Below are positions 1 through 64,000 of a DNA stretch of 64,000 nucleotides, piece by piece (position 1 is the stretch's first letter; each line of letters starts with the position of its first letter). The stretch lies in NCBI RefSeq assembly GCF_039541115.1, contig NZ_BAABFP010000008.1:186001-250000 (forward strand). The letters are read 5' to 3'. This DNA comes from Angustibacter luteus (GTDB taxonomy: Bacteria > Actinomycetota > Actinomycetes > Actinomycetales > Angustibacteraceae). The position numbers were made by a program, and so were the translations under genes. The notes below the pieces were generated by a model. The model was not told the origin of the DNA. It ran no database searches and saw nothing but the letters and a program-made list of their open reading frames with translations.

Positions 1-51
1 GAGGCGTCGGCGCGCGCGAACGTCGAGGCCGAGCTGCGCGACCTGGGGTGA
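1..51 (+). CDS. 3' end of a gene, probably an HD-domain metal-dependent phosphohydrolase (partial)
   Basis: Reads EASARANVEAELRDLG then TGA. This resembles the C-terminal helix of actinobacterial HD proteins found near DUF4031 genes. Only 16 codons are visible. Confidence 0.4.
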   Translation, partial: EASARANVEAELRDLG

Positions 52-85
52 GCGGCGGGCGGCTGGGGCGCCGGCGCCTGGTGCC

Positions 86-748
86 TCAGCGGGGCCCGCG
101 CAGCCGGTCCAGCAGCGGCAGCCAGTAGGTCAGCGCCGGCAGGTCCGCCAGCTCCTCGGCCGCCGCCCAGCGCAGGGGCTGCTGCTCCGCCAGGGCGGCG
201 ATGAGCTCGGCGGGGCTGACCCCGCGCAGCGCGACGTGCAGCTTGCGGCTGGCGGGCTCGGGACCGAACCGTGCACGCAGGTGGCCGAGCGGCTGACCGC
301 GCTGAGGGTCGGGGAGCGCGGGCAGTGCGTCGTCGGCCAGCGCGAACCGGCCCCCGGCCCGGGCCAGCAGGGCCACGCCGACCGTGGTGTCCGCCGGTGG
401 CCCCAGCCGCGAGGCGATGACGTCGACCCGGTGCGGGCCGACGTCGGGCAGCAGGTGCCCGTCCGGCCAGGTGCGCAGGACGCGTTCGCCCTTGCGCTTG
501 GGCACCCGCAGCCCACTGCGCTGCAGGCCGAGCAGCAGGTCGCGCCCGGCCACCGCGCGGGCGCCGGCCGCGACCAGGGCGTGGTACCGCTCCTGGGGCA
601 CGTCGTAGTGGTCGCCCTCGAACGCCCGCCGCGGCACCCCGGCGGCGGCGGCGAACGCGTGCAGCTCCTCGTACGACACGTCGCTGACCAGGTGCGACCA
701 GAGGCGGCCGTGCGCCGGCCACGCGGGAGGGTCGATGAGGACGGCCAC
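86..748 (-). CDS. DUF4031 domain protein with C-terminal extension
   Basis: VLIDPPAWPAHGRLWSHLVSDVSYEELHAFA...RRAFEGDHYDVP is the DUF4031 pattern. GTG at 748 lies 6 nt after a TACGCT -10-like hexamer, consistent with a leaderless start. Confidence 0.85.
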   Translation of the reverse strand: MAVLIDPPAWPAHGRLWSHLVSDVSYEELHAFAAAAGVPRRAFEGDHYDVPQERYHALVAAGARAVAGRDLLLGLQRSGLRVPKRKGERVLRTWPDGHLLPDVGPHRVDVIASRLGPPADTTVGVALLARAGGRFALADDALPALPDPQRGQPLGHLRARFGPEPASRKLHVALRGVSPAELIAALAEQQPLRWAAAEELADLPALTYWLPLLDRLRGPR

Positions 749-855
749 CAGCGCAGCGTAGGTGAGCCCGAGCCTGTGGATGACCGCAGCGCGGTCGTCG
801 CGACCTCCCCTAGCGTCGGAGGGACACACCCAGCAGGACGACGAGAGGGGCCTTC

Positions 856-1146
856 ATGAGCAGCCAGTTCCAGGTCGACACCGACCGGATCAGCGGCGCG
901 AGCGGCACCGTGCAGCGGATCGGCGCGGACATCGACAGCGCCGTCAGCCGGATGACCAGCGAGCTCACCGCGCTGCAGGACGCCTGGCGCGGCGAGGCGT
1001 CCGGCCGCTTCCACGCGGTCGCGGTCGAGTGGCGGGGGACGCAGGTGCGGGTGCGCGAGGCGTTGGACCACATCGGCCAGCTGCTCGCCCAGGCGGGGCA
1101 GCAGTACGCCGCCGCGGAGCAGCAGAACGCCGCGATGTTCCGCTGA
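856..1146 (+). CDS. WXG100 (ESAT-6-like) type VII secretion target
   Basis: 96 aa, helical, central W-R-G motif, C-terminal YAAAEQQN (YxxxE), preceded by a GAGAGGGG RBS. Confidence 0.92.
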   Translation: MSSQFQVDTDRISGASGTVQRIGADIDSAVSRMTSELTALQDAWRGEASGRFHAVAVEWRGTQVRVREALDHIGQLLAQAGQQYAAAEQQNAAMFR

Positions 1147-1242
1147 GCCGGACTCACTGTCGGGGTCCGTTCACGCCAGGGTCGGCGTGGCGACACCTAT
1201 CGGCGGCGCGAACCGGGTAGAAAGGTGGTGGCACCACGCGAA

Positions 1243-1277
1243 CGAGGCCCCTCCAAGTATGAGTTGGAGGGGCCTCG
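1243..1277. terminator. Intrinsic terminator hairpin, possibly bidirectional
   Basis: Perfect 14-bp stem CGAGGCCCCTCCAA-gtatgag-TTGGAGGGGCCTCG between the WXG100 gene and the candidate minus-strand RNA. Confidence 0.85.
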
Positions 1278-1561
1278 CGTGTGCGTCGCCATGATCACCT
1301 GGCCGGCGAACCGACCCTGCCATCACCCGGGATGACGCCCGCCGCGTCCGGCCTATCCGACAGCCGAGGCCACCGGGACTCCGAACGACGTGCCACGCTC
1401 GACCAGGCCCGTGCGCTCCCGACGTCTCGTCATCGACGTCGCCCGCTCGGCAAGCCGCTCGGGGGTGGAGCACCGGTCTCCTGACCGCCCACCTCAGTCT
1501 GCTGTCGGCGCCTTCCGCTCGGGTTGCCCCGGTCTTCCGGCCCCGCATGCGTTCTGCGGTG
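1243..1561 (-). ncRNA. Candidate ~320-nt structured non-coding RNA, family not recognised
   Basis: No credible ORF. Upstream TTGCGC-N18-TAGAAA(T) promoter-like element. Minus-strand hairpins CGGG-GCAA-CCCG (1520-1531), CGG-CUUG-CCG (1448-1457) and GGUCGG-UUCG-CCGGCC (1301-1316). Ends in a 14-bp terminator. Confidence 0.65.
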
Positions 1562-1567
1562 TGGGAG

Positions 1568-1598
1568 ATTTCTATCCTCCGATCCGACTGCCGCGCAA
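1568..1598 (-). promoter_or_regulatory. Putative sigmaA-type promoter of the candidate ncRNA
   Basis: -35 TTGCGC (1598-1593), 18-nt spacer, -10 TAGAAA(T) (1574-1568). The -10 is an imperfect TANNNT match. Confidence 0.5.
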
Positions 1599-1649
1599 GG
1601 GTTTTGGCGAGATCTCGTCGGAAGAATTTTGGCCGGGTCGCCGCCGGCT

Positions 1650-1792
1650 TGTGGATCATCCTGTGGACCAGGTGTGGATCACATGTGGACGACGAACCGG
1701 CCGTGGGACGGGAGTGGCGTCCCCCAGCGCGCCGCCGTCCCCTGCCGTCATCAACAGGCTGTGGACGCGCTGGGGACGACCGCTGTGGACAA
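1650..1792. repeat. Cluster of DnaA-box-like 9-mers (TGTGGAYNN)
   Basis: TGTGGATCA 1650, TGTGGACCA 1662, TGTGGATCA 1673, TGTGGACGA 1684, TGTGGACGC 1760, TGGGGACGA 1771 and TGTGGACAA 1784. The last is the exact reverse complement of TTGTCCACA. Confidence 0.7.
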
Positions 1793-1804
1793 TCGCGGGG
1801 AACA

Positions 1805-1841
1805 CCGAACCCCCTGTCCACCATGTGGACAGGGGGTTCGG
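1805..1841 (-). terminator. Intrinsic terminator of groEL2
   Basis: 17-bp perfect inverted repeat CCGAACCCCCTGTCCAC-cat-GTGGACAGGGGGTTCGG about 35 nt after the groEL stop, followed by TGTT on the minus strand. Confidence 0.85.
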
Positions 1842-1875
1842 GTCGTTCAGACGCTGTGAGCCAGCGCGGCGGGAC

Positions 1876-3582
<1,707 letters not shown>

Positions 3583-3623
3583 TCACGCGACGCTCGACGG
3601 CCTCACTGATCGGTCGACGTCAG

Positions 3624-3650
3624 GTAGCACTCACGTCGTGCGAGTGCTAG
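3624..3650. promoter_or_regulatory. CIRCE element (HrcA operator) 1
   Basis: GTAGCACTC-N9-GAGTGCTAG upstream of groEL; consensus is TTAGCACTC-N9-GAGTGCTAA. Confidence 0.95.
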
Positions 3651-3658
3651 GTCAATGA

Positions 3659-3685
3659 TTAGCACTCGGCACCCCCGAGTGCAAA
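3659..3685. promoter_or_regulatory. CIRCE element (HrcA operator) 2
   Basis: TTAGCACTC-N9-GAGTGCAAA, in tandem with the first, as is typical of actinobacterial groEL2. Confidence 0.95.
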
Positions 3686-3733
3686 TGCCTGGACCCCTAC
3701 CGCCGCGCGCCGCGCCGGACGATCATGGGCGCC

Positions 3734-4192
3734 ATGAGGCTGAGCAGCCGGGACTGGACCCGTCGGGTGGTGAACGTGCTCACGTTGGCCACGCCGGTCG
3801 GGCTGGCCCTGGCCAGGTCGGGCCACGCCCGGCTGGTGCCCGGGCCGCGCGGCACCTGGGTGGCCACCGGCTACCGCTCCCGCTTCCCGGCTCCGCGGGC
3901 CCCCGCGGTGACGATCGGGGACGTCGTCCTGCTCCGGCTGGACGACGAGCGCCTGGCCCGCCGCCCGCTGCTGCTGACCCACGAGTCGCGGCACAGCGGC
4001 CAGTGGGCGTGCTGGCTCGGCATGCTCGGGTTCCCGGTCGCGTACGGGGTGGCCAGCCTGCTGTCGTGGTGGAAGGTGCGGGACTTCGCGCTGGCCAACG
4101 TGTTCGAGGTGCGCGCCGGACTGGTCGAGGGCGGGTACCTGAGACCGGGCGAGTCGGTCAGCTCGGGTAGTCGGCGCCCAGCACCGCAGTGA
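3734..4192 (+). CDS. Conserved hypothetical protein with HExxH motif (possible DUF4157/zincin-like)
   Basis: AVTIGDVV...LLTHESRHSGQW...NVFEVRAGL pattern. Start could be ATG 3725 or 3734. Confidence 0.75.
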   Translation: MRLSSRDWTRRVVNVLTLATPVGLALARSGHARLVPGPRGTWVATGYRSRFPAPRAPAVTIGDVVLLRLDDERLARRPLLLTHESRHSGQWACWLGMLGFPVAYGVASLLSWWKVRDFALANVFEVRAGLVEGGYLRPGESVSSGSRRPAPQ

Positions 4193-4724
4193 CCCGGGAC
4201 GAGCCGAAGTCCGCGGACTCCTGCACCGCGGCGGGGCTGCCCAGGTCGTCGGCGACGGCCTGCGCCGTCGCCTGCAGCGAGCCCTTGCCGTAGAAGATCG
4301 TCGTGCCGGTGACGGAGCCGGTGTAGTTGCCGGTGCTCCGGATCGTCCAGCCCGCGTTGCGCAGCTTGGTCGCCGCACCGGCGGCCAACCCGCCGCGCTT
4401 GGTGGCGTTCAGCACCGCGACCGGCTGGCTGTGGTCCACCGTCGGCGTCTGGGTGGTGCTCGCGGACTTCGTGCTGGTCGGTGAGGCGGTCTTCGTGCTC
4501 GACGAGGACTTGGTGGAGGTGCCCTTGGTCGTGGTGCCGGTCGCCCCCGAGGTCACGCCCGTGTTCGAGCTGGCCTCATCGGTCCCGCCGCCACCCCACC
4601 AGCCGGTGGCCCACACCACGATCAGCACGACCGCCACGGCCGCGACCAACCAGGGGACGGCACCGGCCGGGCCCAGGCCCGGTGGACGGTGCGCGCCGCG
4701 GCGCTCGTGGAACGTCTGGCTCAT
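4158..4724 (-). CDS. LytR C-terminal domain membrane protein
   Basis: Single TM helix, S/T-rich linker, then VAVLNATKRGGLAAGAA...GNY...TTIFY...VLGADY. Directly follows DUF3263. Confidence 0.9.
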   Translation of the reverse strand: MSQTFHERRGAHRPPGLGPAGAVPWLVAAVAVVLIVVWATGWWGGGGTDEASSNTGVTSGATGTTTKGTSTKSSSSTKTASPTSTKSASTTQTPTVDHSQPVAVLNATKRGGLAAGAATKLRNAGWTIRSTGNYTGSVTGTTIFYGKGSLQATAQAVADDLGSPAAVQESADFGSSRVTAVLGADYPS

Positions 4725-4743
4725 GCTGCGAACGCCCTCAGGG

Positions 4744-5058
4744 TCAGACCTTCATGCCGAGGCGACGGGCCGAGCGGGCCCGCTGACGCGAGGCGCGCAT
4801 GCGGCGCAGCCGCTTGACCAGCATCGGGTCGAGCTCCAGCGCGTCCTGCCGGTCGATCAGCGCGTTGAGCACCTGGTAGTACCGGGTGGCGGACATGTCG
4901 AACAGCTCGCGGATCGCCTGCTCCTTGGCGCCGGCGTACTTCCACCACTGACGCTCGAAGGCCAGGATCTCGGCGTCCCGCTCGCTCAGGCCCGACGCCT
5001 CGCCCACCCCGGCAGAGCCGTGGCCAGCGGTGCGGGGGTCGGTCGTCGCGGCATCCAT
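4744..5058 (-). CDS. DUF3263 domain protein
   Basis: LSERDAEILAFERQWWKYAGAKEQAIRELFDMSATRYYQVLNALID...DPMLVKRLRR signature. Start at 5058 or 5064. Confidence 0.93.
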   Translation of the reverse strand: MDAATTDPRTAGHGSAGVGEASGLSERDAEILAFERQWWKYAGAKEQAIRELFDMSATRYYQVLNALIDRQDALELDPMLVKRLRRMRASRQRARSARRLGMKV

Positions 5059-5134
5059 GCCCACCAGGGTAGACGGTGAACCACACCGATGTCATTCGAC
5101 CCGCTGGGTGAATGCCAGCCCCTGCGCCAACCCC

Positions 5135-6484
5135 CTAGGCCATCGTGTCCAGGATCGTCGAGATGTCCGCCTCGCTGGTGTTCGGGTTGACGATGGCGAA
5201 CCGGGTGACGGTCTCCCCCTCGTGCGTGGTCGGGACGACGAACGCGAAGTTCGCCAGCAGCAGGCGGTCCGACCAGCGCTGGTACTGCTGCGGCGTCCAG
5301 CCCACCCGGCGGAACACGACGACCGAGGTGTCGGGCTCGCGCAGCAGCTCCAGGTAGTCGCGCTGCTCGACCTGCGCGGCGGCGAACCGGGTCACCTCGA
5401 GGGTGCGCTCGACCGCGGCGGCGTAGGCGTCCGTACCGTGGGTGGCGAGGCTGAACCAGAACGGCAGCCCGCGCGCCCGCCGGGTCAGCCCGACCGAGTA
5501 GTCGGACGGGTTGAACTCGGCCGACTCGGTCAGCACGTCGAGGTAGCCGGCCTTCTGGGTGTGCGCGGCCCGGCCGAGCTGGGGGTCGCGGTAGATCAGC
5601 GCGCAGCAGTCGAACGGCGCGAACAGCCACTTGTGCGGGTCCACGATGAACGAGTCGGCCTGCTCGATGCCGTCGTAGCGGGCCCGGATGCTGGGGGCGG
5701 CCAGCCCGGCGCCGCCGTAGGCGCCGTCCACGTGGAACCAGACGCCGAGCTCGGCGCAGACCGCCGCGACCGACGCGAGGTCGTCGACGATGCCGAAGTT
5801 CGTCGTGCCGGCGGTGGCGACGACCGCGAACAGCCCGTCGGTGCCGGTGGACGCCAGCGTCGCCCGCAGGTTCTCGCCGGTCAGCCGGCCGGCGTCGTCG
5901 ACCGGGACGCCCAGGAAGTCGACGTCCATGATGTCGCAGGCGCTCTTGATGGACGAGTGCGCCTGGGTGGTGCCGGCGACCTTCCAGCGGGTCGGCTGCT
6001 CGCCGCCCTCGCGGCGGGCCGCGTGCCGGGCGGCGACGAGCGCGGACAGGTTGCCGATGGTCCCGCCGGGCACGAACACCCCGCCCGCCGACTCGGGCAG
6101 CCCGGCCAGGTCACTGATCCAGCGCAGCGCCGCGTTCTCCGCGTGCACCGCGCCGGCGCCCTCCAGCCAGGACCCGCCGTAGATGGACGACGCCCCGACC
6201 ACCAGGTCGAACAGGGTGCTGGCCTCGGTGGGCGCACAGGGGATGAAGGACAGGTAGCGCGGGTGGTCGGTCGAGATGCAGGCCGGGGCGAGCTCTCTGG
6301 TGAAGAGCTCGAGGGCCGCCACGCCGCCGAGGCCGTCGGCGGTGATGGTCTGCCCGGCCACCTCGTCGAGCTCCGCCTGCGTGCGCGGGCCGTCCAGCGG
6401 CACCGGGTTCATCCGCGAGCGGCGCAGCGTGTAGTCCAGGACGGCTTGGCTCAGGGCCTCGACGTCGGCGTCGAAAGAGTGCAC
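5135..6484 (-). CDS. PLP-dependent group II decarboxylase (aromatic amino acid/glutamate decarboxylase family)
   Basis: GGTIGNL, AHSS, TAGTTNFG, WFHVDGAYG and DPHKW (PLP lysine) motifs. Confidence 0.93.
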   Translation of the reverse strand: MHSFDADVEALSQAVLDYTLRRSRMNPVPLDGPRTQAELDEVAGQTITADGLGGVAALELFTRELAPACISTDHPRYLSFIPCAPTEASTLFDLVVGASSIYGGSWLEGAGAVHAENAALRWISDLAGLPESAGGVFVPGGTIGNLSALVAARHAARREGGEQPTRWKVAGTTQAHSSIKSACDIMDVDFLGVPVDDAGRLTGENLRATLASTGTDGLFAVVATAGTTNFGIVDDLASVAAVCAELGVWFHVDGAYGGAGLAAPSIRARYDGIEQADSFIVDPHKWLFAPFDCCALIYRDPQLGRAAHTQKAGYLDVLTESAEFNPSDYSVGLTRRARGLPFWFSLATHGTDAYAAAVERTLEVTRFAAAQVEQRDYLELLREPDTSVVVFRRVGWTPQQYQRWSDRLLLANFAFVVPTTHEGETVTRFAIVNPNTSEADISTILDTMA

Positions 6485-6505
6485 GAGAGGGAAGTCTAGG
6501 GGCCC

Positions 6506-8227
6506 TCAGTGCGCGCTCAGCACCTCCTGCACGGCGGCCTCCTCGTCGGTTCGGACGTCGACCTGCGGGCTGGGCCTGACCAGCGACATCAGCGCGCCGG
6601 CCACGCACATCACCGCGGCGGCCAGGAACACGACGACGAGGCCGTCGTGCAGCGGGCCGGAGATGAGCTGCGGGAAGAACGTCTTGCCGACCAGGTTCGC
6701 GGCGTGGTCCGGCGACAGCTTCGCCAGCACGTCGGGGCCGACCATCTCGCGCATCGGGTTGTAGCCGAGGAAGGCGGCGAACAGGCTGCCCACGGGCGGC
6801 AGCCCGGCGATCGTGTGCGCGGTGTCGGCCGGGACGCCCTGCGCGGTCAGGCTGCTGCTCAGCTGGGCGGGCAGGTGCTTGGCCAGCCCGGCGATCATCA
6901 GCGAGAAGAAGATGCCGATCGACAGCAGCATGCCGGCGTTCATGAAGGTGGCGCGCATCCCCGAGGCGGCGCCGCGGTCCTGCGGCTGGACGCTGCCCAT
7001 GATCGCGCTGGTGTTGGGCGCGGCGAACAGGCCCGAGCCGATGCCGTTGAGCGCGATCAGCGCCGCGAACCAGCCGTAGTGGAAGTTCACCGGCAGCAGC
7101 AGCAGGCCGACGAAGGACGCCGCAGCGACCATCAGCCCGACGAACGCGAACAGCCGGGAGCCGTACTTGTCGGACAGGTGGCCGGACACCGGGCCCGAGA
7201 CCAGGAAGCCGATGGTCAGCGGCACCAGGTAGATGCCGGCCCACAGCGGGGTGGACTCGTAGTCGTAGCCGTGCAGCGGCAACCAGACGCCCTGCAGCCA
7301 GATGATCAGCATGAACTGCAGGCCACCGCGGGCGATGGAGGACAGCAGGGTGGCCGCATTGCCGTAGGCGAACGTGCGGTCGCGGAAGAGCTCGAGGTGG
7401 AACATCGGGTAGGTGACCCGGCGCTCGACGAACCAGAACGCCACGAGCATGGCCGCACCGCCGATCAGGCCGGCCAGCACCCACGGGTTGGTCCACCCGG
7501 TGTCGTGGCTGCCGTACGGCTGGATGCCGTAGGTGATGCCGGCCAGCATCGCCGTCAGCCCGGCGCCGAACAGGACGTTGCCGACCCAGTCGATGCTCCC
7601 CTTGCCGCGGCTGGTGAGCTCGTGCAGCGACCGGTAGGCCCAGACGGTGCCCACGATGCCGATCGGCACGGAGACCCAGAACACCGAGCGCCAGTGCCAC
7701 TCGGACAGCACGCCGCCGAGCACGAGCCCGATGAAGGAGCCGGCGAGCGCCGCGACCTGGTTGATGCCCAGCGCCATGCCGCGCTGCTCGGTCGGGAAGG
7801 CGTCGGTGAGGATCGCGGTGGAGTTCGCCATCAGCATCGCGCCGCCGACGCCCTGGACGACGCGGAAGCCGATCAGCCACAGGGCGCCCGCGCTGCCGGT
7901 CCACGGGACGAGCGCGAGCGCGACGGAGGCGGCGGCGAACACGGCGAAGCCCGCGTTGTACATCTTGACCCGGCCGTAGATGTCGCCGAGCCGGCCCAGC
8001 GAGACGACCAGGACGGCGGTGACCAGCAGGTAGCCCATCAGCATCCAGAGCAGGTAGCTGACGTTGGACGGCCGCAGCGGGTCGAGCTGGATACCGCGGA
8101 AGATCGCCGGCAGCGAGATCAGCACGATGGACGCGTTCACGGTCGCCAGCAGCACCCCGAGCGTCGTGTTCGACAGCGCGACCCACTTGTAGTGCGGGTG
8201 GGCGGAGTCGTATCGGGGGTTGGGCAC
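6506..8227 (-). CDS. MFS transporter (DHA2, 14-TM type)
   Basis: [11 protein letters not shown] motif [11 protein letters not shown] motif, about 14 hydrophobic segments. Confidence 0.93.
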
Positions 8228-8329
8228 GGGGCCTCCAGAGAAAGATACTTAGACTCGGTATGTAATCTACGCCCGCACTCCCGCGCCGCGCCAGCAGGGT
8301 TCGGGGGCCGCGCACTAACGTGTGCGGAC

Positions 8330-9004
8330 GTGGCGAGGGCACTGAGCGAGCTGATGGACGACGGCTGGGCGCAGGCGCTGGCGCCGGTGGCCGACCAGGT
8401 CGCGCAGATGGGCGACTTCCTGCGGGCCGAGTTGGCCGGCGGCGGGCAGTACCTGCCGGCCGGCGAGCGGGTGCTGGCCGCGTTCGAGCGGCCGTTCGCG
8501 GACGTCCGGGTGCTCGTCGTCGGCCAGGACCCCTACCCGACACCCGGTCACGCCGTCGGGCTGTCCTTCTCGGTGGCGCCCGACGTCCGGCCGATCCCGC
8601 GCAGCCTGCAGAACATCTACCGCGAGCTGAACGCCGACCTGGGCGTGGCACCGCCCCCGCACGGTGACCTGACCGCGTGGTCCGACCAGGGCGTGCTGCT
8701 GCTCAACCGGGTGCTGACGGTGGCGCCGGGAGCGAGCGCGAGCCACCGGGGCAAGGGCTGGGAGGCCGTGACCGACCAGGCCATCCGCGCGCTGGTGGCC
8801 CGCGGCACCCCGCTGGTCGCGCTGCTGTGGGGCAAGGACGCGCAGACCCTGCGACCCCTGCTCGGGGACACCCCCGTGGTGGCCAGCGCCCACCCGAGCC
8901 CGATGTCCGCCGACCGCGGGTTCTTCGGGTCGCGCCCGTTCAGCCGGGTCAACGAGCTGCTGGTCGCCCAGGGCGCCGAGCCGGTGGACTGGTCGCTGCG
9001 GTGA
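8330..9004 (+). CDS. ung: Uracil-DNA glycosylase (family 1)
   Basis: [16 protein letters not shown] and HPSPMS motifs. GTG start 7 nt after a TAACGT -10-like hexamer. Confidence 0.96.
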
Positions 9005-10269
9005 GCTCGGCAGCCCGCCCGCCCCGCCAGGCCCGGCTCGTCCTGCTGGACGTCGGCGGCGACCCGGTCGGGCGGCTCGGGCCGGTCGAGGTCGCGTCGC
9101 CGTGGTGGCCGGACGTCGAGCCGCTCGTCCACGCGGTCCGGGAGCAGCACGGCCTCGACGTGCTCGTGCTGCGAGTGCTGGCCCCCGCCGCCGACGACGG
9201 GTCGCGCGAGCCCGTGGGCGGCGCCGTCACCTACCTCGCCCAGAGCACGCGAGCCCTGACCGCGGAGGAGCTGGCCGGCCTCGAGCCCCCGCCGGCGGCC
9301 GTCCTGGGCGACGCCCTCGACGACCACCCGCTGCGGGCACCGTGGGCGCGACCCGGCGGACCGACGTCCATCCTGACCTGGGCGGACGATGTGCTCTCCC
9401 GGGCGGGGACGCCGCGCACCGCGCCGGCCGAGCAGGTCAAGACGTGGAACCTGTCCTCGATCCTGCGGCTGCCCACCGCGCGGGGGCCGGTCTGGTGCAA
9501 GAGCGCGCCACCGTTCTTCGCGCACGAGGGGGCCATCATCGCCGCGGTCGCGGCGCGCCACCCACGGCTGGTGCCGCACCTGCTCGCGGCCGACCCGGCG
9601 ACGGGCACCGTGCTGATGGCCGACGTGCCGGGCGAGGACCAGTGGTCCGCCGGACCGGCGCGGCTCGCCGACATGGTCGAGGCCGTCGTCGACCTGCAGG
9701 ACGAGTGGGTCGGACGCGCTGACGAGCTGCTCGCCCTCAGGCTGCCCGACTGGCGGGGTCCCGCACTGGCCGGCGCGCTGTCCGCGTTGCTCGCCCGCGA
9801 CGACGTCCGCGACCGGCTCGAGCCGCGCGAGCTCGACGGGGTGGACGGGCTCGCCGCCCGGCTGCCGGCCCTCGTGGCCGAGCTGGACGCCTGCGGGCTC
9901 GGCGACACCCTGGTGCACGGCGACCTGCACGCCGGCAACTGGCGGTACGGCCCGGGCGGCCTGCTGCTGCTCGACTGGGGTGACAGCGGCGTCGGCCACC
10001 CGCTGCTCGACCTGCCGGCCTTCCTGGAGCGGCTGCCCGGGGACCAGCAGGACGCCGTCCGGGCCGGCTGGGTGCGGCAGTGGCGCGCCCGCCGACCGGA
10101 CGCGGACGTCGAGCGCGCCATCGCCCTGGTGCCACCCCTCGCGGCGCTGCGCCAGGCGCTGATCTACCGGACGTTCCTGGACCGGATCGAGCCGGACGAG
10201 CGGATCTACCACCGCGACGACCCGCCGGTCTGGATCAGGCGCGCCCTGCAGCTCAGCGCCACGGACTAG
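9001..10269 (+). CDS. Aminoglycoside phosphotransferase/kinase-like family protein
   Basis: [10 protein letters not shown] and LLDWGD motifs, VWCK lysine. GTGA overlap with the ung stop. Confidence 0.88.
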
Positions 10270-13094
10270 CCGCGCGGGCGAGCGCTCACCAGCTGCACCC
10301 GGTTCGACAGGCCCAGCTTGCCCAGGATGCTGCGCATGTGGCTCTCCACGGTCCGCTCCGACAGGACGAGCCGTCGGGCGATCTCCTTGTTGCTCAGACC
10401 CTGCGAGGCCAGCTCGGCGACCTCGCGCTCGCGCCCGCTCAACGGGTCGCGGTCGCGCGCCACGGCTCTCGCCCGCTCCTGCAGCGCCACGGCCTCGGCG
10501 AGGGGACCGGGCAGGTCCAGGGCCCGCGCCTCCCGGGCGCCGGCCGTGGCGGCCGCGAGCGCCCGCGGGACGTCGTCCGGCTGCGCCCGTGGGGTCCGGG
10601 ACCGGCCGAGCAGCGCCTCGGCCAGACCCACCCGGTCCCGGGCGACGGCCGGGCGGGCGCCGGTCCTGGTGTCGGTGGCCAGCGCCGACTGGAAGTGCTC
10701 CACCGCGTCGTCCCAGTGCTCCAGGACGACCGAGAGCCGGCCGGCGAACCAGCGCGCCGAGCCGAAGCAGTAGATCCCGGCGTCACCGACCTCCCACTCG
10801 TACTGCGCCACCAGCGGTTCCAGCGCCGCCGCGGCAGCGACGTCGCCGAAGGCACTGACCAGCGCCACCTGGCTCAGCGGGACGCCGTGCCGCAGCTCGG
10901 GTCCGACGTCCTCGATGGTGAGCCCGAGGCCGTCGTAGGCCGCGCGGGCCTCGTCCGTGCGGCCCAGCTGCAGCAGCATCAGCGCGACGCTGACCCGCAC
11001 CACGGTGAGCTCCTGCGGCGCGGCCCGCAGCGTCGCCAGCGACTCCTCGCTGACCACCGGCTGACCGGTGGCGACGCTGTGCACCAGCAGAAACGCGTCG
11101 GACATCCCGGCGGCGGACAGGTCCTGGGACAGCTCGCTGGCGCCCAGCCGGCCGGCCTGTGCGTTCAGCTCGAGCGCCTCCTCGAACTCGCCGCGCAAGG
11201 CGGTCACCGAGGCCCGGACCCGCAGCTCGTGCCAGCGCACCAGCGGCAGCCGGGACGAGCGGGCCAGCAGCCCCAGCTCGGCGATCTCGGCGTCCGCGGC
11301 GGCCATCCGGCCGAGGTTGAGCGCGGCGTCGATCCGCCACTTGTGTCCCCACAGGACGGTCATCGGCTGCCCGCTGCGGGTGCCCGTCTCGACGGCGACC
11401 TGCCCGAGCCGCAGCCGCTCGTCGGGCGAGAACGCCGAGTCCACGACCTTGTCCCGCGCCCGGGCCGCCTCCACCAGCGCGATGTCGTCGCCGCTGCGCT
11501 CGGCGAGCTCGAGCGCCTCACGCGACCACTGCGCACCGTCCTGTGGGCGTCCGGCGTCGGCAGCCGCCGAGGTCCGCAGCGACAGCAGCCGCGACCGCGT
11601 CAGGTCGTCGAGGTCGGTGTCGAGCTCGAGTACCCGGGCGCACCGCCGCAGGACCTGTGGCAGCACGTCCGGCGCCGCGACGTCGTGCACGACCAGGGCG
11701 GCCGGGGCGAGCAGGTCCGGCCGGTCCCCCGCGAGCGCCAGGTCGACGACCTGCTCGGCGCACTCGCTGGCCTCCCGCACCCGGCCGTCCCGGAAGTGCG
11801 CGTCGGCCAGCCGCAGCAGCAGCTCCGCGCGTTCACCGTCACCGGCCCCGGCCCGCTCCAGCTCGCCGAGCGCCATGGCGAGGTAGCGCGCGGCCTCGGC
11901 GTCCGCGTAGGCGCGGGTGGCGGCGTCCGCGGCCCGGACCGCCCACGCGGCGGCCGTCCGCAGCTCGGCCGGGTCGCGGGCGCAGCGCAGCCAGTGGCCG
12001 GCCACCAGACCGGCCCGACCCGGGTCGTGCCCGGACTGCTCCTGCAGGACGAGGGCGGCGTGCCGGTGCAGCGCCTCGCGCTGCGAGCGGTCGAGGTCCG
12101 CGTACACGCCCTCGCGGACGACGGCGTGCACGAACCGGAGCCGGCCGGCTCCGACGTCGGGCACCTCGGCCAGCACGCCGGCGCGCACCGCCTCGTCCAG
12201 GTCGCGCTGCACGGCCGGTTCGGGGCGCTCGCAGACCGCCGCCAGGACGGCGACGTCGAGCTGCTCGCCGAGCACGGCCGCGGCGGCCAGCAGCTCGGCG
12301 GCGGCCTCGGGCAGCCCGGCCACGACGCCGCGCACCAGGGTCCGCAGCTGGCTGCTCGCGTCGGCGTCCGCCGGGTCCGGCGACGCCCCGCCACGCACCA
12401 GGTCGGTGACCGCCCGCAGGTACAGCGGGTTGCCGCCGGACCGGTGCAGCACGCCCCGCACGTGCTCGGGGTCGGCGGCCCGGTGCAGGGTCTGTCCCAG
12501 GTAGGCCCGGACGTCGTGCTCGACCAGCGGGGGCAGGGGCAAGGGGTGGGTGGTCGACCAGCGCAGCAGGTCGGGCAGCGCCTCGGCCATCAGGCCGGCC
12601 GACCCGCCGTCCCGGTAGGTCGCGACCACCACCAGCCCGGCGCCGGCGACCTCGCCGGCGATCCGGCGCAGCAGGCGCAGCGAGGTCTCGTCGGCCCAGT
12701 GCAGGTCCTCCAGTACGACGACGAGCCCGGCCGGCTCGGCGGCGCGCAGCAGCGCGTCCGTGGTGTCGGCCACGAAGCGGAAGCGGGCGGACTCGGCGTC
12801 GGCGAGCGGCTCGGCCGGGACGTCGGGCAGGGCCGCGAGCGCGGCGCGCCACGGCCACAGCGGTGGCGCTCCCGGCTCGTCGACGGCGCGGCCCCAGCGC
12901 ATGGGCACCTGGTCCGACGCCGGGCCGCAGACCCGTTCGACCAGGCGGGTCTTGCCGATGCCGGCCGGGCCGCTGACCAGGACCAGGCCGCCGCGACCGG
13001 CGCGCGCACCGGCGACCCGCTCGCCCAGCTCGGCCACCTGCCGCTCGCGACCGACGAAGGGCGGGCCGGTCTCGACGGGACCGTGCGTCGCCAC
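10266..13094 (-). CDS. Large ATP-binding LuxR-family transcriptional regulator (AAA ATPase + HTH)
   Basis: FVGRERQ, Walker [24 protein letters not shown], and C-terminal [35 protein letters not shown]. Confidence 0.95.
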
Positions 13095-13213
13095 GGGCCC
13101 AGTATCGCGATTCAGTGGCGCGCTGCGTACTGGCACGGATGGACCGGGCGGCGGCGGCGCGGATCGTCGTCCTCGTCGCCGGCGACCAGCCGGCACCGAC
13201 CGAGGAGGTAGCC

Positions 13214-13732
13214 GTGTACGCGTCGTTGCACCCTTTCACCCACCAGCCCCCGGGACCGGACACCCTGCGCCCGGGCGGCCCGCCGTCCGGCCACGTCGTG
13301 CTGCGTTCCGCGGACGGGGTCCTCGACCAGGTGCTCGCCTTCTGGGAGACCTCGGGGGCCGGCTACGTGGTGGTGGACTCCCACGAGGGGATGGCGGTCG
13401 CTGAGCCGCCGACGCACGCGATGGTGCTGTGGTTCGACGGGCCGCGCAGCGCGGCCCAGGCCGCCGCCGACCAGGTCGCGGGCAGCCGGATCGCCCCGGC
13501 GGTCCAGCAGGTGCCCGGTGTGGTGCGCACCTGGGTGCTGCGGGCGGACGACCTGGGCTACCTGACCGTCTCGTTGGTGACGTCGCCGGACGTGCCGGCC
13601 GCCATCCAGGACGTGGCGATGTCGACCGAGCTGCTGCCCGGCGAGGACCCGGCCCTGCTGTCCGGACCGGACCGGATGGCGGTGCTCAGCGTCGAGCGGT
13701 GCGAGCTGCCGGCCGTGGCAGGTGCGCGATGA
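13214..13732 (+). CDS. Hypothetical protein, possible dimeric alpha/beta-barrel (ABM-like) fold
   Basis: GAGGAGG RBS before GTG, divergent from the LuxR gene, ATGA-coupled to the YceI gene. The fold is a guess. Confidence 0.7.
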
Positions 13733-14247
13733 GCGCGTCGACAGCCACGCCGCTGCAGACCGGCACCTGGCAGGTGCAGGCGGCCGACAGCCGGGCCGGC
13801 TTCACCGTCGCGAACCTCGGCAAGACCGTCGCGGGGACCGTCCCGGTGCGCTCGGGCGAGGTCGAGGTCGACGCGTCCGGCGCCCCGCGGCGGCTGGTGG
13901 CCGAGCTGGACCTGGCGGCCCTCGACACGGGCAACGCGCGCCGCGAGAAGGACCTGCGCAAGCCGCGCTTCCTCGACCTGGACGCGCACCCGACCCTGAC
14001 GTTCGTCAGCGACCGGATCAGCACCCAGCACGACGGCTGGACGGCGCAGGGCACGATCGCGGCTCGCGGCACGAGCTGCCCGCTGACCCTACACGGGACG
14101 CTGCCGGGCGAGCCGGGTCCGGACGGCCGCGTGCCGGTCGAGGCGACGGCGGTCCTGGACCGGCGCGACCTGGGCTTGAAGGCGCCCCGGCTGATGATCG
14201 GCCGTCAGGTCGGCATCACGGTGACGGCCTGGCTGCGGCTCGCCTGA
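13729..14247 (+). CDS. YceI family (polyisoprenoid-binding) protein
   Basis: GTWQV...SRAGFTV...LDTGNARREKDLRKPRFLD...HPTLTF...LDRRDLG pattern. Confidence 0.92.
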   Translation: MSASTATPLQTGTWQVQAADSRAGFTVANLGKTVAGTVPVRSGEVEVDASGAPRRLVAELDLAALDTGNARREKDLRKPRFLDLDAHPTLTFVSDRISTQHDGWTAQGTIAARGTSCPLTLHGTLPGEPGPDGRVPVEATAVLDRRDLGLKAPRLMIGRQVGITVTAWLRLA

Positions 14248-15637
14248 GCCACCAGCGGTCGGCGGGCGCGGCGAGGACGTCGCCGAGGGCCACGCCCGCG
14301 CCGATCGCGAGGGCAGTCGCCATCGCCAGGAACAGCTGCCCGATGCCGGCCTGCGGGTCGCTGGACAGCAGGCTCATCGCCCGGAAGATCGCCAGGCCGG
14401 GCAGCAGCGTGGACAGCGCAGGCACCGAGAGCACCAGCGCGGGCGCCGTCATCCGTGCGGCGAGCAGCCGGGCCAGCAGCCCGACGACGACGGCGGCCGC
14501 GGCCGTCGCGGCGGTCGGCCCGGCCAGGTCGCTGACCCGCAGCAGCCCGTAGATCGCGTAACCGATGACGCCGATCAGCACCGGCGGCAGGACCAGCCGG
14601 CGCGGGCTGCGGTAGGCCACTGCGGTGGCCAGCGAGGCGACGGCCGCGCAGACCAGGCCGCGGACGACGTCCACCGCGGTCGTCCCGGTCAGGTCGACCA
14701 CCAGGTCGAGGTCGAGCCGCTGCGCCAGCCCGAGGCCGATGGCGGTGCCCGAGATGATCGCGGCGCCGGTCAGCAGCACCTGGAGCACCCGGCCGGACGC
14801 GGTGACCGAGAAACCGAAGATCGCGTCCTCGACGGCCGCGACGAGCAGCCGCCCGGGCAGCAGGACGACGATGCCGCCGGCGATCACCGCGCCGGCGTCG
14901 CGCGGGCCGATCAGCTCGAGCTCGGCCGCCAGCACCGTGACGACGGCGGCGATCGCGGCGCCGACGAACGTGATGAAGAACGGCACCAACCGGCGGCGGC
15001 CGAGGTAGCGACCGAGCCGGTCGACTGCGACGCTGGCCACGAACGCCAGCGCCGTGGCCCGGGCACCACCGCCGACCAGCGCGCAGACCGCGGCGGCCAG
15101 CAGGCCGTAGGCGACCGACACCACCCACCGCGGCCACGGCTTGGGCCTGGTCTCGATCTCGGTCAGCCGCCGGTCGGCCTCCTCGCGCGAGCAGCGGCCG
15201 GCGACCAGGTCCGAGACGAGCCGGTAGGCGTCGGCGAGCCGGGCGTGGTCGCGGCTCTGCGTCCGGGCCACCCGCAGCAGGTTCACCGGACGCCCGCCGG
15301 CCGGCGCGTGCTGCAGCAGGATCGACTGGGCGGTGATGTCCACCTCGACGTCCGTCAGACCCATCGCCGCGGTCACCGCGATCAGGGCGGCCTCGACGTC
15401 CCGGGTGCCGGAACCGCTGCGCAGCAGCAGGTCCCCCAGCCGCAGGCCGAACTCGATGACCTCGCGGGCCTGCTCCTCCTGCGGGGCGCCCATCCGGCTC
15501 GGGTCGCGGAACGGCGTGCCGCGCAACCGGTCCACCAGCGGCACCGGACCCGTCGGCTCCTCCGAGCGCAGCCAGCGCTGCCAGGCCAGGCCCGGCTGGT
15601 GCGGCTGGCCCGACCCGCGTCCGGTGGGCTCGGTCAT
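14216..15637 (-). CDS. Threonine/serine exporter family (ThrE) protein
   Basis: LGDLLLRSGSGTRDVE, VVLLPG and LLPGLAIFRAM duplicated ThrE motifs, about 10 TM segments. Confidence 0.9.
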   Translation of the reverse strand: MTEPTGRGSGQPHQPGLAWQRWLRSEEPTGPVPLVDRLRGTPFRDPSRMGAPQEEQAREVIEFGLRLGDLLLRSGSGTRDVEAALIAVTAAMGLTDVEVDITAQSILLQHAPAGGRPVNLLRVARTQSRDHARLADAYRLVSDLVAGRCSREEADRRLTEIETRPKPWPRWVVSVAYGLLAAAVCALVGGGARATALAFVASVAVDRLGRYLGRRRLVPFFITFVGAAIAAVVTVLAAELELIGPRDAGAVIAGGIVVLLPGRLLVAAVEDAIFGFSVTASGRVLQVLLTGAAIISGTAIGLGLAQRLDLDLVVDLTGTTAVDVVRGLVCAAVASLATAVAYRSPRRLVLPPVLIGVIGYAIYGLLRVSDLAGPTAATAAAAVVVGLLARLLAARMTAPALVLSVPALSTLLPGLAIFRAMSLLSSDPQAGIGQLFLAMATALAIGAGVALGDVLAAPADRWWLRRAAARPSP

Positions 15638-15661
15638 GGCCCCATGCTGCACGATGAGCGG

Positions 15662-16504
15662 GTGGACGAACGAACCGAAGAGCAAACCACGCAGGCCCCG
15701 CCGTGGACGCGCTACGTCGCGGTCGGCGACTCCTTCACCGAGGGGATGGAGGACGTCGGCGAGGACGGCGCGTACCGGGGCTGGGCGGACCGGCTGGCCC
15801 ACCAGCTGGCCGGCGGGCGCGCGGCCGCGGACCCGACCGGCGGCGCCATCGAGCCGCTGCGGTACGCGAACCTCGCCGTCCGTGGCCGGCTGCTCGGCCA
15901 GATCGTGCAGGAGCAGGTCCCGGCGGCGATCGAGCTGGGCGCCGACCTGGTGAGCCTGGTGGGCGGCGGCAACGACGTGCTGCGTCCGGGCAGTGACCCG
16001 GACCGGCTCGCGGCCCGGCTCGAGGCCGCGGTGGTCGACCTGCGGGTCAGCGGGGCCGACGTCCTGCTGGCCACCCCGGTCGACCCGGTGCAGTCCCCGC
16101 TGATCAACCTGACCCGCGGCAAGGCCGCGGTGTTCGCCGCCGCGATCTGGACGATCGCCCGCCGGCACCAGACGTACGTGCTGGACCTGTGGGGCATGAA
16201 GGCGTTGCAGGACAGGCGGTTGTGGGCTCCCGACCGGATCCACCTGACCAGTGAGGGCCACCAGCGGGTGGCACTGCACGCCGCCGAGGTGCTGGGGCTG
16301 GCCGGCGACGGGAGCTGGGCCATCCCGCTGCCGCCGGCCCAGGCCCGGGACCGGCGCACCGCCCTGCGCGAGGACGCCCAGTGGCTGCGCCAGTACGTCG
16401 GCCCCTGGGTGGGTCGCCGGCTGCGCCGGCAGTCCTCCGGCGACACCGTGCAGCCGAAGCGGCCGACGGCCGAGCCGCTACCGCTGGTGGACCGGGACAG
16501 CTGA
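15662..16504 (+). CDS. SGNH/GDSL hydrolase
   Basis: YVAVGDSFTEG, YANLAVRG, GGND and DRIH blocks. Confidence 0.93.
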   Translation: MDERTEEQTTQAPPWTRYVAVGDSFTEGMEDVGEDGAYRGWADRLAHQLAGGRAAADPTGGAIEPLRYANLAVRGRLLGQIVQEQVPAAIELGADLVSLVGGGNDVLRPGSDPDRLAARLEAAVVDLRVSGADVLLATPVDPVQSPLINLTRGKAAVFAAAIWTIARRHQTYVLDLWGMKALQDRRLWAPDRIHLTSEGHQRVALHAAEVLGLAGDGSWAIPLPPAQARDRRTALREDAQWLRQYVGPWVGRRLRRQSSGDTVQPKRPTAEPLPLVDRDS

Positions 16505-16510
16505 ACGCGG

Positions 16511-17449
16511 TCAGCCCAGGGCGCGGACGGCGTTCGACGGGCTCGGGCGGCCCATCAGCCCGGCCAGCCAGACGCTGGTCGCGACGAGCTTCGGCAGGTC
16601 GACGCCGGTCTCGATGCCCAGGCCGTGCAGCTGCCACACGAGGTCCTCGGTGGCCAGGTTCCCGGTCGCGGACATGGCGAACGGGCACCCACCGAGCCCA
16701 CCCGCCGAGGAGTCCACCGTCGTGATGCCCTGTTGCAGCGCGATCAAGGTGTTGGACAGCGCCTGGCCGTAGGTGTCGTGGAAGTGCACGGCCAGGGCCT
16801 CGCGCGGCACCCCGGCGGCCGCCAGGCCGTCCAGCAGCCGCACGACCTGACCGGGAGTGGCCACCCCGATCGTGTCGCCGAGCGAGATCTCGTGGCAGCC
16901 CTGCTCGCGCAGCGCGAGGACGACGTCCACCACCGCGGCGGCGTCGACGTCCCCCTCCCACGGGTCGCCGAAGCACATCGACACGTACCCGCGGACGGAG
17001 CGGCCGGCGGCCAGCGCACCCTCGACGACCTGGCCGGACATGGCGAGCGCCTCGTCCCGGGAGGCGTTCAGGTTCTTGCGCGCGAAGGACTCGGTGGCGC
17101 TGACGAACACGGCCAGCTCGGGGACGTCGCGGGCCAGCGCCCGCTCGAGCCCGCGCGCATTGGGCACGAGCACCGGGGCCCGCACCCCGGCCAGCTCGCC
17201 GGTGGACAGCGGGCCGAGCAGGTCCAGCAGCTGCTCGGCGTCCGCCAGCTGCGGCACCCACCTGGGGTGCACGAAGCTGGTCAGCTCGACCGCGCGCAGC
17301 CCGCTGGCCACCAGCCGGCGGACCAGCTCGGCCTTGACCTCGACCGGGACGACCTCGGACTCGTTCTGCAGGCCGTCGCGGGCGCCGACCTCGTAGATGC
17401 TGACGCGCTCGGGCAGGCCGGGGATCGGGGTCACCTGGGGCTCTCGCAC
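16511..17449 (-). CDS. hmgL: Hydroxymethylglutaryl-CoA lyase
   Basis: EVGARDGLQNE, HFHDTYGQ and GLGGCPFA...GNLATED motifs. Confidence 0.95.
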   Translation of the reverse strand: MREPQVTPIPGLPERVSIYEVGARDGLQNESEVVPVEVKAELVRRLVASGLRAVELTSFVHPRWVPQLADAEQLLDLLGPLSTGELAGVRAPVLVPNARGLERALARDVPELAVFVSATESFARKNLNASRDEALAMSGQVVEGALAAGRSVRGYVSMCFGDPWEGDVDAAAVVDVVLALREQGCHEISLGDTIGVATPGQVVRLLDGLAAAGVPREALAVHFHDTYGQALSNTLIALQQGITTVDSSAGGLGGCPFAMSATGNLATEDLVWQLHGLGIETGVDLPKLVATSVWLAGLMGRPSPSNAVRALG

Positions 17450-17465
17450 CCGCCGACCCTAACGC

Positions 17466-18041
17466 TCACCACCGGTCCAGCCGCTCCTGCAGCCGGCGCA
17501 CCGCGAGCTCGGCGGCCCGGTGCACGGCCGGGTCCTGGTCGTCCTGGGCGTCCCGGGCGGCGTCCAGCGCCTCGACCTCGCCGACCAGCCCCAGCGCGCG
17601 GACGGCGGCCGCCCGCACCCGCGGCACGTCGTCCTCGACCAGCGGGAGCAGTGCCTCGCCGGCCTGCCCGAGCTCGCGGCGGGCCACGACCTTGGCGGCC
17701 ATCTCGCGCACCCGCCAGGCCGGGTCGGCCAGCGCGCAGACGACCGCCGGCACCAGCTCGAGGACCGCGTCGTCCCAGGCGTGCAGCAGGGCGCGGGCCG
17801 CCCAGGTGCGGGCCCAGTACTCCTGGTCGTCGGCGACCCGAGCGGGCTGGCCGAGCAGCCAGGTGGCGTGCGGACCGCCCAGCCAGGTCAGGGGCGGCTG
17901 CGCCGGGTCGTCGTAGGCGACGTCCCCGGTCAGCAGTCCCGCGCACCAGCGGAGCACCACGGGGGCCCCCAGCTGCTGCTCGGCCAGCTCGACGCGTTGA
18001 CGCGGCGAGAGGCCGCGCCCGTCGTCCGGCAGACCGTCCAC
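17466..18041 (-). CDS. HEAT-repeat protein
   Basis: ALADPAWRVREMAAKV and EDDVPRVRAAAVRALG repeats. GTG 7 nt after TAGCGT, consistent with a leaderless start. Confidence 0.85.
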   Translation of the reverse strand: MDGLPDDGRGLSPRQRVELAEQQLGAPVVLRWCAGLLTGDVAYDDPAQPPLTWLGGPHATWLLGQPARVADDQEYWARTWAARALLHAWDDAVLELVPAVVCALADPAWRVREMAAKVVARRELGQAGEALLPLVEDDVPRVRAAAVRALGLVGEVEALDAARDAQDDQDPAVHRAAELAVRRLQERLDRW

Positions 18042-18102
18042 GGGAGGGACGCTAGCGAGAAGCGGGTGACACAGCACCCGCCGCACGGTGCACACTGGCC
18101 CC

Positions 18103-18840
18103 GTGACCGAGCACGACGAGCAGCAGCAGCGCTACCAGGGGCTCGACCCCGAGGGCAGCGGCGAGATCGCGACGAGCTTCGCGGACCTCGCCCGAATCGT
18201 GCACTCCAGCCCAGGGATGGATGACGTCTGCCGGGCCATCGTCGACGCTGCGCCGCAGCTCGTCGAGGGCTGCGACCACGCCAGCATCATGGTCAAGGAG
18301 AGCAAGGGCTACCGCACGATCGCCGCCTCCGACGAGATCGGGGCGAAGATCGACGCCATGGAGCGCGAGGTCGAGGACGGGCCGTGCGTGGACGCCATCG
18401 AGAACGACGCGTACCAGCTGGACTCCGACATCGCGACCGCCTCGCAGTGGCCGTCCCTCGCGGCCCGGGTGCTGGCGGAGACCCCGGTCCGGGGCATGGC
18501 GGGCTTCCGGCTGCTGGTCGACGGCCGCAAGAGCGGGGCGCTGAACCTGTTCTCCAACACCGCCGGCGCCCTGACCGCCGACTCCGGCGACACCGGCGCC
18601 ATCCTGGCCGCGTTCGCGTCCGTGGCGATGGGCGCCTCCGCGCACCACGAGCAGGCGACCACGATGGCCGAGGGCATCTCCAGCAACCGTGAGATCGGCA
18701 CCGCGATCGGACTGCTGATGGCGGCGCACGGGCTCACCGCCGACGAGGCGTTCGCGACGCTGCGCAAGGCATCCTCGCTGATGAACCGCAAGCTGTCGTC
18801 GATCGCCCGGGAGATCGTCGAGCGCGGGCCGGACTCCTAG
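18103..18840 (+). CDS. GAF and ANTAR domain protein
   Basis: GAF region (DGPCVDA, GALNLFS) and C-terminal [14 protein letters not shown]...[22 protein letters not shown] pattern. Confidence 0.93.
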
Positions 18841-19250
18841 CCAAGCAGGCCCGAGGTGATCAGGCCGTGGCCGGCGGGCACCGCGGCCGGGTCCGCACCG
18901 ACGTCCACGACCCGGTTCTCGGCGTCCACGAACACCACGTCCGGACGGCGCCCGCGGGCCTGCGCGTCCTCCAGCAGCCCGTAGGCGATGACGATCACGA
19001 CGTCGCCGCGGTGCACGAGGTGCGCGGCCGCGCCGTTCACGCAGACCACGCCGCTGCCGCGCTCGCCCTCGATCACGTACGTGGTCAGCCGGGCGCCGTT
19101 GGTGACGTCGACGACGTCCACCTGCTGGCCGGGCAGCAGCCCGGCCGCGTCCATCAGGTCGAGGTCCAGGGTCAGCGAGCCCACGTAGTGCAGGTCCGCA
19201 TCCGTCACGGTCGCTCGGTGGATCTTGCCCAACAGCATCGGCCGCAGCAT
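18837..19250 (-). CDS. panD: Aspartate 1-decarboxylase
   Basis: [12 protein letters not shown] autocleavage site, [15 protein letters not shown]. Confidence 0.97.
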
Positions 19251-19287
19251 GGGGCGAGGTTACCGGGCGGCCTGCCACACTGATCGG

Positions 19288-20058
19288 GTGGACCCAGCGG
19301 AGCCGACGACGGTCACCTGGTGGGGTCACGCGTTCGTGGCGCTGACCATGGACGGCACGACGATCCTGATGGACCCGTTGCTGCGCACCCGGATCGGGCC
19401 GCTGCACAACACCGGCCCGGTACCGGACGTCGCCACCCTGGGCCGGGTCGACGCCGTCCTCATCTCGCACCTGCACCGCGACCACCTGGACCTGCAGTCG
19501 CTGCGCCGGCTGCCGCGCGGGGTCACGCTGGTGGTGCCAGAGGGAGGTGCCGACCTGGTCCGTCGACGCACCGGGCACACCGTGCGCGGGGTGCGGCCGG
19601 GTGCCCAGGTGGACGTCGGCGCGCTGCAGGTCAGCGCCACCTACGCCGACCACGACCCGCGGCGGGGCAAGGGCCAGCTGCAGTCCGACCCGCTCGGCTT
19701 CGTCATCGCCGGCAGCGACCGCGTCTACTTCGCCGGTGACACCGAGTCGTTCGACGGGATGCGCCGGCTCGGCCCGCTCGACCTGGCGCTGCTGCCCATC
19801 GGCGGGTGGGGTTTGACCCTGGCGGAGGGGCACATGGACCCCGAAGAGGCGGCGCAGGCCATCGGGTTGCTGCACCCGAGCTACGTGGTGCCGATCCACT
19901 ACGGCGACCTGCGCATCCCCGTCCTCTGGCGGTGGCGGGCGGCCCGCCGGGCCCACGCGGCCGCCGGCTTCGCGGCCCTGGCCCGGGAGGCGTACGCCGG
20001 GTGCACCGTCGTGGGGCTGGCGCCCGGCGAGAGCTGGGACCTCCCCCGACACGGGTGA
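19288..20058 (+). CDS. MBL-fold metallo-hydrolase (UlaG-like)
   Basis: SHLHRDHLD, YFAGDT, LLPIGG, HMDP and PIHYG motifs. Confidence 0.92.
   Translation: MDPAEPTTVTWWGHAFVALTMDGTTILMDPLLRTRIGPLHNTGPVPDVATLGRVDAVLISHLHRDHLDLQSLRRLPRGVTLVVPEGGADLVRRRTGHTVRGVRPGAQVDVGALQVSATYADHDPRRGKGQLQSDPLGFVIAGSDRVYFAGDTESFDGMRRLGPLDLALLPIGGWGLTLAEGHMDPEEAAQAIGLLHPSYVVPIHYGDLRIPVLWRWRAARRAHAAAGFAALAREAYAGCTVVGLAPGESWDLPRHG
20042..20058. promoter_or_regulatory. Palindromic site TCCCCCG-N3-CGGGTGA (candidate activator box)
   Basis: Lies 22 nt before GATCGT (20081-20086). Same motif and spacing as the sites at 23497 and 58813. Confidence 0.55.
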
Positions 20059-20121
20059 TGCGCAGGTGACCCGCGCGTCGGATCGTCGTCGGTGACGGCG
20101 GACCGGACGCGGAGGCATCGC

Positions 20122-20361
20122 ATGAGCGAGTACGTGATCAGCGTGGCGGGTCCGCTGTCCGACGACCTGATGAGCGCCTTCCCCGGCCTGTCGCGTCGGC
20201 AGGTCCCGGTGCACACCATGCTGTCCGGTGAGCTGCCCGACCAGTGCGCACTGCAAGGGGTGATCAACCACCTCGACCGGCTCGGCGTCGAGATCATCGA
20301 GATCCGTCAGCTGCCACCCAGCCACCATGGGCGCGTCGCGAGCTCGGGACCGGCGGCATGA
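20122..20361 (+). CDS. Small conserved protein, ACT/ferredoxin-like
   Basis: GGAGG RBS. YVISVAGPLS...TMLSGELPDQCALQGVINHLDRLGVEIIEI resembles a common small actinobacterial family. ATGA-coupled to the next gene. Confidence 0.75.
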   Translation: MSEYVISVAGPLSDDLMSAFPGLSRRQVPVHTMLSGELPDQCALQGVINHLDRLGVEIIEIRQLPPSHHGRVASSGPAA

Positions 20362-21758
20362 GCGACGACGGCAAGCCTGCGGCCGGCCCGAAAGACGCAG
20401 AGGTCGCACGCCTGCAGCAGCAGGTCCAGGACCTGCAGCGCCAGCTGGACGAGCGACCCGCGGGGCTCGACCAGACCACGCCGATCGCCGTACCGCCTCG
20501 ACCGGGCCGGCTGTCCGGCTGGTGGCGCCCTCCGGTCGTCGTGGTGCTGCTGATCATCGCGACGGTCTGCGCCCCGGCCGCCGTGGTGGCACGCTGGACC
20601 AGCCACGAGCTCGGCGACACCGACACCTACGTGCAGACGGTGGCACCGCTCGCCTCCGAACCCTCGGTCCAGGCCGCCATCACCGACCAGGTGACGAACG
20701 CGATCTTCACCCGGCTGGACGTCAAGGCGATCACCAGCCAGGCCGTGCAGGCGCTGGAGGCGCAGGGACTGCCGCCGAACATCGCCACCGCCCTCACCGC
20801 GCTGAGCGGCCCGCTGTCCAACGGTGTCGAGAGCTTCGTGCACGACCAGGTGGCCAAGATCGTTGCGACCCAACAGTTCCAGGACGCCTGGACGGCCGCG
20901 AACCGCGAGGCGCACGCCCAGCTGGTCGCCGTCCTGACCGGCGACCAGAGCGGAGCCGTCACCGTCCAGGACGACAACGTCTCGGTGAACCTCGCCGGGG
21001 TGATCGACGCGGTGAAGGCCAGCCTGTCCGCCCAGGGCTTCTCGATCGTCGACAAGCTGCCCACGGTGAACGCGTCGTTCGTGGTGCTGGAGGGCGCGGA
21101 CATCAGCCGGGCGCAGCGGGTGTTCTCGTTGCTCGACACCCTGGCCACTGCGCTGCCGGTGCTGGGCATCCTGTGCCTGATCGCAGCCGTGGCGATCTCG
21201 CGGCACCACCGGCGCACCCTGATGGTGGGCGCGCTGTGCATCGCGGTGAGCATGCTCGTGCTGGGGGCCGGGCTGAACCTGGCCCGCCCCTACTACCTGG
21301 ACGCGCTGCCGTCGGCCATCCCGCAGGACGCCGGAGGCGACATCTTCGACACGATCACCAGCACGATCCGGACCAACCTGCGCGCGGTGCTGGTGCTGTT
21401 CCTGATCATCGCGGCCGCGGCGTGGGCCACCGGCTCCTCGGCGCCCGCGGTGGCGACCCGCAGCGGACCGTCCCGCGGAGCGGCGGCGCTGCGTGAGGGC
21501 GGTGCGCGGCACGGGATCGACGCCGGCCCGGTCGGCCGGTTCGTCGGCCGCTTCCGGACCCCGCTTCGGTTGGCGGTCGTGGGGTTGTGCGCGTTGGTCT
21601 ACGTCGTGAAGGACCACCCGTCGGCCGGGTTCACGATCGTGCTGACCATCGTCCTCGTCGTCCTGATCGGCATCATCGAGCTCCTCGCCGCGCCCGTCGC
21701 CGACGACGACGTCAGCTCCGGGTCCCTGCCGCCGAGCGCGCCGCCGTCCACGGCGTGA
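20358..21758 (+). CDS. Integral membrane protein with large extracytoplasmic domain
   Basis: N-terminal coiled coil, TM, DTDTYVQTVAPLA...P.VQ motif, several C-terminal TM segments. Confidence 0.85.
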   Translation: MSDDGKPAAGPKDAEVARLQQQVQDLQRQLDERPAGLDQTTPIAVPPRPGRLSGWWRPPVVVVLLIIATVCAPAAVVARWTSHELGDTDTYVQTVAPLASEPSVQAAITDQVTNAIFTRLDVKAITSQAVQALEAQGLPPNIATALTALSGPLSNGVESFVHDQVAKIVATQQFQDAWTAANREAHAQLVAVLTGDQSGAVTVQDDNVSVNLAGVIDAVKASLSAQGFSIVDKLPTVNASFVVLEGADISRAQRVFSLLDTLATALPVLGILCLIAAVAISRHHRRTLMVGALCIAVSMLVLGAGLNLARPYYLDALPSAIPQDAGGDIFDTITSTIRTNLRAVLVLFLIIAAAAWATGSSAPAVATRSGPSRGAAALREGGARHGIDAGPVGRFVGRFRTPLRLAVVGLCALVYVVKDHPSAGFTIVLTIVLVVLIGIIELLAAPVADDDVSSGSLPPSAPPSTA

Positions 21759-22651
21759 GCGAGCCGCTCGACACCACGGTTGGCCGTCCGGAGGCCAACC
21801 GGCCACTGTGGACCAAGCCGCTCGACAAGGTCGCGCAGCGCCAGGACCGGATCGGTGCGCTGGCCCGCTGGCTGGCCGACTCGTTCGTCCTGGGCTGCCT
21901 GCTGAGGTTCGTGCGGATCAACGGCCGCGACCGCATCCTGGTGATGGCCTCGCAGGCGTTCACCGCGATGATCCCGCTGCTGATCGTGATCAGCAGCTTC
22001 TCGTCCGACAACGACGCCCTGGCCGACGGCATGGTCGAGCGGTTCCACCTGAGCGGCAACGGCGAGAGCGCGATGCGCGTGCTGTTCACCCGGCCGGCCA
22101 ACGCCGCCAGCGCCCTGACCCTCGTCGGTCTCGTGGTGCTCTTCTACTCGACGATGGCGCTCGCCCGCTACGTGCAGCGCACGTACCAGTCGGCGTGGGA
22201 CCTGCCGCCGGTCGGCATCGTCGGCACCCTGAACAGCGTGCTCGGGCTGGCGCTGCTGATCGGGCAGGTCGTGTTCCTGTCGTGGCTGTCCGGGCTCGTG
22301 GGCGAGCTGCGCGGCCACCAGGGCGTCGTCATCCTGATGCACCTCGCCATCGCCAGCGTCCTGTGGCTGCAGGTGCAGTACCTGCTGCTCAGCCGCCGGG
22401 TGCCGCGCCGGGCGCTGGTGCCGGGGTCGATCACCGCAGCGGCCGGGCAGGCGGTGGTGAGCATCTACTCGGCCACCTGGATGCCGCACATCGTCTCGCT
22501 GAACTCCGTGCGGTACGGCGTCATCGGCGTCACGTTCGCCCTGCTCACCTGGCTGATCGTGGTCTGCGCCGGCGTCGTCGCGGCCGCCGTGGTGTCAGCG
22601 GAGTGGGCGCAGCGCGCCGAGCTCGTCCCGCACCGGATGCCGCGGGTCTGA
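21755..22651 (+). CDS. YihY/BrkB-like inner membrane protein
   Basis: ASQAFTAMIPLLI, LVPGSI and RYGVIGVTFALLTWL motifs. GTGA overlap with the upstream gene. Confidence 0.82.
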   Translation: MSEPLDTTVGRPEANRPLWTKPLDKVAQRQDRIGALARWLADSFVLGCLLRFVRINGRDRILVMASQAFTAMIPLLIVISSFSSDNDALADGMVERFHLSGNGESAMRVLFTRPANAASALTLVGLVVLFYSTMALARYVQRTYQSAWDLPPVGIVGTLNSVLGLALLIGQVVFLSWLSGLVGELRGHQGVVILMHLAIASVLWLQVQYLLLSRRVPRRALVPGSITAAAGQAVVSIYSATWMPHIVSLNSVRYGVIGVTFALLTWLIVVCAGVVAAAVVSAEWAQRAELVPHRMPRV

Positions 22652-22665
22652 GCCGGGGGCGGCGC

Positions 22666-23427
22666 TCAGGCCTCCGATGCCTCCTGCAGGCTGGCCGGCG
22701 CCTCGCGACTGCCGAGCAGCGGTCCGTAGATCGCGCCGGCGATCAGCGCTCCCACGATCGGGGCCACCCAGAAGAGCCACAGCTGCCCGAGGGCCCAGCT
22801 GCCGGCGAAGAACGCGACGCCGGTGGACCGCGCAGGGTTCACCGAGGTGTTGGTCACCGGGATCGTCACGAGGTGGATCAGGGTCAGCGCGAGGCCGATC
22901 GCCAGCGGCGCGAAGCCGCGCGGTGCCCGGGTATCCGTCGCACCCAGGATGACCAGGACGAAACCAGCGGTGAACACGACCTCCACCACCGCGCAGGCGA
23001 GCAAGGCGTAGCCCCCCGGGGAGTGGTCGCCGTACCCGTTGGCCGCGAAGCCGCTGGCCTTGGCGCTGAAGCCCTCCTGGCCGTTGGCGATGACCAGCAG
23101 CACGGTCGCTGCCGCGGTCGCCGCCACGACCTGGGTGACGACGTAGACGGGCACGTCCCTCCAGGCGAAGCGCTTCGCCACCGCGAGGCCGATGGTCACG
23201 GCCGGGTTGAAGTGCCCGCCGGACAGGTGGCCCACCGCGTAGGCCATCGTCAGCACGGTCAACCCGAAGGCCAGGGACACCCCGGCGAAACCGATGCCCA
23301 GGTGGACGCCGTCGCCGTTGACCACGCCGGCGGCGAGGACGGCGGAACCGCAGCCACAGAGGACGAGCCAGAACGTGCCGAACGCCTCGGCCGCTACCCG
23401 GTGTCCCGTGGTGATCGTGTCCGACAT
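22666..23427 (-). CDS. aqpZ: Aquaporin Z
   Basis: [10 protein letters not shown] and [13 protein letters not shown] boxes, [21 protein letters not shown]. Confidence 0.96.
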
Positions 23428-23496
23428 CGACGCTCCTCTGGGTGGGGGTAGTGACTGTCCGCAGCCGACGCTAGGCAGCCAGCAGCGGTGATCGCC

Positions 23497-23513
23497 TCAC
23501 CCGTCTCGGGCGA
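23497..23513. promoter_or_regulatory. Palindromic site TCACCCG-N3-CGGGCGA in a divergent promoter
   Basis: 22 nt before CACGCT (23536-23541, leaderless ATG at 23549). On the minus strand it is 23 nt before TAGCGT (23473-23468) facing aqpZ. Confidence 0.65.
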
Positions 23514-23548
23514 GATGCGCGGCGCCCGGCCGTGCCACGCTGAGCACG

Positions 23549-25756
23549 ATGACGACCGCGCCGGCACCGGCTGCCGGTGGCGAGCAAGCCTCGACCACCA
23601 CCGGCCGATGGCGGCTGGCCCGGTCCCTGCTGCACTCCATCCGCTGGACCGTCGGCTCGCTCTTCCGCTTCCTGCTCACCTGGGTGATCGGCACGGCGAT
23701 CCTCGCCATCATCATCCGGATCGTGCCGGGGATCAGCGCGGACGACGGCTGGGACATCGCGATCGCCGTGGTCCTCGTCGCGGCCGCGACCATCGTCCTG
23801 CGCCCGGTGCTGGCCGCACTGGCCGTGGCGATGTCGTGGTTCGGCATCGTGGTCGTCGGCTTCTTCGCCCAGGCCCTCATCGTCTGGGTCGGGCTGGAGC
23901 TGTCGCCGGGCATCCACGTCGACGACTTCGGCTCGGCACTGCTCGCCTCGTGGTTGTACGCGATCCTCGGGGCGCTGGGGTCGTGGCTGATGCTGGTGGA
24001 CGACGACTCCGCCCTGCTGGCCCACGTCGTGCGGTCCGCGCAGCCGGGCTGGTTCGCCCGGTGGCGGGCGAAGCGCCAGGGCATCACCTTGCCGACTCCT
24101 GGTGCGGACGGGCTGGACGGGGTGGTGTTCGTCCAGCTGGACGGCATGCCCTGGCCGGTGCTGCAGCTGGGCGTCGCGTCCGGCGACATGCCCACGATCA
24201 GCCGCTGGGTGCGCTCGGGCAGTCACGCAATGCGCGAGTGGACCGCCGCCGTCCCCTGCACCACCCCGATCTCCCAGGCCGGCATCCTGCACGGCAACAA
24301 CGACAACATGCCCGCGTTCCGCTGGTACGAGAAGGACTCCGGGCGGTTGCTGGTCGCGAACCGGCCGGCCGACGCAGCCGAGATCGAGAGCCGGGCCAGC
24401 AACGGTCTCGGCCTGCTCGCCGACGACGGCTGCTCGATCAGCAACCTGTTCTCCGGTGACGCGGAGATCAACATGCTCTCGATGGCCGGCATGTCCGAGG
24501 GCAAGCGCGGGCTCGGCCCGTCACGCAGCTACGCCTCGTTCGTGCTGCACCCGTTCGGCTTCGCCCGGGCCTTCTTCCTCACCATCGGGGAGATCGTCAA
24601 GGAGCTGCACCAGGGATGGTTGCAGGGCAAGCGTGGGATCGAGCCCCGGATCCACCGGCACGGCTCGTACGTCCTGCTCCGGGCCGCGACGAACGTCATG
24701 CTGCGCGACCTGAACATGGCGCTGGTGGCCGAGCAGATGGTGCTCGGCCGGCGCGCCGTCTACGTCGACTTCGTGGACTACGACGAGATCGCGCACCACG
24801 CCGGCCCGCTGCGCCCCGAGTCGATCGCGTCCCTCGTCGGCCTGGACCGGGTGCTCAACAGCCTGGAGCGGGTGGCCAGCCAGGTGAACCGGCGCTACCA
24901 CTTCGTGCTGCTGTCCGACCACGGCCAGAGCCAGGGGCCGACGTTCCTGCAGAAGTACGGGAAGTCGCTGGAGGACGTCGTGACCGACCTCGTCGGCTCG
25001 ACGGACACGGTCGCCGTCACCTCCTCGATCGAGGGCTGGGGCCCGGTCAACGCGTTCCTCACCGACCTCACCCAGCAGACCGGGGTCGCTGCGAACTTCG
25101 CCCGGCGCAGCCTGTCCAAGCGTTCCCAGGACGGCGACGTCGGCCTCGGCCCGGCCGACCGCGAGGTCGCGGCCGCCACCTCGGACAGCGAGCAGCGACC
25201 CGAGCTCGTCGTGGTCGGCTCCGGCAACCTCGGCCTCGTCTGGTTCGCCCGCGAGCCCGGCCGGCTCACGCTCGAGGACCTGGAGGAGCTGCACCCCGGC
25301 CTCGTGGGCGCGCTCGCCAACCACCCAGGAGTCGGCTGGCTGCTGGTGCAGAGCGCGGCGCACGGACCTGTCGTGGTGGGGGCGAACGGTCTGCGCCAGC
25401 TCGTCGACGGGACCGTCGAGGGCGTGGACCCGCTGGCCCCGTTCCCCGCGACCGCAGGTCCGGACCTGTTGCGGCTGGCCGAGTTCGGCAACGCGGCCGA
25501 CCTGTTCGTCGGCAGCGCCTTCGACCCCATGACGATGGAGGTCTCCGCGTTCGAGGAGCTCGTCGGCTGCCACGGCGGCCTCGGCGGCTGGCAGACCCGG
25601 GCGATGCTGGTGCACCCGGCGGAGTGGCCGCTCACCGAAGCCGAGCACCTGCACGGCGCGCCGACGCTGCACCGTCAGCTCGTGCGCTGGCTCGAGGACC
25701 TCGGGCACCGCACCGAGCTGCCCGAGAGGCAGCCGGCCCCCCACGACGTGGTCTGA
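23549..25756 (+). CDS. 4-TM 'phage holin family' domain fused to an alkaline phosphatase/phosphodiesterase-superfamily domain
   Basis: N-terminal 4 TM segments (VDDFGSALLAS), then VQLDG, TPISQAGILHG, DYDEIAHH, LSDHGQ and GCHGGLGG metal-ligand motifs. Confidence 0.88.
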   Translation: MTTAPAPAAGGEQASTTTGRWRLARSLLHSIRWTVGSLFRFLLTWVIGTAILAIIIRIVPGISADDGWDIAIAVVLVAAATIVLRPVLAALAVAMSWFGIVVVGFFAQALIVWVGLELSPGIHVDDFGSALLASWLYAILGALGSWLMLVDDDSALLAHVVRSAQPGWFARWRAKRQGITLPTPGADGLDGVVFVQLDGMPWPVLQLGVASGDMPTISRWVRSGSHAMREWTAAVPCTTPISQAGILHGNNDNMPAFRWYEKDSGRLLVANRPADAAEIESRASNGLGLLADDGCSISNLFSGDAEINMLSMAGMSEGKRGLGPSRSYASFVLHPFGFARAFFLTIGEIVKELHQGWLQGKRGIEPRIHRHGSYVLLRAATNVMLRDLNMALVAEQMVLGRRAVYVDFVDYDEIAHHAGPLRPESIASLVGLDRVLNSLERVASQVNRRYHFVLLSDHGQSQGPTFLQKYGKSLEDVVTDLVGSTDTVAVTSSIEGWGPVNAFLTDLTQQTGVAANFARRSLSKRSQDGDVGLGPADREVAAATSDSEQRPELVVVGSGNLGLVWFAREPGRLTLEDLEELHPGLVGALANHPGVGWLLVQSAAHGPVVVGANGLRQLVDGTVEGVDPLAPFPATAGPDLLRLAEFGNAADLFVGSAFDPMTMEVSAFEELVGCHGGLGGWQTRAMLVHPAEWPLTEAEHLHGAPTLHRQLVRWLEDLGHRTELPERQPAPHDVV

Positions 25757-25764
25757 GCGGTGGC

Positions 25765-26820
25765 ATGAGCGAGCGGTCCGGACGTCGTCACCTGGCCTAC
25801 CAGCTCGGCAAGCAGGCGGCTGCGCTGCTGGTCTGCGGGGTCAGCCTGTACATCGTCCTGCCCAGCCTGCTCACCGTGTTCGGCGCCTGGCCGGAGCTCG
25901 GTGACGTGAAGCCCTACTGGTTCGTGGCGATCGTCGTCCTGGAGTCGCTGAGCATGGCCCTGCTGTGGCTGCTGCTGCGGATCTCGCTGGCGACGAAGAA
26001 CTGGACGGACGTCGCGCTGTCCCAGCTCGCCGGGAACGCCGCCACCCGGGTGATCCCGGGCGGCGCGGCGTCCGGTGCCGTCGTCCAGGGCGGGCTGCTG
26101 GTGCGCGCCGGGATGGACACCGGGCGGGTGGCCACGGCGCTGGCCGCCTGCGGGCTGCTCACCACGGGCGTCCTGCTGGCGCTGCCGGTGCTGGCGATCC
26201 CGGCCGCCTTCCTCGGGCCACCGCTGGCGCACGACCTGCAGCTGGGGCTGGAGTTCAGCCTGGTCGTGGCGGGGCTGCTCGTCGGGCTCGGCTACGCGTT
26301 GCTGAAGTGGGACCGGTTCGCCCGTGGCGCCTTCTACCTCGTCGGCCGACTCGTGGCGCTCGTGCGACGCAAGTCCCAGCCGGCCCGGACCGCCAAGCGG
26401 CTGGTCGCCGAGCGCGACCAGGTGGCGGCGGCGCTCGACAAGCGATGGATCCGCGCGCTGACCAGCGCGGCGGCCAGCCGGATGGCCGACTACGCGGTCC
26501 TGGTCGCGGCGCTCATCGCCGTCGGAGCCCAGGTGCGCCCGTCCCTCGTACTCGTCGCGTACGTCGCCGCCATGGCGCTGGGCATGATCCCGATCACCCC
26601 GGGCGGCGTGGGCATCGTCGAGGCCGGCCTGACCGGCTTCCTGGTCTTGGCGGGCGTACCGTCGGACCAGGCCGTCGTCGGCACGCTGCTCTACCGCCTC
26701 GCGTCGTTCTGGTTCCCCATCCCGGTGGGGCTGCTGGCCTGGCTCATCGCGCGGTTGCGCGGGCCGGGCTCGCTGTCCGGCAGACATCTCGCAACCAACC
26801 AAGGAGGAGCGCGTGCCTGA
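25765..26820 (+). CDS. Lysylphosphatidylglycerol synthase TM-domain (YbhN/UPF0104, flippase-like) protein
   Basis: GNAATRVIPGG, IPITPGGVGIVEAGL and LLYRLASFWFP motifs. Confidence 0.9.
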   Translation: MSERSGRRHLAYQLGKQAAALLVCGVSLYIVLPSLLTVFGAWPELGDVKPYWFVAIVVLESLSMALLWLLLRISLATKNWTDVALSQLAGNAATRVIPGGAASGAVVQGGLLVRAGMDTGRVATALAACGLLTTGVLLALPVLAIPAAFLGPPLAHDLQLGLEFSLVVAGLLVGLGYALLKWDRFARGAFYLVGRLVALVRRKSQPARTAKRLVAERDQVAAALDKRWIRALTSAAASRMADYAVLVAALIAVGAQVRPSLVLVAYVAAMALGMIPITPGGVGIVEAGLTGFLVLAGVPSDQAVVGTLLYRLASFWFPIPVGLLAWLIARLRGPGSLSGRHLATNQGGARA

Positions 26821-28312
26821 TACCCCGAACATCCTGATCATCTGGGGTGACGACATCGGCCAGAGCAACCTGAGCTGCTACAGCGACGGAGTCATGGGCT
26901 ACCGCACACCCAACATCGACCGCATCGCGGACGAAGGGGTGCGGTTCACCGACTACTACGGCGAGCAGAGCTGCACGGCGGGTCGGGCGGCGTTCATCAC
27001 GGGCCAGAACCCCTACCGCACCGGGCTCACCAAGGTCGGCCTACCCGGCGCAGACCTCGGCCTGCGCGCCGAGGACCCGACCATCGCCACCGCGCTGAAG
27101 GCGCGCGGCTACGCGACCGGCCAGTTCGGCAAGAACCACTTCGGTGACCGCGACGAGTTCCTGCCCACGATGCACGGCTTCGACGAGTTCTTCGGCAACC
27201 TGTACCACCTGAACGCCGAGGAGGAGCCCGAGCTCGACGACTACCCGACACCGGAGGAGTTCCCGGACTTCCGGAAGAACTTCGGCCCGCGCGGCGTGCT
27301 GCACAGCTGGGCCAACGGCGATGGGACGCAACGCATCGAGGACACCGGGCCGCTGACCAAGGAGCGGATGAAGACCATCGACGACGAGATCGTCCCCGAG
27401 GCCCTGCGGTTCATGACCGACGCCAAGGCGAGCGACACCCCGTTCTTCGTCTGGCTGAACACGACCCACATGCACTTCCGGACGCACATCAAGGACGGCA
27501 GCCGCGGCAAGGCCGGACGCTGGCAGTCCGAGTACCACGACACGATGGTCGACCACGACGAGCTGGTCGGCTCGGTGCTGGACTTCCTGGACGAGCAGGG
27601 GCTGGCCGACGACACGATCGTCATGTACTCCACGGACAACGGACCGCACATGAACTCGTGGCCGGACGCCGGGATGACGCCGTTCCGCAACGAGAAGAAC
27701 TCCAACTGGGAAGGTGCCTTCCGGGTGCCGGCGGTGGTCCGCTGGCCAGGGCACATCCCGGCCGGGACGGTGCTGAACGGCATCGTCAGCCACAACGACT
27801 GGTTCGTCACGCTGCTGGCCGCCGCGGGCGACACGGACGTCGCCGATCGGCTCAAGGTCGGAGCCGACCTGAGCGGGACGACGTACAAGGTGCACCTGGA
27901 CGGGCACAACCAGCTCGACTACATCACCGGCGCGAGCGACACCAGCGCGCGCAAGCACTTCTTCTACGTCTCGGACGACGGCGACCTGACCGCCATGCGC
28001 TACGACAACTGGAAGTTCGTCTTCCTCGAGCAGCGCGCCACGGGCACGCTGCAGGTGTGGATCGAGCCCTACACCGAGCTGCGAGTGCCGAAGCTGTTCA
28101 ACCTGCGCACCGATCCCTACGAACGGGCGGACCTCACCTCGAACACCTACTTCGACTGGGTTCTCGACCACATCTACCTGTTCATCCCGGCCCAGGTGTA
28201 CGTCGGGCAGATGATGAGCACGCTGGTCGAGTTCCCGGCGCGGCAGACGCCGCCGAGCTTCAGCATCGACCAGATGATGGACAAGCTGAGGGCAGGTGCC
28301 GGGAGTGCCTGA
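26813..28312 (+). CDS. Arylsulfatase (Cys-type)
   Basis: PNILIIWGDDIG, SCTAGRAAFITG formylglycine motif, GKNH, TDNG. AAGGAGG RBS. Confidence 0.95.
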   Translation: MPDTPNILIIWGDDIGQSNLSCYSDGVMGYRTPNIDRIADEGVRFTDYYGEQSCTAGRAAFITGQNPYRTGLTKVGLPGADLGLRAEDPTIATALKARGYATGQFGKNHFGDRDEFLPTMHGFDEFFGNLYHLNAEEEPELDDYPTPEEFPDFRKNFGPRGVLHSWANGDGTQRIEDTGPLTKERMKTIDDEIVPEALRFMTDAKASDTPFFVWLNTTHMHFRTHIKDGSRGKAGRWQSEYHDTMVDHDELVGSVLDFLDEQGLADDTIVMYSTDNGPHMNSWPDAGMTPFRNEKNSNWEGAFRVPAVVRWPGHIPAGTVLNGIVSHNDWFVTLLAAAGDTDVADRLKVGADLSGTTYKVHLDGHNQLDYITGASDTSARKHFFYVSDDGDLTAMRYDNWKFVFLEQRATGTLQVWIEPYTELRVPKLFNLRTDPYERADLTSNTYFDWVLDHIYLFIPAQVYVGQMMSTLVEFPARQTPPSFSIDQMMDKLRAGAGSA

Positions 28313-29213
28313 GCAGCTGCCGTCGTGGCGTCCCGGGGTGACCCGGGACGCTGTGACGGCTTTCCTGGACGCGGCCGCGGCAGTTCCGGTTGCCGAGCGC
28401 GTGGCGTGCTTCGACAACGACGGCACGCTGTGGTGCGAGAAGCCGACCTATGCCCAGCTGGACTTCTTCATCGACGCCCTGAAGTCCCGGCTCGGCCAGG
28501 ACCCGAGCGTGGCGAAGGTCCCGGAGTTCGCCGCGCTGCTCAGCGGTGACCGAGCGGCCATCGGCGAGATCGGGCTGGAGCGCATCGCGTTGGCGCTCGG
28601 TGGCCTGTTCGAGGGGTTGGAACCGCACGAGTTCCTGTCCCGGGCTCAGGCGTTCATGGACAGCGCGATGCACTCCACGCTGCATCGCCCCCTGCGCACC
28701 AACGTCTACCAGCCGATGCTCGAGCTGATGGGGGAGCTGCGACGGTTGGACTTCACGGTGTCCGTCGTCACCGGTGGGGGCACTGAGTTCGTGCGCGCGA
28801 TCAGCGAGGACCTGTACGGCGTCCCACCCGAGGCCGTGGTGGGGACCTTGGTCGAGTACGAGTTCAGCCGCGCCGAGAGCGGCTCACCTCGCCTGCGACG
28901 CACCGCCCGGGTCACCGGTGGCGCCAACGAGGGCAGCACGAAGGTCGGCAACATCCAGACCCAGCTGGGGCGTCGTCCGATCTTCGCCGCGGGCAACTCC
29001 GGCGGGGACCGCGAGATGCTCGAGTGGGCGGTCTCGGGCGACGGCCCGTCGCTGGCGCTGCTGGTGAACCACGACGACGCCGAACGCGAGTTCAGCTACG
29101 TCAGCTCGGCCGAGACGTTCGCCGAGCCGGAGCCCATCACGGACGTCGGACGTCGACTGGGGTGGACCGTGGTCAGCATGGCTGACGACTGGGACACGAT
29201 CTTCCCGGGATGA
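28305..29213 (+). CDS. HAD-family hydrolase
   Basis: FDNDGTLWCEKP motif I, VTGGG, GNSGGDREML, HDDAEREFSY. Confidence 0.92.
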   Translation: MPEQLPSWRPGVTRDAVTAFLDAAAAVPVAERVACFDNDGTLWCEKPTYAQLDFFIDALKSRLGQDPSVAKVPEFAALLSGDRAAIGEIGLERIALALGGLFEGLEPHEFLSRAQAFMDSAMHSTLHRPLRTNVYQPMLELMGELRRLDFTVSVVTGGGTEFVRAISEDLYGVPPEAVVGTLVEYEFSRAESGSPRLRRTARVTGGANEGSTKVGNIQTQLGRRPIFAAGNSGGDREMLEWAVSGDGPSLALLVNHDDAEREFSYVSSAETFAEPEPITDVGRRLGWTVVSMADDWDTIFPG

Positions 29214-29219
29214 GTCTCA

Positions 29220-29726
29220 GTGGATGACGCGGTGGCGGAGGACCACGTGCTCGGCCTCGCGCCGCTGCCTCGGCCGGTCGTTCGGAAATGGCCCATCACC
29301 CGGTGGGCGCCACGGCACGGGTGGGCGTTGGCCAGCGGGACGCGGCGCACCTTCGCCTGCGCCACGCTGGTCCTCGCGCCAGTCCTGTTCCTCGGCCCGT
29401 TCTGGTACGGGTGGCTGGCGTGGGTGGCCGCGACGCTGGGTCCGCCGGCGTACTACTCGCTGGCCCGCGTGCTGCGTCCGACCACGGGGCGCGCCGGTGT
29501 CGCGCCGGACGAGGAGCTGCTGCTGCTGGACAACGCAAGGCACCTGATGGCCGCCACTGCGACGGCGTTCGCGACGCCCGTGCTGGGGTACTTCCTCTCC
29601 CAGCGGGCGCGGTGGCCCGATGCGACGAACTGGCCAGCCGAGCTGTTCCTGTACCTCGGGGTGCCCGCCCTGACCATGGGCCTCGTCACGCTGGTCTGGG
29701 GCGCCGTTACCCGGCTGCGGCGCTGA
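29220..29726 (+). CDS. Hypothetical membrane protein (about 4 TM)
   Basis: Four hydrophobic stretches, starts 6 nt after the HAD stop, no recognised family. Confidence 0.55.
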   Translation: MDDAVAEDHVLGLAPLPRPVVRKWPITRWAPRHGWALASGTRRTFACATLVLAPVLFLGPFWYGWLAWVAATLGPPAYYSLARVLRPTTGRAGVAPDEELLLLDNARHLMAATATAFATPVLGYFLSQRARWPDATNWPAELFLYLGVPALTMGLVTLVWGAVTRLRR

Positions 29727-29754
29727 ACCCCGGGTCCTCCGGGGGGCTTGCCAG

Positions 29755-29763
29755 TTATCCACA
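29755..29763 (+). promoter_or_regulatory. Perfect DnaA-box-like 9-mer
   Basis: TTATCCACA just upstream of the DUF222-HNH promoter. Confidence 0.5.
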
Positions 29764-29784
29764 GATTCGGTTGGTACGTCTGGT

Positions 29785-29807
29785 TTGTCGGTGTCCTCTC
29801 GTAGAGT
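29785..29807 (+). promoter_or_regulatory. RecA-NDp/PafBC-type DNA-damage promoter
   Basis: TTGTCGGTG-N8-TAGAGT matches the tTGTCRgtg-8nt-TAnnnT motif. ATG follows 6 nt later (leaderless). Confidence 0.82.
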
Positions 29808-29813
29808 TGACGC

Positions 29814-31148
29814 ATGACATCAGCCCCGGGCGACGGCGTGGACGCGGCTTCCGCCGCGCTCGCGGACGCGCTCGAGGCGATCAGCCGATTCGCGCAGATC
29901 CCGGCCTGGCGGCTGGCCGATGGGCAGCTCACCGAGGCCGTCGCCGGGCTCGACGCGCTGACCCGGCGGGTGGGTGCGCAGTCGGTGCGGGTGGTCGCCG
30001 AAGCCTCCTCCCGCGGGCTGCCCGCGCAGGCAGGGCACGGCCGGGCAACGGGCTGGATCCGGCAGGCGGTGCCCACGATGAGCCCGCGGGACGCCGCCAC
30101 CCTGGCCCGCCGGGCGGACGCCCTCTACCCGGGTCCCGGCGCCGTCGACCTGGAGCCCACCCGAGCCGCCGTGCTCAGCGGGTCGGTCGCACTGGACCAG
30201 GCCGAGGTGCTCACCACGACGCTGTCCGCGCTGCAACCCCCGACGGTGCCGGCCGGGACCATCGACGAAGACACCCTGGACGAGGCACAGACCTTCCTGC
30301 TCGACCAGTCAGCCGCCTTCGACGCCAGCAAGCTCACCCGGATCGCCGCTTACCTGCGGCACCGGCTCGACCCCGACGCCGACGAGCGCCTGGCCCGTGA
30401 CGAAGCCGCCCGCGAACGCGCCCGCACCCTCAGCATCCACACCCTGACCTCCGGAATGGTGCATCTCGAGGGTGCACTCACCCCCGAGTGCGGCGCCGCC
30501 CTCCGCACGGCGATCGACGCGTGGTCCGCACCCCAGCCCGCGGCCGACGGCTCACCTGACCCACGCACGGCGGCGCAACGCCGCCACGACGGTCTGCACC
30601 GCCTCGCCGCCTCGGCGGTCGCCACGCCCGAGCTGCTCCCGACCACCCACGGCAGCCCCTACCGCGTCGTCGTCACCGTCCCGCACACCACCCTCGTCGC
30701 GGCGCTGCCCGACGGCACCCGGCTCTCGTCCGACGCACTGCGGACGCTGACCTGCGACAGCGAGGTCGTTCCAGTGCTGGTCGACGACCTAGGCAACCCC
30801 CTGGACGTCGGCGACACCCAGTACTCCTTCCCCGCCAAGCAGCGCCTGGCCATCGCCGTCCGCGACCAGCACTGCACCTACCGAGGATGCACCGCCCCTC
30901 CAGCCTGGTGCGACGTCCACCACCTCATCCCCTTCTCCCAGGGCGGCAGGACGGCCGTGCACAACGGCGCCCTTCTGTGCGGCCGCCACCACCGGCATGT
31001 CCATGCCACGGGCCAGACCGGCCGCGTCGAGCACGGCCACGTCACCTGGGGCACGGGGCCGCCGGACCATCAAGTGGCCGACGCCAACTGCGCCACCCAG
31101 GCCGTCGAAGCCCTCGTCCGCCGCTACCTCACGCGAATGCGTCGCTGA
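29814..31148 (+). CDS. DUF222 + HNH endonuclease (13E12-repeat-like family)
   Basis: RTAAQRRHDGL, LTCDSEVVPV, PLDVG, RDQHCTYRGC...CDVHHLIPFSQGGRTAVHNGALLCGRHHRHVH. Confidence 0.93.
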   Translation: MTSAPGDGVDAASAALADALEAISRFAQIPAWRLADGQLTEAVAGLDALTRRVGAQSVRVVAEASSRGLPAQAGHGRATGWIRQAVPTMSPRDAATLARRADALYPGPGAVDLEPTRAAVLSGSVALDQAEVLTTTLSALQPPTVPAGTIDEDTLDEAQTFLLDQSAAFDASKLTRIAAYLRHRLDPDADERLARDEAARERARTLSIHTLTSGMVHLEGALTPECGAALRTAIDAWSAPQPAADGSPDPRTAAQRRHDGLHRLAASAVATPELLPTTHGSPYRVVVTVPHTTLVAALPDGTRLSSDALRTLTCDSEVVPVLVDDLGNPLDVGDTQYSFPAKQRLAIAVRDQHCTYRGCTAPPAWCDVHHLIPFSQGGRTAVHNGALLCGRHHRHVHATGQTGRVEHGHVTWGTGPPDHQVADANCATQAVEALVRRYLTRMRR

Positions 31149-34100
31149 CGCCGCTGCGCAGCCACCACGCAGACTGCGCCGGAGAGCAGCAGCGCCAGAG
31201 CGAGCCAGCCCATCACGAGGACGTCGGCGCCGGTGCGCGGCAGCCCACTGGCTGGCTCGCTGGGTGTGCCCGGCGTACTCGGCGGCCCAGGCTCCTCGCT
31301 GCCGCCCAGCACGATCGGGGTGAGGGTGCGGCAGGCATCGGCCGTCCCGTCACTGCAGTTCGAGGCATCCGGTCCGGTCACGACGTTGCCCAGCACGGCG
31401 TCACCCGCCGGCGGGTCGCCGACCGTGACCGAGTAGGTGATGGTCGCGGACGCGCCCACCGCCAAGGCACCGCTCCAGGTCAGCAGCGGCTCGGTGTAGC
31501 CGGTGGTTCCCGACGACGCGCTGGCACTGCCGTTGTAGGTCGCGTCGTCCAGCACGCCGGTCAGGTCGTCCGTGATGGTCGCCGGATCGGTTGCGGTGTA
31601 GTCGATCTCGCCGCTGTTGACGACCTCCACCGTGTACCGGACAGTGTCACCGGGGTCCACGCTGCCCGTCGGGCTGGCGGTCTTGGTGATGGTCAGCCCG
31701 GGCTCGAGGACCGTGGCCTCGGTCGAGCAGTCCGGGTCGAGCGGCGCATCGGCGGCGGCCGCCAGTGGTCGTGACTGCAGGACGCGGGCACCCTCCGCCA
31801 GAGGCACGGGGCAGTTGCTGTCCGGCGGGCCGACCAGGACGTTCGGCAGTCGTCCGTTACCCGCACCCGGCGGCTTGACCGTGACGGAGTAGGTAATCGT
31901 CACCGTGTCGCCCGGATCCAGCGAGCCGTCCCAGCCGATCACCTCGCCCTCGACCCCCACTCGGCCGAGCGAGGCCTGCAGGTCGCCGTTCCAGCTCGCG
32001 TCATCGAGCACGTCCGTGAGCCGGTCCGTGAGCTTGGCGGACTCCGGGACGACGTAAGGGACCGCACCGATGTTCTCCGCGGTCAGCGTGTAGGTCACGA
32101 CGTCACCCGGGACGACGTCACCCGACGGCTGCTGCGCTTTGGCCATCCGCAGTGCCCGGATGGCCGCCGTGACGGTGCAGCCGTCCACGGTCGGGTCGGC
32201 GCAGGTGGACTCCGGTGGGCCGGTGACCGCGTTGGTGAGCGTGCCGTTCCCGGTGAGGGGGTCGTTGACCGTCACCGAGTACGTGACCGTCGCGGTCGCA
32301 CCCACGGCCAGCGGTCCGGCCCACCGCAGCGTCGGGGCGGAGTAGGCCACCACGCCGGCGCTGGCGGTGGCGTCGTCGCCCCAGGTGGCGTCGTCCACGA
32401 CGTCGGTCAGGTCGTCGCTGAAGCTCGCCGGGTGGACTGGGGTGTAGGCGACCTGACCGCTGTTCGTGACCGTCACGGTGTACGCGATGGTCTCGCCGGG
32501 CCCCACCGTCGGTCGGGCGCTCTGGGACTTGACGATGTCCAGGCCACGGGTGAGCACCGGCATCTCGGTCGTGCACCCCGCGGCGGTGGGGTCGCCGCAG
32601 GTCGACTCGGGCGGCCCGGTGACCGCGTTCGTCAGCGTCCCGTCGCCGGGCGTCGGGTCGTCCACGGTCACGGAGTACGTGACGGTGGCGGTTGCCCCCA
32701 CGTCGAGCGCGCCGGACCAGCTGAGCGTCGGGTCGGTGAAGCTGACCTCACCGGCGCTCGCCGCCGCGGTGTCGTCCCAGGTCGCGTCGTCCAGGACGGC
32801 CGTCAGGTCGTCGTCGAAGGTCGCCGGATCCGTTGCGGTGTAGGGCACCTGGCCGCTGTTCGTGACCTTCACGGTGTAGAGCACCGAGTCACCGACCGCA
32901 ACCTCGTCGGACGGCTCGGACGTCTTGACGATCGTCAACGAGCGGACCGGTGTGGTCGTCGTGCACCCGGGCCCGTCGCCGTCAGCGCAGCTGGACTCCG
33001 GCGGCCCGGTGACCGCATTGGTGATCAGCCCGTCCCCGGTGACCGGGTCGTTCACGGTGACCGAGTAGGTGATCGTGGCGCTGGCGTCGACCGCCAACGG
33101 GCCGGACCAGGACAGGGTCGGGGCCGTGTACGTCGCGGTGCCGGCGCTGGCGGCGGCGTTGCCGTCGTAGGCGGCGTCATCGAGGACGTCGGACAGGTCG
33201 TCCGCGAAGGTCGCCGGCTCGCCCGCGGTGTACGCGGCACCCCCCGAGTTCGTGACGACGACCGTATACGTCACGACGCCGCCAGGAAGCACCTCGCCGG
33301 TCGGAGCCGCCGTCTTGGTGATCTGCAGCGCCCGGACCAGGGTCGTCGTGGTGCAGCCGGCCGCGGTCGGGTCGGCGCAGGTGGACTCGGCTGGGCCGGT
33401 CACCGCGTTGGTCAGCGTGCCGTCCCCGGACGGCGGGTCGTTCACGGTCACCGAGTAGGTGATCGTCGCCGTCGCACCGGCGGCCAAGGGGCCCGACCAG
33501 CTGAGTGTCGGGGTCGCGAAGCTCACCGTTCCGGCACTGGCGGCCGCGTCATCGTTGTAGGTCGCGTCGTCGAGGACGGCGGACAGGTCGTCGCTGAACG
33601 TGGCGGGTTCGGTCGCGGTGTACGGCACCTGGCCGGTGTTGGTGACCTTGACGGTGTACGTGACCTTGCCGGTGGGGGTGACCTCACCCGTCGGCGACGA
33701 CGTCTTGACGATCTGCAGGGCGCGGACCTGCGTCGTCGTGCTGCAGCCGTCGTCCGTCGGGTCGGCGCAGGTCGACTCCGGTGGGCCGGTTACCGCGTTG
33801 GTCAGCGTGCCGTCCCCGGACAACGGGTCGTTCACCGTCACCGAGTACGTGATCGTCGCCTCGTCACCTGGTGCGAGCGCGCCCGACCAGGAGAGCGCCG
33901 GCGTCGCGAACGCCGCCGTGCCGGTCGACGCCACCGCATCGCCGTTGTACGCGGCGTCGTCCAGGACCGCGGACAGATCGTCACTGAAGGTCGCGGGATC
34001 GGCTGCGGTGTAAGGAGCCTGACCGGTGTTCGTGACCGTCACGGAGTAGGTGACCGTTCCGGCCGGGGTGACCTCACCGGTCGGCGACGACGTCTTGCTG

Positions 34101-37100
34101 ATCTCGAGCGACTGCAGCAGCGTCGTGGTCGTGCAGCCGTCGTCGGTCGGGTCGGCGCAGGTCGACTCCGGCGGCCCGGTCACCGCGTTGGTCAGCGTGC
34201 CGTCCCCGGACAGCGGGTCGTTCACCGTCACCGAGTACGTGATCGTCGCCTCGTCACCCGGTGCGAGAGCCCCCGACCAGGAGAGCGCCGGCGTCGCGAA
34301 CGTCGCCGTGCCGGCGCTGGCGACCGCGTCGTCGTTCCAGGTCGCGTCGTCCAGGACTGCGCTCAGGTCGTCGGCGAAGGTGGCTGGATCGGTTGCGGTG
34401 TACGGCACCTGCCCGGTGTTGGTGACCCGCACCGTGTAGGTGACGACGCCGCCGGGCGTCACCGTCCCCGTCGGGGAGGATGCCTTGACGATGCTCAGCG
34501 ACTGCACGGCCGTGCTCGTGGTGCAGCCGTCCGCGGTGGGGTCGGCGCAGGTCGACTCCGGCGGGCCCGTCACGGCGTTGGTGAGGGTGCCGTCCCCGGT
34601 CAGCGGGTCGTTCACCGTCACCGAGTAGGTGATCGTCGCGTCGTCACCCGGCGCGAGCGCGCCCGACCAGGTGAGGGTGGGGTCGTTGAAGGCCACCGTT
34701 CCGGCAGTCGCGGCCGCGTCCCCGTTGTACGACGCGTCGTCCAGCACTGCGGTCAGCTCGTCCGAGAAGGTCGCCGGATCCGCGGCCGGGTAGGCGCTCT
34801 GCCCGCTGTTGGTCACCGTGACCGTGTACGTCACGGTGCCGCCCGGTGTCACCGCCCCAGCGGGTGACGCCGTCTTCACGATCGACAGGGACCGGACGGG
34901 AGTCGTCGTGGTGCACCCGTCCGTCGTCGCGTCGGGGCAGGTCGACTCCGGCGGGCCGGTCACCGCGTTCGTCAGGGTGCCGTCGCCGGTCAAGGGGTCG
35001 TTCACCGTCACCGAGTAGGTGATCGTCGCCGTGGCGCCGGCCACGAGCGGACCACTCCAGGTCAGGACCGGTGTGGTGAAGGAGGCGGTACCCGTGGACG
35101 CCGCGGCGTCGTCGTTCCACGTGGCGTCGTCCAGCACCGCCGTGAGGTCGTCGCTGAACGTGGCCGGATCCGCTGTGGTGTAGGCGACCTGGCCGCTGTT
35201 GGTCACCGCCACGGTGTAGGTGACGACCCCGCCAGGGGTGACCTGACCGGCCGGGGACGCCGTCTTGGTGATGGTGAGCGCCCGCACGGGCGTCGTGGTC
35301 GAGCAGCCGTCCGCGGTCGGGTCGGCGCAGGTCGACTCCGGCGGACCGGTCACCGCGTTGGTCAGCCGGCCGTCACCCGTCACCGGGTCGTTCACCGTCA
35401 CCGAGTAGGTGATCGTCGCGTCGTCCCCGGCGGCCAGCGGCCCGGACCAGGACAACGACGGATCGTTGAAGGCCGCTGTCCCGACGTCGGCGGTGGCGTT
35501 GCCGTCGTACGTCGCGTCGTCCAGCACCGCGGTGAGGTCGTCGGAGAAGGTCGCGGGGTCGACGGCGGTGTAGTCGACGCCACCGGTGTTCGTGACCTGC
35601 ACGGTGTACGTCACCACGCTGCCCGGCACGACCTCGCCGGTCGGCGTGGAGGTCTTGGTGATCTCCAGCGCGCGCACCGATGTCGTGGTGGTGCAGCCGT
35701 CCGCGGTCGGGTCGGCGCACGTCGACTCCGGCGGGCCGGTGACGGCGTTGGTGAGGGTGCCGTCCCCGGACACCGGGTCGTTCACCGTCACCGAGTAGGT
35801 GATCGTCGCGACCGCACCGGGTTCCAGTGCCCCCGACCAACCCAGCGTCGGAGCGGTGTAGGTCGGGGTGCCGGGGTTGGCCGCCGCGTCGCCGTTGTAG
35901 GTCGCGTCATCCAGGACGGCGGACAGGTCGTCACTGAAGTCCGCCGGATCGGCTGCCGTGTAGGCAACCTGACCCGTGTTGGTGACCGTGACGGTGTAGG
36001 TGACCGTGCCGCCGGGGGTGACGTCACCGGTGGGCGACGCGGTCTTCGTGATCTGCAGGGCCTGGACCAACGTCGTCGTCGAGCAGCCGTCCACGGTCGA
36101 CTCGGCGCAGGTCGACTCCGGCGGCCCGGTCACCGCATTCGTCAGCGTCCCGTCCCCGGACAGCGGGTCGTTCACCGTCACCGAGTACGTGATGGTGGCG
36201 TCACCGCCCGGCGCGAGCGGACCCGACCACGTGATGGTGGGGTCGTTGAAGACCACTGCGCCAGCACTCGCGACCGCGTCGCCGTTGTAGGTCGCGTCGT
36301 CCAGCACCGCGGTCAGCTCGTCCGAGAACGTGGCCGGGTCGACGGCGGTGTAGGCGACCTGCCCGGTGTTGGTGACCGTCACCGTGTACGTCACCGTGCC
36401 ACCCGGAGTGGTGCTCCCGCTCGGGGCCGAGCGCTTCACGATCTGCAGCGCCCGCACCAGCGTCGTGGTCGTGCAGCCGTCGGCGGTCGGGTCGGCGCAG
36501 CTGGACTCCGGTGGGCCGGTGACCGCGTTGGTGAGGGTTCCGTTCCCGGACAGCGGGTCGTTCACCGTGACCGAGTACGTGATCGTCGCGGTGGCGCCCG
36601 GCGCGAGCGCGCCGGACCAGGAGAGCTTGGGCGTCGCGAACGTCGCCGTGCCGGCGCTGGCGGTCGCGTCGCCGTTGTACCTCGCGTCGTCCAGCACCGC
36701 CGTCAGGTCGTCCGAGAACGTCGCCGGGGCGGCAGCGGTGTACGGCACCTGCCCGGTGTTGGTGACCCGCACCGTGTAGGTCACGACGCCCCCGGGCGCC
36801 ACCTGCCCGGTCGGGGCCGACGACTTCTCGATCTGCAGGGCCCGGACCAGCGTCATGGTCGTGCAGCCAGCTGCCGTCGGGACGGCGCAGGTGGACTCCG
36901 GTGGGCCGGTGACGGCGTTGGTGAGGGTGCCGTTACCGGTCAACGGGTTGTTCACCGTCACCGAGTAGGTGATGGTGGCCGTGGCCCCCACCGCCAGCGG
37001 TCCGGACCAGGACAGCCTCGGTCTCGCGAACGTCGCCGTGCCAGCGCTCGCGGTGGCGTCGCCGTTCCAGGTGGCGTCGTCCAGGACCGCGGTCAGGTCG

Positions 37101-40100
37101 TCACTGAAGGTGGCCAGATGCGCTGCCGTGTAGTCGATCTCGCCGGTGTTGGTCACCCTCACCGTGTAGGTGACCGTGCGCCCCGGCAGCACCTGCCCGG
37201 TCGGGCTCGAGGTCTTGGCGATCCTCAGACCACGCGCCAGCACCGGTGTCGTCGTCGTGCACCCGCCCGCCGTCGGAGCCGCGCAGCTGGACTCCGGCGG
37301 TCCCGTCACCGCGTTGCGCAGCGCCCCGTCCCCCGGGTCCGGGTCCTTCACCGTCACCGAGTACGTGATGGTCGCCACGGCGTCGACCGCCAGCGCACCC
37401 GACCAGGACAGCGTCGGCGAGGCGAAGGACACCGTGCCCGCGCTCGCCGCCCCGTCACCGTTGTACGTCGCGTCGTCCAGCACCGCGGTCAGGTCATCCG
37501 AGAACCTCGCCGGATCGGCCGCCGTGTACGCCACCCCGCCGGAGTTCGTGACCACGACCGAGTAGGTGACGGTGTCGCCGGGGGCCGCCGAGCCCGGGGT
37601 CGGTGTCTTGACGATCGTCAGGGCACGGACGCCGAGCCTCACGGCGCAACCGGACGACGTCGCGACGGCACAGGTCGACTCCGGCGGTCCGCGCACCCCG
37701 TTCGTCAGCACCCCGTCGCCCGAGACCGGGGCGTTCACCGTGACCGAGTACGTGATCGTGGCCGTCGCCCCCGGAGCGAGCGGACCCGTCCAGGACAGGT
37801 TCGGCGTCGCGAACGAGACCGTCCCCGCCGACGCCGCCGCGTCGCCGTTGTAGGTCGCGTCGTCCAGCACCGCGGCCAGGGAGTCGGTGAACGTCGCCGG
37901 ATCACCCACGGTGTACGCCACCTTGCCGCTGTTCGTGACCCGCACCGTGTAGCCCACGGAGTCACCGGGCCGAAGCACCCCAGCGGCACCCGAGGTCTTC
38001 ACGATGGTCAGCGCCCGCACCGGCGTGGTCGTCGTACACCCCACGGACGTCGGGACGGCACAGTTCGACTCGGGTGGCCCGGTCACCGCGTTGCTCAGGA
38101 TCCCGTTGCCGGTCAACGGGTTGCTGACCGTCACCGAGTAGGTGATGGTGGCCGTGGCACCCACCGCCAGCGGTCCGGACCAGGACAAGGTCGGGCTCGC
38201 GAACGTCGCCGTTCCCGCGCTCGCACTCGCGTCGCCGTTGTAGGTCGCGTCGTCCAGCACCGTTGCCAGGTTGTCCGTGAAGGTGGCTGGGGTCGTCGAG
38301 GTGTAGGGCACCTGGCCGGTGTTGGTGACCCTGACGGTGTACGTCACCTTGCCGCCCGGGATGGCCTGGGACGGCGCCGCGGACTTGGTGATCTGCAGAC
38401 CCGGGGTGGCGAAGCCGACCTGCCAGTCCTCCACCTCGCCGGAGACCGCGCCGAGCCCGACGTCCGTCACCGCCAGGGCCAGCGCCGCAGCTGCCGGTGC
38501 GGTGTCCAGCGAGACGCGCAGCCGTAGGTACGAGCTGACCGGTGGCGTCACGCCCGCCGGGACCGTCCAGGTGAGCGTGACGCTGTGGGTGGTCGTCCCG
38601 GCACTGGTGACGGCCGCTTCGGCGCTGTCGAACGTGCCGTTGTTGTTGAAGTCGATCCACCCGGCGAGCGTCGCCGGCTGCCCGGCGTTGTTGGTGATGG
38701 GTACGGCTTGACTGATCGTCCCGGCGGCGCGGTTGTAGACCGGGTTGGCGGGGAAGGCGTCGTCCGAGTCGAGGTTCGCGGCCGCCGAGGGTCGGCCGTC
38801 GTTCTCCAGCGTGACGGTGCTGCCGATCATGACCGAGGGGGCGCCACCCGCCGTGCGTGTTACCTGGTGCAGCGGACCGCCGCTGTTCAAGGTGGTGGTG
38901 TAGGAGTCCGGGGCGTCACCGAAGTCCAGCGGCAGCGGGGCGTTCACGCAGCGCGCGCCGTCGTTCTGGTTGGACGCCGGACCGTAGGAGAAGAACGAGA
39001 TGTCCGTCGGGTTGTTCATGTTGATGCGCCAGGTGTGGCCGGTGCCGTTGTTGGCGGCGTACAGGTAGCCGTTGCTGTCGGCGTACGTCGCCCCCATCTG
39101 GGGATCGTTGGTCTGCTGGCTGTTCACCCCGTTCGGCGCCGTCAGGCGACCCGGTGAGGCGACCAGCGTGGTCGTGCCGGTGCGCGGGTCGAAGCGGAAG
39201 ACCTGGGCGTTGAAGGTGTTGGCGTTGTAGCCGACCGAGTAGAGGTTTCCGTCCGCGGGGTTGAAGGACCAGTCGGCGCCGAAGACCTGGTTGGCGTTAC
39301 CCGTGCCGGTCTGGCCACCACCCACGGTCTGCAGGTACGTCGGGGAGCCGGGGTTGACGTCGACCGCCAGCCAGCGCGCGTTGGTGGGTGTGTTGGTGCG
39401 GCCGTACCAGATCCCCGCCGGAGAGACGTCCCCCGTGTTCATGGTGCCGAAGTCCGACAGCGGGAAGCCGGTGCTGCTGACGTCGGGGGCACCCAGGTTC
39501 GTCACGGTGCTGAAGTCCGGCGAGATTCGGACGAGCGCCTGCCCCCCGGCGTCGCCGGCCTGGATGTAGCCGTAGTAGTTGCCGTCCGTGACGTTGTAGC
39601 CGACCGAGTTGATCTTCGCCCCGGCGACCGTGGCCCCGGCGTTGGTGACGCCGGTGACGAGGTTGACCGTCTTGACGTTCGTCGTCTGGCCGGTGGCCGG
39701 GCTCTGCCAGAGCGTCGCGTCGGTGGGGCAGGAGCCTGGTGCCGGCGGGGGCAGGAACGTGATGCTGGTGCTACCCGGTGCCAGCAGACCGCTCGTCGTC
39801 ACGTTGCTCGGCCCGTTCGTGTAGGTGCCTGCGGTGTTCGACGTGACGTCGACGGTGAAGGTGCAGGAGTTGACGTTGGCCCCGGACAGGTCGCCGGTCG
39901 CCGAGAGGCTGCTCGGGGTTCCCGTCATGGCACCGTTCGCGCAGGTGGTCGTGAACGCCAGCGGCTGCTTGACCTGCAAGCCGGCCGGCATGGCGTCCGT
40001 GAACGACCAGCCGAGCTTGGGCCCGGACGACTGGGTCGGCGCCAGCGGGTTGTAGGTGTTGGTGACCGTGAACGTCAGCTTGCCGGTGGCACCCAGCGGG

Positions 40101-41173
40101 TAGCCGCCACCCTCGCGCGGCCCGGTGGAGAACTGCTTGTCGACCTTCGGGGTGGTGTCCAGGATCAGGATGTTGTCCCACGCGGAGTCGTTGCCGCTCC
40201 CGGAGTTCGTCAGGTTCTGCAGGCGCAGCCGCAGCGAGTTCCCGGTCGCGCGGATCGGGGTGTCGCCCAGGAAGGTGCCGGTCCGGGTCATGCGCGCGTT
40301 GGCATTCCCACCGATCTGCACGGTCTGCGCCGGGTCGCAGACGTTCGGGATGGTGCTGAACGCCGGTGAGCTGGTCCCGTCCTGCTGGATCATCGTGAAC
40401 TGCGGCCGGGCCACCGTCGCGCCGTTGATGCAGCTCATCGTGACCTCGTCCACTGAGAACGAGAAGTAGTGCCCTGGCGTGACGGGCAGTGGCTGCTTGA
40501 ACTCCAGCTCGGTCCCGTTGCCCGGGTTGCCGTTGGTGAACGCCGCAACCTGGTGGTTGTCCAGGTCGCTGGCGGGCTGCCCGGAGCCGGCGAGGAACGA
40601 CGTGTAGGGCCACGCCGCGCTGTGGACGTACGTCCCCATGTCGGCCGCCATGTAACGCAGCCGCGTCCAGAACTCGTTGGCAGGCGCGGTCGTGGCACAG
40701 GCAGCGGCCGAAGCGGCCGAGGGCAGCGGCGTCGTGGTGTCCGTCTTCGGGGTGGTGGCCCGCATGACCAACCCGTTGCAGAACTGCCCGTTCCACTGCG
40801 GGTCGGCCGTGTACGTCATCCCCGTGCGTCCGACGTACCCCGGCTGGAAGCCGGGCGAGCCAGGCGCGGCGCCGTTCGGGTAGTCCGCCAGGGTCTGCAC
40901 GAACGTCGAGGTGTTCTCCGTCGGGATGTTCTCGAAGTTCTCGAAGTACGACAGGCTCGGCGCCTCCATCACGCCCGGGCTGCCGGGCGCGGCCTGCGCC
41001 GGTGCGGGGTTAGCGACGTCCGCCGCGACGACGGCCACCGTCGCGAGACCGGTGGCCAGGGACGCGGCGAGCAGGGTGCCGACGGGCACGCAGGCGATCA
41101 GCCGACGTGCCCGGTTCGCGTCACGACCCCGGCGCGTCGACTCCCCGAACCTGCCCCGGTGCGCCGTCCGCAC
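31124..41173 (-). CDS. Giant (3349 aa) sortase-anchored surface protein: N-terminal head, propeller-like region, GEVED domain and 18 DUF11-like repeats
   Basis: Signal peptide ending PAQA, DFGDAP...GEVED, tandem 130-aa repeats, then LPRTG + TM + RRQRRIRVR tail. Confidence 0.93.
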   Translation of the reverse strand: MRTAHRGRFGESTRRGRDANRARRLIACVPVGTLLAASLATGLATVAVVAADVANPAPAQAAPGSPGVMEAPSLSYFENFENIPTENTSTFVQTLADYPNGAAPGSPGFQPGYVGRTGMTYTADPQWNGQFCNGLVMRATTPKTDTTTPLPSAASAAACATTAPANEFWTRLRYMAADMGTYVHSAAWPYTSFLAGSGQPASDLDNHQVAAFTNGNPGNGTELEFKQPLPVTPGHYFSFSVDEVTMSCINGATVARPQFTMIQQDGTSSPAFSTIPNVCDPAQTVQIGGNANARMTRTGTFLGDTPIRATGNSLRLRLQNLTNSGSGNDSAWDNILILDTTPKVDKQFSTGPREGGGYPLGATGKLTFTVTNTYNPLAPTQSSGPKLGWSFTDAMPAGLQVKQPLAFTTTCANGAMTGTPSSLSATGDLSGANVNSCTFTVDVTSNTAGTYTNGPSNVTTSGLLAPGSTSITFLPPPAPGSCPTDATLWQSPATGQTTNVKTVNLVTGVTNAGATVAGAKINSVGYNVTDGNYYGYIQAGDAGGQALVRISPDFSTVTNLGAPDVSSTGFPLSDFGTMNTGDVSPAGIWYGRTNTPTNARWLAVDVNPGSPTYLQTVGGGQTGTGNANQVFGADWSFNPADGNLYSVGYNANTFNAQVFRFDPRTGTTTLVASPGRLTAPNGVNSQQTNDPQMGATYADSNGYLYAANNGTGHTWRINMNNPTDISFFSYGPASNQNDGARCVNAPLPLDFGDAPDSYTTTLNSGGPLHQVTRTAGGAPSVMIGSTVTLENDGRPSAAANLDSDDAFPANPVYNRAAGTISQAVPITNNAGQPATLAGWIDFNNNGTFDSAEAAVTSAGTTTHSVTLTWTVPAGVTPPVSSYLRLRVSLDTAPAAAALALAVTDVGLGAVSGEVEDWQVGFATPGLQITKSAAPSQAIPGGKVTYTVRVTNTGQVPYTSTTPATFTDNLATVLDDATYNGDASASAGTATFASPTLSWSGPLAVGATATITYSVTVSNPLTGNGILSNAVTGPPESNCAVPTSVGCTTTTPVRALTIVKTSGAAGVLRPGDSVGYTVRVTNSGKVAYTVGDPATFTDSLAAVLDDATYNGDAAASAGTVSFATPNLSWTGPLAPGATATITYSVTVNAPVSGDGVLTNGVRGPPESTCAVATSSGCAVRLGVRALTIVKTPTPGSAAPGDTVTYSVVVTNSGGVAYTAADPARFSDDLTAVLDDATYNGDGAASAGTVSFASPTLSWSGALAVDAVATITYSVTVKDPDPGDGALRNAVTGPPESSCAAPTAGGCTTTTPVLARGLRIAKTSSPTGQVLPGRTVTYTVRVTNTGEIDYTAAHLATFSDDLTAVLDDATWNGDATASAGTATFARPRLSWSGPLAVGATATITYSVTVNNPLTGNGTLTNAVTGPPESTCAVPTAAGCTTMTLVRALQIEKSSAPTGQVAPGGVVTYTVRVTNTGQVPYTAAAPATFSDDLTAVLDDARYNGDATASAGTATFATPKLSWSGALAPGATATITYSVTVNDPLSGNGTLTNAVTGPPESSCADPTADGCTTTTLVRALQIVKRSAPSGSTTPGGTVTYTVTVTNTGQVAYTAVDPATFSDELTAVLDDATYNGDAVASAGAVVFNDPTITWSGPLAPGGDATITYSVTVNDPLSGDGTLTNAVTGPPESTCAESTVDGCSTTTLVQALQITKTASPTGDVTPGGTVTYTVTVTNTGQVAYTAADPADFSDDLSAVLDDATYNGDAAANPGTPTYTAPTLGWSGALEPGAVATITYSVTVNDPVSGDGTLTNAVTGPPESTCADPTADGCTTTTSVRALEITKTSTPTGEVVPGSVVTYTVQVTNTGGVDYTAVDPATFSDDLTAVLDDATYDGNATADVGTAAFNDPSLSWSGPLAAGDDATITYSVTVNDPVTGDGRLTNAVTGPPESTCADPTADGCSTTTPVRALTITKTASPAGQVTPGGVVTYTVAVTNSGQVAYTTADPATFSDDLTAVLDDATWNDDAAASTGTASFTTPVLTWSGPLVAGATATITYSVTVNDPLTGDGTLTNAVTGPPESTCPDATTDGCTTTTPVRSLSIVKTASPAGAVTPGGTVTYTVTVTNSGQSAYPAADPATFSDELTAVLDDASYNGDAAATAGTVAFNDPTLTWSGALAPGDDATITYSVTVNDPLTGDGTLTNAVTGPPESTCADPTADGCTTSTAVQSLSIVKASSPTGTVTPGGVVTYTVRVTNTGQVPYTATDPATFADDLSAVLDDATWNDDAVASAGTATFATPALSWSGALAPGDEATITYSVTVNDPLSGDGTLTNAVTGPPESTCADPTDDGCTTTTLLQSLEISKTSSPTGEVTPAGTVTYSVTVTNTGQAPYTAADPATFSDDLSAVLDDAAYNGDAVASTGTAAFATPALSWSGALAPGDEATITYSVTVNDPLSGDGTLTNAVTGPPESTCADPTDDGCSTTTQVRALQIVKTSSPTGEVTPTGKVTYTVKVTNTGQVPYTATEPATFSDDLSAVLDDATYNDDAAASAGTVSFATPTLSWSGPLAAGATATITYSVTVNDPPSGDGTLTNAVTGPAESTCADPTAAGCTTTTLVRALQITKTAAPTGEVLPGGVVTYTVVVTNSGGAAYTAGEPATFADDLSDVLDDAAYDGNAAASAGTATYTAPTLSWSGPLAVDASATITYSVTVNDPVTGDGLITNAVTGPPESSCADGDGPGCTTTTPVRSLTIVKTSEPSDEVAVGDSVLYTVKVTNSGQVPYTATDPATFDDDLTAVLDDATWDDTAAASAGEVSFTDPTLSWSGALDVGATATVTYSVTVDDPTPGDGTLTNAVTGPPESTCGDPTAAGCTTEMPVLTRGLDIVKSQSARPTVGPGETIAYTVTVTNSGQVAYTPVHPASFSDDLTDVVDDATWGDDATASAGVVAYSAPTLRWAGPLAVGATATVTYSVTVNDPLTGNGTLTNAVTGPPESTCADPTVDGCTVTAAIRALRMAKAQQPSGDVVPGDVVTYTLTAENIGAVPYVVPESAKLTDRLTDVLDDASWNGDLQASLGRVGVEGEVIGWDGSLDPGDTVTITYSVTVKPPGAGNGRLPNVLVGPPDSNCPVPLAEGARVLQSRPLAAAADAPLDPDCSTEATVLEPGLTITKTASPTGSVDPGDTVRYTVEVVNSGEIDYTATDPATITDDLTGVLDDATYNGSASASSGTTGYTEPLLTWSGALAVGASATITYSVTVGDPPAGDAVLGNVVTGPDASNCSDGTADACRTLTPIVLGGSEEPGPPSTPGTPSEPASGLPRTGADVLVMGWLALALLLSGAVCVVAAQRRQRRIRVR
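31315..38403 (-). repeat. 18 tandem coding repeats of about 390 nt (130 aa)
   Basis: GTCGACTCCG recurs at 33771, 34161, 34551, 34941, 35331, 35721 and 36111, an exact 390-nt period. 18 L-x-I/M-x-K...N...C...C units counted in the translation. Confidence 0.93.
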
Positions 41174-41415
41174 GTCCCTGCCTCCGCGCGTCCCAGCCGA
41201 AGGACAGACGGGCGTACCCCGTACGCGGTGTCGTCCGTGAAACGGCTGGAAACTCGTTGAAGCGTCCCGCGTGACAGAAGGGATGTAAAGGGGTACTTGC
41301 CATCAGAAGTGACTGCAGGAGTATTGGATCTTCGGCAACCGGCTGAGCCCCTGGCGGGAATGCCTCGGCGGTGGGCAGGCTTAGCCCTCTCGCGGAACGC
41401 GAAAGGGGACTGCCG

Positions 41416-43281
41416 GTGTCGACGCCGTGGCTGACCGTCCGCAACACCCCGGTGCGCGAGTTCATCCGAACCGAGACCGGCAGTGCCGCCCTGCTGGTGG
41501 CCGCGATCGCGGCCGCCCTGGGCTGGGTGGCGATGATGCCGGCGGCGTACGAGAGCTTCTGGTCCACCCGGATCGCGTTCTCGATCGGTGACGCCGAGAT
41601 CGCCCAGGACCTGCGCGGCTGGGTCAACACCGGCCTGATGACCTTCTTCTTCCTGGTGATCGGCCTGGAGGCCCGGCGCGCACTCGACATCGGCGAGCTA
41701 CGAGCCCGCAGCCGCACCGTGCTGCCGGTGCTGGCCGGGCTGGCCGGCATGGCGGCGGCCGCCGGGGTCTTCCTGGTCGTCACGGCCGGGACCGACGCGA
41801 CCCACGGGTGGGGCGTGGCCATCTCGACCGACACCGCCTTCGCGCTCGGCATGCTGGCGCTGCTGCGCGCACAGCCGGCCGGGCGGCTGCGCACCTTCCT
41901 GCTGACCGTGCTGGTGGTGGACGACGTCGCCGCGCTGCTGGTCATCGCGTTCTTCTACAGCGAGGACGTCAGCCTGTGGCCGTTGCTGGTCGCGGTCGCG
42001 CTGTTCGGCGTCATCGCGGCCGGCGTGCTCACCCGGCGCCGGCACGGCGTCACGTACACGCTGCTGTCCATCGCGGTCTGGGCCTTCCTGTTCGAGTCCG
42101 GCGTGGACCCGCTGGTGCTCGGCCTCGCGCTGGGCCTCCTGCTGTACGCGCACCCCGTCGAGCCGGACGCCCTCGAGGTGGCCAGCGAGCGGTTCCGGTC
42201 GTTCCGGGAGCAGCCGACGTCCGAGCTGGCGCGCGAGGCGCAGCTCGGCCTGCGGTTCGCGGTCTCCCCCAACGAGCGGCTGCAGAACCTGTTCCACCCG
42301 TGGACGAGCTACGTGGTCGTGCCGGTCTTCGCGCTCGCCAACGCCGGCATCGTGCTGAGCGGTGACGCCTTGGACGATGCGCTGCACTCCCGGATCAGCT
42401 GGGGCATCGTGCTCGGCTTCGTGGTCGGCAAGCCGCTGGGCATCCTGGTCACCGCTGGGCTGGTGCGGGCCATGACTCGCGGACGCCTGCAGCCGTCGGT
42501 CGGCTGGGGCGCCGTGGCCGGGGGCGCTGCCAGCACGGGCGCCACCTTCACGGTCTCGCTGCTCATCGCGGCGCTGGCGTTCGACGGCGACCAGCTCGAG
42601 GAGGCGAAGATCGGGGTGCTGGCCGCGACGGTCCTCGCCACCGTGGTGTCCTGGCTCGTCTTCCGGGTGGTCGCTGCGCTGCCGACGCAGCTCCGCAACC
42701 GCGCGATGTACGGCGCCGTGCCCGCGCTGACGGACCTGACCGAGCCCGTGGACCCGGACCGCGACCACATCCGCGGGCCGGTGGACGCACCCGTGACGCT
42801 CGTCGAGTACGGCGACCTGGAGTGCCCCTTCTGCGGCCAGGCGGAGGAGGCGGTCCGTGAGCTGCTGACCGGGTGCACGGACGTCCGCTACGTCTGGCGG
42901 CACCTGCCGCTGCGTGACGTGCACCCGCGTGCGCAGCAGGCCGCCGTCGCGACCGAGGCCGCCGCGCGGCAGGGCCAGTTCTGGCCGATGCGCGACCTGC
43001 TGCTGACCCGGCAGGACGCGCTGGCCCCGCGCCAGCTCATCGCGTACGCCGGCGAGCTCGGGTTGGACGTTGAGCAGTTCGTCGCCGACCTCAAGCACGG
43101 CAAGGGCTCGGCCCGGATCGACGCCGACGTGGAGGGCGCTGCGGCCAGCGGCGTCCGGGGGACGCCGACCTTCTTCGTGAACGGACGTCGGCACCACGGC
43201 GCCTTCGACCTGCCCGCGCTGCTCGGCTCGGTGGACGAGGCGAGGCGGACGCTGGGATTGACTCGCGGGTCAACAACGTAA
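41416..43281 (+). CDS. nhaA: Na+/H+ antiporter NhaA fused to a C-terminal DsbA/thioredoxin domain
   Basis: WVNTGLMTFFFLVIGLE, TDTAFALG, VDDV, FALANAG, GKPLGI, then EYGDLECPFC and GTPTFFVNG. Confidence 0.93.
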   Translation: MSTPWLTVRNTPVREFIRTETGSAALLVAAIAAALGWVAMMPAAYESFWSTRIAFSIGDAEIAQDLRGWVNTGLMTFFFLVIGLEARRALDIGELRARSRTVLPVLAGLAGMAAAAGVFLVVTAGTDATHGWGVAISTDTAFALGMLALLRAQPAGRLRTFLLTVLVVDDVAALLVIAFFYSEDVSLWPLLVAVALFGVIAAGVLTRRRHGVTYTLLSIAVWAFLFESGVDPLVLGLALGLLLYAHPVEPDALEVASERFRSFREQPTSELAREAQLGLRFAVSPNERLQNLFHPWTSYVVVPVFALANAGIVLSGDALDDALHSRISWGIVLGFVVGKPLGILVTAGLVRAMTRGRLQPSVGWGAVAGGAASTGATFTVSLLIAALAFDGDQLEEAKIGVLAATVLATVVSWLVFRVVAALPTQLRNRAMYGAVPALTDLTEPVDPDRDHIRGPVDAPVTLVEYGDLECPFCGQAEEAVRELLTGCTDVRYVWRHLPLRDVHPRAQQAAVATEAAARQGQFWPMRDLLLTRQDALAPRQLIAYAGELGLDVEQFVADLKHGKGSARIDADVEGAAASGVRGTPTFFVNGRRHHGAFDLPALLGSVDEARRTLGLTRGSTT

Positions 43282-43399
43282 TCACGACCTCTCGGACGCA
43301 AGCGACACCGATCGCCGACTCCGAGGTCGCGAGTCCTTGTGCGGGAGGCGATCCGGGCCTAGGTTCGGCGCCGCACCCTCCCTGCCGAAAGGAACGCCG

Positions 43400-44926
43400 A
43401 TGTCGTCGTCCGCATCACCGCAGGCCGCCTCCGGAGCCGCTGACGAGGAGCATCTCGCCGCCCTCGGGTACTCCGGCGAGCTGCAGCGCCACATGGGCCT
43501 GTGGTCCAACATGGCCCTGGGCTTCACCTACCTCTCGCCGCTGGTCGGCGTCTACTCGCTCTTCGCCTACAGCCTGTCCGTCGGCGGTCCGCCGTCCATC
43601 TGGTGGCTCGTCATCGTCGGCGCCGGGCAGCTGCTGGTCGCCCTGGTGTTCGGCGAGGTCGTCTCGCAGTACCCGTTGGCCGGTGGCATCTACCCGTGGA
43701 CGCGTCGGCTCTGGAACCGCCAGTACGCCTGGCTGGTGTCCTGGGTCTACATCTGGGCGATCATCGTCACCGTCACCGCGGTGGCCGAGTACGCCAGCGT
43801 GTTCGTGAGCGCCCTCTTCGAGATCGAGGCCACGCCCGCCGTCACGTTCCTGACCGTGGTGGTGCTGCTGGTGCTGGCGCTGGCGTTCAACTACAGCGGC
43901 ACCCGGATGCTCGGCCGCATCGCCCGCATCGGCCTCACCGCCGAGCTGGTCGGCGTGGTCGCGCTCGGCCTCTTCCTGCTGATCTTCAAGCGGGAGCAGC
44001 CCTTCTCGGTGTTCTTCGACCCGATGGGCGCCGGCGGCGACGCGGCCTACCTGGGCACCTTCCTGACGGCGGCGCTGGCCGGCCTGTTCCTGTTCTACGG
44101 CTTCGAGGCCTGCGGCGACGTCGCCGAGGAGGTCGCCGACCCCACCCGGCAGATCCCCAAGGCCATGATCCTGACCATCCTGGTCGGCGGCGTCTCGGGA
44201 CTCATGTCCTACGCCGGGTACGTCCTGGCCGCGCCCAACCTGCAGGACATCGTGGACGGCAAGGACACCGACCCGATCCCGTCCATCCTCGAGGACGCGC
44301 TGGGCAGCGCCGGCTCCAAGGTGTTCCTGTGCGTCGCCGTCATCGCGTTCATCTCGTGCGTGCTCTCGCTGCAGGCGGCCGGCAGCCGGCTGCTCTACGC
44401 GTTCGCCCGCGACCGGATGCTGCCCGGCAGCAGCTGGCTGGCCAAGGTCTCCGACCGGCACGCGGTGCCGACCAACGCGCTGCTCGTCGTCTGCCTCATC
44501 CCCGGCCTGATCGCGCTGTTCGTCTACTGGCGGCCGGACTCCCTGACCAAGGTGACCTCGTTCGCCGTCCTCGGCATCTACGTGGCGTTCCAGGCCGTCG
44601 TCCTGGCCGCGCTGCGTCAGCGTCTGCGCGGCTGGAAGCCGGCCGGGCTCTGGACGCTCGGTGCCTGGGGCATGGTGGTCAACGTCGCCGCCCTGGCGTA
44701 CGGCATCTTCGCGATGATCCTGCTGGTGCGTCCGGCGTCCGAGGGGCCGTTCGTGGACCGTTGGATCGTGCTCATCGGCCTCGCGATCGTGCTCGGTTCG
44801 GGCGCGCTCTACCTGGCGCTGGCCCGACCCGACCGCCACTCGTCGGAGGTCGCCGAGGGTGACGCCATCGAGGTCGCGGCGCACCTGCGCCAGATCCGCG
44901 CCGAGGCCGGCGTGGACCCGGCGTGA
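43400..44926 (+). CDS. APC-family amino acid/polyamine permease
   Basis: LGFTYLSPLVGVY, YPLAGGIYPW, YGFEACGDVAEE and SRLLYAFARD motifs. GAAAGGA RBS. Confidence 0.93.
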   Translation: MSSSASPQAASGAADEEHLAALGYSGELQRHMGLWSNMALGFTYLSPLVGVYSLFAYSLSVGGPPSIWWLVIVGAGQLLVALVFGEVVSQYPLAGGIYPWTRRLWNRQYAWLVSWVYIWAIIVTVTAVAEYASVFVSALFEIEATPAVTFLTVVVLLVLALAFNYSGTRMLGRIARIGLTAELVGVVALGLFLLIFKREQPFSVFFDPMGAGGDAAYLGTFLTAALAGLFLFYGFEACGDVAEEVADPTRQIPKAMILTILVGGVSGLMSYAGYVLAAPNLQDIVDGKDTDPIPSILEDALGSAGSKVFLCVAVIAFISCVLSLQAAGSRLLYAFARDRMLPGSSWLAKVSDRHAVPTNALLVVCLIPGLIALFVYWRPDSLTKVTSFAVLGIYVAFQAVVLAALRQRLRGWKPAGLWTLGAWGMVVNVAALAYGIFAMILLVRPASEGPFVDRWIVLIGLAIVLGSGALYLALARPDRHSSEVAEGDAIEVAAHLRQIRAEAGVDPA

Positions 44927-44947
44927 CGGGGCCTACTGACTGACGGG

Positions 44948-45142
44948 CTAGAGACCCATCCGGCGGATGCCGATGCTGCTGGCGGGTGAGATGTCGTTGG
45001 TGCTCACGCCCCAGCGCTTGAGGTTGTCCTCGTGCTCGTCCGTGTCGAGCTCGTCGGGCAGCGACGCCTCGGCCTCGGCTGCGTGGTCGTGGTGACCACG
45101 ACTCTTCAGCAGCTCGATGATGTGGTGCTTGTGGGTCTTCAT
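44948..45142 (-). CDS. Small His-rich hypothetical protein (64 aa)
   Basis: GAGGGGG RBS. K..IIELLKSRG....A.EA...LPDELDTD pattern resembles a small actinobacterial family. Confidence 0.7.
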   Translation of the reverse strand: MKTHKHHIIELLKSRGHHDHAAEAEASLPDELDTDEHEDNLKRWGVSTNDISPASSIGIRRMGL

Positions 45143-45182
45143 CTGCGTGGCCCCCTCGGGTGGCGTTCGACTCCTTCGAACG

Positions 45183-46820
45183 TTATGCCTCCCGAGGGGG
45201 TCGCGTCGATGGGTTGACTGGCCCGGTCTGACCGCGGCGCAGCGTGCGGCCCGGCAGGGCCTCGGTACGCCGCCCGGCCTCGATGACCGGCACGCCGTTC
45301 ACCAGCACCCACTCGATCCCGACCGACTGCTGGCGCGGGTCCTCGTACGTCGCCGCGTCCCGCACCGTGGCCGGGTCGAACAGCACCAGGTCGGCCGCAT
45401 AGCCCTCCCGGACCAGGCCGCGGTCGGTCAGGCCGAGTCGCTCGGCCGGCGTCCCGGTGAGGTGCCGGACGCACTCGGCCAGGTCCAGCACCCCCTCGTC
45501 GCGGACGTAGTGCCCGAGGTACCGCGGGAAGGTCCCCCAGGCCCGCGGGTGCGGCCGTGCCCCGACCACGATCGCGTCCGAGCCTCCGCAGTGCCGCGGG
45601 TGCGCCATGATCGTGCGGACGTTCGACTCGTCCCCCACGTGCTGCAGGATCGTCGTGGCAGCCCGGTCGGCGACGAGCAGCTCGAAGTACTCCTCGACCG
45701 GACGCCGCCCGGACGCCGCGCCGAGCTCGGCGATCGTCCGACCGACCGCGTCCGACGCGGCCGGGTCACGCACCCCGCTGACCTGGATCGTCGTCCAGTC
45801 GACCGGGCAACCATGGCATCCGTCGGTACCGTCGACCTCGAGCTCGCGGGTCAGTCGCTCGCGGATGGCCGGGTCCTGAAGCCGTTGCAGCAGAGCGGGT
45901 GTCCCCCCGCCGAGTGCCCAGCTGGGCAGCAGCGCGCTCAACGTGGTGGAGCCGGCCAGGTACGGGTACGTGTCCAAGGTGACGTCGACGCCGTCGGCCA
46001 GCGCGTCGTCCACCAGGGCCAGCAGCTCGGCGGCTCGGCCTCGGTTCGGCTCGAAGTTCATCGTCGCGTGGGTCAGGTGCAACGCGCAGCCCGACCGGCG
46101 CGCGACGTCCACCATCTCCGCGTACGCCTCGAGCGCTCCGGCGCCGTACGAGCGGGTGTGCGGGCTGTAGTAGCCGCCGTGCTCAGCCACCACCGTGCAC
46201 AGCGCGACGAGCTCCTCGGTGTCGGCGAACATCCCCGGCGGGTACGTGAGCCCGCTGCTCATCCCCAGCGCACCCTCGGTCAGGCCCTGGCGCAGCAGCC
46301 GGACCATCACCGCCAGCTCGGCTGCCGTCGCGGGCCGGTTCTCGTCGCCCATCGCCAGCAGCCGCAGGTTCCCCTGCGGCACCAGGTAGCCGACGTTGCA
46401 GGCGATGCCCTGGTCCAGCCGGTCCAGGTAGCCCGCCACCGAGTCCCACTGCTCCTCGACGCCCCCGGTCTGCCCGTTCCACCCCGCGATCTGGTCCTGC
46501 AGCCGGGCCCGCACCGCCGCGTCCACCGGGGCGAACGAGAGCCCGTCCTGGCCCAGCACCTCCGTGGTGACGCCCTGGCTCACCTTGGCCGTGTGGGCCG
46601 AGTTCGCGAGGATCTGCAGGTCCGAGTGGGCGTGCAGGTCGATGAAGCCGGGGCACAGGACCAGTCCGTCCGCGTCGATGGTGCGGCTGGCACTGGGCGC
46701 CGCGCCGACCCCGCCGATCGAGGCGATCGAACCGCCGTCGACGGCGACGTCCGCGACGGTGCCCGGTGCGCCCGTGCCGTCCAGGACGGTGGCGGCTCGG
46801 ATCAGGAGGTCGACCGGCAC
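45183..46820 (-). CDS. N-acyl-D-amino-acid deacylase (D-aminoacylase)
   Basis: PGFIDLHAHSD, QGVTTEVLGQDG, YPYLAGST, HPRAWGTFPR and ADLVLFDP motifs. Confidence 0.95.
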   Translation of the reverse strand: MPVDLLIRAATVLDGTGAPGTVADVAVDGGSIASIGGVGAAPSASRTIDADGLVLCPGFIDLHAHSDLQILANSAHTAKVSQGVTTEVLGQDGLSFAPVDAAVRARLQDQIAGWNGQTGGVEEQWDSVAGYLDRLDQGIACNVGYLVPQGNLRLLAMGDENRPATAAELAVMVRLLRQGLTEGALGMSSGLTYPPGMFADTEELVALCTVVAEHGGYYSPHTRSYGAGALEAYAEMVDVARRSGCALHLTHATMNFEPNRGRAAELLALVDDALADGVDVTLDTYPYLAGSTTLSALLPSWALGGGTPALLQRLQDPAIRERLTRELEVDGTDGCHGCPVDWTTIQVSGVRDPAASDAVGRTIAELGAASGRRPVEEYFELLVADRAATTILQHVGDESNVRTIMAHPRHCGGSDAIVVGARPHPRAWGTFPRYLGHYVRDEGVLDLAECVRHLTGTPAERLGLTDRGLVREGYAADLVLFDPATVRDAATYEDPRQQSVGIEWVLVNGVPVIEAGRRTEALPGRTLRRGQTGPVNPSTRPPREA

Positions 46821-46826
46821 GAGGGC

Positions 46827-48137
46827 TCAGAACCGGGTGCGGATCAGGTCGACCACCATCGGGTCGTCGGCATCCGCGTCGTCCAGCACCGGGATCAGGC
46901 CCCACTTGTCGAACGCGGTGCAGGGGTGCGAGAGGCCCAGCCGCAGCACGTCCCCCACCTGGACCGGCGCCGGTCGCCGCGCGTCGAAGGACAGGAAGCC
47001 GTGCTGGTCGTTGAGCGCCGTCACCTCGATGCCGTCCAGCGGTGCCCCGCCGGCCAGCCGCTGCACCGTCGGCAGCCCCTCGTCGAACGGTAGGTCTCGC
47101 TTGCCGGCGTCGAAGATCGCCGTGCCGACCTCTGGCTGCGAGGTCACCCGCACCCAGCCGTGCATGGCGGACGTGAGGCGCCCGCCGTCCGCCCGCGGCT
47201 CCTCGCCGAGCGGGCTGATGTGCCGGTAGAAGCCGTCGTCGTGCACCAGGTAGGCCCCCGAGCGCAGCACCACGTCGACCCCGTCGGAGCCGAGCGACCC
47301 GAGCACCTCGGCGACCAGCTCGAAGTAGGCGCTGCCGCCGGCCGTCACGACCGGCCGCACGCCGGTCGGGTACAGCCCCTCGGCCGCCACGCTGCGGTGC
47401 AGGTCGCCCAGCTCCCGCAGGTAGTCCCGGACGACGGCCAGGCCCGCCGCGTCGCTGTCGTGCGCCAGCGCACCCTCGTAGCCGGCGACGCCGGCCAGCC
47501 GCAGGTGCGCCGACCGCGCGATCGCCCGGGCCACCTCGATCGCGGACGCCGCATCGCGCGCACCGGTGCGCCCGCCCGGGCCGCCCAGCTCGACCAGGAC
47601 GTCGACCGGTCGGCCGTCGTCCGTGGCCAGGGCGTCGTCCCCGAGCGCGGCGTCCATGGCTGCGACGGCGTCGACCGAGTCCGCCCAGACGCTGACGTCG
47701 AGGTCGGCGTCGGCGGCCAGCTCGCCGGCCAGCCAGCGCAGCCCGGGCGGCGACAGCAGCAGGTTCGCCACCATGATCTGCCGCACCCCGAAGGCGCGCG
47801 CCACCGCGAGCTGGCTCAGGTTGGCGACCGTGATCCCCCGGGCACCGGCGGCCAGCTGGCGGGCCCACAGCTGCGGCGCCATCGTCGTCTTGCCGTGCGG
47901 CGCCAGGCCGAGGCCGCGCTCGGCGGCCCAGCGTGCCAGCAGCTCGATGTTCGCGCCGAGGGCCCGCTCCGACAAGGTGAGCAAGGGCGTCGGCAGGTCG
48001 GACCGGCGAAGCCCGAGCGCCACCACCTCGGCCGGCGTCCGGCCCCAGCAGGACGCCGGGAGCGCCTTGTCCTGGGGTCCGACCGCGATGGCGGCGAGCC
48101 GGGCCACTGCGTGGGAGTCGATCAACTCGGGCATCAC
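46827..48137 (-). CDS. DSD1-family PLP enzyme (D-serine deaminase/D-glucosaminate dehydratase-like, alanine racemase fold)
   Basis: LAPHGKTTMAP (PLP lysine), GRTG, AGYEG, LRSGAY, DAGKRD, NDQH, SHPCTAFDKW. Start at 48137 or 48134. Confidence 0.92.
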   Translation of the reverse strand: MMPELIDSHAVARLAAIAVGPQDKALPASCWGRTPAEVVALGLRRSDLPTPLLTLSERALGANIELLARWAAERGLGLAPHGKTTMAPQLWARQLAAGARGITVANLSQLAVARAFGVRQIMVANLLLSPPGLRWLAGELAADADLDVSVWADSVDAVAAMDAALGDDALATDDGRPVDVLVELGGPGGRTGARDAASAIEVARAIARSAHLRLAGVAGYEGALAHDSDAAGLAVVRDYLRELGDLHRSVAAEGLYPTGVRPVVTAGGSAYFELVAEVLGSLGSDGVDVVLRSGAYLVHDDGFYRHISPLGEEPRADGGRLTSAMHGWVRVTSQPEVGTAIFDAGKRDLPFDEGLPTVQRLAGGAPLDGIEVTALNDQHGFLSFDARRPAPVQVGDVLRLGLSHPCTAFDKWGLIPVLDDADADDPMVVDLIRTRF

Positions 48138-48163
48138 GCCATCATTGCTCCTACGATCGCGGA

Positions 48164-49219
48164 GTGCGTGGTGGGGCAGGTCAGCAGGGTCGTCCGTCAG
48201 CCGTGGCGTGCGTCGGCGAGGGTCTCGTGGTGCTCTCCGGCGCGGACGCCGAGTCGTTGGACGCCGCCAGGGTGCTGCGCCGCTCGGTCGGCGGCGCGGA
48301 GTGCAACGTGGCCAGCGGTCTCGTCGCGCAGGGCGTCGCGGCAGCGTGGCTGTCCCGCGTCGGCGACGACCCGTTCGGCCGCTTCGTCGTGGCCGACCTG
48401 GCCGGTCGCGGCGTGGACGTCGCCGCCGTGGACGTCGACCTCTCCCGGCCGACCGGGCTCTACCTGAAGGACCGCGACGGTTCCTCGTCGCGCATGCACT
48501 ACTACCGCAACGGTTCTGCGGCGAGCGCGATGGACGCCGACTGGCTGGCCAGCGACGCGGTGACCGCCGCGCTGGCGGCCGCCGAGATCCTGCACGTCTC
48601 CGGCATCACGCTCGGCGTGGTGGCCGACCCGGGCGCGTTCGTCGACGCCCTGGACGCGGCCCGGCAACGGCACGGCCTGCGGCTCACCGTGGACCTGAAC
48701 TGGCGCCCGGCCCTGTGGGGGCAACGGGACCCGGTCGAGCTGGTCCGGCTGCTGTCGCTGGCCGACCTCGCGTTCCTGGGTGCGGACGAGGCGCAGACCG
48801 CCCTCGGCACCGGCGACGTCGCCAGCCTGCGGACCCGGCTCGGCGAGCGGCCCGTGATCGTGCTGAAGAGCGATGACCACGTCGCGGTGAGCGCCGCGCC
48901 GGACGGTCGCACGGCGAGTGTCAGCGCGCTCACCGTCGACGTGCTGGACCCGATCGGAGCCGGCGATGCCTTCGCGGCCGGCTACCTCGCGGGAACCCTG
49001 GACGGCCGCCCCGCGCAGCAGTGCCTTCGGCTCGGACACCTCACTGCCGCAACGGTTCTGGTCACCGACGGCGACCACGCGCCGGCCGCGCCCGCCGCTG
49101 TCCGCCAGGCCCTGCTGACCTGCCCGGACGAGCAGTGGGCCGCTACCGTCGTCCGGGCCGGCGCGATCGAGTCGCCGGCCCTGCACCCCAGCCAGCCAGT
49201 CGAGGAGAGGTCCCGATGA
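48164..49219 (+). CDS. PfkB-family sugar kinase (2-keto-3-deoxygluconate kinase-like)
   Basis: GGAECNVA, VGDDPFG, DLNWRPALW and DPIGAGDAFAAG motifs. Confidence 0.92.
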   Translation: MRGGAGQQGRPSAVACVGEGLVVLSGADAESLDAARVLRRSVGGAECNVASGLVAQGVAAAWLSRVGDDPFGRFVVADLAGRGVDVAAVDVDLSRPTGLYLKDRDGSSSRMHYYRNGSAASAMDADWLASDAVTAALAAAEILHVSGITLGVVADPGAFVDALDAARQRHGLRLTVDLNWRPALWGQRDPVELVRLLSLADLAFLGADEAQTALGTGDVASLRTRLGERPVIVLKSDDHVAVSAAPDGRTASVSALTVDVLDPIGAGDAFAAGYLAGTLDGRPAQQCLRLGHLTAATVLVTDGDHAPAAPAAVRQALLTCPDEQWAATVVRAGAIESPALHPSQPVEERSR

Positions 49220-49617
49220 GCGAGAAGACCCGGATCAGCACGGACGCCGCCCCCGCCCCCGCGCACACGTTCTCGCAGGGCATCCGCAAGGGGAACGTCG
49301 TGCAGGTGTCCGGTCAGGGCCCGGTCGACCCGCAGACCAACGAGTACCTGCACCCGGGTGACGTCGTGCGGCAGACCGAGCAGACGCTCGCGAACGTCGC
49401 CGCGATCCTGGACGCTGCCGGCGCGTCCTTCGAGGACGTCGTGATGCTGCGCGTCTACCTGACCAAGCGCGAGGACTTCGGACCGATGAACGACGCCTAC
49501 GGCGCCTTCGTCACGGCCCGCGTCCCGAGCGGCGTGCTGCCCGCCCGCACCACGGTGTTCACCGGCCTGCCCCGCGAGGAGATGCTGGTCGAGATCGACG
49601 CCCTCGCCGTCGTGTAG
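49216..49617 (+). CDS. RidA/YjgF family protein
   Basis: FSQG, VSGQGP, PARTT (catalytic Arg) and VEIDA. ATGA overlap with the kinase. Confidence 0.94.
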   Translation: MSEKTRISTDAAPAPAHTFSQGIRKGNVVQVSGQGPVDPQTNEYLHPGDVVRQTEQTLANVAAILDAAGASFEDVVMLRVYLTKREDFGPMNDAYGAFVTARVPSGVLPARTTVFTGLPREEMLVEIDALAVV

Positions 49618-50340
49618 CTAGATCTCCACCCACAGCGCCCGGTGGTCCGAGACCGGCGTCCGCACCGATCCCGTGGCCGGCCGCCGCCGCAGGCCGGGGA
49701 GCTCGCCGTCGAGCAGCACGTGGTCGATCTGCTTGACCGGCGCGGGCGCCGGGAAGGTGCGTGCCGACGCCAGGGCCCGCAGGCCGGCGACCCGACGGAC
49801 GGCGCGCGGGCGCAGGTTCAGGTCGCCGGTCAGCACCAGCGGGCGCGGCAGGTCGGCCAGGGCGTCCACGAGCAGCCGCAGCTGCTGCCGGTTGGACGGG
49901 CGCAGGTAGGACAGGTGGGTGTTGACCACGGTCAGCGGTCCACGCGGGGAGTCGACCTGCGCCGCGACCGCGGCCCGGGTCTCCTCACCGGCCACGAGCG
50001 CCGGCAGCCGGATCACCTGCCACGCCGCGACCGGGTGCCGGGACAGCAGCGCGATGCCGTACCCGGGCGCGTCTGGCGGCTCGTCGCCGGTGGCCGCCAC
50101 CCAGTCCTGCCCCGGCGTCCCGGTCAGTGCCGGCACGAACCGGTGGGCGACCGCCCCCATGGCCTGCGCCGCCGCCGCGGTTTGGTCCGCGCCGCCCGAA
50201 CGCTCCTGCCGGTGGTCGACCTCCTGCAGGCACAGCACGTCCGGGTCGAGGTCACGTACGGCCCGCTGCAGCCGGTTCAGCTCGACCACGTCCTGCGCCG
50301 CGGCGAGCCCGTGCTGGATGTTGAAGGTCACGATGCGCAT
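49618..50340 (-). CDS. Endonuclease/exonuclease/phosphatase family protein
   Basis: TFNI, LCLQEVD, NTHLS, GDLN, IDH and SDH motifs. Confidence 0.92.
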   Translation of the reverse strand: MRIVTFNIQHGLAAAQDVVELNRLQRAVRDLDPDVLCLQEVDHRQERSGGADQTAAAAQAMGAVAHRFVPALTGTPGQDWVAATGDEPPDAPGYGIALLSRHPVAAWQVIRLPALVAGEETRAAVAAQVDSPRGPLTVVNTHLSYLRPSNRQQLRLLVDALADLPRPLVLTGDLNLRPRAVRRVAGLRALASARTFPAPAPVKQIDHVLLDGELPGLRRRPATGSVRTPVSDHRALWVEI

Positions 50341-50367
50341 GCGGCTCAGGCTGCCACGGCAGGTGCG

Positions 50368-50625
50368 CTAACGGCGGGCAGGGCCCTGGCGCTGCTGCGG
50401 GATCTGGCGCTGCTCCATGCCGGGCCCGCGGCCTCGGCCGTCCTCGAAGCGGTGGGCCGGACCGGAGTCGTCGCCCGCCTGCGCGATCCCGAAACCGATG
50501 ACGCCGCCGACGAGCAGGATGACGACGGCCGCGGCGACGGACGTCACCCGCACCTGCGCCTCGCGTACCTGCTGCCAGCGACTGCGGCCTGGAGCCGGTG
50601 TGGGCGTCGGCGTGCTCTCCGTCAT
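50368..50625 (-). CDS. Small single-TM hypothetical protein
   Basis: AGGAGGAG RBS before ATG and one clear TM segment (VAAAVVILLVGGVIGFGIA). Confidence 0.7.
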   Translation of the reverse strand: MTESTPTPTPAPGRSRWQQVREAQVRVTSVAAAVVILLVGGVIGFGIAQAGDDSGPAHRFEDGRGRGPGMEQRQIPQQRQGPARR

Positions 50626-50733
50626 GGCGGGCTCCTCCTGGGGTCGGTGCTGCGCGCCCAGTGTCGGGCAGGTTCCTTGGGCCCACCTGCGAGCAACCTG
50701 TGAATCGGGACGCGGCGGGTGCAGGATGTCAGC

Positions 50734-51378
50734 GTGCCCACGCTGCCCCTGACCCCGGACGAGCTGCTCACCACCACCCGATCGGTCCGCAAGCGCCTGG
50801 ACCTGACCCGCGACGTCCCGATCGGGCTCGTCCGCGAGTGCCTGGAGGTCGCACTGCAGGCGCCGTCCGGCTCGAACCGGCAGGGCTGGCACTGGCTCGT
50901 GGTCACGGACGCCGACCGGCGCGCCGCCATCGGTGAGGTCTACCGCCGGGCCGTCGCGGCGTACCTGGAGTCGCCCGGGTCGGCCGGCGCGCTGTTCGCG
51001 GACGACCCCGACCGAGGCCCGGTGCAGCAGCGGGTCGGCGACAGCGTCGCCTACCTCGGCGAGCACCTGGGCGAGGCGCCGGTGCTGGTCATCCCGTGCC
51101 TGACCGCGAAGCGGCTGGACGACGGCAACCAGGCGGGACTGTGGGGCTCGCTGCTGCCCGCCGCCTGGAGCTACATGCTCGCGGCTCGCGCGCGCGGGCT
51201 CGGCACGGCCTGGACGACGCTGCACCTGGAGTACGAGGACGAGGTGGCCACGCTGCTCGGCCTGCCGGACGACGTCCGGCAGGGAGCGTTGATCCCCACG
51301 GCGTACTACACGGGCGAGACCTTCAGGAAGGCGCCGCGCCAGCCGCTCGACGAGGTGCTGCACGTCGACCGCTGGTAG
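50734..51378 (+). CDS. Nitroreductase family protein
   Basis: LLTTTRSVRKRLD, QAPSGSNRQGW and MLAARARGLGTAWTTLH motifs. Confidence 0.93.
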   Translation: MPTLPLTPDELLTTTRSVRKRLDLTRDVPIGLVRECLEVALQAPSGSNRQGWHWLVVTDADRRAAIGEVYRRAVAAYLESPGSAGALFADDPDRGPVQQRVGDSVAYLGEHLGEAPVLVIPCLTAKRLDDGNQAGLWGSLLPAAWSYMLAARARGLGTAWTTLHLEYEDEVATLLGLPDDVRQGALIPTAYYTGETFRKAPRQPLDEVLHVDRW

Positions 51379-51381
51379 CGC

Positions 51382-52317
51382 TCAGTCGAGGTGTCGGTAG
51401 GCCTCCGGCGCCGGGCCGCCCTGGCGCAGCCAGGTGCTGAGCGCCTTGTTCTGCTGGCGCTCGGCCGCGTTGTCGGCCGGCAGCGGGAGGTGCAGCGCGG
51501 CGAGCAGGTCGAAGCGGTAGAGGTCGAAGGTGACGTGCAGCGCCTCGCCGTAGGAGAGCGCGGCGGCCACGGCGGACCGGTAGGCGAGCACCGACAGGGC
51601 CAGGACCCCCAACGGCAGCAACCACCAGAGCGGGTAGCGCCAGAGCAGCGCCGCGGTCACCACGGCCACCCCGGCGAACGTGGCGCACATCCGCGCCGTG
51701 AGGTCGAGCTGGTCGCGGCGGTCCTCGACGACCGCCCGCTGGGCGGGCGGCACGATCGGGTACAGGCGGGGCCAGAGCACCACCGCGTCCAGCCCGTAGC
51801 GGCGTCCGGCGCTGCGCTCGGCGGCGCGCAGCGCGTTGCCCAGTGCGGTCGGCAGCAGCGGGTCGCTCGGGTAGCGCGCCCGCCGGACCTGGTCGGCGAC
51901 CGCGGCGTCCGCGGGGACGCTGGTGGCCGCGGGGTCGGTCGTGGCCGGATCGAGGGTGGCCCGCTCGATCAGCGCCTGACGGGCATTGCGCTGCCGAGCG
52001 ACCAACGGCGCCGTGATCCGCGCGGCGAGCCAGCCGGTGCCCCAGTAGCCCTCCAGCAGCCGGACGAGCTGGAGCTGCAGCGGGTGCAGGACCACCGCGA
52101 CCACCAGGACCGCGACCCCGAGCAGGGCCACGTCGGAGGCGTCCAGGGTGCGCGCCGTCCGGACCGCCTCGTCCCACCCGGGCTGCTCCCCCGGCGCGCC
52201 GGCGGCGACGACGAATGCCACCACCAGGGTGCCCGCGGACGTCGGCAGCAGCGACACCAGCGAGAACCGGGGTCCGAGGGTGTCGGAGTCCAGACCGACG
52301 AGGGTGGCCAGTCCCAT
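51382..52317 (-). CDS. Uncharacterised 4-TM membrane protein (2TM - soluble domain - 2TM)
   Basis: ATG 1 nt after the upstream stop. Two pairs of TM helices flank YPSDPLLPTALGNALRAAE...RYGLDAVVLWPRL. Confidence 0.82.
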   Translation of the reverse strand: MGLATLVGLDSDTLGPRFSLVSLLPTSAGTLVVAFVVAAGAPGEQPGWDEAVRTARTLDASDVALLGVAVLVVAVVLHPLQLQLVRLLEGYWGTGWLAARITAPLVARQRNARQALIERATLDPATTDPAATSVPADAAVADQVRRARYPSDPLLPTALGNALRAAERSAGRRYGLDAVVLWPRLYPIVPPAQRAVVEDRRDQLDLTARMCATFAGVAVVTAALLWRYPLWWLLPLGVLALSVLAYRSAVAAALSYGEALHVTFDLYRFDLLAALHLPLPADNAAERQQNKALSTWLRQGGPAPEAYRHLD

Positions 52318-52318
52318 G

Positions 52319-52729
52319 TCAGGCGGCGACCAGCAGCGCCACGTGGTGCACGCTGCAGGTCGGTGGGTCGTCGGGGTCGTAGGACAGCGCCAACCCGCTG
52401 ACCTGGCAGCCCTCGTGGGGGCAGTGCAGCCGCAGCACCACGTACTCGACCGAGTGCCCCGGCAGCGTGGCGTGGTCACCGGCCCCCAGGGTGCCGCGGT
52501 CGCTGGACCCGACCAGCGCGTAGGCGGCGGTGCGGCGCAGCACCCCCCTGTCGATGCCGTCGACGACCAGGCGCAGGGCGCTGCGGTCGTCATCCTCGCC
52601 GAACCACTCCTGGGCGAGCTCGATCGCGAGCACGGGCCCGGTCGCGGACGTGACGACGAGCAGCTCGTCGTCCTCGCTGGCCGCCACCGCGCCGTCGGTC
52701 GCCTGCAGCACCTGGTCCCACTCCGTCAT
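52319..52729 (-). CDS. Small protein with C-terminal Zn-ribbon (C-x4-C...C-x2-H)
   Basis: ATGA overlap with the CHAT stop, GGAGG RBS, CPHEGC...PPTCSVH. Confidence 0.82.
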   Translation of the reverse strand: MTEWDQVLQATDGAVAASEDDELLVVTSATGPVLAIELAQEWFGEDDDRSALRLVVDGIDRGVLRRTAAYALVGSSDRGTLGAGDHATLPGHSVEYVVLRLHCPHEGCQVSGLALSYDPDDPPTCSVHHVALLVAA

Positions 52730-55488
52730 GATGCCGGCCTCCACCTCACCAGGGGCTCACCGACCACGTACAGCGGAGCCCACTCGAACGGTCGCGCAAA
52801 GGGACGTCCCGGCGCCAGCCCCGCCGCGGCCGCCTCCAGGCGGAAGCGGGTGCGGCCGTCCGGGGCGGCGGCGCGCAGGTCCCCGATCCGCCGAGCCGCA
52901 TCGTCCCGGCTCAGCTGCGCCAGGCGGTCGCGGACCTCACCCACGAGCACGTACAGGTCGACGAGTCCGCTCGGCTGCGCACACAGCAGCTCCCAGAGCA
53001 GGTCGGCGGACACCGCCGCGAGCACGTCGTCCACGGTCCACGCCGTGCAGACGATCGAGCGGACCCCGGCCAGCAGCATCGCCGCAGGCAGCCCGCCGAG
53101 CTCGTCGCTGCCCAGGCTGAGCGCACCACCGCCGCTCTGGCACGCCGAGAGCACCGCCAGGCGCACGTCGCGCAGGGCGCCCGAGACCGCCATGTCGCCG
53201 GCTGACCAGAGCTCGGCCAGCCGGACCAGCCGGTCGCCGACGTAGACGGCCTGCAGCGTCCCGGCCGGGCCGTGCTCGAGGTGGCGCAGCGTGACGCCGC
53301 CACCGACGTCCTCCTCGCGGAGCAGGCCGGGCAGCGGCGGGCCGGTCCCGTCGTCGAGCCGCACCTCCGCGCTGCGTGCCTCGTCCGGCTCCCCCCGCCA
53401 GGACGCGCCGGCCACCAGCCGGTCCAGCTCCTCGAGGACGCTGGGCCCGGACCAGCGCGGGTCCGGTCGTACGTGCAGCGCCGAGCGGGCACTGTCCGTC
53501 ATCTCGGACGTCGCGTGCCCGCAGAAGTGCAGCAGCCGCGCCCCGCTCACCGCCGCCGCCACCCCGTCCTCGGTGCACTCGTCGACGGGCAGGTCCGCGA
53601 CCGGGACGCCACGGGCGCGCAGCCGCGCGGCCACGCTGCCGGCCTCCGCCGACGCCGCCGGCAGGTCCCCGGTGGCGTTGCCCACGACCACGGCCGGACC
53701 GCGCAGCTGCGCCGCCCCCCGCGCGGACGGCAGCATCGCCAGGCACGCCACCTGGCGGACGTCGAGACCGCGCAGGCTCGGCACCGCCCACCACGGCAGC
53801 AGCCCCAGGATCCCGTGCGGGACGAGCCACACCCGGTCCAGCCCGCGCTCGCCGGACCAGGCGAGCAGCAGCCGCCCGACCTGCTCGTCGGCCTTCGCCA
53901 GGGCTCGTTCGAGGGCCGCTCGCCGGTCGGCACCGGCCAGGGTGTCGAAGGCCCAGGGCAGGCCGACCGCGTAGGCCCACCCGGCGGGATCGTCCGAGCC
54001 CAGGGTGTTCGCCCACGCGTGGAGCGGCTCGTCCAGCACGCCTCCCCCCACCGCCTCACCGTCCGGCGGGCCGGCGCCCTCCAGGAGCAGAACCGCGGTG
54101 CCCCAACGGCCGGCGCCCAGGACGGCCACCCCCTCGCCGCGGCGCAGCCGTCCCGACACCTCATCCGCCGTCGGCACCGCCAGCTCGCGGCGGTGCCGCA
54201 GCGCCTCGCGGCGGTGCGCCTCACGCAGCCTGGCCACCGCCGTGACCTGCCGCGCCGCGCGACCCTCGCGACGCAGCTCACGATCACCCGAGCCGCCGCC
54301 CGAGCTGCCCGTGCCGCCGGTTCCCCGTTCGGCGCTCCACAACGCGGCCTCGAGCTTGCGGATGCTCGCCGCGGACCGGCCCTGCCGGATCGCCCTGCGG
54401 TACCGCAGCCGCGCACTGCTGGTGGTCTCCAACGCCCACAGCAGCAGGTCCAGGTCGCCGGTGGCCGCGCAGGCGGACCCGATGTTGGCCAGCGCCGCGT
54501 CCACCGCCTCGCGCTGCTCGCCAGCCCGCTGCGGATCGGGTTCCGTCGCGTACCGGAAGACGAGGCGGCCGAGCGTCTCGCGCGCGAACGCCGTCACCGG
54601 CTCGTGACGGCCGACGAGGACGCCGGTCCGCAGCACCGCGGTGAGCGCAGTGAGCCGCTGCTCCTCGGTCAGCGCCTCGGCGTGCTCGCCGTCCAGCGCC
54701 CGCAGGTAGAGATCCAGCGCGGCACCCTCGTCGTCGTCCAGCTCGTAGGCGAGCGCGGCCAACGGCAGCGCGGTCGCGTCGCCGGCCTCCGTGAGCCCCT
54801 CGACGACCGGGTCGAGCAGCTCGTGCACCCGCCGCGCTGCGTCGGTGACGCCCGCTCGGTCCTCGGCGTCCCGGGAAGCGATGAGCCGCCCCATGAACAC
54901 GGCCCCTGCCGCCATCCGGAACGCCCTGCGGGAGAACGGGTCCCGGCCGCGGGGCAGCAGCCGCTCGCCCTCGGCCACCAGGTCGTCGACGTCCTCGCCG
55001 TCGGGGTCCTGGTCGATCAGCGAACCCAGCGTCAGGAGGCGGCCCTCCACCTCGTCGTCCGTCTGCGGGTCGACCAGGTGACGGCGCGCCCGGGCCAGGG
55101 CGACGTCCAGGTGCTCGCGGCGCAGCGGGTGGCCGGCCGGCAAGCGGCGCAGCGCCTCGACGGCCAGCCGGGCCAGAGCGGGGGTCAGCTCGGCGACCTC
55201 CAGCGCGACGATGGCCCGCCGCTCGTCCTCGTCGGCCCGCGCGGTGAGGACGGCGCCGCCGAGCCAGCGCAGGAGCCGCGTCAGCCCGGCGTCCAGCACC
55301 GGCTGCCAGGGGTCCGGCGCCTCCCCTGCGGCAAACCGCAGCAGGTCGACGAACTCCCGGCCCCACGCGACGATCCCGGCGTCCAGCGCGGCATCGCGCT
55401 CCTGCTCGGAGCCGGCCTCCACCGCGTCCCGCAGGAACCCGGTCATCGCCCGGGTCTCGCGGACGTTGATGGGTGGCCGGTCGGTCAT
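52726..55488 (-). CDS. CHAT-domain (caspase-like) protease with helical N-terminal region
   Basis: LVPHGILGLLPW, GDLPAA..EA, LHFCGH (His), VLSACQSG (Cys), AGVRSIVCTAWTVDD, and PF..PFEWAP C-terminus. Confidence 0.9.
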   Translation of the reverse strand: MTDRPPINVRETRAMTGFLRDAVEAGSEQERDAALDAGIVAWGREFVDLLRFAAGEAPDPWQPVLDAGLTRLLRWLGGAVLTARADEDERRAIVALEVAELTPALARLAVEALRRLPAGHPLRREHLDVALARARRHLVDPQTDDEVEGRLLTLGSLIDQDPDGEDVDDLVAEGERLLPRGRDPFSRRAFRMAAGAVFMGRLIASRDAEDRAGVTDAARRVHELLDPVVEGLTEAGDATALPLAALAYELDDDEGAALDLYLRALDGEHAEALTEEQRLTALTAVLRTGVLVGRHEPVTAFARETLGRLVFRYATEPDPQRAGEQREAVDAALANIGSACAATGDLDLLLWALETTSSARLRYRRAIRQGRSAASIRKLEAALWSAERGTGGTGSSGGGSGDRELRREGRAARQVTAVARLREAHRREALRHRRELAVPTADEVSGRLRRGEGVAVLGAGRWGTAVLLLEGAGPPDGEAVGGGVLDEPLHAWANTLGSDDPAGWAYAVGLPWAFDTLAGADRRAALERALAKADEQVGRLLLAWSGERGLDRVWLVPHGILGLLPWWAVPSLRGLDVRQVACLAMLPSARGAAQLRGPAVVVGNATGDLPAASAEAGSVAARLRARGVPVADLPVDECTEDGVAAAVSGARLLHFCGHATSEMTDSARSALHVRPDPRWSGPSVLEELDRLVAGASWRGEPDEARSAEVRLDDGTGPPLPGLLREEDVGGGVTLRHLEHGPAGTLQAVYVGDRLVRLAELWSAGDMAVSGALRDVRLAVLSACQSGGGALSLGSDELGGLPAAMLLAGVRSIVCTAWTVDDVLAAVSADLLWELLCAQPSGLVDLYVLVGEVRDRLAQLSRDDAARRIGDLRAAAPDGRTRFRLEAAAAGLAPGRPFARPFEWAPLYVVGEPLVRWRPAS

Positions 55489-55492
55489 GGCC

Positions 55493-56893
55493 CTAGACGA
55501 TCCAGGGTCCGTGCCAGCCGCCCGTCTCCTCGACCAGCGCGTCGGCCGCCGCCGGCCCCCACGAGCCGGGTTCGTACGACTGGACGGCCGTCGGGTGGTC
55601 GATGAGCGGCTGCATGATGCGCCAGTTCTCCTCGACCAGGTCCTGCCGCTTGAACTTCGACGTGTCCCCGATCATCGCGGCGTGCAGGAGCACCTCGTAC
55701 GGCGTCGGCGCCTCGCCGCCCTCGGCAGCGAACTCCATGTCGAGGGTGATGGACTCGGCCCGGTCGGCGTCGGCTCGACGGGCATCCAGGCGCAGCCGCA
55801 CCCCGGTGGACGGGTCGAGCTTCACGACGAGCTGGTCGCGCGGCCGGTCCGCGCTGGCGTCGTAGCCGAACCCGAAGTCCACCGGCGGCGGCTGCTTGAA
55901 GACCACCCGCAGCTCGGTCTGGGTGACCTGCAGCTTCTTGCCCGTGCGGATGTAGAAGGGGACGCCGGACCAGCGCCAGTTCTCGATCTCCAGGCGCAGC
56001 GCCACGAACGTCTCGGTGGTCGAGTCGGCCGCGACGCCGTCCACGTCCTTGTACCCGTCGTACTGGCCGCGCACGTAGTGCGCGGGGTCGGCGTCCGCGA
56101 CGGCGCGGAAGAGCGCGACCTGCGCGTCCTTGAGGGCGTCGGGGTTGCGGCCGCCCGGGGGCTCCATGGCCGCCGCCGCGACGACCTGCATGAGGTGGTT
56201 CACCACGACGTCGCGCAGTGCGCCGACCGGCTCGTAGAAGTGGCCGCGCCCGTCGATGCCGAAGCTCTCGGCCATCGTGATCTCGACGGACTCGACGTAC
56301 TGGCGGTTCCACAGCGGTTCGAGCATGGTGTTCGCGAACCGCAGGTGCAGGATCTCGGCCAGGCCCATCTTGCCGAGGTAGTGGTCGACCCGGCAGAGCT
56401 GGGACTCCTCGACGTACTGGTGCAGCTCGGCGGCGAGCGCCCGCGCGGACTGCAGGTCGTGGCCGAACGGCTTCTCGATGACGATCCGCGCGTCCGTGGT
56501 GAGCTCGGCCTCGGCCAGCCCCTTGACGACGGTGGAGAACAGGAACGGCGGGATCTCCAGGTAGTAGACGGGACGCCGGGCGGCGCCGGTCGCGGTGGCG
56601 ACGCGCTGGTAGGTGCCGGCGTCGCCGAAGTCTCCGGCCACGTAGGAGAGCCGGGCGGCGAACCGGGCGAAGACGTCCTCGTCGAGCGGTTCGCCGGTGG
56701 CCACGATGGAGTCCCGGGCGCGCTGGACGAGCCGGTCCAGCGACCAGTCGTCCACGGCCACCCCGACGACCGGGCAGTCGAGCAGGCCGCGGCGCTCCAG
56801 CCGGTACAGCGAGCGGAACGTCATGACCCGGGCGAGGTCGCCGGTGATCCCGAAGACCACGAGGACGTCGGCCGGTTCCGTGGACGTCGTCAT
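55493..56893 (-). CDS. zwf: Glucose-6-phosphate 1-dehydrogenase
   Basis: [34 protein letters not shown] and YEPGSWGP motifs. Confidence 0.96.
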
Positions 56894-58752
56894 CGCGCAC
56901 CTCCCGGGACGTTGCGGCGCTGTCGGTTGAGGGCCGCGTCGAGGGTGATGGCGGCGTCGATCAGGGCGAGGTGGGTGAAGGCCTGCGGGAAGTTGCCGAG
57001 CTGCTCACCGGTCGCGCCGATCTCCTCCGAGTACAGGCCGAGGTGGTTGGAGTAGGTGAGCATCTTGGCGAAGGTCAGCCGGGCCTCGTCGAGCCGGCCG
57101 GCCCGGGCGAGGGCGTCCACGTAGTTGAACGTGCACAGCGAGAAGGTGCCTTCGGAGCCCGCGAGGCCGTCCGGCGAGGCGGCCGGGTCGTACCGGTAGA
57201 CGAGGCTGTCGGTGACCAGCTCGGCGTCCATCGCGGCGAGCGTGGACGTCCACTGCGGGTCGGTCGGCGAGATGAAGCCGACCGTGGCCATCCGCAGCAG
57301 CGAGGAGTCGAGGACGTCGCTGCCGTAGTGCTGCACGAACGACCGCCGTTCGGCGCTCCAGCCCTTGTCCATCACCTGGTAGTAGACGGCGTCGCGCGCG
57401 CTGGCCCAGCGGTCGGCGTGCGCCGGTCGCCCGCGACTGGTGGCCAGCCGCAGTGCGCGGTCGAAGGCCACCCAGCTCATCACCCGCCCGTAGGTGAAGT
57501 CCTGCTTGCCGCCGCGGGTCTCCCAGATGCCCTCCCCCGGGCGGTCCCAGTGGTCAGTCAGCCAGTCGATCATGTCGCGCAGCGCCAGCCAGCCGCCGTG
57601 GTCGAGCTCGATGCCGTGCTGGTCGGCGAAGTACATGCTGTCGACGGCCTCGCCGTAGATGTCCATCTGGGTCTGCTCCATCGCCCCGTTGCCGATCCGC
57701 ACGGGGTAGGAGCCGCGGTAGCCGGACCAGTGGTCGAGCGTCTCCTCGCTCAGGTCCGACGAGCCGTCGACGCGGTACATGATGTTCAGCGGGCCGGACT
57801 CGCCGCCGACCTTCTCCTGCACGCGGTCGCGCAGCCACCCGCAGAAGGCCGCGGCCTCGTCGGTGAAGCCCATGCCCAGCAACGCGTACACCGAGAACGA
57901 GCCGTCCCGGACCCAGGTGTAGCGGTAGTCCCAGTTCCGTTCGCCGCCGACCTGCTCGGGCAGGCCAGCGGTCGGTGCGGCGATGATGCCGCCGGTCGGC
58001 GCGTAGGTCATCAGCTTCAGCGTGATCGCGGAGCGTTGCAGCGCCTCGCGCCAGCGGCCGGTGTACGTCGACTGCCGCAGCCAGTGGCGCCAGAACTGCT
58101 CGGTCTCGCTCTCCAACCGTTCCACCTCGGCGACCGAGATCTCCCGCGGTGGCCCGACCGCGCCGGACTCCAGCACCACGCCGCGCACGTCGCCGGCGCG
58201 CAGCCTCGCCGTGCCGCGCACCCCGCGGCCGTCGTCGGAGACCTCCCAGACCGTGAGGTGCTCGTGGTCGGGGTCGCGCACGGCGTGCAGCGTGAGCGTG
58301 AGCCCGTCGGCCCGGAACACCACCCCGTGCTCGGTCTTGACGGTCTCGTGGCCGATCCGCGCGTAGTCGAACCGGGGGTTCACGTCGATGGTGAAGGTCA
58401 TCTCACCGCGCACGCAGCGGACCAGCCGCACCAGCTGGTGGTTGTCGGTCGCCTCCGGGCCCGGCCGGACGGTCATGAAGTCCACGACCTCACCCACGCC
58501 GTTCTCGGTCATGAACCGGGTGATCAGGATGGCGGTGTCGGGGAAGTACAGCTGGCGCGAGGTGTAGTCCGGCGTGCTCGGCGCGATCCGGAAGACCCCG
58601 CCGGCGCGGCTGTCCAGCAGGCTCGCGAACACGCTGGGCGAGTCGAACCGCGGGCAGCAGTACCAGTCGATCGCGCCGTCCTTGGAGATCAGGGCGGCGG
58701 TCTGCAGGTCGCCGATCATGCCGTGGTCCTCGATCGGCGGGTACTCGTCCAT
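56890..58752 (-). CDS. Glycoside hydrolase family 15 (trehalase/glucoamylase-like)
   Basis: [46 protein letters not shown] and GNFPQAFTH motifs. Confidence 0.95.
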
Positions 58753-58812
58753 GCCGGCCTCACTCTCGTTGATCTTCCTCACCCACCCTCGGCCGCGGCG
58801 CCCGCCCTGTCA

Positions 58813-58829
58813 TCGCCCACAACGGGTGA
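58813..58829. promoter_or_regulatory. Palindromic site TCGCCCA-N3-CGGGTGA in a divergent promoter
   Basis: Between GH15 and the antiporter. 22 nt from GAGGGT on the minus strand and from TGACCT on the plus strand; both hexamers are weak. Confidence 0.55.
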
Positions 58830-58889
58830 CGCGCTCGTGACCTGGCCGTGGTGACCTACCGGGAGCGAACTCACCAGGAGGCGACGGCG

Positions 58890-60101
58890 ATGAGTCTCGA
58901 GACCGGTCTGCGCACGCTCCTGGTCGTGTCCTTGGTGGCCACCCTGGCGCCGTTCGTCGCCGGCCTGCTGCACGCGGCCAAGGTGCCGCAGGTCGTGGTG
59001 CTGATCCTGGGCGGGATCCTGATCGGCCCTGAGGTCCTGGACCTGGCCGACCGCGCGGACATCTCGTTGCTGGCCAACATCGGGCTGGGGTTCCTGTTCC
59101 TGATGGCGGGCTACGAGCTCGAGCTGGAGCTGTTCCGCGAGCGCGGCGGCCGGCGAGCGGTGGTCGCCTGGTTCGTGACGGCCGTCATCGCCGTGGCGGT
59201 GACCGGCGTCCTGGCGGCCCTGGGCTTCGTGCACGCCTTCGTGCCGGTGGCGCTGGGGCTCACCACGACGGCCTTCGGCACGCTGCTGCCGATCCTGCGC
59301 GACAACGACATGCTGTCCGGTTCGTTCCGGCACTACGTGCTCCCGGCGGGGGCGGTGGGCGAGTTCCTGCCGATCGTGGGGATCGCGATCTTCCTCAGCG
59401 CCAACGGCAAGGTCCTCGGCCTGGTGTCGCTGCTGGCGATGGGCGTGGTGGCGCTGGCGCTCACGTACGTCCCGCGACTGGCGCGCAGCAAGCGGTTCGC
59501 CACCATCGCGCGCGAGGGCGAGCACGCGACGTCCCAGACGACCCTGCGGTTCACGCTCACGTTGCTGTTCGCCCTGCTGCTGGTCGCGAGCAACTTCGGG
59601 CTGGACGTCGTCCTCGGCGCATTCCTGGCCGGCGTGGTCCTCAAGCGGTGGGCCCCCGGCGACGTGCACTCGCTGGAGACCAAGCTGGACGCCGTGGGCT
59701 ACGGCTTCTTCATCCCGGTCTTCTTCGTGTCCTCCGGGATGGGTCTGGACCTGCGCTCCATCGCCGAGAACCCGTGGCGGCTGCTGGTCTTCTTCGTCCT
59801 GCTGCTGCTGGTCCGCGGGTTGCCCGCACTGGCGCTCTACCGCGGTCTGCTGCCGCTGCCCCAACGGTTCCAGATGATGTTCCTGACCGCGACGGCGCTG
59901 CCGCTGCTGGTCGCGCTGTCCGAGATCGGGCTGAGCACCGGTCACATGCTGCCGGCGAACGCGGCGGCGCTCGTCGGCGCCGGCGTGCTGTCCGTGATGG
60001 TGTTCCCGGGCGTCGCCGTGGCCCTGAACCGCTACAGCGGCAGCGCCTCCGACCCGGCGAACCCCGCCCCGGCTGACGCGGAGCCGGAGGCTGCCGGCTA
60101 G
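58890..60101 (+). CDS. Cation:proton antiporter (CPA2/Kef-type membrane domain)
   Basis: GILIGP, FLMAGYELE, LGAFLAG and FFIPVFFVSSG motifs, about 12 TM segments, AGGAGG RBS. Confidence 0.9.
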   Translation: MSLETGLRTLLVVSLVATLAPFVAGLLHAAKVPQVVVLILGGILIGPEVLDLADRADISLLANIGLGFLFLMAGYELELELFRERGGRRAVVAWFVTAVIAVAVTGVLAALGFVHAFVPVALGLTTTAFGTLLPILRDNDMLSGSFRHYVLPAGAVGEFLPIVGIAIFLSANGKVLGLVSLLAMGVVALALTYVPRLARSKRFATIAREGEHATSQTTLRFTLTLLFALLLVASNFGLDVVLGAFLAGVVLKRWAPGDVHSLETKLDAVGYGFFIPVFFVSSGMGLDLRSIAENPWRLLVFFVLLLLVRGLPALALYRGLLPLPQRFQMMFLTATALPLLVALSEIGLSTGHMLPANAAALVGAGVLSVMVFPGVAVALNRYSGSASDPANPAPADAEPEAAG

Positions 60102-62089
60102 ACCAGCATCGCGGCGGCGGTCTCGGCGTCCACCGCTGGGCTGTAGAGGAAACCTTGGACCAGCTCGCACCCGAGCTCGGCCAGCGCCGCCTCCAGCTCG
60201 GGCGTCTCGACGCCCTCGGCGACGGTGGTCAGCCCCAGCGAGCGGGCGATGGCCAGGACGGACGTGAGCAGCGCCCGCCCCTGCGGGTCGTTGGCCCGCC
60301 GGACGATCGACTGGTCGACCTTCAGGACGTCGACCGGCAGGCGCGACACCGCGCCCAGCGCGCTGTACCCGGTGCCGAAGTCGTCCAGAGCGATCCGCAC
60401 GCCCTCCGCCCGGAGGCCGGCGAGGATCGCGGAGGCTGCCTCGTCCACGGCCAGCGACTCGGTGACCTCGAGCGCGATCAGCCCCGGCGGCACCCCCGTC
60501 GCCAGGCAGCCCAGGACAGCGTCGGCGAACCGGCGCGAGGAGAGCTGGCGGGGTGAGACGTTCACGCTGAGGGTGACCTGGTGCCCGTCCGCCAGCCACC
60601 GCTGCAGCTGCTGCACGGCCTGCCGCAGCACGTGTTCGCCGATCTCGTTGATCAACCCGGTCGACTCGGCGATCGGGATCCACTCGTTCGGCGACAGGGT
60701 GGCGCTGCCCTGCTGCCAACGGGCCAGGGCCTCGAAGCCGACGATCCGCCGGTCCGGCAGGCTCAGGATGGGTTGGAAGTGGGTGAGGATCTCGCCCCGC
60801 TCGACGGCCCCGACCAGCCGGCGCTCGAGGTCGGCGCGGTAGACGACGGCCGAGCGCAGGCCGTCGTGGAACTGGCCGATCAAGGCGCCGCCGCGGGCCT
60901 TCGCGTCGTACATCGCGGTGTCGGCGTCCCGGAACATGGTGTCCGCGTCGGCCTGGCTGCAGCCGTCCGCGGTCGTGGTCACGATGCCGACGCTGGCCGT
61001 GACGGCGGCGCTGACCCGGGTGGTGACGAACGCCTGCTCGAAGGCCGCGGTCAGTCGCTGCCCGAGCTCCGCGACGCTGTCCTCGCCGTCCGCGTCGGTG
61101 CAGAGCACGACGAACTCGTCGCCGCCGAAGCGACCGACGACGTCGCAGCCGCGGGCCAGGCCGACCAGTCGGCGGGCCAGCTCCTCGAGCACCTCGTCGC
61201 CCGCCGGGTGACCGTGCACGTCGTTGATCGCGCGAAAGCGGTCGACGTCGCACAGGGCGACGGCGAGGGTCGCCGGGTGGCGGGCGCCGTCCGCGATCGC
61301 CTGGTTCACCAGCTCGCGCAGGCGGGACCGGTTGGCCAGCCCGGTGAGCTCGTCGGTGGCCGCCCGCCGCTTGAGCTCGTCGTTGGCGCGCTGCCGGTCG
61401 TCCGCCAGCCGCCGGACGGTCCGGTAGGCGTTCATCTGGCGCCCCCACAGGATGGCGGCGATGGAGATCAGGGCGGGCAGCGGGACGTAGCCCGACAGCA
61501 CCTCCGCCGCGACCGCGGAGCCCGACACGACGGTGACGACGGCGAGCACCAGGGACAGGACGAAGCCGACGACCAGCACCGACCGCTCCCGGTCCGAGCG
61601 GCCGCGCCCGGAGCTGACGCACAGGTACCCGAAGACGAGGGCGATGACGACGAATCCGGTCGGGCCCATCAGCGGCCCGTAGTCCGGCATGCCGTCCGCC
61701 AGCCGGTGACGGAACATCAGGTCCGTGCCCGGCCACAGGACCAGTCGCGTCCCGGCGACCACGACGATGGCCGACGTCAGCCACCGCGGTGGCGGCCGAC
61801 CGGCGATGCTGCCGGCCAGTGGCAGCGTGCTGACGGCGAGCACGGCGAGCGCCACCGAGCGGGCGAAGAGCAGCCAGTCGGGGGTCACCGGCTTGGCGAG
61901 GGCCCGGATCACCAGGTCGTTCGTGACCAGCACGGCGGCGGCGGCCAGCGCGGTGAACACGATGAGCCGGGCCGGGGACCGGGGGCCCTCCCAGCGCCAG
62001 ACGCTGGCCTGCTGGGCGGCGAGCAGCAGCGCGAAGCCGGCCAGCACGAGCTGGAGGGCAGCGAGCACCGTCCAGCCAGCTGACACCAC
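60098..62089 (-). CDS. Membrane-anchored diguanylate cyclase/phosphodiesterase (GGDEF-EAL)
   Basis: About 7 N-terminal TM segments, DELTGLANR, intact GGDEF, EAL, DDFGTGYS, AEGVE and QGF. Confidence 0.94.
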   Translation of the reverse strand: MVSAGWTVLAALQLVLAGFALLLAAQQASVWRWEGPRSPARLIVFTALAAAAVLVTNDLVIRALAKPVTPDWLLFARSVALAVLAVSTLPLAGSIAGRPPPRWLTSAIVVVAGTRLVLWPGTDLMFRHRLADGMPDYGPLMGPTGFVVIALVFGYLCVSSGRGRSDRERSVLVVGFVLSLVLAVVTVVSGSAVAAEVLSGYVPLPALISIAAILWGRQMNAYRTVRRLADDRQRANDELKRRAATDELTGLANRSRLRELVNQAIADGARHPATLAVALCDVDRFRAINDVHGHPAGDEVLEELARRLVGLARGCDVVGRFGGDEFVVLCTDADGEDSVAELGQRLTAAFEQAFVTTRVSAAVTASVGIVTTTADGCSQADADTMFRDADTAMYDAKARGGALIGQFHDGLRSAVVYRADLERRLVGAVERGEILTHFQPILSLPDRRIVGFEALARWQQGSATLSPNEWIPIAESTGLINEIGEHVLRQAVQQLQRWLADGHQVTLSVNVSPRQLSSRRFADAVLGCLATGVPPGLIALEVTESLAVDEAASAILAGLRAEGVRIALDDFGTGYSALGAVSRLPVDVLKVDQSIVRRANDPQGRALLTSVLAIARSLGLTTVAEGVETPELEAALAELGCELVQGFLYSPAVDAETAAAMLV

Positions 62090-62163
62090 TAACCCCCAAT
62101 ACCCAACGTATCGACCATTACCATACTGCTTGTCTATTAGTAGGTCAACTGTATGCTGCGGAC

Positions 62164-62787
62164 GTGACCGACCGACGACAACGCAAGTCGCGAGCCGCCC
62201 TCCAGCAGGCCTTGATCACCCTCGTCGCGGCCAAACCGTATGACGCGATCACGGTGGAGGACATCACCGAGTACGCCGACGTCGCGCGGGCCACGTTCTA
62301 CGCGCACGTCAAGGACAAGCCGGCGCTCCTCCTCGAGGTCAGCCAGCAGCTGGTCGCCGAGCTCACCGAGCGCGCCCAGGCCGTTGCCGCGCCCGAGCCG
62401 CCGGTCTACACGGGCGGCGCGGTGTTCACGATCTTCGACCAGGCGGCGCGGCACCGTGCCCTGTACCGGCTGGTCATCAGCGGCGAGGGAGGCTCGGTGG
62501 CCCGGACCGAGCTCGTCGCGGCCTTCGAGCGACTCACCGGCGCCGTCCTGACCCGGATGGTCGCGGCCCCCGCCCACGAACCGCGAGTCCCGATGGACGT
62601 GATCACCACGGCGTACGTCGGGGCGATCCTGCTCACCCTCGAACGCTGGCTCGGTGAGCACCCCGACGCGGACTCGACCGACCCCGGCTCCCGACAGGTC
62701 GCCACGGACTTCCTGCGCTCGCAGGTGGGCGGCCTGGAGTGGTCGCTCGGCTACCAGCCCGGCGAGGCCCGTTTCGAAAGGGCGTGA
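62164..62787 (+). CDS. TetR/AcrR family regulator
   Basis: DRRQRKSR...[30 protein letters not shown] 6 nt after TATGCT, consistent with a leaderless start. Confidence 0.93.
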
Positions 62788-62860
62788 CACCGGCCGCGAC
62801 GTCCCAGCGCTGAGCACCCCCGTCGGTAGCGTGGAGGAGCCGTCGACGCAGGGAGGAACG

Positions 62861-63568
62861 GTGCTCGGACTTCCGGACCACGTGCAGGCCTGCCTGTTCG
62901 ACCTGGACGGTGTGCTGACCGACACGGCGAGCGTGCACACGAAGGCGTGGACGGCGATGTTCGACGCGTACCTGCGCGAGCGCGCCGACCGCGGCGGCGA
63001 GCCGTTCCAGCCGTTCGACCCGGTCGCGGACTACCAGCGGTACGTCGACGGGCTGCCCCGCGACGACGGCGTCCGCACGTTCCTGGCCAGCCGGGGCATC
63101 GAGCTGGACGACGACGAGGTCACCGCGCTGGGCGACCGCAAGAACGCCGCGTTCCAGCAGACCCTGCACCGCGACGGCGTGCAGGTCTTCGAGGACGGCC
63201 GGCGCTACCTCGCCGCAGCAGCCGACGCGGGCCTGAAGATCGCGGTGGTCTCGTCCAGCGCGAACACCCAGGACGTCCTCGAGCTCACCGGGCTGGACCG
63301 GTTCGTGGAGCAGCGGGTCGACGGCGTGACGATCCGCGAGCAGCACCTGCGCGGCAAGCCGGCCCCGGACTCGTTCCTGCTCGGCGCGCAGCGCTTGGGC
63401 GTGCCCCCGGACGCCGCAGCCGTCTTCGAGGACGCACTGTCCGGCGTCGAGGCCGGGCGGGCGGGGCACTTCGGCATCGTCGTCGGCGTCGACCGGGTCG
63501 GCCACGCGGCCGCCCTGCGCAGCCACGGGGCGGACGTCGTCGTGCAGAGCCTGGAGGAGCTGCTGTGA
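62861..63568 (+). CDS. Beta-phosphoglucomutase-family HAD hydrolase
   Basis: [23 protein letters not shown] and VFEDA motifs. GGGAGG RBS. Confidence 0.93.
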
Positions 63569-64000
63569 TCGAGCAGGGCGCGTTCCCGGTCGAGCCGTGG
63601 CACATCCGCGAGACCCGGCTGGACCTGGGGCTGATCGCGCAGTCGGAGTCCATCTTCGCCCTGAGCAACGGCCACATCGGGCTGCGCGGCAACCTCGACG
63701 AGGGCGAACCCGCCGGGCTGCCCGGTACCTACCTCGGGTCCTTCTACGAGACCCGGCCGCTGCCCTACGCCGAGGCCGGGTTCGGCTACCCGGAGGACGG
63801 CCAGACGCTGGTGGACGTCACCAACGGCAAGGTGATCCGGCTGCTCGTCGACGACGAGCCGTTCGACGTCCGGTACGGCGAGCTGCTGGAGCACGAGCGG
63901 GTGCTCGACCTGCGCGCCGGGACGCTGCTGCGCACCGCGCGCTGGCGCTCCCCCGCGGGCAAGGAGGTCGCCATCACCTCGACCCGGCTGGTGTCCTTCG
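63565..64000 (+). CDS. Glycoside hydrolase family 65 (maltose/trehalose/kojibiose phosphorylase-like), 5' part, runs off the window
   Basis: Not in the ORF track. Manual translation from GTG 63565 gives [16 protein letters not shown]...[28 protein letters not shown] overlap with the beta-PGM gene. Confidence 0.92.

Follow-up and report, generated by a model that had tools for sequence, protein, structure and literature searches.

A structured non-coding RNA gene downstream of groEL2 in Angustibacter luteus belongs to an uncatalogued RNA family of the class Actinomycetes

The genes for a WXG100 protein and GroEL of Angustibacter luteus converge on a gap of 729 nt, which raises the question whether the gap holds a gene of its own and what its product may do. 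The window analysed here is a stretch of 64,000 nt (contig NZ_BAABFP010000008.1, positions 186,001 to 250,000), and all positions without further label refer to it. An earlier reading of the letters alone (the sequence-only reading) had described this gap and its convergent neighbours correctly, and had proposed an independently transcribed, structured RNA of ~320 nt on its minus strand, with ends at 1561 and ~1240. The features of the locus are as follows.

86-829, minus strand: DUF4031 gene, which stays near the RNA gene in two families
856-1146, plus strand: WXG100 gene, identified by a Pfam match
1147-1875: intergenic gap of 729 nt, from the WXG100 gene to groEL
1242-1562, minus strand: ncRNA gene of ~320 nt with +1 at A1562, placed by RNA contigs, adapter joins and homologues
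1568-1598, minus strand: promoter with the -35 element TTGCGC (1598-1593), an 18-nt spacer and the -10 element TAGAAA (1574-1569) followed by T, without T at -7
1602-1630, minus strand: A/T tracts upstream of the -35 element
1650-1832, minus strand: array of DnaA-box-like 9-mers at 1650, 1662, 1673 and 1684 (tandem, 12, 11 and 11 apart), 1784 (perfect TTGTCCACA) and 1824
1805-1841, no strand assigned: groEL2 terminator hairpin, placed from sequence, which separates groEL2 from the RNA promoter
1876-3504, minus strand: groEL (groEL2)
4158-4724, minus strand: LytR_C gene
4744-5064, minus strand: DUF3263 gene

RNA contigs covering parts of the gene were found in all four metatranscriptomes examined, which came from four studies (soil, plant, soil and sediment). 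Contigs with 0-1 mismatch span 1257-1562 and pieces of the 3' hairpin extend to 1242; together the contigs span 1242-1562 and are confined to these limits, although strand, level and true ends are not readable from contigs. In one run (X2) sequencing adapter was joined to contigs at 1562 and 1242/1244, close to the ends that had been predicted, and contigs in the other runs ended earlier (1545, 1522), as fragments can. No RNA contig in any of the four runs covered 1579-1824. The contigs might in principle stem from carried-over DNA, but the flanks have next to no cover. The +1 position A1562 follows TAGAAA at a distance of 7 nt. The promoter-like TTGCGC-N18-TAGAAAT of the sequence-only reading is present at 1598-1593 and 1574-1568, and a sigma-70 scan of the gap scored 0 promoters because the -10 element has no T at -7. 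Two strong terminators had also been claimed, at 1805-1841 and 1243-1277; both palindromes exist, but neither carries a canonical U-tract, and a consensus scan of the gap returned 0 terminator-like sites. The stem of the groEL2 terminator (1814-1832) itself holds DnaA-box-like 9-mers. Two ordinary CIRCE-like inverted repeats lie upstream of groEL2 at 3625-3685, which we take to be the HrcA operator.

ORFs of 67 aa (plus strand) and 217 aa (minus strand) overlap the RNA gene. They had been regarded as noise, and this view held: their frames are not conserved and no ORF is common to 17 long-form homologues. Most indels among homologues (117 of 134) are not multiples of 3, and in 9 of 9 tested members the folding z-score of the sense strand was lower than that of the antisense strand. 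On these sequence comparisons the gene is confirmed as a non-coding RNA. The window contains no tRNA or tmRNA and gave no Rfam match near any gathering score, nor did 20 homologous loci and three Kribbella-type loci. As the sequence-only reading had supposed, it is not tmRNA, RNase P or Ms1; each of these genes was found elsewhere in the genome, tmRNA on contig C7 and RNase P on C9.

The minus strand of the gene folds better than shuffled sequences (z=-2.99, 0/100 shuffles as good), and the plus strand does not (z=-0.88). Without the 3' hairpin the z-score of the window is only -1.37 (17/200 shuffles as good), so that the claim could not rest on folding energy by itself. What decides it is conservation, covariation and the confinement of RNA contigs to 1242-1562. 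The predicted structure consists of the following elements.

1490-1561, minus strand: 5' domain, in which P1 (1561-1554/1497-1490) encloses a GNRA hairpin (1531-1520)
1400-1487, minus strand: core domain with P2, a GGAGAC internal loop, P3, P4 and a three-way junction with P5 and P6
1487-1480/1407-1400 (P2), 1463-1442 (P5) and 1441-1420 (P6), minus strand: core helices
1428-1433, minus strand: loop L6, AUGACG, 5' partner of a kissing pair
1328-1341, minus strand: hairpin P9, whose loop CGUCAU (1337-1332) is the 3' partner
1301-1316, minus strand: hairpin P10, with the loop UUCG here and other loops in homologues; 76% of cells paired
1243-1277, minus strand: 3' hairpin P11 of 14 bp with the 7-nt loop CUCAUAC (1263-1257), a probable terminator and the hallmark of the family

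In the 17 long-form homologues, 90% of 1224 structure cells pair and 31 of 74 pairs show two-sided change, in a structure that was derived from the window sequence and with relatives that are not independent. Short forms (21 sequences of ~180 nt) gave the same picture for the common core, with two-sided change in 31 of 54 pairs. None of 500 shuffles reached the observed pairing and slid controls paired at 33-47% as against 90%, though these statistics overstate the case because the genomes are related. Core helices pair in 90-99% of cells per helix in the long forms, the GGAGAC internal loop is conserved, and the covariance model R1 gives the core of the window 80 bits. For P1, 96 of 119 cells are paired (80.7%) with two-sided change in 3 of 7 pairs, and for the GNRA stem 85.1% of cells. 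The kissing pair (1433-1428/1337-1332) has 6 bp, all of which pair in the 17 long forms and 98.4% in the 21 short forms. Four distinct Watson-Crick versions of it (AUGACG/CGUCAU, GUGACG/CGUCAC, GCGACG/CGUCGC and UUGACG/CGUCAA) occur among 38 loops with a partner; three have none. P11 is 100% paired in the long forms, with two-sided change in 4 pairs and an invariant loop.

In the predicted fold the hairpins end in the loops GCAA, CUUG, GAUGACGA, CGUCAU, UUCG and CUCAUAC. Three hairpins with tetraloops described as extra-stable sit where the sequence-only reading had placed them and are indeed part of the minimum free energy fold, as is a 7-bp stem at 1420-1441; the description fails for UUCG, whose loop is closed by G-C here. 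The extra-stable UUCG form needs a C-G closing pair. The loop letters of the tetraloop hairpins differ among the 17 homologues. A proposed 5' hairpin at 1543-1559 pairs in 55 of 69 cells, but its compensatory change is not clear and it competes with the long-range P1. The sequence-only reading had missed the kissing loops, the conserved loop of the 3' hairpin and the DnaA-box array (1650-1832). Its central proposal, an independent structured RNA of ~320 nt, is supported by covariation in the relatives and by the RNA contigs, which cannot prove the strand. Transcription within the predicted boundaries, a multibranched covarying core whose three-way junction is clamped by a kissing-loop pair, and a sequence-conserved 3' hairpin are demonstrated or nearly so.

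The consensus of the family promoters (76 rows) comprises two A-tracts, at distances of 5-7 and 12-20 nt before TTG, then TTGYGS, 17-18 nt and TA[GC]A[AC][AC]T. Position 6 of the -10 element, which was left free in the search, is A in 54, C in 22 and T in 0 rows, and position 7 is T in 68. Upstream regions of tRNA and tmRNA genes have a canonical TANNNT in 40 of 55 cases and the family-type -10 in one of 55. The promoter pattern matched this genome six times, once with an A-tract. Two weak Ms1 loci have the same -10 type as the family promoters, and the Ms1 loci of the mycobacteria-like family f70 carry TA[CG]A[AC]A, without T(-7), 17 nt behind TTG in 5 of 5 cases. At these five Ms1 promoters (L230-L234) a palindromic TGTGA-N6-TCAC-like site, presumably of CRP type, overlaps the -35 element and spacer. 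We take the A/T tracts at 1602-1630 to be UP-element-like, resembling the E. coli UP consensus.

The actinomycete DnaA box is given as TT(G/C)TCCACA in PMC4285127, and DnaA acts on promoters as activator or repressor according to PMC8203912. DnaA-box-like 9-mers occurred 2.6 times per 250 nt upstream of the family genes, as against 0.075 downstream and 0.037 in random sequence (n=80). At least one box lies upstream of 86 of 105 family promoters; the other 19 have none within 260 nt. This genome has only 11 clusters of at least three boxes, and the six-box array at 1650-1832 ties for the largest. Other clusters lie upstream of dnaA, between dnaA and dnaN, and in front of two genes read from sequence as dnaB and nrdR. 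Further clusters outside oriC (G000 C8:133756, C8:487896, C8:612459, C4:241116 and C5:853155) may belong to a candidate DnaA regulon. Boxes on the opposite strand are phased to the -35 element at 10.8 bp (R=0.77, 0/2000 register-shuffled controls); boxes on the same strand, the orientation of the window's own array, are not phased family-wide (R=0.18, 402/2000). Clustered boxes positioned to a promoter, as at a DnaA-regulated promoter, were thus found. The identity of the boxes rests on motif and company, from which we strongly infer that DnaA would control the promoter. The paralogues L022, L058 and L066 lack DnaA boxes and carry repeated GACACGCC motifs upstream instead.

A search for relatives by BLAST detected the gene in all five genomes of the genus as well as in other families; of 61 genomes 19 gave any match, a number which includes many short or chance pieces. 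Within the order the 3'-hairpin pattern matched 26 of 301 genomes, with 0 control matches. In GTDB it matched at least 119 loci, nearly all of them in Actinomycetota among the matches listed; carriers among these are Nocardioidaceae, Kribbella, Streptosporangiaceae, Frankiaceae, Jatrophihabitantaceae, Nanopelagicales, Phycicoccus, Kineosporia and others. In a sample of the class Actinomycetes 79 of 301 genomes were positive by eye (98 matching at one mismatch minus 19 without self-complementary matches), of which 25, also counted by eye, have two to three copies; the gene is single-copy in A. luteus. No hairpin was found in 186 genomes outside the class, in 12 genomes of f70, which has true Ms1, or, in self-complementary form, in 14 genomes of f51 (Streptomyces-like by inferred taxon); divergent loops would be missed in all of these searches. 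Failure to find the hallmark in the mycobacteria-like and Streptomyces-like genomes sampled would explain why the family was missed.

The 128 distinct promoter-to-hairpin units range from 63 to 790 nt, with 54 at 160-200 nt and 25 at 290-345 nt. Searching with the promoter pattern only matched 12 of 301 genomes, and the same stem follows 130-460 nt downstream in 12 of 12. Minimal members (L071, L102 and L184) of 63-66 nt consist of a small 5' stem and the terminal hairpin only; in members of 63-70 nt (these three and L131) the 5' stem has a GA-rich internal loop. All subfamilies retain the promoter and the 3' hairpin. Their bodies are not alignable with confidence: R1 scored other subfamilies at 13-18 bits, within noise, and the unity of the family therefore rests on promoter, hairpin and boxes, not on the body. 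For the subfamily without kissing loops MAFFT/RNAalifold gave no resolved alignment of the body, and therefore we claim no structure there. The one new match of R1, L246 (E 1.5e-3), was dropped since it lies in a coding region.

Among 82 scanned of 181 flanking ORFs there was no universal neighbour gene, and only 3 of 60 loci include a tRNA. In some relatives the upstream neighbour is groEL, in most lineages it is another gene; the link to groEL2 and WXG100 is lineage-specific, and groEL, WXG100 and DUF4031 represent local synteny. As the flanking genes change between lineages, the gene is confirmed as a stand-alone RNA gene. At L119, L213 and L215 two complete family genes lie near each other, each with its own promoter, and at L215 with a solo hairpin between them. 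Solo hairpins also occur behind unrelated genes, at loci where relatives carry the whole gene, and are probably its remnants. In a Saccharibacteria bin a ribosomal-protein-like gene is followed by a perfect hairpin of the family type with an identical loop (L072:1501-1529, minus strand), which has neither promoter nor body and is there by chance or transfer. The literature found does not describe the family, and the main text of two GC-IGR papers contains no actinobacterial term; the family may still be listed in the supplements of large screens (such as PMC11109978, PMC8632094 and PMC5737381). These results confirm an RNA family, uncatalogued to this extent, across the class Actinomycetes and dominant in soil lineages.

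What all members share at the RNA level is the 3' hairpin. Its stems vary across the family while the loop stays, and at L131 two different stems carry one and the same loop. Of 81 hairpins at 80 loci, 75 form pairs at 10 or all of the 11 positions, of which the pattern fixes only 6-7. Loop counts are mostly selected by pattern, since 116 of 128 come from patterns requiring the loop. The loop-unbiased set consists of the 12 genomes found with the promoter only, where the loop is CUCAUAC in six, UUCAUAC in one and unrelated, without CAU, in five, all of family f62. L188-L192 of f62 have the same promoter, boxes and stem, with the loops UGCCUAG, CGCCUAG and CUCUUGG. The variants UUCAUAC, CUCAUGC, CGCAUAC and GUCAUGC all retain CAU. 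All three CAU tRNAs of this genome have the loop CUCAUAA, to which CUCAUAC is identical at 6 of 7 positions. The anticodon-loop pattern Y-U-anticodon-R-N fits the window and 7 of 12 loop-unbiased members and does not fit 5 of 12; CGCAUAC breaks the U33 rule, and the loop has C38 where the genome's own tRNAs have A38. Intramolecular pairing of the loop was rejected, as its complement occurs in only 4 of 108 bodies.

The best reading, which we put forward tentatively, is that the RNA is a decoy which binds a protein by its CUCAUAC loop and is gated by DnaA. The gene is independent, and its folded RNA of ~320 nt, which would be abundant, belongs to the new Actinomycetes-wide family. Judged from the boxes, DnaA bound upstream probably gates the promoter, which would be activator-dependent given its A-tracts and missing T at -7, and would tie the RNA level to DnaA state and to growth or replication. 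For the next step the chances seem about even: the variable, hairpin-rich body may be a stabilising scaffold and the exposed 3' loop the working part that titrates a protein. A loop-binding decoy is favoured because all subfamilies keep promoter and 3' hairpin, because members of 63-66 nt exist, and because of L131 and the CAU-like loop. The replacement of the loop in f62 and the pattern selection behind most loop counts speak against it, and common descent might be enough to explain why the hairpin, as a plain terminator, is conserved. Since the loop follows the pattern Y-U-CAU-R-N, the lead candidate for a ligand, itself doubtful, would be a reader of the CAU anticodon loop of tRNA-Met/Ile2 (MetRS, TilS or an anticodon nuclease).

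CsrB and RsmZ are protein-decoy RNAs with repeated GGA in hairpin loops. The new RNA would act much as CsrB or 6S do, though by another handle. It resembles CsrB/RsmZ in its variable number of small hairpins, its several paralogues and the proposed titration, but where these have repeats it has one conserved terminal loop; no hairpin loop of the predicted fold contains GGA. The genome has csrA. With the raiA motif, OLE, ROOL and GOLLD the family shares the character of orphan, GNRA-rich, pseudoknotted bacterial RNAs, from which it differs by the absence of an Rfam match, by far more variable length and by a conserved part that is promoter plus 3' hairpin. The raiA motif occurs in Actinomycetota (PMC10861870). 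A bacterial Y RNA was rejected, as this 100% complete genome has 0 TROVE (Rsr) matches.

The RNA could instead bind RNA polymerase (RNAP) like Ms1, 6S or CoRP, as a second, DnaA-controlled RNAP reservoir and possibly a very remote Ms1 paralogue, which we consider unlikely. The sequence-only reading had hinted at such a role by placing the RNA in the size class of RNAP-binding RNAs; the range of lengths in the family, the multibranched fold and the separate Ms1 of this genome weaken the hint. Ms1 is defined by RF02566 and synteny with HAD hydrolase, CpaE and 6C (PMC9130861), needs a central bubble and binds the RNAP core (PMC4191392; PMC6582537). The family shares with Ms1 (RF02566; MTS2823, scr3559) the actinobacterial host, a stand-alone gene of ~230-300 nt with its own promoter and 3' hairpin, and the T(-7)-less -10 element, which is unlike tRNA promoters; the two modal length classes and the layout of 5' domain, central domain and 3' hairpin would also suit an RNAP binder. 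Against this, DnaA boxes are absent at 7 of 7 Ms1 loci, and kissing loops, the CUCAUAC loop, the range of 63-790 nt and paralogues are found in the new family only. The fold is multibranched, with no rod and central bubble; the neighbours (groEL, WXG100 and DUF4031) are not those of Ms1; RF02566 did not match the window while its positive controls were found; R1 found no match at five Ms1 loci; members are as short as 63 nt; and the conserved loop is left unexplained. With an Ms1 profile the best family member had E 8.2 and none exceeded reversed controls, while the genome's own Ms1 had E 7e-5 and that of G327 E 8.5e-4. Remote homology, which the core stems had suggested by looking superficially like the Rfam consensus, is not supported by these searches.

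The syntenic Ms1 of this genome sits elsewhere (G000:C4 ~18875-19300; L038:1233-1650), where a 6C RNA (53.7 bits) and a CpaE/Ssd-like gene lie beside it. Its RF02566 match is weak (23 bits), far below the Rfam cut-off, and it is therefore unannotated by default. The search of families f34, f73 and f71 with RF02566 found no Ms1 and was uninformative. 6S RNA (RF00013) had no match in window or genome; it too is an abundant structured RNA, whose size the modal ~185-nt forms overlap, but the multibranched fold does not mimic an open promoter. In PMC11077062 CoRP is confined to Corynebacterium and lies between tRNA genes, unlike the new family, and scr0792 is an RNAP-binding RNA of ~85 nt, which shows that short binders exist; as described there, neither fits as the identity of this gene.

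An improbable alternative is a base-pairing sRNA whose loop would be a seed on AUG start regions, similar to loop pairing by 6C RNA. CUCAUAC is complementary to GU-AUG-AG and is the sole conserved single-stranded stretch not bound into structure. The full 7-mer, however, stands at a possible start in only 2 of ~3065 crude ORFs of this genome, seven loop nucleotides on a 14-bp stem make a short seed, and pairing would not need the heavy, tertiary-like conservation of the body. 6C RNA (RF01066) is likewise an actinobacterial sRNA with its information in hairpin loops, but it has two C-rich loops and the new RNA one CUCAUAC loop; it was rejected as the identity of the gene, since 6C is the RNA next to Ms1.

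Quite improbable is a functional unit made of DNA, that is, a cluster of boxes outside oriC titrating DnaA as datA does, with the RNA gene modulating it by transcription. The size of the cluster, as large as any in the genome, and the 11-bp spacing of the tandem boxes would fit; the phasing of boxes to the promoter, the separate selection on RNA structure and loop, and the paralogues without boxes do not. A non-autonomous mobile element or a repeat borne by phage or plasmid is very improbable and already disfavoured: variable neighbours, two to three copies in 25 of 79 positive genomes and the tandem copies at L119, L213 and L215 are set against a single copy here, a position kept within genera and families, plasmid and phage searches without match, one viral pattern match without promoter or body, and no transposase among 82 flanking ORFs. 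For practical purposes a 3' UTR or terminator region of groEL2, or a small protein gene, is already refuted and has next to no probability left, as the overlapping ORFs of 67 and 217 aa and the occasional groEL neighbour face unconserved frames, a conserved promoter, other upstream genes in most lineages and absent RNA cover between 1579 and 1824.

Few conserved trans-acting RNAs are known in Actinobacteria (Ms1, 6C and housekeeping RNAs), and this family is present in about a quarter of the sampled Actinomycetes, including the cultured hosts Kribbella, Nocardioides, Kineosporia and Phycicoccus. It offers a candidate DnaA-controlled RNA gene and a promoter class common with Ms1. Its sizes of 63-790 nt form a natural deletion series that points at one 7-nt loop, and the loop replacement in f62, as a natural specificity switch, could reveal the partner. 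In its most specific and rather unlikely form, suggested by the loop letters, the DnaA-gated decoy would present a mimic of the CAU (methionine/lysidine) anticodon loop on an exchangeable scaffold, and would titrate a protein handling tRNA-Met/Ile2 or shield against an anticodon nuclease. If true, such a mimic would couple the start of replication to translation supply in actinomycetes other than the model genera.
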